A stretch of 62,036 nucleotides of DNA, counting the filler, from Choristocarpus tenellus KU-1152 (taxonomy: Eukaryota > Protista > Phaeophyceae): the NCBI GenBank assembly GCA_964200185.2. It is 10 parts of 10 records of this genome, joined end to end, with 100 filler letters (N's around TTAATTAATTAA, not from the genome) between each part and the next. Parts side by side here need not be neighbours in the genome. Positions count along the whole stretch, not along the records: positions 41,564 to 59,372 come from CAXNAD020000627.1; 9 more parts are not named here. One strand, given 5' to 3'. Within the stretch, counting starts at the first letter, position 1; every line of letters starts with the position of its first letter. The notes beneath the pieces were generated by a model, which made no database searches, had not been told where the DNA came from, and saw only the letters and a list, made by a program, of their open reading frames with translations. Below, piece after piece: positions 1 to 62,036 of the stretch. The translations under genes and the position numbers were made by a program.

Positions 1-2339
1 TGTTTGACCGAAACGGACGCCCCCTCACAAACCACCCCCCCCTCCCCAGATACTTTGGCCCAGACACACCACAACAATGTGTAACTCATACGAATTCAGG
101 TTTCGACAATGCAGACAAAAGTATACAACAATAGAGTATAAATATGGAGTGTCATACAGCAAGATTCTCCCCCTTTGGAACTACAAACATCACTGAATAT
201 TGATGCAAAATCATAATAGAATTGATATAGGGTAATGCCATAGAAAGATTCTTTCCCCTTCAGAACTACAAACATAAACAAATACAAGCAAAAAAAATGT
301 CTCACAGCCACATAGAAATTGAGTACTGTCATAGAAAGACTCTCCTCTCATTTAACGAAATTCGGTAGGGTTTGTGGTCCACTCATCCATACGTAACAAT
401 CCCCCCCCCCTTAGTGGCACTTCCAGTGTGCTATTGTTCGTGGTCCCAAAGACTGGAAATATCTTGCTTGTCCTGCCCCCCTTTTATATCTCTCCCTCGA
501 CATACTCAGCCTGAGTATTGGGTCTCTATCCTTTCTCCTTGTGCCACACCTTGACAGGGGTACCTATGGGTCGCATGGAAAGAACACATTATGTTCCCTT
601 GGTCACCTGCGCTGAGTTGTGACTGATGAAACTGTTGGTTATTCCAGTACCTGAAACTGGTGATTGTGATGTAGGAGAAAGCGAATAGCAAGAGCACCAA
701 AGGACAACAAGAGTGACTATGTGGATCAGGCGGAACCTACTCTACAGAAAATGGAGACACGCGGAACATACAACAGTAATGTTGCCAGCACCCTTATACA
801 TAATCTCGAGGTCTACCCCTCATTAGAGGGACACTCTGAGGTTAAGGCCTAGGGCATAGGTCATTGATGCGACCCAGTGGACACAGCAAGGCGGTCCGCA
901 CTCTTGCCTAGCCTCAAGGTCGTAAACAGAGGCCCTGAAGTCGTGATCTGGAGTGCAGGTTATTGATGCGAACATGAATTAATGTCCTTGCTCATGGTCA
1001 CAAGGTCCGTCCCTCGCTGAGGGTGAGCCGCAGATTCGGCGATGCAGACCCTTTCCCCACAATTTGAGAGAGGTGGAGATGGAGATGAGCCCATGGCATC
1101 CCAGGGAGCTAACAAAAGTTCCTCGTGGTCAGCTGAGGTTTCTCTCCAGTTTGAAAAGACGAGGTAGGGCCTTCATGCTACAAAATACCCCGCTAGGTTA
1201 CCATGATGAGATACATAGCTCCAATCCACAGGGGTGTATGTGGACCACGAAGCTCGTAGAGGGCACCGTAAAGGAAGTTTTTACAAACATGTTGGATTTC
1301 TCGCTTTGACTATTCACTTTATCGAGTTAAAAGGGGTATATCTAGGACTGGACATACATGTACCACCTCTATGTGTAATCAAAATGACTACTCGGAGTAG
1401 ATGGTAAAGAAGTATAAACTATAGAAACTAGGACATCAAGGTCATAATGGCGTTTATGAAACCACCATTAAGACACATTGCCTGTGACACACATCCCATA
1501 CCCATGCTACTATTCTGGACTCTGGCCACTCCTCTAACAGTCCCTTCAATCTCACTACATGCCTTCTGGCAACGCAATTATCATAGCCTCTGTGTCAATT
1601 TTCCATCTGACTCCTATTTGTATGGTATTCCACCCTATAAGCTTTTAAGCCGACAGGATGGGGGGTTCACCTCCTTTCCTAGAGTCTAGCAGTTGAATGT
1701 GGTCAGAGACTAAGGAATTCGACGCTAATTGTAATCTCACCTACCTTATTTGCAACTTTTGGCGAACATTGTTCGTTTTTTGCCAGTCCCTCATCATTTA
1801 CCCTCCTGAGTCAAACTAACTGAGAGGTAGGCAGGGTTGCATTTTAAGGATCCCAAACAAGGATGAAAATATGCCATTTTGTACAATTGCAGAAGAGTAT
1901 TCGCTTCATTGTGGTGTCAATTTGTGTGTGAAACGGAGGAACAAAAAAAATGCATTAAATTGAGTTTATTGGACAGGGTAAAAAATATTAGTTGGAACTC
2001 AAAAGGGTCCAAAACTGCACTGTTTCTCAATCGGTTTGGCTCTCTCTTTGCACCCATTCTTCCTCCTGCCATCATTTCCACCAGTCATCACAACGAACTC
2101 CAATTTCTAGGCTATTGTCCTTGCAACGAGAGAATTTTATCCTCGACTTCTTCCTCTCGCCGTCAATGGTCGATGACACAGTGTCATTTAATGTGGGCCC
2201 ATGTGGATCAGGACTTCCCGGAGTCTGACATCCCAATGAGTAGAAAACATTGGTGATATTGGTTTCGGGATCCATACCCTTATCATCGCTTCAAGGATCG
2301 AGATCAGATTGTCCTCTTTCATATATTGGTGGTCATAGC

Positions 2340-3850
2340 TCTACTTGCTCCTTCCGAATTTTTTAGCATTCCCTTCTCATTTCTCACCATATCCTGTGCT
2401 GAGCCATGTTCCACTCTTCTCTACAGGAATTCGACCACACAAGAGGTTGTCCAACAGCTTTGTCCTTTCCTGGCTAGAAGGGGGGGTAACCAGCCTAAGA
2501 CAAGGAGATCACAGAAATGGAGGATGATTGTAGAGACGAAACAGTGTTTGATAAGGTTTAGGAAGGGGAGGAGAACCGATGAGATTGAGGCTAGGTTTCT
2601 CAATCTTCTTTCTAGCAAGGGCATCAGAATTATGGGCGTATGATGAGGGAGTGGGGGTGCACAAGGACTTTGGTGCACAAGGATTTTGAAATGAAAAGGA
2701 GAGACGTGGTGTTGAGGAAGGGAATAGCCAGACTGGAGTAGAAGGTTAGACACTAGGCAGAGAAAGCAGAGGGGACATTCAAAGGGTCAAGAGAATACCG
2801 GGGTATGAAGGGAGCAGTATTGAAGAGGTACAAAGTCGAAGGGCAGGGGAGTGAGGAGAGTATAGGGGTTTCAAGGTTGTGGTAGCAATAATGCAATTCT
2901 TTCCAGACCTGCCACCTCATGCCCTGTTAATGACATATGGGGATGGTGAGAAGTGTAAGGTGATTGCGAGAGGTCAGGCAACGTGTGTCCTGAGGAGGAT
3001 AGCGAGGGAACTCAAGTTGAGACCGGAGGAGTATGGTTGACATTCGGGCAGGATAGGGGCATCAATGAGGATGGCAACAACGAGGGTACCGAAAATAGTG
3101 ATAAAGAGGGAAGGAAGGTGGATGTCTGGGGCGTTTATGGTGTATGTTAGGCCCAACCAAAGAGACAGGGTATATGGGTATCGAAGGGTTTGACAGAGAG
3201 AAGGAAGTAGGTGCAACTGTGAATAGATATAGCCATCAACTCAAAGAGGAGTTAAAGTTCGGGTGGGGTAGATATGCTACAGTTCAATGGCACGGTATTG
3301 GAGCGGATGATAGAGGTGTGTTCTTGGATTAATGTGGAGTGGTGTGGTGTGAAAAATTGTAAAAAGTGGTGGAAAGTGTTGTGGAAGGTGGTATGGATTT
3401 GCGGAAACTGGTGGCATTGGTTGGTGTCTGGAAATCAGTGGCGAAGATTGGTTGCACTGGTTGGTCATTGGATACGCGGAACGTGGTTGCATTGGTTGGT
3501 GACCAGAAACCAGTGGCGAAGATTGACCGCAATTGCTGATCACTGGATACTAAACAGAGTTGGCTACTGTGATTGTTGGCTGGAGATAAGGATTTGGCGG
3601 CATAGTTTGTGGGGTAACAAGGATAGTGTGGGGAGGGAAGTAAGAAGTGTTGTTACACTGGTAGAGGAGGAGGAGAGAGGATGGATGGCTAAAAAGAGGC
3701 ACATTTTTGATCCAAAACTGGTAAGGAAAGTAAGACTTCCCCTCATTGGGAGAGGGTCAATTCCTTTGGTAGGAGTACTTTGCAAATACTCATACAATCG
3801 TTTGACTGATTGGATTCAACTACTACTGAATAACAGTAGTAGTTCATAAG
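2340..3850 (-). mobile_element. Probable highly decayed retroelement (gag-like, low-complexity P/S/T/H-rich) remnant
   Basis: Strongly strand-biased sequence with many short broken P/S/T/H-rich ORFs on the minus strand and an internal 75-bp tandem duplication; no intact diagnostic domain seen. Confidence 0.25.
3401..3550. repeat. Imperfect 75-bp tandem duplication (2 copies)
   Basis: gcggaa...cattggttggtg...gaaa(t/c)cagtggcgaagattg...ca(t/c)tggatac occurs at 3401-3475 and 3476-3550. Confidence 0.85.
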
Positions 3851-4088
3851 ACTAGAATTTTTTTTAAAATTTCGGAACAGGTGTACGAGTCCTTTCAACG
3901 TGTTATGGTGTAGGATAAGTGATAACTGAGAAGTGTAAGTATTATATTATTATGCCCTCTGACATTTTGCAGATGTGTCAGGGGGAAACCAATGAAAACT
4001 GTATGCAGAGGTACAGGCCACCTCCCACCTCACCCATTCACCCGCCAGCAATGGTGTAGCTGCTGCTGCAGCCGAGGCGCGAAAGCGC

Positions 4089-4188
4089 NNNNNNNNNNNN
4101 NNNNNNNNNNNNNNNNNNNNNNNNNNNNNNNNTTAATTAATTAANNNNNNNNNNNNNNNNNNNNNNNNNNNNNNNNNNNNNNNNNNNN
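4089..4188. other. Artificial contig linker N44-TTAATTAATTAA-N44
   Basis: Identical 100-bp spacer with stop codons in all six frames; also at 7225-7324, 12885-12984, 16123-16222, 23130-23229, 26461-26560, 33929-34028, 41464-41563, 59373-59472. Confidence 0.98.
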
Positions 4189-7100
4189 CAAAGTAGGGTA
4201 GGGTTTTTACTGTTCACCTGTAGTACCTGACTTCTTGTGTGTTGCTAAAATGACAAGACCACTGTACACAATATATGCTATTACATGTATAGAATTGATT
4301 CTCTTGTATTGTTCTATGCTTTTCATAGTCAATTCAACCCTTTGATGCTAGAATAGTACACATTCAGAATAACCATCTGAGAGATCTGTATAACATCGTG
4401 CTCATGTGTTACTAGGTACTATTCCAGTGGATCTAGGCAAGCTCAGTGCGCTTGAAAAGCTCTCCCTCTCTTCCAACCAGCTCATTGGTGAGTTTTTGTG
4501 GTCGGATTTAACCCTCTTGGTGGGCAGAACGCTGTGTTGGGCATACAATTTTGATTTTCTGGTTGATGTGATCATTTAGTATCAGTTACGACTTTTTGAT
4601 TTTACCTTTTGTGTAACACATGTAACTAGCAGTGTGGTTATTGTTAGGTTTTGTTTGGATTGTGACTTCTATGCATTGAATTGTTGCAAGTGCTCCATAA
4701 CCCTACTCCATAATTTTGTTCTAGCACTGGCAAGACATCTTTAACCGTAGAAAATCTAAGCCTTCAACTCACCTCCTTTCTTAAACCCACTAGCGTTTTT
4801 TAGTAAGGTATCCATTAGCAAGAAACTACATGAAAAATGGGGTAAAGATATACCACCAATCAAATATACCTACCTTTGCTCAAACTCACCTTTTTGTTTT
4901 TGAGGATTGGGAAAGTCAATCAACTCTAACCTTGAAACTGACCCTGACTCTAAACCATGAACAGTTGTTGTACTAATATTGAGAGAACAAAATGCACCAA
5001 CCTTACATCATCTGCTCTACCCCAAGTGCACTTTTTTAAACCCACATTGAATCTGGCGTCAATATGGGGGGTTTTAGGTTAAGGATTTACACTGGATCAT
5101 GAGAAAAAAAAGTATCCCCAGAAAATGCTAGCGAAAAATCTTATTTTTACATATTGTTTACAGCATGCATTATATATTTTTTCAACTATTGTAAAAAAAC
5201 AACGAGCTCTACCTTGATCCATTAAAATTGATACAGCTGATGAACAAGATGATACGTAGATCTGGAAAAAATGTATGCACCCAAAATGCCCGATCTACCT
5301 CAAAGTTGCCTGTTAATCTACCTTTATGTGTTAGTATTTTATGTAGTCAGAAATTAATGTGATCAAAATGAAAAGGTTTTCCCCTCAGCGTATTGTTTTC
5401 GTTTTAAAGTTCCACAATATGTCAGCTCTTCCCAAACCTTAACTCTTACAAAATTCCATTTCTGTCCTTGAACTTAACTCCCACTCCATGTTTTGGAACA
5501 AATTGCTTCTGGTAAACAAAATGTGAATATCAATGACTGACCTTGAAAACTCTGTTGTCCTCTACAGTTATATCTATCTCCAAAATCAAGAAATCAGATG
5601 TATCCTGAACCTACCCAATTCTTTGTTTTGTCTGCACTTAATTTTTTATGTTGCAAAAAAGGGAAATAAAGAAAAATGATATTATAATAGTATACAAAAT
5701 AAGAAATTATTTTTCTCAAGAAAAGTGTAGAGTTGTAGTTATATATTGCAGGAGAGAATACAGAATTTACAATTTTCAGGAGGTAACTCCCAAAAGATGG
5801 ATTCCATTTTTTAAAACTTATCTATTGAATCTTTTTTTCCCAAATAGTAGCACTACAACATCCCCGTTGACCCTTCATCCTTCCCTTTCTTGAAGTATAT
5901 TTCTCACGTTTTATCAACACTCATCTCTCCCAACGAAAAAAATTAGAATATTAGTCGACAGGAACATACGTACCAACCATAAAAATCCCGTTCTACCCTG
6001 ACTCTATCTTTGCCTTTTTGTTTTAAACAACCCACTTGTAGAAATCAGAACACTTCTTGCAAAAAATAGATATGGAATATATATAAACACATCTCAAAAC
6101 TAGGGGGGAAAATTAAAGAAATCAGTAACAATGGCCAGTCTTATCATTTGACCTTATCATTTTGTATATATTTTAGACTATGGAGATTAGAGGGAAAAAC
6201 TCTTAACTCCTGTATGCCTTGACCAAAAAGAACATCACTTCTAGTTTGAAAGAGGATAGACAAAATATGTATCAGATCAGTGACCAAACATTAGTTCTGC
6301 CCTGCAACGTAAATCGTTTTAGAAACACCCCCAAATTAAAACCTCTAAAAAGTAATTTTAGTCAAAAACACAGATGGAAAAATATGGCACAAAACCCCCC
6401 CCTAGGTAGCTCTTCGCTTCTCTGATATCTATCATTCCTTACTTTTTCCATTCAAGGTGCCAGTTCTTTTTTTGATTTTAAATTTGTTTCAGTTCAGTTC
6501 GTCCAAATAACCGAAAATGTGAAAAGTGTGATGGAACAAGAATGTAGTTTTCTCGTCTGTGGGGGTCCTCTACCTTTTCTCCATGTTGGAGTACTTTTGC
6601 CATGTCCACCTTGAACGGCAGTCTCAGTTTAGCTTCATCCACGCTGGTGCATTTTAAAGGTGCATGTAAATGTTACAAGCAGAATGATGGATAATGTAAA
6701 CTATTTTCTGACCCTACAACCACAATTTTCACACACACACACCCTCAAGAAAATTGAAGTCAACAACTTCAAGTGTCGAAAATTCCCAATATGCACAGAA
6801 AAACCGGGGAGTGAAGAGGCCACTTTATTCTAAACTACCTCGTTCTAGAATTTTCGTTTGTTCTTCAATTCTCGCCAAACATCAAAATATAGACGAAACA
6901 AATTCCATTATTTTTGTCTCTAAATATATTTCTTGTGTGTTTTACGTGCTATCACTGCAGCAATGAAGAGGATTCACTCACTGTTCAAGGTTTTATTACA
7001 ATTAACTGTTAAACACATTAAAATGTGCAGAAAAACACCCACACAACCAACTGCTACTTTATTACCTCTTCAACACTAGCCAATAGAAAAAAAAGTATTT

Positions 7101-7744
7101 TTTGATAGTCTGGCTAACATGTAAAGATCAATGTCCACAATATATACTACATACATGTAAAAGAAGTGATTCTCTCGTAGTGTGTTCTGCATACCACATT
7201 CAGGTCAACATTTTCATGCAAGAANNNNNNNNNNNNNNNNNNNNNNNNNNNNNNNNNNNNNNNNNNNNTTAATTAATTAANNNNNNNNNNNNNNNNNNNN
7301 NNNNNNNNNNNNNNNNNNNNNNNNCCAAATACTTTGACCCAGGTATGTTAGTGGTACACAGTACACTGTCAAACCAATCCACTGATCCTCCCAACATCCA
7401 TTAAATGGAAATTTTCAATTTGTCATCAAATTCGTCAACCAAGAGATATTTTGGCTAGATTTGATACAATGCTGACAAAGCACGGGCAGTAGAGAGGGTA
7501 GTCATGAAGCCCGGGGTGCATGGGAGCAGATGCAATTGCGAAAATAGAGCCACAAACACACACACACACACACACACTAACACACACATACTGCAAGGGG
7601 CCTCACGCCCTCACACCCTCTAAAATTCACTCACTACAGAGTATCTCACGGTCTGATGAGTCTTCTTTTCCTTGGGTTCACAGTGCAGAAGTCTGGCCTG
7701 GACAATATCTTCAGGAAAAGAAACAAGAACGTGAAACATCCTAC

Positions 7745-9347
7745 CTGGCGAAAGTCCCATGGACTTGGTCTGAACGTACACCATGGCACCCGCCAGGGCA
7801 GCAGAAGCATAAATTTCAGCGTGGGAGTGCAAGATACGTGGTGGACGCTGGCAAATCCCAACCGTGGCAGGAGAAAGTTGCATGTGGAGGGGAGGGGAGG
7901 CGAGGAGCTAACATCAAGCGGTTCGATGCGAAAAATCTGCATCAAATATCGATCTGCATCAAATATCGATGATATAGCCCAAGAAGGACTGCATACAGAA
8001 GAAGCACCGCCAACCAACAGCTCCGAACCTTACATTGAAAAGTTCAGGTCATCGAACCTGCACTCAAGCACAGAAAAGAGTACTACTACAAAATTGCAAC
8101 ATGTCATGTGATCGCCTTGATACATGACTACGCTTGTGTGCGTCTGGTCGTTCCCGTTGTGGGAATTCATTCGAGCGTTTGAAACGCACCATCACCTCAC
8201 TTTCAGATGACGGCATGATACCGTTCTGATATTCAAACTAGCACAATTGTGCCCCTCACCTGGCACAGGACATCTCTGATCACGCCTCCGAAGGTTGCCG
8301 TGAACATTCCACAAGATACACAGACTGCCTTAGACAGGTTCTTATCGCGTGGAGTTGAAGAAGAGAGTCACAAGGGGAGGGGGTCATCAAAAGAAAAAGA
8401 AAAAGAAAAACACCGTTTTCGCATTTGTATGTGCACTCGAGGGCTACGGATGAGACAAAGCATGTCACAAGAGAGTTCCAACACCATGCAACCATGTTAA
8501 GTCAACTTTTTTGTACACACACTACTTGACGCGCACATACTTAAAGAGCTACCAATTGTAGAAATAATACAAACAATGCAGCGTTCACAAGAGTCAACAT
8601 GTTGCGTTTGACCCGCAGGCTCCCAACCGCCCAACCAACTCTCAATCCACTTCCCCTATGTGACAACAAAAAAACACACACACACACGCCTACACATCCC
8701 TACAAAATATATTACAAAAAAATATCCACGCCAGAGATGACTGTTGTGAATCACAGCAATCCAACCGCTAGAATTTCAATTGTTTATCTGCTGGTGAAGC
8801 TCAGCGATCGACTCACCGCGATTTGTGGTCCGAAATACTATCAAGGAAATTTTGAATACTATCAAGGAAATTTTAAATACTATCAAGAACGTTGAATCTT
8901 GCCAAGTCAACTCAACACACGCCCACATGGGATGAATACTCTGGATCCACTAGCACTACCCCAACTCCCTGCCTCTCCTCGGAGAGGGTAGATACAATAC
9001 TATAATACTATAATACTACAATACTACAATACATGGGGGGAAGCACTTACGAGACGTAAGCCATTCTGTGCACCAATGATGCAAAATGCTCCCACCCCCA
9101 GTGCATCGGCCCAGTTGAGCATCTCCATGTCATCCCTGATACCTAGAGACATAATAATACAGTTTTGATTGTCAATATGAAAAAAAAGGAATAAGCCACA
9201 GATATGTCTATACAGGATCTATCCTATTTTTTATCTACCAAGATGTTAGGGTAAGTGGCACTCATCACTACTCTCTATTGCTCTCTATTGAATTCCCCCT
9301 GTTACTAAGGGTTTCTTGAACTGGAAATAAGAAGTCAATCACACAAC

Positions 9348-9395
<48 letters not shown>

Positions 9396-10218
9396 TTGTC
9401 TGCAAAAAACAATGTAATCTTCAGAATGAAGGATTTTTTTGTCACTGGATACATAATGTCACAAACATCACAATCACCTATCTGAGGTACAAGTAGAACC
9501 CTTCAAAAGGTAAGTAAATATGTATGTACATGTAACGCAAGATGAGCATTGTAGTGACATATATATTGAAACCAACAATCCTGGCGACACCACTCTTGAC
9601 GACAAAACACCATGGGAGGCTTTTCCATTCATATAGGCAATCAATTTGCTACTAGCCCCCCCCCAGAGCCTTCCACAGCTCTGAAAAGGTACACGGATGC
9701 CATACATAATCCCAGTTCCTAAAGCACCTTGCTGTTCAAGCCTCTTTGTCATTGAAACCTTTCGAGCTAGGTCAAAGAAGGTACCCAATAGTGACTATCG
9801 CCAAACAGGTCCTTCCCAATCAAAACCCTTCATTCTCTGAGAAACCTCTCACAGTCCAACCCCCCAATACAAGCACCATCTGTGGCCTCTTAAAAGGGCG
9901 TCTCATTTATTTTCTTTTGCATAAAGCAATTGAAATGGCGACATTCAGGAAGAAGATTGTTAGTACCACTGGCGAGATCATCGTTCACGTTCATGCTCCC
10001 TTCTAGCAAAGTGGTTGATGTAACATATATACATAATGTAACACATACACATATAAAATAAAATTGAATATAGAAGATAAGAAATCAATAGCTGCGTAGC
10101 AATACACTCTATATGCTGGTGATTTGTTACAAAATAACATTCATCACAAAAAAAAAAAACGGTCTCTCGTGAACCTCCCAGTCAATCATCAAATCACATA
10201 GTCTCTCTAACCCTAACC

Positions 10219-10254
<36 letters not shown>

Positions 10255-10333
10255 AAACATTANNNNNNNNNNAAAAAAAAGGTCCTCGCGAGACACGCCG
10301 AAAAAACAAAAAAACAACAAATTCCCAAAACCC

Positions 10334-10367
<34 letters not shown>

Positions 10368-11786
10368 AATCTCTGACTTTATCTCTGGTGAACATCCAAA
10401 ATCCAAAAAGGATGAAACACTTTACCCATTACGGCTTTTCCACTACAGCAACGAAAACTGTTAAGAGAAAACAATTCCAAGCTTTCGCCAAATCAAAACC
10501 CTAAGCCCTCACTCAACAAGAGCACGATCTCCAACAACAAAAAAAGTGAGTCGCGTCCGTTTCCCAATGAATGGAATGATTGAGCAAGTTATAATGACTG
10601 CATTCCAGAACCTTGTCGGCAACACCTGTGGACTCCTCTGAGGACAAAAGCCCAAAACAGAACGGAAAAATAAAATAAATAATAAAAATAAATAAATAAA
10701 AAATCCGGCGCAAACCACTCCACTCCACTTGTCATTGCCTACCATGATTTTATTTATTTTGTGCACCTTCTGATGACACAGTTGGAAGGCTGTTGCAAGC
10801 CATGGGGCAGCAGGGTTTCCTGCGCACAAGGCGGTAGAAATGGACACATATTTCTTCACCTGCATGAGTCGTTCTAGAAATCAACCCTATCCCTCTCGCC
10901 GCAGTGGTGTTGTAGATCAATCCTTTCTTTGACAAAAAGCCTTCCTAATAGTAACAAAATACAACTCACCGACACAAGCGCACGCACCCACCCGGAAGTA
11001 GTGCTCAAGGACACAAAAAAAAACAATTTGTTACAAACATGGCTTTTTCTCCCCCCATCTCTATCAAGTGTTCCTATAAACGCATAAAATAATAATAATA
11101 ATTACAACAATAATAATAACAATAACAATAATAATAACACCTTACCGTAGACTGAAACAAAACTCAAAAAGAATTTATTTTTTCCATAAAAAAATAATAA
11201 TAGGAACACTTCGCCGTAGACTGAAACAAAACTCAAAAAGACTTTATTTTTTTCATGCTTCTTGAAGAAAAAAGGGGATTCTGTGATGTAACCCAGAACA
11301 ACAGTTCTGATTGGTCAACGACCGCTCCCCAAATCTGATTCTTAGACCAGTGTTCTGCTACAACTTGAGGTGATGTTGCAGAGTAGATTGCTACCCCTTG
11401 TCTAGCAAAACACCAAAAAAAAATAGAGTTCGCGAGCATCTTTTTTTTTTCTTCTAATTTGTAATTTATTTTTTTTAATTTTTCTGAAGGGCGCACGAGT
11501 CGAGAGAGGTGGTAGAGAGTGATCCCAAGTAGAAGCAGAACAAAAAAGAATTAAAAAAAATTAAAGAAAAGTATTTAAAAAAAAAGAAAACATGAATTAT
11601 TATTACACACCCTTTTCTACACCCCAGACCACACACTCCGTCAGATCAGAAAGGGCCACTCAATTCCGTGTGGCACAAGAATCACATATGTAACATTATG
11701 TATGTAACATTATGTAACATTTGGAGCGCATATGTAAGAAACCCTAACCCTAACCCTAACCCTAACCCAAAGAAAAAAAAAAGTAT

Positions 11787-11822
<36 letters not shown>

Positions 11823-12080
11823 TTTTGCTATGTGTCTGCCCAGAAAACTTTGCACAATAGCACAGAAGGGGTATGGCAAGTGCAACCAAACAACCAGAGC
11901 AGCAAATCTTCTCACCATGTTGAGACAGGTAGGACCAGGTGAAGAACACTGCAATTGCCGTTGCGATGCACATCCAGAGGTACTCCGACTCTTGCATCCA
12001 GAACACCGGCCTGTTTCCAAGCAAGAGATCTCTTACCGTCCCTCCCCCCACGGCCGTGATGGTTGCCACAATTGTGCAAC
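7745..12080 (-). CDS. UPF0126/TRIC-like (glycine transporter family) membrane protein, partial; exons 12080-11916, 9142-9051, 8340-8260, 7847-7745
   Basis: GT-AG exons join in phase: CTIVATITAVGGGTVRDLLLGNRPVFW...WADALGVGAFCIIGAQNG...GMFTATFGGVIRDVLCQRPPRILHSHAEIYASAALAGA. Two GGxxRD repeats plus EIYA are typical of UPF0126. First and last exons not found on this contig. Confidence 0.9.
8836..8896. repeat. 21-bp minisatellite, about 3 copies (tactatcaaggaaatttt(g/a)aa)
   Basis: Seen directly, intronic. Confidence 0.85.
11741..11768. repeat. Interstitial telomere-like (CCCTAA)n repeat
   Basis: accctaaccctaaccctaaccctaaccc; similar short arrays at about 23809-23840 and 34649-34667, degenerate ones at about 24087-24150 and 57934-58102. 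Confidence 0.85.
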
Positions 12081-12813
12081 CTAGAAAGAAAAAAAAAAGG
12101 ATAAAAAAAAGGAAGAGAAAAAAAAAGGAAATATTTATTTTGTGTGTGTGTGTGTATAGGGTAGCACTTTCAGAAATCTCCTCTCATGGAGTTAAATCTC
12201 TTCTTGGAGTTCAGCATGATCTCAAGTTGTCTATACACACGATTCTCTCAAGCCCAAGCAGGGACAAGCGGAGATTGTCGAGACAAGCTTGCTTGACACA
12301 TGGCACTACTGCTTCTGCTGCTACTACTACCATTACCACAACTAGTAATAATAAAAATAATACTACTACTAATAATAATAATAATAACGATAAAAATAAT
12401 AATACCAATACTACGCTACACAATACTTTGTATTATTTATTTATTTTTGTTACTATTTTGCAACAAAATGTAAGTTAATGTTCTATATACTGAAGGCTGA
12501 AAAAAATTCAATGCCCTACCAATGCTCTGGGATAAACACCATCTCCTGACTCCTCCAACAACAAAAAAACACTGCATGTATATCTATAATCAGGTTCTTT
12601 GCTGCTTGAAGGAGAGTGAGCTACGAAGAAGTGAAGAGGCAATGCAACTGCGCTAGTTATTACCCAACCCTAACCCCTAACTCACATCAAACCACACACG
12701 CAGGAAGGTGTTCTCAGCACCATGATACACAGTCCTGTTATGCTACAGAACAACCGAATACACCTGGCGGTGTCCAATCTGGAATTAAGGCACACTGAAA
12801 AAGAAAAAAAAAT

Positions 12814-12870
<57 letters not shown>

Positions 12871-13471
12871 TACTCCACCCCACCNNNNNNNNNNNNNNNN
12901 NNNNNNNNNNNNNNNNNNNNNNNNNNNNTTAATTAATTAANNNNNNNNNNNNNNNNNNNNNNNNNNNNNNNNNNNNNNNNNNNNGTGCTTTGCAGCACAA
13001 TCACACCTTACATAACATAGACTACGCATATTACTCATCGGTGCTTCGCAACACTATGATTCCTCGTCGCTAGTAGTCTACCCATTTTGCTTACATGTAT
13101 GATGCATTCGATTCAGGTTTCTACACTGTGCAAAATAAGACAATGGTGAGGTGTACCTTAATTTGTGTATGAGAGATAGTCATTTTGATTAAGTCCATGT
13201 GATGTAACTAATGAGGAAGTACATCAGAATTATGAATGGAACATGTATAGGTTTTGTTGATTTGAATTCAACTGCTTTGATTTAATTGTTGACTTCTGTA
13301 GGAAGCACAAATAATAATAAAACAAGCAATGAGAAGAGACCCCACAAAAGTCACTCTTCTAATTTCAACAATCCATTCTTTTTCACGTTCAGTAAAGGGG
13401 TCGTGTGAGGCTTCACACCCTCTTATTTTCACTACCGAGAAATAGAATTACCTCCCAAGGTAATTTGCACA

Positions 13472-13483
13472 GGTTATGAACCT
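13472..13483 (+). promoter_or_regulatory. Primer-binding site complementary to the anticodon arm of initiator tRNA-Met (half-tRNA priming)
   Basis: GGTTATGAACC directly after ...gcaCA; one mismatch to GGTTATGAGCC, the anticodon-arm PBS type used by Drosophila copia, Ty5 and Osser. Confidence 0.7.
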
Positions 13484-16122
13484 AAGTAGTATGGAGACTG
13501 GCCTGAAGAAACTTGCTGTCTGGACAGGGGCGACAGGAAGGTCATTGGAGACCTGGTCAACTTGGAGACTGTCACTGATCGCCTACGCTGGTGGAAAGGG
13601 CTCGTACGAGATTACGACAAGGGACTACAAGATTCCCGAAACACCCACCACCATCTCGGGAGAGGCAGTGCGTACAGCACATGCTACAGACTTGAAGAAT
13701 AACAAGGCGTTATGGTTCCTCCTTCTACAAACAACGAAAGGATCAGCATCCACGATTGTAGCGAAATACGAAAATGGAGGTCAACCAGATGGCAGAGGAG
13801 CTTGGTTGGAACTAGAACGAGTCTACAGTGGATGCGCGGAGGACGAAATCCCCGTACAAATAATCACGTTGGAGGCAAAACTCCGCGAATTACGGTGCAC
13901 AGCGTCTCAGGACCGCACCGATTTTGTCGTCAAACTCAAACGACTATTTTCGGAATTCGAGGAGCTCAAGGAGCCTAAATCCGAAAACATGAAGAGGGCA
14001 TCTATACTACTTGGGATCAAGGAATCAATGCCACATGTCTTCGCGCAATTGACAACACGCCCGGACATCAGCTATGAGGAGCTCAAACGAGCAGTCATCT
14101 CGTCGACAATTTACCTTCCCTCGGGTCAAGATGGTCATGATGGGGTATTTATTAGCTATGCATGGCAACGTGAAGAACGGCCATGCTCGGAAGATCAGGG
14201 AATCAGCTGGAAGCAGCCTCAGGCCAAATCAATGTGGTTATTGTTTAAGGATGAACCATCGGTGGCAGAATTGCTACCGATACTTAAATGGAAAGTCACC
14301 GGCAACACGTCCGCCTGGGATGGCACCCGGAACATTTCCGCCTCCTCCAACTCGTGGGAGCAGCAACAAAGTCGACGGAAACCAAGCGCGCTCCTTCTCC
14401 AGTTTCAAAGTGACAGCAGACGATGAAGTTAACAAAAGTGTGGTGTTCAACTCCTCTAGTGGAAGACAAGTCGAGATAATATGTGACCCTGGAGCAAACG
14501 TACATCTTACACCTGATTGTGAAGATCTCAGAAGTACTCGGGGCACCAAACGGACATGCATCTTCGACAACAATGGCAAATTGGAAGCGAAGGAAATCGG
14601 GGATATGGTTCTAATGGTGACGGACAAGGACGGCAAACCAACAAGAGTGGTTCTGAAGGATGTTCTATGGGTCCCAGGTCTACCATGCCGCATATTGAGT
14701 ACTGGAAGTATACCACGGAACGGAGGAGAATTTATCGATTCAGGAACAAAATAAAGTTATCTGAGAGGGCCTCCAAGAATTCGCCCAAGATAAACCTACA
14801 AAAGTCGGGGGGGGTTTTAAATCTAACTGGAACCATAATCAACATGGAACAAGAATAGAGAGCCAGGGCTGCACGAGCCAACCAAAAGCAGAGGCTGACA
14901 TTGAGGGACTGGCACAACATATTAGGTCACATCAACCCTTCAGCTATCAAGCACCTCGAGAAGCGTGGACTGTTGGAGATCATCGATGCTACTGTGGCGT
15001 CAGAACTGCAATGCGAGACCTGCAAGGAATGCAAATCCGAGGCCCTAAGCTATCAACGGGATGGCAGGACCCCAAGCAGCCCGGCGAGGTTGTCCACACA
15101 GATTTGGCGGGACATTTTAAAGCAGACATCACTGGCCATCAATATTTTCAGGTGTTTGTCGATGAGAGCAGCAGAAACAAGAGGGGTTATGGATTGAAGA
15201 CAAAAAACGCAGCGACGGATGCAACCGCTGCCTATATCGACCAGAGGACCAGGGAAGGTATACCAGTCAAATGCATCAGTGGGGATAGTGCTGGCGAGCT
15301 TGGGAGATCGGTGAAGTTCCTAAGGATGCTGGCGAACAACGGTACCCGATGGAGGAAATCTCCACCGAGAACACCACAGAGCAATGGAATCGCCGAAAGG
15401 GCGATAAAGCAACTTATGGGGGCAGCAAGGAGTCAACTGGTAAAGACTGGGCTGGGTGACGAGTATTGGTTCTTTGCCATCACGGACGTCGCCTTCAAGA
15501 CTGGAGGCATGCCACATGAATACCTCGGAGGAGAGATGCCATGCGAGCGTCTAACAGGAAAATCGTTCAACTACGATAGGCTTCGGGCCTGGGGGAGCGA
15601 ATGCTATGTTCATCAGGACAAGCAGCAGAGAGGGGTCAGCGCAATGTTCCACCCATACGCCAAGAGAGGTAAAATAATGGGACATGATCGCACATCATTA
15701 TGCTGGCACAACTGGCTTCCTCAAGAGGCCAAGTTGATAACTTCAGCCCACGTGACGTTCGAGCCAGACGAACACATCATGGACTTCGTGGGGGAGAGAG
15801 AGACCATGACTTCGACTAATGATGAAGACATTTCTGAGACTGAAGACGACTCTGATCGGTATTTCGATATTGCAGCCGATACGATACCCCAAGCAACACG
15901 CGTTGGAAAGAACTCAAGTACACGTAGTGGACAACGGAGGTCAGCTAGGATAGCTGAACAACCCAGGGTGGACTACAGGGGTTTACACTCTGGAGATACA
16001 GAAGATCTGGGAGAGAATATAGTGAATCTGCTCAGATCAAGCACGGATGATGCATACTGTTTGATGGGCATGGCAGGTGACATCTCAATAGGCCACCAGG
16101 AGCCATCAACCATCGCAGAACC
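13476..16122 (+). pseudogene. Copia gag-pol polyprotein, disrupted
   Basis: Domains are spread over three frames (ORFs 13476, 14074, 14556/14901, 15011): frameshifts near 14130, 14755 and 15080 plus an in-frame TAG at 14856-14858. Confidence 0.88.
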
Positions 16123-16222
16123 NNNNNNNNNNNNNNNNNNNNNNNNNNNNNNNNNNNNNNNNNNNNTTAATTAATTAANNNNNNNNNNNNNNNNNNNNNN
16201 NNNNNNNNNNNNNNNNNNNNNN

Positions 16223-19200
16223 CAATCCCGCCGCCCTCACAGGGGGAGGGGTCAACCCTTGATCGTTTTTTCAAGCGCCTGGGCCAAGGACAGAGCTCGA
16301 GGCTCTGGGACCATGGCCCTGAGCACACTGGAGTATTCCCGGGATCGCTACGCCCTCAGTTCCTTGAGCGTACATCGAGCGCACAAGCTGTTCAACAGAA
16401 ATCCTCCGCGTCATCTGATCCACCATGTTAGTGCTGTTTGTGTTGTACCTAGATGAAGTTGAAGGTGCTTTGTTCGCCATCACTTCAGGTGCGCTTTGAC
16501 TACCTTCATGACCATAGGTCCGGTGAAATGGCTATCTCAGCCTCGCTTTCCTCACTCCCCTAAACTCTGTCATTCCTTCCCTTGTGATTTATCTGGTGCA
16601 GGTCCTCAGCAATTAGGAGTGATTCCACCTCATCGGCATCGTCGGTCTGGGAGCCGGGATGAGAGGTCGACCTCAACAGCAGTCAGTAGTGAGGTCCCTG
16701 TCGGGAATGGAGAGCATCGAAAGGAGAGCAAGGGAGGAAGTGGTGCACATCCAAAACCTCGGGGGAGTGATAAGGGCAGGGGGGTGGACTTGAACACAGG
16801 ATGGAAACCACCACCAGGGGGGGTCACCACGCCGACTAACCCTGCAAGTAGTGGCACACTAGCCGCCCGTAAGAGTATGCTGATGCCCACCCGCCATCCC
16901 CCTCTGAAATCTTCCCTGAAGCAACCGAGCTACAGAGAGATGCGTTTTGAGGAGCTGTTACGTGAGGATGTGGAAGTGGTGAATCTGGATGAGCTGCGTC
17001 GACTCAGCTGGAACGGGGTGCCGGCACGCCACAGGTCGACGGTCTGGATGCTTCTTGTGGGGTATCTTCCTGCCAACCGGGCACGACGTAAGGGAACCCT
17101 TGGACGCAAGCGGAGGGAGTACCAGGAGTCTGTTCCCCAGTACTTCGATGTACCGGATTCTGCCCGTACCCAACAAGAGCAAAGTATCCTCCGCCAGATT
17201 CTTGTAGACGTGCCTCGAACATGTCCAGATGTGCCCTTCTTCCACCAGGATCAGGTGAGTTCAGGCATGCATACTAGGTTGTCACTGAGAGAAACATTGA
17301 ACACTTTTCTATTTGAGAGGAAAACGATTAGGTGAGAAGCGAAATATGATCCACACTTTAAGTATCTACCAACAAGAAAGGGCACCCTATTGTTGCTGCT
17401 ATTCCACCCCTTTTGATAAGCATGCCTTCTGTGTATGGGGGAGGTGAAAAAGATGGAAACTCTGAATGGTTGGAGTTGCAAGGTTCTCAGAGGTTACTTG
17501 TTTTGTATCTTTGATCGCGGCAACTATTGCTAGATGGGAGGACTGCCATTCCCTCAAAGGGAGGCAGGGGGATAGCAGAAGGAAGCAGCAGAGCACGAGA
17601 GTGAGGAAATACGACGGTTTACTTCCAGTGCTCAATTGCTATGAACAGAGTTTATCCTCTCTGTTCAGACCACTTGTCAAAATCTTGTTTACAATGCGCT
17701 TACCTTATTCTATATATAATTTGGTGTAATCTGAACCAATGCTATTAATTTTGTGGTGTGTGGTGTACCACACAAGAATGTTGGGTATCCCATGATCCCC
17801 CTCTAATCTGTTGAGATATATGCTGTTTGTAAGGGTTTATGCTCACAGGCTCCAATTTCAAGCCACCATGTATGCCACTACATGTTTAAATCATGTATAC
17901 CTCAAGGAATCAAGGGAAATATTTAGAAATGGGAGTTAGAGTAGCGGATGGGGAAACTGTGAAAGTGGTGATAAGGGGGGGTAGGGGCAACCTACCGGAG
18001 ATCGAAGCTTGGGACCTGTTTTGGGCGACAGCATTTTGCTCATTGAGGAGAGGCACGAAACATTGAGATTAGAAGCAAGAATAGCACAAGCTTATTGCTT
18101 GATGGCAGGCATAGGCAAATCCAGTTACACATTTTGTCTTATCAATACCCCTCCACATTTCATGTCCTTTCTGTGTGGCTATCCGATCCATATTTGGTGG
18201 GACTTGGTGGCACAAATGTTTTCAATTTCCCAGGTTCAACGGGCGATGGAACGCATCCTATACATCTGGGCCATCCGGCATCCAGCCAGCGGTTATGTGC
18301 AGGGCATCAATGACCTCATCACCCCCCTGTACCTCGTCTTCCTCTCCGCTTATGTTGGTGAGTTCTACCCCTCCCCCCTCCCCCTGCTTGCCACCCCTCA
18401 ACAGACTATCATATCTAAAGCAGTGTGGATTACAGACTACTTTTTGATACTGTACAACAACAATAAGTGATGGCACATTTTTTTTATTGTTCGATAGGTT
18501 TTGTGTACTTGCTTACCTAGGTTCTACAGTAGTACTTCTTATTGGTTCCAACATGCCAACAAGAAGCCGGTCTAAATGGACATGTCCAAGGTTTGCAAAC
18601 TACTCCGTGCATGCAAAATCAGATAACTGCTTTTCTCTTAGGTAGTGGCACCCTTTCCTTTGGTGACTTGACATTCTCACCTTCTTTTGACCTGGTTTTG
18701 TGCTACTACCCCAAGAAGTCTTGCACCCCTCCTTGCTCGAGGAAGATTAATAAAGTCCCGACCAATGCCTCATTTGAGGAGCACCTTTTGTTATGAGAGA
18801 TCCCTACATCCCTCAGTGACAATCCTACTACTCTCCTTCCCCCCCACCTACCCCCACCCCATCCATATTCCTCAAAACACTGTGGAGATGTTTCTGTGGA
18901 GGCAGCCGATGTCACCAAGATCAGGGAGTCCAACCTGGCTGAAGTGGAGGCCGATGTGTACTGGTGCCTCACCAAGCTCCTCGACAATGTTCAGGTGGCC
19001 CATCCAAACACCTGCCCTTGAAGTACGCAGAGGAGAATACTCAGGGTCTCGAAGTGTGTCAATAATTTATATGTGGGCTTCAAAGTGATGCTAATTAGCG
19101 CTGATGTGTGCAGTAGATTTTATCTCTTTGCTCTTACCACAGCAAGGTCTTAACTGCTCCCACTCACATACACTCGTTCACCTCTTTTTATTTGTCCCAC

Positions 19201-20855
19201 CATTGCTAAGGCGTTAACAACAGACTTCACTGATACCCTAACCCTAATTCTAGATAGTAAATAACCGGCCAGCCAATTTTTTTTTTGCGTGAATTTGGTG
19301 CTGCTTTCCCACGTTTGTACGCTTGTGAAGGACCACTACACAGCAATGCAGCCAGGCCTTCAGCGGATGATCCTCAGGTTGGAGGATCTCGTGCAACGCA
19401 TTGATGGTGAGAAGAATGTGGCATCCTTGCCGGGATGTGCAGGAGGTTCGCTTGCTGGAGCTCTTCAAAGCCGTAGGAGCCAGAATATGATGCCTGCTGT
19501 TGCGTGTGCCCGTGTGCCCGTGTGTGTGTGTGTGTGTGTTTACAAGTGTTCCGGTGTCCGTAACCCCTGTCCTTTCAAACACAAGTTTGTAGAGTCATGG
19601 AGACGAGACAGTTCGCTCTCATGTTGACTTCTTTCACAGAGCATGTATCCACCTGCGGAATCAACCAACTCGGAGGCCGTCTGCTTTCTCGATATGCCTA
19701 TAGTGCGAGGCTGTGCTGGCTGGGGGGCAGACGCCATACAGCACATATCAGACACCGTTCTGTTCATTGGTAGTGGACCTTTAGTGGCGGTCTCCTCATT
19801 ATCGACACCTGGCGATCCTCGCAACCCCAGTCATTCCCCCGCCATGAAAGGTCGATGGCATGTGCTCATAGCACGATGCCCTCAGCAGGACTATCCACCC
19901 ACCCCTCCCAGACCGTAGCTCTCACTTCTCCTCTCGTGCTCGTCCCGTGTCAGTGGAGTTGTACAAGCATATAACGGACGAGGGGCTGTTGTTCATTCAG
20001 TTTGCCTTCCGATGGATGAACTGCCTCCTCATGCGGGAACTCCCGCTCCGGGCAGTGGTGCGGGCATGGGACACCTACCTTGCTGAGGAGAATGGGTTCG
20101 AGTCCTTCCAAATATATGTGTCTGCCGCATTGCTGTGTCACTTCTCCTCTACCCTCAGAGAGATGGATTTTCAGTCCATGGTGGGTATGGGGTGAGGTGG
20201 GAGTGTGTGGGTGGGTGGGATTGGAGCCAAAATCGAGCAAGTTGAGGCATTGTAGAGCATGGGTGGTGGGATTGAAGGGTGTGTGTATGAGCTGTGGTGT
20301 AGGAGGACTGGAGGAACTTGTTTGTGGCGGTTGTGTTATTCAGTGCATTCTTTTACTTGTTGTAGGTTGATAGAGTTGTGTTGTGTAGACCATCAGCATG
20401 GTACTTGGGGGGGGGGGTCGAAAATTCGCAGAAAATGTGTGGAAAAATCTACAGAAAATGTGTGTGAAAGAAGTTGTGTTGTGCACACAGATGATCTCAA
20501 GCTGAAAGGGGATGAAGAGACTTGCCCCCAACGTTAACAACCGGTCGCGTATGTGTTTTTTGCTTTATGATTCGTACATAGAAGTGATCCACAGTCCTAT
20601 CAATGGTCTTAAGACCACTGGAAGCTGTCCTCAGTAAGACCTCTTCCTGCCCTTCCCCTCGTGATTGTCCCTCTTGTGATGCTACCCCAAATGGAAAAAC
20701 CGCTTGTTGTAACTGTGGACTGTTTGTGTGTGTGTGGGGGGGGGGGGGGGGGGGGGGTTTCCCACAACGGGGTCGGGGGTATTTCTGCAGGGGGCGGGAA
20801 GGGACACCGCCTAACCCCNNNNNNNNNNTTCTGCTGTGTTGTGGGGGGGGGGGGT

Positions 20856-20886
<31 letters not shown>

Positions 20887-21040
20887 GATGTTGCCATCAA
20901 CGGATCAGGTGATATTCCTGCAGGACATGCCCACGAAGGAGTGGGGAGAGGAAGATGTGGAGCCACTCCTTTCACAGGCGTACATCCTTGGTACACTCTT
21001 TGAGGACTCTCCAAACCATCTCAGTGGGGGTGGATCCTGA
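16223..21040 (+). CDS. TBC1D22: TBC-domain Rab GTPase-activating protein, TBC1D22/Gyp1 family (5' partial); exons 16223-16426, 16602-17254, 18234-18357, 18888(or 18906)-18994, 19331-19406, 19954-20180, 20909-21040
   Basis: LRRLSWNGVP, R-finger ILVDVPRT, Q-finger WAIRHPASGYVQGINDL, EADVYWCLTKLLD, QFAFRWMNCLLMRE, WDTYLAE; all splice phases consistent. Confidence 0.95.
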
Positions 21041-22147
21041 CCTTTTTCAGCTCTGCATACGATCCTCCTGTGCTGCGCATAAGTCCTTGTGGATGAGGGC
21101 TATCCTTTAGTCACGAGTATCACCTCCTTCCAGCCTTGTCTCCCTGACTGCTTCCTTTTGCTGCTACTGTCATAGCAGCCCAAGTATTGCCAGGCGGTGA
21201 CTGGTATCGTCACACACACGTCCACACACACAAACTCTTCCAGTACATAATGGCTGTACTTCCTGCCCCTCAAAAACTCCCATCCTGACTTCGCAAGAGG
21301 ATCAAGGACGGAGATTAGTGTCTCCTATTGCGATTCTCTTGGTCGTTTGGCTCGGTTCTGTTGTTTGCTTGGAATCAGATGCTGAATGTGACATTGACCT
21401 GGTTGGGGATTTTATCTGGGTCAGGATCAGAGACCATTGTAGGAGGGAAGGGGTTCTACAAGTTGTGCAAAGCTGCGAGTATTGGTCCTATGTGGTGCAG
21501 ATTCCCCTGAGTACTCTTACAAATTCAAGGTGTAGTATTAAGCTGCTCGGGTTTCACCCATAGACGATCCCTCCCCTCTAGATTGTTGAGGGGGGGACAT
21601 GCGACGGCTTGGTTGTCAGTTACGCTGATTTTTAACTAGGCGTGACCATGACTTACTGACCTGAGAAATGTAATATGTGGAAGTGATGCCTACTATTGTA
21701 GTGGGTTCTGTGGGAAGATTGATGACCCTCGGTGTGCAAAATGAAGTATTTGAAGAATGTGACCTGGAAAACAAATGCAAAAGTTGAAAGAATGCTCACC
21801 ACCACAGTGAAAAATTGTTGTTTAAGGAAATTTCTATTTTAGTCTCTGTTTTATGCAGTTATTTAACTGTCCCTGTTGCTGTCAGCTATTACAAAGCACT
21901 TCATGTTCAGGTTGGAGGATTGTTGACAAGAAAATTTTTGAAGTGAGGTCCTCACCCCACTCACTTTTTGATGGCAGAGGGGATAAGAGGCACCCCTGCT
22001 TCTTCCTTTTTCCAACAGCCAGGTCAAGTCGGGAGGGTAAGGAATGATAGACTGATGTAGTACTTGAGTTGCTTTCTCATGTGGGTACTTCCGCATTTTG
22101 ATAGTACCTCTCATTGTTTATGCATTGGTTGTGACAAGCAGTGTTGT

Positions 22148-22326
22148 GGCTCAAAGTATCTGGTGGGGGGTGGCGGCTGTCCATTTGCTGACCTTTTTTC
22201 CATTTTGCGATTTTTGGGTGATTTGGTTCCATGTGTTGGATGGATGATGTAAGTGCACCTTTCCAGGTCAGGACCCAAATGGACTCCCTGGTGTAGACCC
22301 CCCACCCGCTCCAGATACTTTGAGCC
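22148..22326. mobile_element. 179-bp MITE-like element with perfect 16-bp terminal inverted repeats
   Basis: ggctcaaagtatctgg (22148) ... ccagatactttgagcc (22326); a similar right end occurs at 10-62. Confidence 0.75.
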
Positions 22327-24648
22327 TTGTGTGATGTGTGTGTGGAGGTGTACAAACTCTTGCAGTGAAGAGAGTTGAAGTGTAATATGAGTGCCTCTTT
22401 TCTTCTAATAGAGGTGCCGTAAGGCAATTGCTGTCATTGGTGCAGGTCACGAACTTTCAACAACCACTTCATTGGTGATCAATGTTGTTGATAGGAGAGA
22501 CGCGTGGTGTGAAAAAGTCGAGAATCTGTCTGCAGTATTGGGTACAATCTAGACGAGACATTTTTTTCTGTACCTCTCCTCCATATGTGGCGACATAGTC
22601 CTTTGTTTGGGATGGGTACATGTCAACCATTGACACTTGCGTTGCAGAAAGGAAAGAATGACGGGAAACAGTTGACTGTGTCTGTGATACGGGGTTTGTA
22701 ACTGTGGTATTAGTGTATGTAGTCAATGTTGTGGTTGTTGAGATTTTTTTCCCTCTTCTTGTCTGAACCAGTCTAATTACCCCAGTAGATGTTTGCGTGT
22801 CTTCCTTTCCTCGTGCCTGGTGAGGATTGGATAGTGTGTAGTATGTTTTTAGATAGATGGTCTATTTGAGTGGTGTGTTGTGTAATGGACTGTATCGTAT
22901 CGACTTACTATGGTTACCGTGAAGAAGGCACACGACAAAAACGTACCGTTGCTTTGAAGCACAGAGTTTCTGTCTGTTGTCTGGTTTACGTCCCCATTCT
23001 TTATCATCATACTCTACATGATGTAGGAGTTACGACAACATCGTGTATGTTGTTAACAGAGCGATTAATTTCAAACAAGCGTAAATAACAGAGGATTTTC
23101 AAAATTGAGGATGGAGCGGGGCTATGAGGNNNNNNNNNNNNNNNNNNNNNNNNNNNNNNNNNNNNNNNNNNNNTTAATTAATTAANNNNNNNNNNNNNNN
23201 NNNNNNNNNNNNNNNNNNNNNNNNNNNNNGGAGGGGGGGGGGGTAGTCCCGACTTAGGGGAAAACCACTTCCATGCAAATGTATTCTTTTGATTTGTGGA
23301 AATGTTAAAAAAAAAAGATCTCAAACAGTCGAGCATTTTCCAATGTAAAAAATAAAATAAATCAATTTGGTGGGATATGTACCTTAAAAACCCAGAAGAC
23401 TTAAAAAAAAAGAATGTTACCCACACTCAGGAATCTGTACCATCTATTTTGAAAAGGAAAAGTCGGCCTCTATGAACAGGAGTTTTGCAACTCAGACCCT
23501 GTAAAGAGATTAAGAGAAGTCGCGATATTCACCAAAACCTAAAATGCACTCAGAAGGAAAAGAAGCGTGTTTTAATTTAATTTAATGTAATTTTAAATAA
23601 ATAAATAAAAGAAAAAATAGGCTTGTGCTTTTCATACCTTCACAACAAAAAAGTTTGTTATGTTTACAAAACAATTTGGAACCATATCCATTTTGTTTTA
23701 TTAACTGAACAGTATCAAAACTATGACTAAAGTATAAAATAAATATAATATCTTTTTTGTCGTTTTGTTGGTAGTAGAGTTCATCAATACGGTGAAACAT
23801 GACTCTTAACCCTAACCCTAACCCTAACCCTAATCTAACCCATGAACAGAATGTTACAGAACATACAGTTTAATGACATCACCATAAACCTTCCAAGTCA
23901 TTGATCATATCATACCAGCATACCAGACCCATTTATACCACACACCCCACCCAGTGTCGCTGGGAAATCCCAAATACCTTGGGAAAACCCATTTTGTGCC
24001 AAATACTCAAAAACCACATTTCAAGCATCTCAACAACTTTGACCAGTGTGTATATAAGGTAGGGATGATATCATCTCTTGCCTCTGTTAGGGTTAGGGTT
24101 ATGGCTACACTTGATGGAAGTGCAAGTTATTCAAACCAAACCCTAACCCTGTAGAAGCATGTGCTTGTAACTGAGAGGACAGACTGTTGCAGAAAGAACA
24201 ATCCAGGAAATTTCCCATTCACACAGAAATAAACAAATAATAATAATACTATTAAAAATAGAGATTGAAGAATGGTAAGACGTTCTGATCTTTACTGACA
24301 ACAAACACAGTAGTGAGAGTATTTGACCAATTCACCTCAGAAGGTGATACTTCCATGAGTATAACTGAATAGGCTATAGCTCACTGAATGATGATAGACT
24401 ACTATTATCTACAAAGAAGACAATGGGAGACAACCAACACACACACACACACAAAAATATAATATATTCAAAATTAAAATTCTCAATACAAACAAAAAAG
24501 AATGCATGAAAAAAGAAAAAGAAATTTCGCGGCACCCCCCCCCCCCCAAAAAAACAAAACAAAAAAAAAATAAAAAAAAAAATATTATTATTCCTTCATT
24601 CCACTCCCACAGAGCCAGCCTTATCTGTGTTATCTGTTTAGTTCCCAC

Positions 24649-25870
24649 CTGCGAAGTTGCACCCAGTGCATGAGACAATCCTCATCAACCATCTCCGTGT
24701 TGAGCAGCAACTGCAATACATACCTAAATACGGCTCTAAGGGTGGTTTCACACTCGGGCCTGTTCTCAAACAAAAAATAAAAAGAGATGAAAAAAATATT
24801 TACACTTAAATATATATATATAATGTATGTATGTACCTTTATAAAAAACTAAGAAACGATGTGAATGTGAAGTGCTTGAAAAAAAACTAAGAAAAGATGT
24901 GCTGCCAACAACACAAAAATAAAAAAAAGTTGTGCTACTAATTCATACTTCATCTCATTTTTGCCAACAGGAATTGTTTCTGTTGTTCACTAACAGTGAA
25001 TAACAAACATTACAAAAATAGTTGAGACATCTGAGGGGAACAATGGCAGTGACCTTGTATTGGGAAAGGTCCTTCGGCATGGCAGGCACACACACCCATG
25101 CACACAATACAAAAACTCCTCTACCACAACAGACAAAAAAAGAAAAAGATATGTGGGATTTAAAAAGATTGAAGGGATTAATTGGGGGTACTGTACCGTA
25201 ATTCAAAAAACGTAATTAAATTTTTTTTTTGTCTCCCTAATTATTATTATTATCTTTACTGTTGTGAACTGCGATGACGGTTCAATTGAGTTCTATTCAA
25301 CTTAAATTGGAATAACCCTAACCCTCAATTGAACTTAAGAAAAAAATAAAACAAACTATTGACGTCTCGGAGGTCACAGAACCAAAAAAACAATACATAC
25401 ACACACACACAAAGTACACTACATTTTGTTTGGAAGTTGTCACTACCCACAAGTCACCACACATTCACAACTTCAGACCTTACTTTTTAAATTAATTTAA
25501 TTTACTTTTATTTATCTGTAGAAGGTTAGTTCGAAGCCTATACAATTATTTTTTTTTGCCTTGTGTTCCGACACTTCAAATATTTTTATTTTTCAACCAC
25601 TTTCTGTTCACAACAAAAAAATAGTAATAATAATAGTAAAACTTTGACACCATAGTAGGAAGTCATCAACAAATACCTCCTCCCAACACACTAGCCAATC
25701 AAAGCACCCTCTCCCCTAAAACAGTTCACTCCTCTCTACCAAACCCTGTCTGACAATCCTAGTCCGTACTTACCTCAATGCGTATCCCTCAACCACCTTT
25801 ACCATCTCCAAGTCGTCCCCAGCCTCCACCTTGAGCTTATGCAAGAGTGGCTTCCAGTGGTCTATTTGAC
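24649..25870 (-). CDS. W2-domain protein fragment, probably translation initiation factor eIF2B epsilon C-terminus; exons 25870-25774 and 24759-24649
   Basis: Not in the ORF track. In-phase exons give QIDHWKPLLHKLKVEAGDDLEMVKVVEGYALRPECETTLRAVFRYVLQLLLNTEMVDEDCLMHWVQLR, matching the W2 aromatic/acidic-box pattern; eIF5 or another W2 protein is not excluded. Confidence 0.75.
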
Positions 25871-26560
25871 CTTTGATAGCACTAACAAGAGTCATTCCCT
25901 GTGACAAACAAGGGTGTATCATAAAACAGACCAACAATTATTCACATCCTAACTTGATCATTGATGACGTCATATTCTCACCCAACACTTCATCCCCCTA
26001 TAACCCTAAAAGTCAAAACATGAAATGAAATGAGTCCCCCCAAACAGATATTTTTTCAAGTTCTTTTTCAAATAATAGACTCAAAAATATATTTATCGAC
26101 CACAACTCCATGGCAAAAACATCACCCAGTAGTGCTCTGGTGAGCCACAGAGTCAAATCCCCTCCAATAATAAAAAACGAACACAACCATTACAACATGA
26201 ATAACCAACTCCTCAAACATACGATGAATAACCTAATAAACTACTACTACGTTCTTCCCGCTAATAAACTATATGTTAATAAACTATAAACTACTTTATG
26301 TTCTGAAAAGTAAACCCTCTATGTCCTGTGTATCATAATTTCTTTTTCAAAAACATGACAAATCTTCTAAATAACCCCCCCCCCCCCCCCCCAAACACTC
26401 TTCCTTCAAAAGAGGGGGGGGGGGGGGGCATACTTTGTATGTGAGCCCAAGGAAGGGGGANNNNNNNNNNNNNNNNNNNNNNNNNNNNNNNNNNNNNNNN
26501 NNNNTTAATTAATTAANNNNNNNNNNNNNNNNNNNNNNNNNNNNNNNNNNNNNNNNNNNN

Positions 26561-26605
<45 letters not shown>

Positions 26606-27949
26606 CGCGTGTGTGTTTGTCACAGACAGACTCATTGCTGCGATAACTAGAGTTGTGCTTACGTTGTGGCTGCCAGTAAGTTCTTCATATATATGGAAAG
26701 TCATTAATCCTGAAAAACCTTAGCCCCAACAACGTCATTTTTTTTCATTATGAAGCGAGTACCCCTGTCCTGATATGCTGAAAATAGTGGCCAGATACAT
26801 GAAGGCAAAGCAGAACAGTAGAGCAAGAGCTCGAGATCTCACGAATGGGATATCAACATCATCTTTGCCTTACGGATATGCGTAAAGGCCAGCTTTCCTT
26901 TGGGCTTACGTACATACAGGTTCAAAAGTGGTCGTAACCAGATTTCTATCGAAGAAAATCTGGTGATGACGATCCAAAGTCAATGTGGCCACCACTATGA
27001 TTGTCAACCTACTACTCCGTCACTCTACCACAAAAACACCCCAAAAAATGGAATGTGAATGATGCTGAGGCAAGTATTGCCCGAGAAAAGAAGGAGGAGA
27101 CGACACAATAAAGCGGCAAGATGGCTGAACCCAAACATGTCAAATGTTCGAGAAGCAAAGCATGGACGAAGGCAGCTTAGCTTGAGGCAATTCAATTAGT
27201 CGTGGAGTCACAGTTAGCAAAGTAGAGTGAAAAGTAAGTGCACTGTATAGTGTCTCCAATACGGGGGGGGGAGGAACGAGATGAAGACTAGTCAAATAGT
27301 ATGATGCAGTTGTATTCCTTATGCAAGTGTGTACGCTTAGGTCTTAGCATGTGCTTTGTTCGGGTCGTACACACTCAAAACTGTGACGAGATTCGCTTCT
27401 GACTTCTCGTAACAGCTGCACCAATGCTCGGAGTATTTAGTACAGAACACCAATGAATTCAAGGATGGCAAAATATTATTAATATCAGTTACCGTTACTA
27501 CTGTGAAATTGTTTTTTGATATGCCACCACCACACCTCTACATATATCAGATATTCGTACAATCAAGAGGCGGACTGAATATAGTATCAAGACACCATAC
27601 AATAAACTACACTGTTTCTGTACAATTTCTGTAATGTAGACTACAAATCCACCCAAAATCACTAACACGAAACCTGGCTTTGACATTTCACTACCCTAAC
27701 CCTGACCCTAAACCTATCCATAACCATATCCCCAAAGCACATTTTTTACCCCCAACTCTGTTACTTTTATGGATATTCATATATATTTGGGTGAATAATA
27801 TATGCTAACCAGCGAATATGCATTGCTCATCCTTCAGGGTCTGAAATGCAGCGAACCTATATCAGCAGGCTGTCAATGTAGAGGAGACGAAAGTTTGTTC
27901 ATGCAAGTGCGGAATATTGCCTTCTAGAGTAGAAGAGCATATGTACCAG

Positions 27950-30900
27950 AAGGCAGTCAGAGGGGCCCCTTGTAATCAACGGCTTGGTCGTTATGGCCCA
28001 ATATTGCTGTACTTGGAAGTATTTCGCTTAGTTACACAACATCAGAGGCAAGAACTCTCTAGACATAAAGAACAAATCGATTAATTGCCCAACAGACTCA
28101 AGAGACACACATGTCACATAAGTTTTATCTCTTTCCCACCTGTAGAAGAATCGATGTCCAGTATGAAACCCTTTAGTAATAGCCTTCTGAAACTGGAAGG
28201 CACAGGCGTGACTTCCCCTAACCAAAGTTAGTGAGAGTGGCATGGTCAATGGTGGGTACTGCCATAGAAACACAGGCATGCAAAGAAGAGACAAGAAACA
28301 GACCAGCAGAAAGAGTTGAATGGTAGTGGAATTAACATTTGCAACCTTTACCCCTATCTAAAATTAGCAAAACCTAGTACAACCCATATGTAACCTTGTA
28401 TCAGCATACAGGTATCCCCTTCCTACCCTGACCCACCCATGGTAGTACTTTGTGGGATTAGTCGGTCCTCTGAGAATATGACAGATGCTTATTGTAGTAT
28501 GTAGTTACGAACATTCCAGGAGAATGTCAGAAACAGAGAGTTTGCATCAGCGAGGCTCGACCATTTATACACTGCTATTGGTACCATTGGACTCAATTGC
28601 TACCCCACAGCTATTCGAAAGGCTCTCAAAAATTGAAAATCAGTATGCTAATTGGGTTAATAAAATATTTGTAGGTATTGTCATGCTCCATTAATGATAC
28701 CCGAAATAAGAATGGTCGCCCCTTTGGCCCTTCCTGGGTATTTGACGTGGCATCTCCTAAACGATGTAAGGCTGTTGACTGAAGGTGGTTGGTATGGTGG
28801 AATGAAAATACATGTGATTGGAAGTACCTTAGAGGGTACGAGTTTTGCCCTGTTTGTCCGTTTAGGGCTTGGCTTCCCATGGGAGTTTTATTACGTTTTC
28901 CTACTCCAAGACGTTTTGGAGTAGGTATAATGTGCAAGTTATGAAAAAGTGTGTCCGGAACAAGGATATTAACACTCCCGAACAAACACGATAGCCAAAA
29001 TTACATCAAAACTGCGACATTGGATTAGGGCCCCCAAATGGACGCGGCTCTAGCCTCAAAGATAGTTTGGCTCATGTACCATAAGTAGTATAACTCCCAC
29101 TTTTTAAAGGCATGCACACCATTCAAGATACTCAAGGAGTGGGAGATCGGGTTGGCAAAATTGCTTTTACCTAATAGGGATATCAGATGCAGCAGACGCT
29201 ACAACTGCCCAGGCACACCTTAGCATGGGCAGAAACGCTACAACAGAACGCAAAAATCCTGCTTGTAACCTCCACCCAACCCCCATGTGGTTGGTGCCAT
29301 GGCACACACTTTGGTTATGCTCTATGCAGTGAAAATTCAATGTCACATCCTTCATCATTCTGTGCCAGTGCTGGAGGCGGCGGCTCCATCCTGGGTATGG
29401 GAATGTGTTCTTATCTAATTTGTGATTCCTTTAGAGATGACCAACCAATTTCTAGTTTTCTTTTCATTTTTTTAACGGGGGTGTCAGGCAGAAAACTGTG
29501 TAAGCCCCAAGAGGGCCAAAAATCGCTCCCCCTCTCAGATAGTATGACTCAGAGATCTTCTCATCCAAAAGACTTGCCAAAGAAAAAGCACATTTTTATG
29601 GCAGGGGTCTACTACTTGGGCAAATGGTGTGAACACTGTTGGTAGCAGCGTCCTGTCCAGGACTGGAGAATAGAAAGGTGAAACATATTCACTGTCTTCG
29701 ATTTGTCTCGCTTACATATCATGGAATGTATTTAAACAAAAAATTCCCCATCTAAAACTGTCTTGTGTACGACATTGTGTTGTGAACTCATTACTTGATA
29801 CATGGGGGGGGAAGTGAATGTTGTGAACTGAAAAAATCGATGCATACAAAATCTAAATACACCATAGGAATCTTTATTGTTTCTATTCAATCTCGAGGCT
29901 CGCAAACCGTGTTGAACTCGTGAAGTGCAATCTTTTTTTGCTCAAACCGATATCTGTACTTTTTCTGCACTGCCAGAAGCATCATATCTTCCAAGATCTC
30001 AGACGGAATACAGCCATGTTTTACTGAAAAGAGAGACTGAACAACATGTGCATACTTCCGTGTTGGAAGGTCTAGATACTGTATATTGAGAAGATCGCCA
30101 ACCTGGAGACCTCCACCTTACAGGTCTCAAGTTTTCACAATTTTCGACAGGTTCCTCCTTCTTCCTTTGCTGATGTATGACCTGGATGCCCTCAGGCTCG
30201 GCTTTATTCACCTCGTATTCATCCTCCACCATTTGGTCTTCTTCATTATAACCCGAATTTGGGAAGACACAGTCTACAGGTGGATCCTCAAAATCTCTTG
30301 ACCCAAAGCCTCCACAGGCATCAGGGGGGTTATTTTCCCTGTATGCAGATTTGTGATATGTACTGAGAATCCAGACTGTGTGGTCAGGAGGTTTACCCTA
30401 TTATATATGTGATTTCCTCTCTGGCTACTCATAATTGAGAATGATAAAGTAATCAAATGACCCTAAATTTTCGAGTACTACCTCAATTGTATCTCGATTA
30501 ACACCGAATCTATTGAAAATTGTCCTTGTTCACACCACTAGAACTATCAGTCACCAATACATGTACCACATTCGGAAAAATTCGTGAAATTATTTGCCGA
30601 TACAAGTGGTCTTTAAAAGACAGGTAGGAGGGATGTTGGGAAGCAAAAAAATTACAACCACGATCATTTTAATGAGCTCAAAAGGGCGTATCAATGGAAC
30701 CACAAAAGAAATCTACTCGACTATACTCTAGCCCAACAATGCATTGGCTTGTGGTGCCCACTTGGTGTTTTCTTGATGTCTCCCCCCGACATAACTACGC
30801 TATCTTACGACACTAGGGATAACAGGTGTATTCGAAATTGTCTGCCTGAGCAAGAAATCAATGACAGCAGTTCAAGGAAAAACGATTCACATATCTCAAG

Positions 30901-32560
30901 CTGCAAGCCCACTCAATGTGCACCTACAATACCAGATAAATGTTGTAGGACATCTATAAGGGGACCTACTACTACAGCACAACTTTGTATTCTTTAAACG
31001 AACACCAAAGAGGAAATGATCTCGCAGATAGATCCAATGTAAGCTATCCCTCATCCCTAACCCCTGTTCCTACGCAAGTTCCATCTCTCGAAAGAAGATA
31101 AAATTCTCTCCTCAAAAGTGTGAAGTATCACTCACCCCCTCCTCTCTTACATAAACGCAACAACCACCCTCCTTCTACCCCAATAAAAAGAAACATGCGG
31201 GGGATGCAACCAGGCACTTACAACTCGTTCTTGCACGAAGCTGTTTCCCTCATAGCGAACGCCACATAAATCTTGGGGCGCTGTACCGATAACTACACCT
31301 CCAACACGCCGTCCAGACCCCCCTGATTCCCAAGCCGACCTGTCTCTCATGTTTTCCTAGGGGGGTTTAGTCCACCGGGTATGAGATGGTGGAGAGGGAC
31401 ATTTTTGGACAGGTTTAACAATGTCAGTAAGAGAAGTGCAAGAAAGAGTAAAAGAAAAGAAGAGGGCGGGGTAGGCAGGGATCTTCATGAAGAAGTGTTG
31501 CGAGTAGTATCAACAGAATAGAGCAGAAAATTTTACAACACAAAGGTAGCCTTCACAAAAGGACGAAATAACTTATTTTTTCCTCATCTATTTTTCTCTC
31601 TAATTGGCGATGTTAACGAAAACGTGTTCAGACACTGAAGCAGGATTTCACCGGCTACATGAACATCGCTAAGAGGGCAACTGAGATGAACAAAGAAAAG
31701 TGACATAGGCAACCTTGAATGAGTTTGATTGGGTTTTGATATCTCTTACTCACCAGAAACAACTTCAGAGACTCTTGCCATTGTTCCAGTGGGGATCGTT
31801 CTTGCAGCTCCGGCGCAAAATTGAGTGTTCGCCAAGAAACCTGTGCCACATGGTCAATAGGTGAGGGCATCAGCAAGGTGGACGTGTAACCTGAGCAACA
31901 CGATAGGGGTGCAGGAAGGCAGTGTACAACACCACGATTTGCAAGCATTTGCTTGTAGAAGTGTGAGCATCAATTCGTTTCATTGTACCCCATCGTACGA
32001 CATAGTCTACAGGAAACTCACAACCATCGGACTGCGCGATTTATCGGTCACGAGGCTCGCGCTGAACACAGTCCCTACGAAGTGAAACGTGCAGAAGAAT
32101 CCCTCTTCTATGAGGGTAGTACACAAGGGAACAAAGGGAGATAAGCATGGACATGCAGAACCCTGAACACACAATTTGAGGAGAAAAAATAGAGTGTCAA
32201 GGCATTCAGATCATGCCCCACTTCTGTGTAGAAATCCAAGCCTATCAGCACAGAGACCGTTGGTGTGCAGAACCCTGAACACACAATCTCGGCAGTAAAA
32301 ACATAGTGTCAAGACGTTCAAATCATGTCCAGTTCTCTACAAAAAATATAGCCTATCAGCACAGAATCCGTCGAATTGGAAATGATAAAGCGTTGTGTCG
32401 AATCCAACCAACCGAACCACACATATCGGGATGACTTACTGTTGATGAGTGACTTCTTCGTCTGGGAATCCTGAAGGACCATGCAAGTAGCACCAAACAT
32501 ATTAGGACAACGTAAAAAACAGCAAAGGTGAGCACCAGGCTCTTCTGGAACCAACCCATC
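27950..32560 (-). CDS. Hypothetical multi-exon gene, likely type II membrane-anchored protein; exon chain uncertain
   Basis: N-terminal hydrophobic helix (LVLTFAVFYVVLICLVLLAW) followed by a gtaagt donor; further splice-site-bounded open segments near 31890-31750, 31356-31220, 30398-30055, 29997-29908, 29390-29220 and 28260-28140; no family recognised. Confidence 0.4.
28811..29076. mobile_element. About 266-bp MITE, TA-flanked (Tc1/mariner-type inferred)
   Basis: Homologous along its length to 60363-60628 and 59473-59597; imperfect TIRs; TA at 28809-28810 and 29077-29078. Confidence 0.8.
32155..32372. repeat. About 111-bp diverged tandem duplication (2 copies)
   Basis: gcagaaccctgaacacacaat...gtgtcaag...atcatg...agcctatcagcacaga occurs twice. 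Confidence 0.85.
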
Positions 32561-35037
32561 CTCGAGTAAGAGAGACGGGGAAGTGCTACCGACCTTCGCC
32601 CGACCTGTGACACGAACTCAAACCGACTATTGTTTACCGCAAACCGATATGATTAGACCCAACGAAATGGACAGGGAAGGTTAGCTTGCACACAACTGGG
32701 CATTCCAGTTTATCAGATATGGGGATGCATTGTACTAGGAAATGTCATAAGAGGTCTCAGACCCAAGAGATATACGGTGTGGATGAATAGGTTGCACAAA
32801 AACTCTTCCATGTACTTCCTACAGTTGTAATGCCATAAAATGGAGTCATTAAGCAATTTTGTATGGTCTCTTAACGGATGAAGAAGCCTTCATACAGGTG
32901 TGGAACAAACTACTATTTACACTCCTACGAGAAACAACGATAATATCCTCCTATATTCAAAAGTCTAAGAACATCCAACCAGAAAAAGAGCAGAAACATC
33001 CAATCCACAAAAGGCGGGGTATCATGAGCATACCAATAATAAAAGTAGTATAGTATTGTGGAAGATTTGATACCTATAAAATATTTTTAAATACCTTAGA
33101 AGCATATACTGTATGTGGGCGGGGTAATTGGGATTTTCCTCTTTTCGTCAAGATGGAAATGGCGAAGTAAATACCGAAAAATGTATTCAATAATGAAAAA
33201 GGTTAAGATTAGGGAATGGAGTATCTGAAGTCATGGACGTTATAAATTAATAATCCAAGAAAAACGCATCGCAAAGAGTGGCACAACACTTTAATGCCTT
33301 TTGTGGGATGTGCTTTGTGAAGGTTTGCTTCCAAGAGCCAAGGGGTCTTACCAGCATGCTGACAAAAATGATAGCGAAAGTGACCACATCATTTGGTCTG
33401 ACTGTATCCGCATAAAAAATGGAATGCTACATATTATGTGTCTTCGACGTCATGATCAGGATGCCGACACCATGCAGATCCAACCACTCGACCAGACCTA
33501 CATAAGCAAACTGATGGCAGACTGTTTATCTTGAGAGAATCATCAGTTGACCATACCATCATCACTTATTGGTGAGATCAACCAGAGGATCCAGAATTTT
33601 AGAAAGCTTGGAGTTATGTTCGCAGATTCTGTCAAGTACCTTTTGACATGATCTCATCTGTTTCATGTGAGCATGTATAAGATTTGAATGTTCAAGCTGA
33701 AGCTTGAAATTCTTTTATATGGTTGTATGGCGTGGACACTCCGCCTGACCCATTATCTGAAGCTCCGCTTCCATAACAAATTCCTCCTCCACTGCTGCAT
33801 AGGTTATCACAAAGAGGAATGCGCCAATCATGTCTTATCCTGCAGAGAAAACAGTGGATTTTAAAAATTGAGGATGGAGCGTACTATGGAGGATGGTTTT
33901 GAGCGAAAATGGTGCGGAAAAAGTGCCGNNNNNNNNNNNNNNNNNNNNNNNNNNNNNNNNNNNNNNNNNNNNTTAATTAATTAANNNNNNNNNNNNNNNN
34001 NNNNNNNNNNNNNNNNNNNNNNNNNNNNGGTACAAATCAGGTTCAACATGTACGAATACAAAACGCCATTCCTATCGAATCGACATCATAAATTCTTTTT
34101 TTTTTACTTCACATATATATATATATATATATATTTTTAACAAACTCTTTTGGAGGCACCGAAGCAATGTCGAAGTCCGTTCGCGAAACCGTGCACTACA
34201 CGCCTCCGTACCCCCCATTTTCTGTTCTTTTTCTGCTTTATATAACTTTCCGGTTTAGCCGTTATCTCTGTATTCCAATATACAAAAAAAGGTTAAATCG
34301 CGATCATGCTCTCCCTTTGGAAAACAACAGTTCAGACACAGGCAAAGCGCGTTAATTGCGCATCACAGACCACAAGCACATCTCTCTCTCTTTCTCTCTG
34401 ACCCCATACACGGATAGAACCTAGGGCTAGGGTTAGAACCAGGTTCAGTCAGGCCTTCCATTGGGACGTGACACTTCGAGCATATCTCTCTCAGATTACG
34501 CAGGATGGTGGATTTGCAAACCTGACGAGGGATACTTGTGTATCCTGGGGATAGGATGGACAAAGCGCAGCACATCACACCATAGTGCAGCAGTTCAATC
34601 TGCACAGCGGGAGGCTAACCCTCACCCTCTTTAAATAACCCACAGGTATAGGGTTAGGGTTAGGGTTGGCGGGATCAAGTTCATTTGAAGCGTCAAAACA
34701 GTCGGGCCTTCTCGCGAGGGATCGCATCTTCACCAGGTGAGCCTACGCGCTTTCGCACGGCTCTATATTTTGAGACTGTTGCAAGCGCGGTTGCGAGAGG
34801 TCTTCTTGCGTGACATTCCTGTGAGGCCCTGGATGATGGACAGTGGTCATTGAAAGCACCGGTGCAATCCATTTTCGAATAGGAGTCAAGCTAGTACCAC
34901 CAGCACACTGATTCGTTCCGCGGAAGAAGATAATACTGTAAGGTGGGCAAAGGATTTAAATTATCATCGTTCAAGCTGTCCTAGGTGCAAGCATGTTACC
35001 ACTTACTCGTAGTGGAGTAAAACCGGCACTCGCGTAC

Positions 35038-35857
35038 CTCTTTGCTGCTTCGCACAATAAGATCTACCAGGTCCTCAGAGCTGCGGCCGCCCCCACTCTT
35101 GATCACGTCCGCTGCAAAGGCTTCAAACGAGTCCGTGACCCCAATGAGCTTCTGGGGCGCCGTCAAGGCCCCATTGATCCCTTCAAGGCGTATTTGACGT
35201 GGCAAGAATTGTTGTGAGCGCAGCTGCAAGAGCGAATGCATGCAGTTGGTGTGAGTATTTGAGAGGATATGCATTCCTAGGACGCTTTTTTTTAATACCT
35301 AGTCAAGAACGCATTGCCCTGCACTCACTCAAGGGACAACGTTCGGCCTATCATAGTTCCAGCAATAGGATCTGTGCCATAGGCATTGAAACCGAGAGAG
35401 GTAAGTTCAACTTGGCATATACAATTGCAGTCTACTTTGGCTGATTCTAGGTAACTTTTTTAGACTTAGGCAAGTCAAAGATGTCTAGATTGCTTATTGT
35501 GAGCTAAGCATCCGTCAATACACTACCTGATGTTGCTTTAGCAGAGTTACCACCGATCCTCTTTTCCTTCTCGATAAGGATAACCTTGGCCCCAGCATGG
35601 GAAGCTTCAATGGCTGCAGCAAGCCCAGCAAGTCCACCCCCAACAACCACAACTGGGAGCTTCCAGTCAGGGAGATGGCATCGGATTTCGTGTTGTACAA
35701 GATCAGAAGGAGTGGGGATGGGTCGGATAAAGCAAAGAATAGAGGGGCAAGCAAGGGTATCTAACGATTTGGTAGGTCTGGGGATATTCAGGAGGAGAAA
35801 GGAAAAAGTGAGGGAGACAAACAGACGAGGCACAAATGTTGCTTGTATTCGTCTCAA
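35038..35857 (-). CDS. Soluble FAD-dependent fumarate reductase / flavocytochrome c flavin subunit-like (Osm1/Frd1 family), 5' part; exons about 35857-35527 and 35180-35038
   Basis: Rossmann VVVVGGGLAGLAAAIEA, LIEKE and the spliced signature GGNSAKATSG/INGA followed by DSFEAFAADVIKSGGG; start codon and downstream exons not found. Confidence 0.88.
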
Positions 35858-36433
35858 GTCAAACGCAAGTTGTCAACCCTAACAAGATTGACTTGCCAAT
35901 GGCAGCATTCTACGACAAAAAATTACAATTCACCCAATAGAGGTAATTTTCCTTGCAACAGGCCACTCTCATGGTCTGATACCTGTCGTGCCCGACATTC
36001 CACGCTTGATGAGGAGGGATTAGCTCCAATAGGGTGGATCCATTGAGTAGAGACGAGGCATCCAAGTAGAGGTGAGCAAACGTTCCACCTCATCGAGGTA
36101 GGAAGGGAGATAGATCTAGAACCGATATAATTCAGTTTCCTCCTGAAAAGTTCTTGTACATGTGCTTCTTCCTCCTCTTGCAACACTTAGTGTGCAGGTG
36201 GGTAAAGCAGGTGTCCCTGGCTCTATTTCAGTAGAATCTTGTGTATATTTAAAAATGGAGAAGAACATGCAAATTTCATTACTTCACAGAACGTCTGAAA
36301 ACTGGTAGCGGCATTTACAATTTCAAAATTGAAAAAAATGAGGAAGTGAGGGTGGATGGAGGGCATAACTGTTGAGATCAACACGTGTAGAAAATAAGGT
36401 TCAGGAGGACAAGGTGTTCGTAGGCTTCCAGAG

Positions 36434-37933
36434 ATGAAAACGGACAGGAACGGAAGGGAAATTCCGATCGCAGATGAGAACCTAGAGATGATCGCATCGT
36501 TGAAGGAGACGGAAAGTGTGCAATCGGGGTCACCTTCAACATCTCAAAACTCAACTATGGAGACTGGTCGATTTGCCAGCGCTGTCGTGACCTGCTTTAA
36601 GGATAAGAGATGCCAACGTAGGCTAATAGGCCATCAGGCCAGGACTTTCGACTTTCAGGTGCGCAAACTGAGAGTTCAGTCCTTAATACTTGGACCAATA
36701 CCACTTCGACTCTCCACACACAATGACAATGCGACCATTCCATTCCCCATTCGCATACTCGCCTTTTGTTTGCCTCTCTTATGGTCGTTTCTTTTTTAGT
36801 TTCACGGCTCTGAAGACTGTGCGGTGTCTGCAAGTGAGGACGGCACCGGAAGGGTATGGGATTTGGACTCCAGCAAATGCATCGCGACCCTGAAGGGTCA
36901 TACTGCAGAAGTGCTGCGGGCCTCTTGGGCACCTCCAGACATAGAGTGGGGCACCACACTGGCAACTGGATCGGCGGATGGCACAGTACGATTATGGGGG
37001 GTGTCTCAGGGTAGTTCTGGCATGACAGGGGTGGGAAAGTATCGTAAACTGAAGTGTGTGGGTCAGCTATCCCACAAGGGCAGCGGATTAGATGGCCAAG
37101 TTTACTCGTGTCAGTTTATCCCTTCCAGCATTCAAGGTGTTAACGGGATACCGCAGGTGAGCTTGCTGACTGCTAGTGACTCCAGCGTACACCTCTGGGA
37201 CGTCACCACCCAGAAACGCTTAGTTCAGTACCAGCTTAAGAAGATCGGAGAGAACTCAATTGGTGGTGGGCGGAACCCTTCAGACCTCCCCTTTGTGTTT
37301 GACACAAAGATCGGGAAGGGCGGCATGCTTGCCATCGCGCTCAGCGATGGCACTGTTCGCGTGGACGACCTACGTTGTGGGGGCATTAGCAGCACAACTG
37401 AGCATCAAGTGGTCCTGCAGGCAGCCTCTGAAACTCACCTAACTGGCCTGTGCTGGTCGGCAGATGGCAATTCTATGGTGTCCTGCGCTGGAGATGGAAC
37501 GATCAATATATGGGATGTGCGAACGTGGATGACCCGAGCTGTTCTTCATGGCCACACCCGTCCCGTGTATGGTGCTGCTTTTTTCCCCACCTGTGATCAC
37601 CGACTCCAGCAGGATGGTGGACAGGAGTCTGGACTCAGTGCGAGGCAACCCGTGGACAGACCATCGCTTTTGCTGTCCTGGTCTACAGATGGAACAATCC
37701 TAGCATGGGACTGGGCCTCTGCAATAGGTCTGGTAGAGTGCCCTCTAGGTGTCATGCAAACTGAGGGATTATGTATATACCATTGCTCCATATCCACAGA
37801 TGGTACAAAACTTGCCATTGCTGGGGGAACTGATACACCCTCAGCCTTTATTGGCATGCCTGTGAGATTATGTGATCTTAGCGGGGTGTTTTGGAGAAAA
37901 AATGGGTCTGTGCAAGCGATAAGTGGCAAATAA
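36434..37933 (+). CDS. WD40-repeat protein; exons 36434-36658 and 36800-37933
   Basis: Repeated GH...SASEDGTGRVWD, LATGSADGTVRLWG, TASDSSVHLWD, SCAGDGTINIWD, SWSTDGTILAWD; phase-0 GT-AG intron joins the two ORFs. Confidence 0.92.
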
Positions 37934-38421
37934 GAAAAAAAAATAAGAAGAGATTGGAAGACATGGGACTGACTATCCAACAAAAGCCTGAAACATACTC
38001 TTTCGTCCTTGGCAAAAATGGTAAGTAGGTATCTCATTTCTTGTTGAGATGCCAAAAAATTAAGCACAGGAGTAGGAGATGGCCAACGTGTATTGTTCTT
38101 TAAACTCTCCTCATCAATACCTCAATGCAATACATCCAAAAACTTGCACCCGTACAGTAGTGCGAAATGATCAGATGTAAAGGTCCCTTGTTCTTTGTAT
38201 AATTGAGGAAAAGATGCTACCAGACCTCCAATTGGCGCTAGAGGTAATATTATATATACAAACACAAGCTCAACAAAGCACAAAAACTCATAAAACGAAG
38301 AGTACACACTCTAACTTGGTACAATACCTATAGGTGATGGAAAGACTTTTGATATATGCAAGCGGTATTACAGAATGAAGAATATGCCACGGTGCATAAG
38401 TGGATCACACATACCACCCCC

Positions 38422-39320
38422 TCATGAATGCACATTCCCTGGTCTTAAGTCTTCTATCTCACGCCTGTGGCGCGCAATCAAGTTATCCTTGCGACCAATC
38501 TCCGTCTTAGCCGTATTGAACAGGCAAGAAATATTACGTGCAAGGACCTCATTTTGCTCGTTCAGGACCTTCTCCTGCAAACAATGGTGGGTTGTACAAG
38601 GAGCAAGAAAGTCAAAGATGGCTCCTAGGTACAATTTTGTAGACAGGGCCTATGCAAGTCTTCCCGATTGCAGCAGGGCATGCCCCCCAGCACGCAGTGA
38701 AAAAGGAGGCAATTGGGTGATGTGGTACAATTTTGAGGGCAATATATATACAATCCTTCCTGTTTGCAGCAGGGGCATGCCTTAGAGCACGCAATGATGA
38801 GTGGGGGCAATTGGGTGCTGTGACATGGCATCAATCACCCTCGGGAAACACAGATTCTAAGGATGTTACGACCTCTCTCTTGATGACATATATCGCTTGG
38901 TGCACATAATAACTTACTCTGGTTAGGAAGAGGACGATGAAAAATTTATCTCAAACTCTAGGTCGAATTCATTTTTCCGCGCCTAGCGGGGCTCACCTTA
39001 CGCGTCAAATCGGCCACTCGCTGTTCAAGGCTTCGGCGTAGGGCTTCCGAGGTCTTGAGCTTGCCCTCGAGCTGAATGATGAGGATCGAGATCGTTACAA
39101 AGGTGAAAAAGAAGGGAAATATTTCCAGGGCATTGAGCGTGAAGCGGGCGAGCTCTTTCCTGCGGTATGGAATGGCGACACCACACTTGCACCCATCAAC
39201 AACCCCATGTATGTTGAGGAACAGCTATGGGTGAAATGCCTGCTACAGTCAACTCACATCTGTCAGCTTGGACACCTCGAACGAGGTGTCCAAGTCACCA
39301 TACAAGTCATCGTCCGCCAT
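38422..39320 (-). CDS. 96-aa coiled-coil protein resembling the FLASH/CASP8AP2 N-terminal domain; exons 39320-39258, 39071-38997, 38574-38422
   Basis: Three phase-0 exons with gtgag donors and cag acceptors: MADDDLYGDLDTSFEVSKLTD/LEGKLKTSEALRRSLEQRVADLTRK/EKVLNEQNEVLARNISCLFNTAKTEIGRKDNLIARHRREIEDLRPGNVHS*; LxxNISxLxxTAxxEIxRKD matches FLASH as recalled. Confidence 0.8.
38628..38822. repeat. About 96-bp diverged tandem duplication within an intron
   Basis: ggtacaattttg...ttgcagcaggg(g)catgcc...agcacgca...ggcaattgggtg occurs twice. Confidence 0.85.
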
Positions 39321-39745
39321 GCTGTCGGCGTGAGGCCTAGGAGGTACAAGATCTTGAACCTACAATTGACCACATTTCCAAGCACTTCACCAAGCCTCTA
39401 TCGAAACAAACCACGCGGAGTCTGAGTGCGCGATTAATTTGAACTTGTTCCTATCTTTTTTTTTCTGCAACATACAAATACCATTATACACATAGATACG
39501 AGGTTGATGAAGGAACTAAGTGGAGTTCTAGAGTTTGGGTTATGACCCTAGGAAGAGGGTGTTAACGACAGACCATGATCTTGGTGGTCGCGATGGTGAG
39601 GTGATGATGCTATGAAGTTGAGATGTAATACATTCTAGAACATCCCGAAGAGGTGAAGGAAAATTGCCAGTATTAATGAAGATATTGAATGTAGCCGTGA
39701 GAGAACAAGGAAACTGCCAACGAAAGTGTCGACCGCACTGCCGTC

Positions 39746-41463
39746 ATGTCGGAACTTGTGCCAGGAGAGAAGACGAGGAGGTTGGAAGGCGTACTATATA
39801 TGTTTGATAATATATTTATCGATTTGCGCTGACACGGTGCTCTGCAGCTTACGCACGACCTTACCCTATTGCACAGGAAACTGGAACGTATCTTCTGGGG
39901 TCGACGTGTCGCTGATGGAGACAGACACAACCGAGGACGAAGATGTAGTGGACCTTAATGCATTACTTCTTCCCGGTGGAATCCTTCCGGTCGATGTGGA
40001 TCGCTTCAGTTTGAGCTACTCGAAGGCGCTGTTTGGGGGTTGGGTAAAACAGGACTCGCCTTGCTGTGCCGCTGCATCTGTGGCAGGAGCTTGGAATGGT
40101 CTTATGGGGAGGCATCGACTCGACCGAGGATCGTTTTCCAGCGAAAATGTCCTGAGTGCGATGCGAATTGTCTTGGAGGAGCACATTGCAGCCAAAAGGA
40201 GCAGGTGCTGTAGGTGTCCCTGATATTGGCTAGTTTCGATCGAGCACGGCTTGTCCTTGGCTGGAACAACTGAACAGGGAAAATGGAATCAGACAATATT
40301 GATAAGTCTCTTTTGCTTTAGGAATGATGCTTAAGATTCCTCAATGACCAAGACAGGAAAGAGTACGATTTGGGTAGCGGCCACCAATAATCCACTCGGA
40401 CCTCCAAACCAGTACCACTAGGCAGTATACTTGAGGCCGAGATGTCCAGAAATGTGTTCCAAGTATCTTTCTGGGACCCCTTCCAACGAACACTCTGACA
40501 ACGATGCTGTCTATGAAAGAACTTTAATATAACACTGAACACCCATTTTTCCGCATTGGATGTCTCCCCTCCCCTCCCTCCCACGTTCCATCTTTGTGTA
40601 TATATATATATATATTATTTTATTTTTTGGCACAGATCTGTAAAATCAAAGGATGCATAAACCACTACCACCTCCATCCCAATCTCGATTTCTAAAACAA
40701 CCTGGATCAGCTGAGGTGTGCTGCAAGATTGTGTTCCTACAACAGTAGTGTCCCATACCTAAGATTCCGTTTCAGAACATTTGCAGTATATTTTAGCATT
40801 CCATCGTAAAAAAGAAAAAGAAAAACCAAGCATCAATTAAACCTACTCAACCTCCGTTTGATAATGCACTTTTTTGGTGCGGTGATCTACAGAATTGAAC
40901 AAAGGCTTGGTGCAAGCACGGCTCCACTCGTATCGGCCCTAGTAACGGCCCTGGCCCGTGAGGGGAAGTACCTCGGGGGCAGGAAGGAGAAAGCTGCAAC
41001 TTCCGGGAAAATGCTGCGGCTCATCCATTCCATTACAGAGTATGAATTGGGCCAAGAGAAAGGGCGTGCGGAAATTTACGATCGACTCGGGGAGCTGTAC
41101 GATGGCGAGGGACTAATAAGGAGAGGTTCGAAGTCTTCCTTGAGAGCACCGAGGGTGGGGTCAGCAGTGGGGGGAGGTATCGGAAGAAGGGGAAAAGGGG
41201 AGGAGGAGGAGGAGGAAGTGCTGCTGCAGGACATGGAGGAAGAGTTGGTAGAGGTCGGGAAGGTCGCGAACAGAAAACTCGCTGGTAGAGTTGGCATGGA
41301 GAGGCTCCATAATGAGGTCGGAGGGGGAAGGGGAGGGGGGAGCGAGGTGCGACTGAGAAAAGACGGATGTCCAAAACGCCTCCTGGGTGTGACCCCCGGA
41401 GGAGAAGGAGAAGAGGAGTCAGGTGTTCAGGTGAGAGGAGGAACACCGAGCGCTTCTGCCCTA
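39746..41463 (+). CDS. Hypothetical protein with BIVM/peptidase-C39-like Q-x4-C motif (3' partial); exons include about 39848-40204 and 40893 to beyond 41463
   Basis: GGWVKQDSPCCAAASVAGAWN; phase-2 GT-AG intron 40205-40892 joins two long ORFs; first exon boundaries uncertain. Confidence 0.7.
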
Positions 41464-41593
41464 NNNNNNNNNNNNNNNNNNNNNNNNNNNNNNNNNNNNN
41501 NNNNNNNTTAATTAATTAANNNNNNNNNNNNNNNNNNNNNNNNNNNNNNNNNNNNNNNNNNNNCCCTCCCCACATCTGGAAGCTATCCCTTGC

Positions 41594-44500
41594 CTTGAGT
41601 ACATTGCCCGTTCCTGCATAGGCACAGGTGTCCAGCACCACCTGTGTATACTTCCCCATTCGGTGCTCAATCGTTTTCACAATCTGTCGGGTTTGGGTTG
41701 AGGTTGGGGTTAGAAAAGGAGGACAAAAAACTATTTTCAATGTCTTAGAGAGAAATTTAATAACAATTGACACCAGCTAACACCTACCACAGTATGCTGT
41801 AACTTGTCAGGGTATAATTGTGACTTTGGACCTGGGACACCTTCAAAATGCATTCAGAACACCAAGATCTATGCGCCTTGCCCTCTCCGTCCATAATATA
41901 TACTATTGTAGGGTAAACTGCAAACCCTAATCCTACTGCTACAACAGTTCCAGACCTCTTGGGGGAGAGTATAATGTACTACACCAACCCCAGATCTCTA
42001 GTTGAGACATATTACCTTGAGGCATTCAGATATATGACAAAACCTTCAAGATCGCCCCACAACATCCCTGGCTCATCCCCTCCACACTCCTCACCCTCAT
42101 TCCTATCATTTCCCCCCTTACCTCCATCATGGCATCAACTTTTTCGTTTTTCCCAAGGAAGAGTAGGCCCAGTCCCAGAGATACCAGACGGGTCATGTGT
42201 TGATCCAGTTCTGTGTCTGTACTCTCCATCAGCCTCTGCACAAGCACTGTGCCCACCCCTTCATTACATGTGCCCACAAAAATCATACCCAGCGATAGAG
42301 CTGCCAAGCCAACCTTAAGGGCAGTTTCAGTCAGGGAAGGGGGAGGTGTATGTGTGTAAGCAGCTTGTATCATATATCAACAATGCACAAACAAAAGCTG
42401 TTTCAACTTCTGTACCCAGAGTGTTGCCACTTTGACACGCTCAGTCCATCCAAGTTTCCTTCAGTCCACCCTCAGTGACACACCAATACACCAACACCCC
42501 TCCAGTTCCCCTCAACATACCTCAACCATGTTGGCATTCTCCGTATTAGCAACAAGTGGGGTCAACAGGTCCTCTACATCCTCCCTCCTTGCACCAGCGT
42601 AGGCAATACCCAGGCCAACACAAGCACCACATCGCATGGCGTGTGAAGGAGAATCCACATGGTCCGAAAGCAACGCCAGAGCAGGGTCACTCTCATTGCG
42701 GACACCACTGGAGGCCACACCAGATTTTGGTTTGCATTTGAGTGGAGGGGGTGTATGTTACTATGGGAATTGGTCTAATTGCAGGCTTCTGTTTTTCTCT
42801 TTTCAGGAAAGTTACTGAGCAATCCAGGAAAATCCAGGCTTCCCCTCAGAAGTCAGAGGTCATCTGAGCAGTGTGACACTAACAGTAAAATTGATTAAAC
42901 ACGTATGATTGTTAATAGTAGTATACTTGCATGTCCTACTCATACTATTGCACCAACAAACTACTTACAGCCCTACGAAGAATGCTGTTTCAGGCATTGC
43001 ACAGGTGTGTAGAGTTGGGGGAGGAGAGGGAATTGGGCACACTGTTGGCAAAAGAAGATATATATCATAGGATGACAAAGGGAGGGGGTCAGGGCAACAC
43101 TTATTAGTAGTATTGTTTTCCATGGGCAGGATTATCGCTAGGGTTGCTATTGCTCTATGGGGTTATACCCGAGAGCCAAAGGGTACAATAAGATGAGGGG
43201 GGTAATAAGGCAAAACATGGAGACAGAGGCACCTCCAGCAGGAGAAGCTATTGTAAGAGACTACTACTATTCTGAGGTTGTAACAAATGTACTCAGTGTG
43301 GCTCACGGACCTGCTGACAATCCCCACAGCAAGCACAGCCCCTGCCTTGATGTAATCCTCACTGGAGTACAGGAACTTATCAATCTGTACAAAAAAAACA
43401 GGAATAATAGGAAATACAGTACATGAGACACGTATCAGTTGAACAACACATACGAAAGGAAAACACACACAAACACAAACACACACACATATACACATGT
43501 GCACATGCAACAAGGATTTCAATGCTACGTGCCAGGTTGGGACAGGCAGTACACAAAGCCAGCTATGAGCCACAATTTTTCATGACTATCACGGCAAGCC
43601 ATAGCTGACAGCATTTCGTGTTTGCTGTTGTTTGCATCATGTGGAATAATGGGAATGCTGCTATGGGTTCTACCAACTTCTTGCAGGGGGGGGGAAGAGA
43701 GGGTGGGGGAGGAGGAAGGCACCTGTTGAATCTCTCCTCAGCATGTGTCAAAGTGAGGGCATTGTGATGCATGTGCCAGATTGGGTGAAGAAAAAGCACT
43801 CACGCTACACAACAAATACTCTTTTCTTCCTTGCCTGTGTGAGTCCCTCCTCCACATTCCACAGGAGGATGGTCCCCAGAGATGCAGCAGCACTCATCAT
43901 CCCGTGGTCCTTGTTCTTGTACAGCCATGCATTCCCCTCAGTTGTCATCAACTGAGGTGAGAGGGGGCATGCCAATGCAACACAAGACATATATTCAAAC
44001 ATCAGGAGAGGGATGGAGAGGGCAGGAAACGGGAATGTTTGTGAGGATTGCAATCCCATCGAAGCAATGGTATGGTGGACACAGCTTCTGCTCAACAAAA
44101 CTTTGGAAACACAAGACTTTTGATCAGCTTAGACCAAGCAGCAAATACACACCCCTTCCCACAAACATATTAGCCGCCAGCACCTGTACCCTTTAGTAGC
44201 AGTGGCCTCGAGTTCAATATTAACCTCACCTGGTCCTGCCCATAGCCGGCATTGACAAATGCATTAACAAAGGTCGATGCCAAGTTAGCCCGTGCTGAGT
44301 CCACCTGCTGTCCCCCCAAATCTCTCCTACGGGAGAAGCCCCCAGACTCTGCCAGATGACTCTTGTAGATGTCCTCAGGTGTCTGGTATTGACAAGGCGA
44401 ATGTTTGAAGAGAGCATCACATGTTGTAGCAGACAAGGTTTTCTACAATCCCATTCGGATAGTCTGTGGCACAAGTTGTAATTGGACTTGGACACTGAGT

Positions 44501-47500
44501 TAGGCTGATGTTATCGATCCTGTAGAAATGTGATTCCCTTCAAGGACAATCAACAACAATCATATCAGAGTCAGCAAGATTGTCTCAGAGTAACTTCAAA
44601 TCATGCCATGAAAACAAAAGACGAATCTCTTCTGTCCCCCCCCTCCTTCCAGCTATATATTTCCACAAGACATCCCAACCCTCCCAGTCTCACTCACTTT
44701 TGCCTCCATAACATCAAGGTCCCGCGCCAATGCGAGGTAATTTTCACTCAGTGACCCATTCCCAATTATTTCATTGATGTCGTCATCATCTGGGTGCTCA
44801 TAGGAAGACTTGTGCCTTGCCATTATGAGCCTTCCATACCAAAACAAGGGAACAGTCAAATCAAAAACACTGATTGAAGAGCACTTCCTAATGAATGTGG
44901 TCTTTCACATGAAAAAAACAACAACGATATTGCAAATATTATGAAGGATGGAATGGTATAACCAAGTGGGAGACTTTAAATCAATCGAACAAGACATAGG
45001 AGATAATCACTGAGGTGGATTGCAGTGAGTTCTGTTCTGAGAGAAAGGGGCCTCCTCCCAAAACAAGGTGCCTACTAATATAGGGAGGAACAGGTAATGT
45101 GAACATGCATATGCAAAAGACAGAACTCCCCCCCCCCCACACCAACCTCTCCAATCGGATCACTGCCTATTTTTACTGGGATATTATATCAACATCACCC
45201 ATTCCACTACAGTAGTCAGATCACATCTATATCACAACTAGGACAGACAAATACATGTTTAGTATTTATATCTGTAAAGAGGTGGTAGCAGTAAGGTAAG
45301 CTCAAGAAAATGACAGCAGAACAAGAGGATAGGTGGGATGGGCATACAACAGCCACAAGGAGAAAGACAAGAACTTTGTGCTCCGTATTGAAGGAATCTA
45401 TGATTACAGTTACATCACCTATATATACATAAATATATATATATATATAAATATATATATAATTGTTCTGATTGAACTGTAATGCAGTGCAGGCGCACAG
45501 GGCAATGCCTGTGTAAGGCATGCAGGTTGACGAGTGGGTAGCACAGCGAGGAAAAATACTTCCCCGATTTGAATGGAGCCTCTCCAGAGGCGTGTTATCC
45601 TATAGTGTTTGAGATGGACCGTTCCATTCCTTCAATTGGCTCACAATACTGCATACAAACACCCGCATTACAAGAATTATCTCTCACTTATAATTAAAAA
45701 GTACACGACCTTGTGACCTTCTCGCTTGTTATCACTAAAGAAAAAAAAAAGTTTCCAGTCGAACAATTTTAATTCGTCTATTCAAATCAATCGGACTTAA
45801 GCCCGTTGGACTGTCGTGATTCACAAAAAGAAATGTAGTAGAATCTCATGGGTGTGGGGGAGGAGGGGCAGCAAGGACTCACCCCATCTGCTGACGAGTT
45901 AATAGGTCTTCGCATTCGTTGAGGAGCTGCCCAAGCCTGTCTGGGTCATCCATCCTCAATGCAACCCGGACTGCATCACAAGGCTTGTCCTGCTTGCGGT
46001 AGAGTTCAAATGCACTCCTAAGCATCTCCTGCAGTTGGGGGGGAAGGGGCATTGTCTTGTGTGACACATAGAGTGGGGTGGTGAAGGTGGTTTTGGTTGA
46101 AGGCCATGACATGGCATTAAAAAAAAAATTAAAGCATGAGGTACTGTAGTGAGCTGGGTGCATTACAATCAATTCTTTTGAGAGAGGTCACCATTTTTAC
46201 AGTGATTTGCCTAGACTCTAATGTTCCTACCGAAATTATTGTCTGAAAGTGTTCAAAGCACAGGTCAGGCTAATACTTATACCACCACTTGCAGAATAAC
46301 TCCTTTACAACAAGTCACCTATATAGATATATATATATATATGGAGCAGGAAAATACCAATATCGATACCGCCTAACCCTAAGTCGCAAACCAAGAAGTG
46401 GAAATAATATAGAAACACCCCACTTCACTCAAGTCACAATAGGGAGGCATATACCAGCTGTACAAGCTGTGAAGTACTATGTATGAAACAAAAAAAAAGG
46501 GGCTGCAATCACATAGCACACACAAAGAGTAGCCACATATATTTAGTATCAGTCATAGACATACAAAGGACAAAATTCTCAACCCACCTGCCGCCACTTT
46601 ATACAAAGCAGAGGGGGCTGGGGTGGGGGTCAGAGAGGCAGACACCATAAAATGACATATTGTGACCAAAGTGTACTGATTCAACTCCTCCCCCTCAATT
46701 CCATCACTCACTGCCAAGTCGTCTGGATCAGACATATAGTCCGCCATCCTCAGCAAGTACAGGCACACACGCTCATAATTCTTCTCATCGACATGTGGGG
46801 ATTCCAGTATCTTGTTCAGGCGCTGCACAGATACGAGTTGCATATCCATGTATAACCATTTAGAAAGGGCAAGGTGAGATCAACAAAAGGCTAAGCTTAT
46901 TGCATGAGGGGTTAGCAAATTGTGGAAATGAGGCAAACGTTATGTTTGCACCACATGATAGCTAGCTTCAGGAATCTTCCTATTGGTAAGGGTGGGAAGG
47001 GGTAAGAAGAGGAGAGCAACCCTTGAGAGTGACTGTATAGATAAACCTCCATTCAAAATCCTAAGTAAACACCACTCACAGTGCACTTTTCCATTGTTTC
47101 AGTTGATGTCCACTGTGCATTACTCCTCCCAAATGCACAACAACAATTCAATAACTGCAAACAACTGTTTCCAATGGGGTGAGTAAAAGTTACAAGACTA
47201 AAAAAAAACTTTTTCGCTGAACAATGCCAGAGTATTGGAAATTTCCTAATAAACTTCCCACTCAGGTGCTTGACCGGAGACAATTTGCCCAATGAGTCAA
47301 AAAGTCTAAACATAGGTGTGATCAGGACAGGAAGGAGCACCAGATACTCTCTGTGCCACTATTCCCTCATCCTAATCTACTCTTTTTTCTCCTTCAAAAC
47401 AGACAGTTGAAGAAACAAGACTCCCCATAAGAGCATCACGTCACATCCTCTTGTGTACTAGCTTGTGAGGTGAAAAAACAAAAACGTACACAACCACACT

Positions 47501-50500
47501 ATTTTGCTACCACTCTCTGGCATCCAATCATAGGACATGCCTCAATGTTGCTTGCGTTTGCTTCATTACTCAACCATTTCATCTAAAAGCCTAGCTGTCA
47601 CTAATTGCGTCTAACAAAAGATCCATCGCTTGTCTGTGCACCCCACATCAGTCCAGTCTAATTTCTGGATCTAATCCTTGTTGCAACTCTCTCCTCTGGG
47701 AGATATTGAGATTGTAGTTTCAATGCATCTCACAGAGACACATTCAGCTATATCTACCATACCTCTTTCCTGTCTGGTTTACTTCATTACTCTGTCACCT
47801 CTCAATACACAGGCTAAGGCGGATTTTTCACCTCATACATAGTATTTCATTACAAGAAATAACCCACCATAGCACAGTACATATTTAGCACAATCTAGGT
47901 TGTGTGAACAAATATCAGTGACACAACACTTCAAAGGTATAAATTATCCAGTCTAAGTACAAACTGTAAATGTGTGACCCCTGCGATGCAAATATAATGG
48001 ACTATAAGCCCCTCCCACCTACATCCAACTCAACACCCCCCTCCCTGTAGAGAGCTACACCATGCTGAGTATGTCAACCCCCAAATTGTATGCATGTTGC
48101 AACCATGGTGGGGTACTGCACGATCAGGTCTGAGTTCTACTCAGACCCAAAATGAATGCATGATCCTGATGAGCATGTCACCCACATGAGCAACTATCAG
48201 AAAAGGTCACAACACACCTAGCAGCCCAGCTGCAAATTCCAACCTCCCTTGTCAGAGTATGCTTGGAAGTACTGTACGCTATGATGAAGACCACAACATA
48301 ACCAACACCTTGGAGTACTTGATTTGTTCAGCTCAACGTTGCATCAGCAAGAATATGGCAATAATGCACACAACCACAGCAAGACCATGCACTTACATTA
48401 AAAAAAAAGCTAACCTCTCTCACACTTCTTTCTCCCCTACCCACCCTGTATCCTTTGTCTACTCAAACGCTTCTCTGCCCCTTGCATCCCAACCTGCGCT
48501 TGCCACAGGATACTTCCCAGTTCCCCACCATCCCCATTCCAGCCTCCACACATATACATGGGCCCCAATATCATCTCAACATTGCATGCTGGGTGAGAGT
48601 GTCCACTGTGACAACAATCACAACACTATAACAAATAATCCTATTGCAACGAGGTCCACCTAGCCCAAACACTCACATCTAACCTCACTACTGTGATTAT
48701 GGGTAGGGGTAAAGGGGAAGGCGGAGGGGGGCACAGTGCAAACAAAAAAAAGGAAATACTTCCACATGCCAACAAGAACACACCTGCACCTCCACCAAAA
48801 GATCAACAGCTTCTGCCTCTGCATTGTGCTGCAGGTGAAACGGCACAATATCATCCACAAGCTCCAACAGATCCGCTACATCCACCCCAGCATCAGTTTC
48901 CATCTCTGCCCCACCCTCTGTCACAATGCGCATCATCCGTGCTGTGTACTCCTGTCCAATCTCCCCTGCTAGGCTACGCAAGAACTCATGGCCCCATGTG
49001 CCAAGGTTGCCCTTCGTTCCTGCCAATTTGAAGCCCAGGCTTGCACGGCTTCCAGGCTCCGCCATCGTCATGGCAAGCACCTTCAAACAGCCGGTCATCA
49101 TAACATTAAAATGTGTTCATTTCATTTGGTGACTATTGAGTTTGAGTATGAGCATTCCAACATGTCCATTACCTGTGTGTGTCCAAGGAGTGTTCACGTG
49201 CAATTGGTTGAATCTAAGTCAGCAATTAGAATGGGCAGGAAGATGAGCCCATGGGAATGAATCACACCATTCATTTTAATTAACCTCATGATGGAAAAAC
49301 TTTGTGATGACAGAGATATGCAAATACAAAATGGTCATTTATGACTTGTTCTAGAGGACTCCAACACATCATCGATCAGAACACTGACTACCCTTCGTCC
49401 CCCCTTTATTCTGTAAGAGACTATGGGTTCAATGATTGTGTATTAAGTTTCTTGGCACAAATGATTGCACTTCTCAATGCTAAAGGGACTTCACGTTGTT
49501 GAGTTCTGGACATGAATAAAAAAAGAGACCTCCTTCCACGGCCTTGAAACCATTTTTTTTCTTCACTGTTGTCCTGCAATATCGACCTGTCTTGTCATTG
49601 TTACCTACAGTAAAAAAAGCAAGATAACTCAAGGAATTAAGCAATGTTTGGGGCAAACAAATACAGGAGTACGGAGCCATAAGCAAAGTCACATATGACA
49701 ATACCCCAAATCCATTACACAAGCATTGAAGTAAGCTGTAAGTACAACTGAAAAAATCATGCCATGGGTGGTACCCTGGGGCTGGCTGGAAGGGGGACAC
49801 ACACCGAAAGGATATCTGCCAAAGTTCGCTTGTTTCCAGACGCGGTGGCCATACCCTCTTCTTCTCCCTCCTTTGTAACTGTGGGGGGAGGCCCGGTGGC
49901 CTCGGGCCATTCATCATACACTGTTGGAGAGTGAAAGAAGGATTTAGTGAGGTGGGGGTAAATAAACCAGGCAACAGATTACAACATAAAACTACATCAC
50001 AACTCCTTGTAAACCACATCGTGGCTCCATCTCAACACACTCAACTACACACCATTCTATTAAACCTTTTCATGCCATGCCAATCCTACTATCTTCAGTC
50101 TGGAAAATGACATCTACCTTTCTTCAGTTGTGCATAGTGAGGTCGTAGGAACTTGAGTGGCTTTGGCACGCTCGTCATGCTGGTGGTTGCAGAACGAATC
50201 TCAGACGACAGGTGTTTCAATGCGTTTTGCACTGTGGATGTGATGATGCGGAAATGTGTTTTGTTGATGGACAGGCAGCAGGTGGGTTGGGAGTGGTTGG
50301 TTATTAAACGATAACTAAATTACAGTACAAGAAAGAAAGGTGTGTTGCATCAAGCAGGAAAACCTTTGTGTTGCCTTCTCTTCAAGCACATCACTGCTGC
50401 TGCCATGAAAATCAAGGCAGAGGATGGAGTTTCAGACATTCTCCTGGGATGAAGAATTCGAATTTCTTCATATACCCCATCCAATCTGCTATAGATCGAT

Positions 50501-50990
50501 GCAATAGCCCCCTATAACAAGAATACTTGCATTGCATATCAGTTCACAAGTTATGAGCTGAGTTGGTGCTCTGCCAAAGAACACAGTCAACCTGCAACAA
50601 GAGTAACCACGTTACACCAAACTACATTGGATGCATCTTAACAGATTATAACCCAAGCACACATCCCCAAGCCTCCAATCTCTCACAAGCCCCACTCCCA
50701 CCAGTCCAGTGTTGCCCACGTAACCTACCAATGCCATGTTCTGGGTCCTCCACTCGTGCGACCGCGAGTTCCAGTCCTTCCTTCAGGGCCTTATCCTCCT
50801 CGCTAAGTTCTTCTTCCTCCACCCCAGGGTTACCATCCTTGCCGACCCCCTTCTTAGGGCCACCCTTTGCACCAGAGTCTTTCTCGGAGGCATTACCCTT
50901 ATCATCCCCAAGTGCTGGATCCTTGCCAGCAGGGTCCTTGGACGGGACCTTGATAGATACTGCCTTTTTGTCATCTCCTGAATCCGGCAT
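41594..50990 (-). CDS. RPN1: 26S proteasome regulatory subunit Rpn1/PSMD2 (3' partial); exons 50990-50729, 50231-50118, 49920-49805, 49080-48784, 46822-46712, 46028-45883, 44830-44698, 44382-44230, 43951-43835, 43384-43311, 42707-42521, 42313-42122, 41683-41594
   Basis: [115 protein letters not shown]; all phases consistent. Confidence 0.97.
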
Positions 50991-51229
50991 ACTTCACAGA
51001 TATCCGCAAAGAGGCCCTGCGGGCCAGGTATTGATACGACCTTCTGCTCTCGAGTAGTGAACTAGTCTGTATTCGGAATGTTCAGTGGCTTAATCAGTAC
51101 GGGGGGGAATGATCGTATCGACCACTCCGACCCAGGCTTTCGTGCAAAGGATTTAGGCAACAGAGTGCAAACCCTGGACCTGTTGTGTACAGGACCCGCA
51201 GTTGCAGCCCATCTCGAAGAATTTTATGG

Positions 51230-53400
51230 TTTCAGCTCTATGCTTAAGCTCGCAACCAGATTATTAAGGATAACTTCTGTACCAAGGTCCTCAGGTATCT
51301 ATCAGGGGTGGACTAGAAAGACTCGGTGAACGACGCCCCAGTTTGCAAGTGCACTTGACCATTCATAAAGTATACGTCACAGTCTACAGGTCCTCTGTAC
51401 GTAGATAGTCCGTAGCAATGTTGCAATCGATGAGTAAAAAAACGGACTACTTACTTAGAGAAGTCTGCACGGGGCGAGTGAGGGTAGTCCAAAAGCTCCA
51501 GGAAGAGTTGTGATCATCCATACTTTCCAAAGGATTGATCACCCCGCCAAGACAAGCGCTACCAGAGACAACAAATTGTATACATCTACGTCAAACAACT
51601 TGTTCGAGTGAAGTATCTAGGTCCGTGTCGCCTACCTTGGCTGAACCTCGCGTTGACAACAACCAGCCCCAACGGTCCCTAAATGGACCCTACTTCGCCA
51701 CGCTGATGTGTTTTTTCTTCTCACCTATATGTCAACGCGACCTAGCTATGCAGGGTAGAGCACAGTTACTAAGATAACTTCTTTCTCTCTGAAGGCTTGC
51801 CAGTTTCCACCTTTTCCTACGTGAAGCCTGAAGAACACAGACCATGTTAAGGAAAACGCCAACATTGTGCAAAACCTTTTCTTTATTTAGCACCTCGTTC
51901 GTATAGTGGAGAAACAAAGTACATCTATCCACCCACACCCACAATTGCTACATCTATTCCTTGTAGCTGGTTGACTTTGATGAATCCTGCGTAACTTACT
52001 TTCCATAATTGGTGGTGATGGTTAAGGTGCCATAGGAACAATTACTTGGCACGTTCCATCATGAAAGGTGTGCTGAACGAACCTTTACCACTGAAAGATG
52101 ACCACGTAGGCGTGTCCTCTACTAGCCATCGAAGGCAGGTTTACCAGAGGCTGCTACTACAGTGGAAGGATGCGGCATCATCGTCGTTGTGGTCAAATCC
52201 GGCGCCCAGGTCATCGCATGCTAGGTTCTTGGTGATGGAGGTGGGAGATGTCGGTTGTAGGTGTCAAGTCCGTGTCGCTTTTTCAATTTATCCCTGAGTG
52301 GCATCTTCTCTGATGGCACCGCAGCATGTGTGACTAGCCCATCTTCTATAATTTAGCTCTGGTGTTGCTTACCCTCCCCACCTTAGAATTTCCTCGAGAT
52401 ACGTACAAAATGTACTAGTTGTGTTACTGGTTACTGCCTGTCATAGGGAGGCTGTGCTTGCGCTTCGTTTCCTGGCGCCGCAACTAAATTGTGGTGTTGT
52501 TTATGCCCTTTTATTCACACTACAAAGAACGGTGTACTTAGAGTGAGAGAGAACTGAGGGTAGATCTTCTGAAGGTAGGGATTGAAAATAGACTTCACTG
52601 AAACCATTCCATGTCAAGATGTACAGGTACGTTCTCGTCATCCATGTTCAAGGTAGATTTATAATTGCCTCGCTCAAATATTGTTTAGACACTCTGTACA
52701 CTCTGAAAAACACAAGTAAAGTAAAACAGCATGCCTTGGTTTCAACCTACTCGAATTGAGGACTGGCTGGCTTCGTTGTGATGGGCCGGGCATAGGGACT
52801 TTTCGATGCATTGTTTTGGACTAAACCTTGCCCAAATCTGAACCTACACATCTGTATTGGTTGGACAGCGTAGGGAACTTCTTCGAACCAAGGATACAGC
52901 ACAACCTTCACATGCTCGCTCTTCATCATGGGGCAACCTTTCGGCATGCCAAAGTGATACCATCTCTCCAAAGGCACAGTCGGCGTGGTTGGCAGTGCTC
53001 CTCCAACGGCACGAGTATCGACTGTCCAGCATCCCATTGGTGAGCTCTTGTGAACTGAACTGGAGTGCAACTGGAGTTTTTGTATGCAATCCAAGTTGTC
53101 GGTAAGGTGGAGCGTTTCTTGAAGGACATGATAGGTTTGTGGTTGACATCACACTCTGCTGTTGCTGCGATGACCAAGTACCTCTGGATATGTGATTAGA
53201 AATTTCATCTCCCAGTACCAAATGGTGGGGGTGATACACTAATGCTTCACTGGCCCTGGGCTTTCTCGACCTCTGAGGGGGGTGGTTCAAGCATTTAGTT
53301 GTCGATTCAATTTCATTATCTGAGAGGAGTTCCGTGCAACCTTCTGATGCACCCTCATCAGGGCTGCAATGCAAACAGTTTTAGGACTCATTCTATTCCA
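51230..53400 (-). CDS. Possible hypothetical multi-exon gene, divergent from the ODC-like gene
   Basis: Protein-like open segments at 53374-53180 and 53070-52750 (RWYHFGMPKGCPMMKSEHVKVVLYPWFEEVPY) with plausible splice sites; I could not build a fully phase-consistent chain. Confidence 0.3.
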
Positions 53401-53708
53401 CCATCAACAGCGTCACCTGTCCATACCTTCCTCAAACCTACGGTCCACCAACAATGACAGGATTTGAAGTGTCTTCGCTGGACCTCCAAACTGCTTCAGT
53501 GAACAATCCACACAGTATTTTTCTCCGTCTTGAAATATCATAAGTAACAAAATGTCTGCAAGTAGCTATAGAACAGAACGGCAGGATGAAATGGTACAAG
53601 TAAGATATCCCACTCGATACAACTTTTTCTCAGACCAACCAAAGTTTCCTTTGATGCAATGCCTCACTTTCTGCTTGCGAAAAGTCGATCCTGGAGAAGA
53701 ATCAAAAC

Positions 53709-56700
53709 ATGCTAGCTGCTGGAGCCCGGGTTGTTGCCGCCCCTACCAGCTTGACTGCAAAGCAGATTGCGCTGTTGGCAGTTCGAGGCAAGTGTGTTGA
53801 GGTGACTGCTTTGCAGAAGTTCGCCCCAAATGAAACAGCACTTGTCAGGCCACCCCCTTCCACTTCGGTGGACAGGTCATCGGCAATGGAGGCGCCATTG
53901 AGTGCTAGAGAGCGGTCGCAGGACACACTTTTAGGTAACACATCCTCGCAGGGAGAGGTTAATGGAAGATCGGCGAGGAAAGTGGTTTACAATTCAAGGG
54001 GATTATCTATGGTAAAGAGTATGGGGCCTCTGAAACGGGGGTTTCAACTGGTGGACTTACATGCTGTGGTGCAGAATTATGTTCAGTGGAGACATTGCCT
54101 CCCCAAGGTGTGACCTGTTTCATGTCTCTCCAAGAGGGTGGTAGTATTAATGTGGGTAGTTTGCAGGAAGTGGGTAACTACGATTTTCTCAACTGTAGCA
54201 GGTGCTGCTACATACTCATCTTGTACCCCAGAGAACAAACATCAGCAACCGACAGGTGTTGACATACCATTTTCCCACCTCATCCCAATTGTCAATGTAC
54301 TTGGCCTTGACATTCCTACAATATATGCTACTCCGCGTGTTCTTCTGTTCCTCCTAAGTAGCTATACACTTATGACCGCATGTGAGGGTGGGTAGATGTT
54401 TTATGTAGAATTTGCCTCAATTGCTTTGAAACTGCACAGCCTAGCCAACCAAATCTAGCAAATATGGTTTGAGTAGTGGGTTGGCTCCAATGATATGTCA
54501 ATTTAACTGAACTGTGATTGTTGGGGGAGGGGGGGTGAGGGTCTTGCTGGGTTCCAAGCAGCTTGTTGGTCATTTGAATTATGTGCTGTGTCCAGTAATT
54601 GCCTGGTTAGAACAATGTAAGGCATTTCGTGGAGCAGTATTCTCTACATGAGGCAGTTTGGGAATGAAATGTGATGAGGAGATGGTGACTATGCTAAACC
54701 ATGGCGCGTTGAATTTGCAGCACTGCACAGTGCTTTGAAGCCACTCAACGAACAGGAAGAGAGAGCACCGCAGATCCAACGAACAGAAGTTACTGACATG
54801 AAACGGTTTTCTCGTTGTTCCAAGCTCATTTCAGTTCACCTTGAAACCGGCCAATAGCCAAATTTAACATGATCGAAGCAGAATCTCATCACTATGTTCG
54901 TTTTGCATCTTACGTATAAATCTGATTTAACCCTCTACGTTTTTCACAACTTATTGGACTCAACTGTATGTTGTGTTTTGTATGCAAATGTCCTCCTCCA
55001 GGTGGAGGCATGCTTCCGGGTGGGGGATAACCGAGATGCTGTTCTCCTGAGCCTTGTCTCGGCGCTAGGTGTTCGTCTCATATGCTCTACCGCTCTTGAT
55101 GTAAAGGTGGCAAGGGTGGCAGCGACTTTGGTGCCTGCAGATAAAATTGACCGCCATCCCCTGGTGCCACTGCGACTTCTTGACTCTAACCTATGTCGGC
55201 CACCAGCCTTGCTCCACACTGGAGCAGAGGCTGGAATGCCAATCTATGAGGTGGGTTGGTAATATGAGGTTCTCAGATCTCCTGGTCTTTTACCACCGCT
55301 TCTTCCCTTGCCTCTCCGCCCCCTCACTTTTCATACCAGCATTTTGGCTTGATCCTTCCCTTGGTACATTGTGCGGAAAGGGTGAACAAAGTGAGATGGT
55401 CACTTTGGTCCTTTACCTCAAGTGTTGCCCATTCTTTGTCCTCCATGACAATTGCGTATCGTTCCTCCATGCCGTAGAGAATAACTTGCATGCTCTGTTT
55501 AATGTTTTTACTACATGACTGTACCCCCCCCCACACACAGTACAAGCAATATACTTGTCCTTCGTGCATACTTCAAGGTACTTGATTGTACCATCTATAT
55601 ACTACATGTTTATGTGCTCATGCATAGAAATGAATATACAAACTAGTATATCCTCACCACTCCCATGTAGTTCCTTTATGGTACAAAATTGGTGACATGT
55701 ACACTATAGAGTTCTCCTTCTCTGCTATTGCCCTGAATTGCCTGTCACCCCTGCCTTGCCCACACCTAATGCAGGTAGACAGTGCAGAGGAAGTGCTCAG
55801 GATATTGTCCACTCTTAATGGGGAAGGTTCCAGTCGTGGGCAATGCACAGCCAATCTGCAAGACTGTGACAGTTTTGAAAACGAAGACCGTTCTGCCTTG
55901 GATGATAGAGATTGCCATCGTAGCAATGCTCATCCTACTGGCTCAGGAAGATTGTGTCATTCAGGAAGTAGCTCTGCCATGGTGACTCCCATTGAGGTAC
56001 TGATAAGGTTGACTCTTCCACCACAAGCTCATGTGAAGCGTGTTGATTTGTCAGAGACTAGGGCGAGGAAAGAAGGGTGCCTAGAAGGAGGGGAGAAGGA
56101 TAGCTTTCCTGGAATGGAAGCTACCTTGACATCACAGGGATTGGCTTTCCCAGTGGAGGTAGAGCATGGAGCAGAACTAGAGGATATCGTCTCCATCCTG
56201 GAGGCAACGGCAACTGCTTCAGCAAAGGCATGTATGTCTGGCACCAGTAGGGGTATTGGTTGTGGTTACAGGAGAAAGAGGAGTTTCACAGTTGTAGGGT
56301 TTTCACTTGACCTGGGTATGGTCTGCCGTGCTGCCTCCACAGTGGCCTCTTGCTCACATGAACCAAGTCTGACTCCAGGGCTGGCATCAGATTCAGGATT
56401 GCCAGATACACCTACTGGTCGTGAGAGAGAAGGGGAGGACTGTGTCCTCAATGCCAATATGGAGACGGCGGTGTCATATGTGCTTGAGGCTGCGCAACGA
56501 GCAACAGCATGGATGGCATCGAGAGGAGAAGCTGCTTCCAAGGTTAAGAATGTGGAAACAGGTAGCAGTTTCAGCAGTTTTGGTGACAGCAAAGATGAGG
56601 TCACTAGTGCATCGCCAGCACAAAGAGGGGTTTTCCATTTCCGTCGGCTCCATGTACTGGGACTGGGGACAGGGGGTGCCTGCAGGGAGCCCTTATCGGC

Positions 56701-57460
56701 ACTGAAAGCGGCCCTTGCCCGTCTTGGTCCCGACGTGAGGCCTTCTGTATCAGCGGATGCCACTGAGTACCTAGTCGCTGGTGGAGTGTGCTCACTGGCC
56801 GCGTCTATAATTGGGAAGAAGGTCCCTCATGTTGCCCAAGGCACCACAAGGGATACAAAGCCGACTGCTATTGGGCTTAAAGAGATTACAAGTAACACTG
56901 TTGCTGCACCTGAGTCAGCAGCGTTGGATTCCATGGAGAGAGTGGAAGGGGCAATAGCAGGGTCGGAGATTGAGGCTAGAGAGAATGTGGAGCCCTCTCC
57001 CCTAGGTAGTATGTATTATATAGATGATGGCTGCTACGGATCCCTGAGTGGGGCAGCCCTCCGTGGTGAGGAGATGCAGCCACGCCCACTGTTTTCTCAG
57101 CACACATATGCTGAATGGGACAAGGCAACGTGCACTCTTCCAACTTCATCTACTACTGTGTCTTCATCGTTTTCCAGTCTTGCTTTCAATCCTTCTCTTG
57201 CCAGTTCCTCGGACACCATCCCTGCTCTTTCTTTGACTTCCCTGGTGCCATGTACCGTATGGGGCCCCACCTGCGATGGACTTGATTGTGTGTCAAGGGT
57301 GACAACTCTCCCGGTGGACCTAGAGTCAGGAGTGGACTGGCTCTTTTTTGCAGACATAGCTCTGAGGACAGCAGCAGATGCCACATGTTTCAACGGGCTA
57401 GAGCCTCCTGATATCCTTTACTGCCTCCGACAGCAAGATTGGCATTGTGCACCTCAGTAG
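53709..57460 (+). CDS. Ornithine decarboxylase homologue (fold-type III), predicted catalytically incomplete; 777 aa; exons 53709-54107, 55002-55250, 55775-57460
   Basis: FQLVDLHAVVQNYVQWRHCLPKVEACFRVGDN (ODC FYVADL..W...LPRVTPFYAVKCN), NLCRP (NPCK), VDSAEE, YYIDDGCYGSL, VWGPTCDGLD, DWLFF, FNG; two phase-0 GT-AG introns; frame intact. Confidence 0.9.
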
Positions 57461-59472
57461 GAGAAGGGTAGAAAGTGAAGTATTGTTTATGCAGTAATAG
57501 TAGCTCCTGTAGCTCCTAGTTGATATGTATGTGGGAGAATGTTTTCGTAATGGTCAATAGTGTTTTATATTTATATTTTAATTAGTAGCATAGATTATAG
57601 CAGTAGTCTGAGTGGGTCCCGGAGCCATGGTGGAAAGGTAGTGTGAAGAAAATGCAATCTAGTTGAGAGATGCAATTAGAAAGGAGAAATAATCCTGTCT
57701 ATCTATGAAGGGAACAACAAGAACCCAGGCGAGTACATTTAATAGATACTTGGGATAGGACGTCATCATCAGACTTGTTACATTGTGGGTAGAAAGAGTT
57801 GATTCGTTCCTGCTGTGGGTCAATTCTCAATTTTTCGATTAACTTAGAAATCTTGAAAGAGGTATTGGAAAGCTTGGGAAATCACCCTGGTCTTGGGGAA
57901 CCAACGCTGTCACACTTTTTTGACACACAAGTTTAGGGTTAGAGGTTTTCGAAAATGTGTATGAAAAAGTGATTAGTGGTGAAACCTTGAGAAGTGCGGT
58001 GGTTCCCCAGTGCAAGCTATACTGCTGCACCACTTCTTTTACAGTGTTTCCCTGGTTGGTTAGGGATATTTTCACATGTTTAGGGTTGGGGATAGGGTTA
58101 GGTTTCAAAAATGCGTCCAAAACAAGTGAAAAAATATTACAGTTGTGGGTCTAGAAGACGGGCGTTCCCTTGTGCACTGGACTACAGCATAAGGTTCTTC
58201 AAATATCCAATTAACTAGCTTATTTTTATCACCCAAACAGGTGTTAGGGAAGCATTTTGGCTGCTTGCAAACTCATTTCTTGCGTTCCTTATAAACCACA
58301 GACTTGCCCATGGATGGCATCTTTTCCCCTGAGAATATTCGTGGCATGAAAAGTGTTTGATCTTTTTTATGTTAAACGACAGAGCCCCTAGCAGCATCCG
58401 TCCCTTATGTCATATTTGCGGGTTATATATATTGTAACCAATCATACACCATGTATGCAGTGACAAGCTGACTGGACCCCTGCATAGTAACACCACTATA
58501 ATAATGATAGTACTAAGAATAATACAATACTAATGATAATGATAATACAATAAAATCATAAAAACAATAATAACAATGAAACAAAATTAACAAGAGTCTC
58601 AGTAGTCTCAGCCACAACACAAGTAGCCCTATCTAGATGTGTCACACGTTTTAAGCTGGAGACACCTGGGAGATTGGCAACGAGGGGCTTCTTAGATTCT
58701 TGGGATGCTTCCCTAGCTCATCACCCTGGGGTGTAGGACTAAGCTAGGTTGGAGGCACAGGAAGGCAGCGGTGCAGCATAGCTGGTAGTAAAATAGAAAA
58801 TAGATTAATAACTTTCACATATATGACAACTGTTACTTTTTTAGGGGGTTTTCTGGCATGTGAATAATTTTCATTGGTTTTTCCCCGAAGCATCTGGAAA
58901 ATGTCAAAGGCATAATAATATACTAACAATAATAACAAAAATAATAACAATAACACAATAACAATGATAATAATTTAGGTTATTGGGAAGGGTCACTCCC
59001 CCCCACCTTGCACACTCCACCATGGAGCAAGCAGACAATACCTCACTATGGACGCTAGAGAAGATAATGGGGGCAGCAGACTCGGTGGGATCCACTGACT
59101 TCTTTGAAGGGGGATGTGGCAATCGGTGTCTTTCCCTGGATACTTACCAACAGAGTTTAGACTCACTGCCAGCAGATCCTTAGGGAGGGAGGAGACCTTA
59201 TCTAACAAGCACTCGGTGGCTGGGTGCAGGAGGCAAAAATATTGATACAAGGCACGCACATACCTGGCCTAGGGCAGGAAGATAGGTTCGCCAACACGTT
59301 ACAGCACGCTCCAGGAGCTTACCTCTACAGGATGTATAGCTCCCATCTACGGGCCTATAGATGATACTGATGNNNNNNNNNNNNNNNNNNNNNNNNNNNN
59401 NNNNNNNNNNNNNNNNTTAATTAATTAANNNNNNNNNNNNNNNNNNNNNNNNNNNNNNNNNNNNNNNNNNNN

Positions 59473-59597
59473 GTGTGTCCGAAACATAGATATTGACACT
59501 TTCTAACAAACACGATAGTCAAAATTACATCAAAGTCACAACATTGTCTTTTGACCCCCAGTTGGACGAGTCTCTACCATCTAAGATACTTTGGCTC
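59473..59597. mobile_element. Partial copy (right half) of the 266-bp MITE at contig start
   Basis: gtgtgtccgaaacatagatattgacact...ctaagatactttggctc aligns to 60500-60625. Confidence 0.8.
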
Positions 59598-59836
59598 TTC
59601 TTTCTCCAATACGCATCACTGAAAAAAACTACATACTGATTGGCGTCCTCGACATTGACTTGTTTCAAACTATTCGCCCCGCAAGCCGCCTCCATTAAAC
59701 ACGTTCACCACGTCAACCATATATTTTGCTCTGCCCGATTGACATGATATCGTACTTCCATTACACTCTCCCATTTTTTTCGTCACCATCGTCCCCTCCT
59801 CTCCTCAAAGACATCCTCCGCCGTCTCCACTGCTAG

Positions 59837-61747
59837 ATTATCGAGAAGGACTCGTCTCTACGCGCTTACCTCACCACCTGGGATGGTAAATACCAGGATG
59901 TACTCAACCGGGTCAACCTTCACCAGGTCCACAGCGGACGGAGCTGTGATGGCGGCGGCGCAGAAGTTGAGAGGTCTTTTAGATCGGCATCAAATGACCG
60001 TGAGAAAGAAGACAAGGGAGGGGACGAATACGTCGGAGGGAATGGACTGTCAGGCAGGGAGGATGCGGGCAAAGGGGGTTCTGTCGGCAGTGTTCCTGGT
60101 GCGGAAGAAGAAATGCAAAACAAAGAGGGAGGGTGGAACGCGGGCGTTTGCTGTACTGAATGCAATCCTCCACCCACGTCTCGGTGAGTAATGTAGTTGT
60201 AACGGTACATGTGTAGGGCGGAGTGTAACTAATAGCGTAAGATTGGTTTTCATCCAATCCCCCGAACGGATAGATATGTTGTATCTTTTCAGCGGCGCAC
60301 GCCATTGAACCGGTGGAATGTTGCGGGGTCCCTCTGTGTGCAGCGCTGCGGTAGCTACCCCCACGTGAATGAAAGTATCTTAGAGCGTATGAGTTTTGCC
60401 CTTTTTGTCCATTTGGGGCTTGACATTCTATGGGTTCTTTATGCCGTTTTCTTACTTCAAAATGTTTGGGAGTAGGTATAATGTATACGTTATGAAAAGG
60501 TGTGTCCGGAACATGGATATTGACACTTCCTAACAAACACGATACCCACAATTATATCAAAATCGCAACATCGGATTTTGGACCCCAAGTGGACGCGGCT
60601 CTACCCTCTAAGATACTTTGACTCACGTCTCTTTATTTACCACAGTCTGATTGTGTGTTAATAATGCATGTACATCACCGACTGTTGTATCTCACCTGTA
60701 CTGTTTTGTGCCGTCAATTTCGCGATCCTTCGTAACCGTGGATTCCTGCGTTGCGTTGTTGTGCCCAATTAGTTATTTGGAAAATTACTATCCTATCTGT
60801 TTAATGCTCTCGTTCGATGACACGCGCGACAGGTATTCATGCCCAAGGTGCTCAATCACGCATATGGGCGAATGTGCTTATGCGGAGATTGTAGGCGACG
60901 AAAGGGACAAGGATCGATTATGTATCAATTGCCCCATGGGACAGGAGGGCAGTGAAGGGTCTGGATCGATGAGGAACAAAGCGGCGGGTCGGGGTAGGGG
61001 CAAGGGCAAGGGTAAGGCTCGCGCAAGGAGTGCGGGCGGGTCACCCACGATGCAAAGCCTTTTACGTCCCCCCTCACGCAGCGAAACGGCCGACATGGAG
61101 AAGTGCATGTGGGTTTCGGCGTTGTTGCACATTATACAGACACATAAGTCGTCTCTGCGTGTTTGTTTTCGCGTTGGTTTGCACATAGGTCTTGGCTGCT
61201 TGTACATTATGTGGATTGCTCATCCTTTGCACCTTAGACGTGTCGCTTTTTTTGGAGGGGTTCCATGGGCCGTCAAACTTAGTGTTTTGACGTCTACCCT
61301 CCTTCCACGATCCGTATCTGATTAGTCTGGCGTTGTGGAGGGTACGGCCTGATATTTTGGAGATGCCGTGGAAATATTGTCAGGACCTCACTTAATGAAA
61401 AAATTGCCTGCACAGTAGCTTACTATGCCGTCCTTCTTGTCGTGCTGTCTGTCTACTGTGTCATGTGTCATGATGTCCAAGCAGGAGTGAGAACACTGCA
61501 CTACACGACCTTCGCCCTCTCGACCCCACGGTATCCTTAGACAAACTTAGTGATTTAGCCTTCCGCAACGCGCCAAAGCTCGCCATAGTGTCCATTGCCG
61601 CCGAGCCAAGACTCCTCATCGACGAAGAGGCGACCAACACGCACCTGCACGATATGCTTCAGTGCTTGCGGCCTAAGATGCATCCTCAGGGCACCATCGC
61701 GCTCACTGTGCCCCACCCGTGGAAGGTGCATTTACACCGCCTACACG
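59837..61747 (+). CDS. Hypothetical protein fragment with PHD-like zinc finger; exons 59837-60183, 60833-about 61110, probably 61559-61747
   Basis: Phase-2 splice yields CTEC-x9-CPRC-x3-H-x3-C-x15-CINC (C4HC3-like); link to the third exon not resolved. Confidence 0.55.
60363..60628. mobile_element. 266-bp MITE with about 23-bp TIRs, intronic
   Basis: acgtgaatgaaagtatcttagag ... ctctaagatactttgactcacgt (21 of 23 positions complementary). Confidence 0.85.
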
Positions 61748-62036
61748 GTGAGTTGCAGAGTTCGCCAGCGCTGAAATACGGGGTGCATTGCGGGAGACTA
61801 TTGAAATCCACCATGACTGTTATTATTACGTCTGTGTGCCGATCGAATATTGTGCAACCGTTCAGGAGATGCGGATTAGGTCGTGTGTATTCCTATATTT
61901 TTCACTTTCCCCATGTTGTTTCATGTCCTTCGTACCTTCCACTTCCTTTTGTGTCACTTGCTCTTTCCCCCCGGCAACTACGTACTTCCTTGTTTAATTG
62001 TCCATTTTCTCGCATGCTGGTGTTACTCGTCTTCAC

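Follow-up and report, generated by a model that had tools for sequence, protein, structure and literature searches.

The locus analysed here, in the brown alga Choristocarpus tenellus, raises the question of what an ornithine decarboxylase (ODC)-like protein might do once it has lost the residues that hold PLP in its own subunit while keeping those that would serve the opposite one. Active sites in ODC are shared, with Tyr323, Cys360, Asp361, Phe397 and Asn398 donated across the dimer interface. The gene lies in a stretch of DNA of 62,036 nucleotides, filler included (the window, along whose full length all positions are counted), and corresponds to NCBI protein CAM9204699.1 (902 aa; 99% match). 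When the annotated protein was placed on the window DNA by tblastn, five exons were obtained on the + strand, spanning positions 52061–57460. The initial annotation had begun the gene at 53709, a position that turned out to be an ATG inside exon 3; RNA and conservation both support a coding sequence that starts at 52061 and includes two more upstream exons. The upstream neighbour gene encodes RPN1, a proteasome subunit.

Exon 1 (52061..52240, aa 1–60) was located by tblastn and carries the annotated start codon, and exon 2 (52869..53039, aa 61–117) is covered by a spliced RNA contig. Exon 3 (53685..54107, aa 118–258) contains the internal ATG, a disordered linker, the stretch RGFHLVDLHAVVRN, which is conserved across brown-alga loci, and the first barrel strand, RGFQLVDLHAVVQNYVQWRHCLPK, equivalent to ODC residues 39–62. 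Exon 4 (55002..55250, aa 259–341) encodes the dead portion of the barrel, and exon 5 (55775..57460, aa 342–902 and the stop codon) the remaining barrel and the C-terminal sheet domain, together with four long disordered inserts. Past exon 5 the RNA contig continues at equal depth, giving a 3' untranslated region of at least 57461..58400.

The splice sites had been described as intact, and for three of the four introns this was confirmed by spliced RNA contigs, which contain junctions 52240/52869, 53039/53685 and 55250/55775. The loose end of one contig (52211–52238) leads to the first of these and a joint at 53038/53684 (53039/53685 when the cut is moved by +1) to the second, both with GT..AG borders. 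The fourth junction, 54107/55002, was deduced from the GT..AG borders of intron 3 (54108..55001), from contig breaks at 54110/55000 and from the matching edges of these exons in eight further brown algae. Part of this intron is retained in RNA contigs, an unspliced contig at 54081–55029 having a depth of 46 as compared with 125–160 over the exons. In the eight other brown-alga loci, where exons were compared singly, the exon edges were the same as in the Choristocarpus gene. The gene is transcribed and spliced, and its frame, which had been described as intact, is open over the five exons. Values of dN/dS were 0.23–0.45 both in the dead barrel exon and in the last exon, and the gene is under purifying selection. 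Neutral decay, or retention of K69 in orthologues, had been named beforehand as outcomes that would speak against a conserved dead paralogue; instead, the exon-4 peptides of nine brown algae had G, C or S in the K69 column.

The AlphaFold2 model of the Choristocarpus protein had a complete ODC fold (pTM 0.76), and Foldseek searches with this model returned human and T. brucei ODC (E 5e-20; TM by target 0.71–0.83), the best matches being exclusively ODC or viral ADC. The predicted structure thus has the two-domain Orn/DAP/Arg decarboxylase fold, with an alanine-racemase-like barrel and a beta-sheet domain. Pfam PF00278 (the C-terminal sheet domain) passed at 8e-10, while PF02784 (the PLP-binding domain) reached 16.4 bits, under the cut-off of 23.4. 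Against the PDB, phmmer matched ODC at 4.5e-11, and the family profile matched AZIN1 (4ZGZ) at 4.9e-21 and paired the N-terminal block with T. brucei ODC 39–97, setting FRVGDN on YAVKCN. The ESM Atlas yielded generic fold-III clusters only. Model and alignment together support the proposal of an ODC fold without the Lys69 Schiff base and with its phosphate-binding residues lost.

Residues were compared in a MAFFT alignment of 142 rows, including 22 canonical ODCs and about 120 family relatives, and a list of critical ODC residues was taken from PMC5518511. In the Choristocarpus protein the alignment gave K69→G, D88→I, E94→D, H197→D, S200→M, E274→D, R277→E, D332→R and Y389→R, with G235–237 replaced by L-G-gap. 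Exon 4 contains FRVGDN, in which Gly occupies the K69 position (codon 55023–55025, + strand), and LICST, with Ile at the D88 position, and has Asp at the E94 position; the barrel part of exon 5, on the same strand, contains FSLDLG (H197→D), the degenerate Gly loop RRLHVLGLGTGG and SADATE in place of AEPGRY. All the losses put forward at K69, D88, H197, R277, D332 and Y389 were therefore upheld. The Gly loop is degenerate, as proposed, but its register is ambiguous by one residue (MAFFT sets LDIGGG on LHVLGL), and E274 is indeed changed, but conservatively, to an Asp that is itself conserved (114/120).

The same losses were observed across the family. K69 was retained in four of 90 family rows, all four diatom-type, and was replaced by Q, M, T, R, S or H in most members outside the brown algae; D88 was retained in 0/89, H197 in 2/120, R277 in 9/120 and Y389 in 0/78. 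At D88, H197, S200, G235–237, E274, R277 and Y389 family identity was 0–16%, with the exception of G236; the phosphate ligands S200, G237, R277 and Y389 and the ring-stacking H197 are all gone. An alignment artefact at K69 was rejected because two independent alignments and the HMM-to-PDB alignment were concordant. Since there is neither a Schiff-base lysine nor a PLP-phosphate site, the protein alone, judged from its sequence, cannot be a PLP-dependent decarboxylase.

In contrast, the partner-donated side is nearly invariant: Y323, C360, D364, F397 and N398 were present in 120/120 members and D361 in 119/120 (the exception being D361C), and the interface residue G387 was also kept. The motifs YxxDGxYGS, WGPTCDGLD and FNG are identical to those of ODC; translation of the Choristocarpus gene placed YIDDGCYGS at 57017–57043, WGPTCDGLD at 57260–57286 and FNG at 57389–57397, all on the + strand in the sheet domain of exon 5, and both the alignment and these translations bear out the reported retention of Y323, C360/D361 and F397/N398. 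In the Choristocarpus protein 2/13 own-subunit residues were kept as compared with 5/5 partner-donated ones (Fisher p = 0.0025). This asymmetry, which had been set beforehand as a supporting pattern, was also found across the approximately 120 relatives from brown algae, Chrysoparadoxa and diatoms. Tyr323 and Phe397 are interface residues too in ODC structures, and part of their conservation could therefore serve dimerisation alone.

The positions that lost their ODC residues are themselves conserved. D94 (or E) was found in 90/90 rows, D197 in 88/120 (plus nine E and nine N), T235 in 104/119, S/T276 in 120/120 and R/K154 in 106/118, and among brown algae Arg is fixed at 332 (30/30) and present at 389 in 28/30. 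On the partner-donated side, Cys322, adjoining Tyr323, is a family-only invariant (120/120), with Leu326, Asp319, Thr355 and Thr395 as further ones. As read from the alignment, the former cofactor pocket is rebuilt as a new conserved set (D94, D197, T235, D274, S/T276) rather than simply decayed.

The family takes in some 30 sequences from brown algae, Chrysoparadoxa and a large number of others, all those with names being from diatoms; the placement in stramenopiles made in the initial annotation thus proved right. It formed one side of a branch with full support (100), opposite the canonical ODCs, including that of Nannochloropsis (22–31 canonical ODCs were sampled in the trees). By sequence, it is a catalytically dead copy conserved under selection. 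Its sequences carry source names including 'ornithine decarboxylase' and 'diaminopimelate decarboxylase', which could inflate ODC gene counts in algal pathway reconstructions. Family members also share an N-terminal extension, conserved and about 230 residues long, which has no counterpart in ODC and no match in Pfam. Its exon 1 motif RVY..L...W (Trp35, present in 64/67 family rows) was conserved at loci L001, L002 and L006, and its exon 2 motif SSWG...ISP.AQSAW..LL.R...RL..IP (Trp81) in the same three and in L007, L008, P0052 and P0068. A long helix starting in exon 2 (residues 94–128) was predicted by AlphaFold2 with a pLDDT of about 88–90.

We consider it likely that the protein serves polyamine synthesis as a partner or regulator without catalysis of its own, a role common to brown algae and diatoms. 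Most plausibly, although we hold this tentatively and at a little under an even chance, it would be a PLP-dead subunit that acts via dimerisation and lends its intact half-site to a true ODC. The protein would then be a dimer subunit acting through that half-site, with a catalytically competent ODC as its likeliest partner; in the mixed dimer, one working site would be formed by the Lys69/PLP side of ODC and the Cys360 loop of the dead paralogue, and the second site would be dead. Such a dead subunit could determine how much ODC activity there is, its stability, location or regulation, control that might be exerted via the family-specific N-terminal extension and the long disordered inserts. 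In the ODC homodimer K169 is salt-bridged to D364 of the opposite subunit. K169 is lost in the family while D364 is invariant, a combination that fits a one-sided interface. Mixing of K69- and C360-mutant ODC subunits is known to restore one active site (PMC5574924). In the mouse, an ODC-related protein in which every critical residue is present failed to heterodimerise with ODC (PMC5518511), and resemblance is therefore no guarantee of pairing.

With regard to the putative partner, no brown-alga ODC was identified among the best 120 of 7424 matches to canonical ODC listed, nor among the 150 matches listed in an exhaustive search of representatives with the Nannochloropsis ODC, few or none of these entries bearing an organism name. 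A canonical ODC does exist in Nannochloropsis, and cluster look-ups gave relatives from Picozoa, Cymbomonas and Nannochloropsis. Polyamines are essential, and diatoms also use them to build the long-chain polyamines by which their silica cell walls are shaped. Work on silica in T. pseudonana has made use of an ODC inhibitor that we take to be DFMO. Silica formation was reduced by this inhibitor (PMC3476827; PMC6356823), and two 'ODC' genes are listed for P. tricornutum in a review (PMC6356823).

The remodelled acidic pocket and the family-only invariants such as Cys322 complicate a simple story of half-site donation. The conserved changes E94→D, H197→D, G235→T, E274→D and G276→S/T, together with R154, would be unneeded by a mere half-site donor and count against it, and Cys322, Leu326, Asp319, Thr355 and Thr395 hint at a function differing from that of a normal ODC half-site. 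A serious rival, possible if rather unlikely, is that the protein is a homodimeric, PLP-independent ligand-binding protein or enzyme, in which the remodelled acidic pocket and the opposite Cys360 loop would bind, for example, a di- or polyamine, either as a sensor or regulator or in new chemistry using Cys322 and Cys360. The pocket has been remodelled to a conserved set rather than degraded, Arg is fixed at 332 and 389 in brown algae, the invariant Cys322 lies beside Tyr323, and acidic and aromatic surroundings would suit amine ligands; D364, G387, Y323 and F397 are kept, and a homodimer is therefore possible. However, the loss of K169, the salt-bridge partner of D364, weakens a symmetric ODC-like homodimer interface, and exact retention of C360/D361 from diatom to brown alga is most simply read as retention of the original chemistry.

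That same retention bears on two further alternatives, each of which we regard as distinctly improbable. The protein might have evolved independently into an antizyme inhibitor, acting as a decoy that holds an antizyme-like inhibitor of ODC more tightly than ODC does and so spares ODC from degradation. It is an inactive paralogue of ODC, as is vertebrate AZIN, the PDB matches of the family profile include AZIN1, and such action has repeatedly been proposed for inactive ODC homologues (Ivanov et al. 2010, as cited in PMC5518511 and PMC5574924); the RPN1 proteasome subunit gene upstream is only a curiosity in this regard. A decoy, however, would have no need for invariant Cys360, Asp361 and Asn398, and by eye the antizyme-binding stretch of ODC (117–140) is not recognisably kept. 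The protist antizymes in a 2007 survey came from cryptomonads, jakobids and a glaucophyte, with no stramenopile named (PMC1874602), which weakens this option, and a very broad literature search with antizyme and stramenopile terms returned no relevant paper. Alternatively, and with equally little probability, the protein could be a dominant-negative inhibitor that pairs with ODC monomers and lowers their activity or stability, an idea already published for ODC paralogues without activity (PMC5574924). Residues of the interface have been retained, and the long disordered inserts could bear degradation or regulatory signals. Yet a pure inhibitor would need neither invariant Cys360/Asp361 nor the substrate-side Phe397/Asn398, and, with these residues intact, one working site per ODC subunit would remain in a mixed dimer.

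We regard it as very unlikely that the protein by itself still acts as a decarboxylase by means of another lysine or cofactor. The full fold is retained, position 274 is still acidic and Lys occupies the K69 column in four diatom-type members, but in that column nine brown algae have G, C or S and most other members likewise lack Lys, no alternative conserved Lys was present among the conserved columns of the family alignment, the phosphate ligands and H197 are gone, and the PLP-binding Pfam domain scored under threshold. A decaying pseudogene or gene-prediction artefact, for which a very divergent barrel, long low-complexity inserts and one intron partly retained in RNA might be cited, has a negligible chance of being correct, refuted as it is by the open spliced frame, the exon edges shared by eight brown-alga loci, the dN/dS of 0.23–0.45, which is not that of a pseudogene, and the invariant motifs that diatoms have as well.

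Returning to the proposed PLP-dead partner of ODC, a conserved dead ODC paralogue that retains just the cross-interface half of the active site is a concrete, testable candidate for ODC control in stramenopiles, in a family present in two ecologically dominant algal groups. If half-site donation is true, the family would be the equivalent in nature of the classic experiment in which K69 and C360 mutant subunits are mixed, and would add a new instance of dead-paralogue regulation, beyond trypanosomes and animals. In a wider form that we put forward as speculation and think unlikely as a whole, ochrophyte putrescine synthesis would run via an obligate or regulated ODC heterodimer, the dead paralogue being an ancient half-site donor whose pocket was rebuilt as an acidic polyamine sensor, with feedback exerted via this paralogue and not via antizyme.

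As compared with ODC itself (T. brucei 1F3T/1NJJ, human 7S3G), the family is alike in its two-domain fold, PF00278, motifs and D364/G387, but it is without K69, D88, H197, the Gly-rich phosphate loop, R277, D332 and Y389, and adds the N-terminal extension, the four disordered inserts and the invariant Cys322 and Leu326. The vertebrate AZIN1 and AZIN2 are likewise ODC paralogues without decarboxylase activity that regulate polyamine synthesis. AZIN acts by binding antizyme, and we know of no stramenopile antizyme. The ochrophyte family forms a clade apart from all canonical ODCs sampled, in a tree without a bona fide vertebrate AZIN, and is defined by a one-sided loss that the AZIN mechanism does not require. 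The trypanosomatid dead paralogue of deoxyhypusine synthase contributes to a shared active site. The trypanosomatid prozymes of AdoMetDC and deoxyhypusine synthase follow the same proposed logic of a dead paralogue paired with a live enzyme (PMC5201418, PMC6221367), but their folds and lineage differ and the ochrophyte pairing is hypothetical.

Inactive paralogues of ODC are known to recur, and homologues of this kind with a proposed role in heterodimers have been published (Ivanov, Firth and Atkins 2010, as cited in PMC5518511 and PMC5574924), so that the idea has more precedent than the initial annotation suggested. For the ochrophyte family our literature search found no description, and no paper that connects a dead ODC with diatoms, brown algae or stramenopiles in general. 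A parallel is provided by planarian ODC5 and ODC6, which show complementary K69/C360 losses among 18–20 critical residues, ODC6 being K69S with C360 kept, and for which a heterodimer with one working site was proposed (PMC5574924). The planarian paralogues carry one or few substitutions, whereas in the ochrophyte family the whole own-subunit set is gone or remodelled, the partner-donated set is invariant over a deeper divergence, between diatoms and brown algae, and an N-terminal extension has been added. The laboratory K69A ODC, dead alone yet completing a site with a C360 mutant, follows the same residue logic, but it is an engineered single-site change, while in the natural protein every contact with PLP is gone.

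Positions 41564-59372 are one piece of DNA of Choristocarpus tenellus, a brown alga. The open reading frame at 55697-57460 matched the NCBI protein CAM9204699.1 ('unnamed protein product', 902 aa) at 99% identity, and mapping this protein onto the window, with refinement of the edges by sequence, gave a five-exon model for the ornithine decarboxylase (ODC)-like gene (exon 1, 52061-52240; exon 2, 52869-53039; exon 3, 53685-54107; exon 4, 55002-55250; exon 5, 55775-57460). The ATG at 53709, taken as the gene start in the initial annotation, is internal to exon 3. The accompanying statement that the splice sites are intact was supported for three of the four junctions by spliced contigs from X2, a public sequencing run of the same organism: 53039/53685 and 55250/55775 were seen in such contigs, both with GT..AG borders, and 52240/52869 follows from the loose end of one contig, which is identical to 52211-52238. 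Junction 54107/55002 was not seen directly; the exon contigs end at 54110 and 55000. An unspliced RNA contig runs across intron 3 (54108-55001) at roughly one-third of exon depth, and hardly any coverage falls in the other introns; the intron 3 signal could be regulated retention or merely pre-mRNA. If the intron were retained, the frame would stop at the TGA at 54111-54113, ahead of the ODC-like domains. In X2 contigs the transcript extends in the 3′ direction to at least 58400. Two 3′ UTR stretches (57943-57982 and 58104-58143) recur on other Choristocarpus contigs (loose ends, DNA runs) and are thus probably small dispersed repeats, and at 58123 two runs show a one-base difference in length.

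The gene for the 26S proteasome subunit RPN1/PSMD2 (41564-50990, minus strand, truncated by the edge of the piece) is the upstream neighbour of the ODC-like gene, head-to-head and roughly 1 kb away from the start codon of the latter; it was identified by Pfam matches to RPN1_RPN2_N and PC_rep in several exon ORFs. RPN1 is also found upstream in two brown-alga loci (L002 and L007), indicating that the arrangement is conserved. An RVT_2 reverse-transcriptase fragment upstream of the orthologue on one further brown-alga contig (L008:2040-2399) is an ordinary retrotransposon remnant.

In Pfam, the C-terminal sheet domain alone passed (PF00278, 8e-10); the score of the PLP-binding barrel domain, 16 bits, was below the cut-off of 23.4. 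A sequence search of the PDB matched ODCs, with that of T. brucei at the top (4.5e-11), via the last 60 residues; with a profile of the family the match strengthened to 1.4e-24, and the N-terminal block aligned on T. brucei ODC 39-97, which sets FRVGDN opposite YAVKCN. An AlphaFold2 model of residues 225-902 built from an 85-row alignment (pTM 0.76, core pLDDT >90, four disordered inserts) predicts that the whole ODC fold is present, and its top Foldseek matches were human and T. brucei ODC (E down to 5e-20, TM by target 0.71-0.83).

ODC functions only as a dimer, and its two active sites are each built from both subunits: one supplies Lys69 and the PLP contacts, the other Cys360. From the T. 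brucei and mammalian structures, we take D332 and Y389 to be own-subunit residues and Y323, D361, F397 and N398 to be partner-donated. In a 142-row alignment, 22 rows of which are canonical ODCs, the Choristocarpus protein has G in place of K69, I of D88, D of E94, D of H197, M of S200, D of E274, E of R277, R of D332 and R of Y389, with a degenerate Gly loop (235-237), and keeps Y323, C360, D361, D364, F397 and N398. Retention was 2/13 for own-subunit versus 5/5 for partner-donated residues (Fisher p = 0.0025). The residue calls made by eye in the initial annotation were therefore right, the Gly-loop register alone being uncertain, by one position.

Word searches recovered about 30 brown-alga sequences, among them Sphacelaria and Discosporangium, the others being assembly contigs with mostly the last exon only. 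The same searches recovered Chrysoparadoxa australica and about 90 other proteins; those with a named source come from diatoms (Chaetoceros, Odontella, Seminavis, Nitzschia, Ditylum and Dactyliosolen). Nearly all family proteins match PF00278 only, and several are labelled 'ornithine decarboxylase', 'diaminopimelate decarboxylase' or similar at source. The canonical residue was present in 4/90 family rows at K69, 0/89 at D88, 2/120 at H197, 0/119 at G235, 9/120 at R277, 2/86 at D332 and 0/78 at Y389, and in 120/120 at each of Y323, C360, D364, F397 and N398 and 119/120 at D361. The sole D361 change (WGPTCCGLD) is that of P0023, a brown-alga protein on a 576-kb contig of an ENA assembly (L001:10001-11293). 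In four proteins of the diatom-type subclade (P0040, P0100, P0118 and P0121) the K69 column does hold Lys (YSTKHN), as a vestige or by chance, but D88 and H197 are missing; two of the four have a precomputed Pfam match to the PLP domain.

Across eight brown-alga loci, compared exon by single exon, exon edges were identical and the K69 position was G, C or S. Among three closely related species, pairwise Nei-Gojobori dN/dS ranged over 0.23-0.45 for the dead barrel exon and 0.32-0.43 for the last one. The pattern of loss and retention, which the initial annotation had proposed following through orthologues, is conserved across the 120 sequences. A pseudogene is excluded. The tree placed the family on one side of a fully supported branch versus canonical ODCs, also when the Nannochloropsis ODC was included. 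Brown algae formed one clade (support 97-99), with Chrysoparadoxa as its sister in the larger tree (support 85), and 87 diatom-type rows formed a separate clade. The trees come from a quick search and include long branches; with the root left free, the data fit a single origin predating the split of the diatom and brown-alga lineages.

The family also shares a conserved N-terminal extension, with no Pfam match, that carries two near-invariant Trp residues (35 and 81 in the Choristocarpus numbering), and a long helix at residues 94-128 is predicted with confidence by AlphaFold2. Judging from the alignment, the dead pocket is not random, a set of positions being conserved there. Position 94 is D or E in all family rows, H197 is replaced by D in 88/120, G235 by T in 104/119, E274 by D in 114/120 and G276 by S or T in 120/120, and R154 stays R or K in 106/118. 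Arg is fixed in brown algae at positions 332 (30/30) and 389 (28/30). On the partner-donated side, position 322 is Cys in 120/120 rows and V, I or M in ODC; Leu326, Asp319, Thr355 and Thr395, on the same side, are also family-invariant and absent from ODCs. D364 is invariant, but the family has lost K169, with which it forms a salt bridge between subunits in ODC.

A subunit that has no use for its own site but has to complete another's would be expected to show this family-wide pattern, and on this one-sidedness we favour the Choristocarpus protein as a non-catalytic subunit pairing with a real ODC. In such a mixed pair one site would be live and the other dead, with regulation carried by the N-terminal extension and the inserts. 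Among the matches listed, few bearing organism names, no K69-intact ODC from Choristocarpus or any brown alga was identified, and this is the weak point of pairing with ODC. Canonical ODC is present in Nannochloropsis. The ODC inhibitor used in silica work on T. pseudonana is presumably DFMO. ODC inhibition lowers silica formation in that species (PMC3476827; PMC6356823), and two 'ODC' genes are listed for P. tricornutum (review PMC6356823). PMC5574924 recounts that mixing K69-mutant and C360-mutant subunits restores one active site; 20 critical ODC residues are listed in PMC5518511. Six proteins (P0197, P0203, P0211, P0213, P0234 and P0238), taken from JGI, ENA and Logan records, form a clade of K69-intact canonical ODCs of 560-600 aa that may be those of diatoms or other ochrophytes; they have a long Ala-rich insert just ahead of WGPTCDS(I/M)DK, where the dead family also carries an insert.

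The strongest alternative is that the protein forms homodimers and would bind another ligand, perhaps a polyamine, in the remodelled acidic pocket, over which the partner's Cys360 loop and the new Cys322 would close; conservation of the remodelling speaks for this more than for a pure donor. A role as antizyme inhibitor is less likely, because no stramenopile antizyme is named in a survey (PMC1874602) and a decoy needs no invariant catalytic residues. For the latter reason a purely inhibitory partner is also unlikely.

Catalytically inactive ODC homologues, such as vertebrate AZIN, are a recognised recurrent theme, and in trypanosomes both AdoMetDC and deoxyhypusine synthase have established dead paralogues as partners. 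Inactive ODC homologues were reportedly surveyed by Ivanov, Firth and Atkins in 2010. For planarian ODC5 (C360V) and ODC6 (K69S), a complementary heterodimer has been proposed (PMC5574924), and mouse ODCrp failed to pair with ODC (PMC5518511). A literature search found no published description of the ochrophyte dead-ODC family, which differs from these known systems in its complete one-sided loss, its deep conservation, its remodelled pocket and its N-terminal extension.
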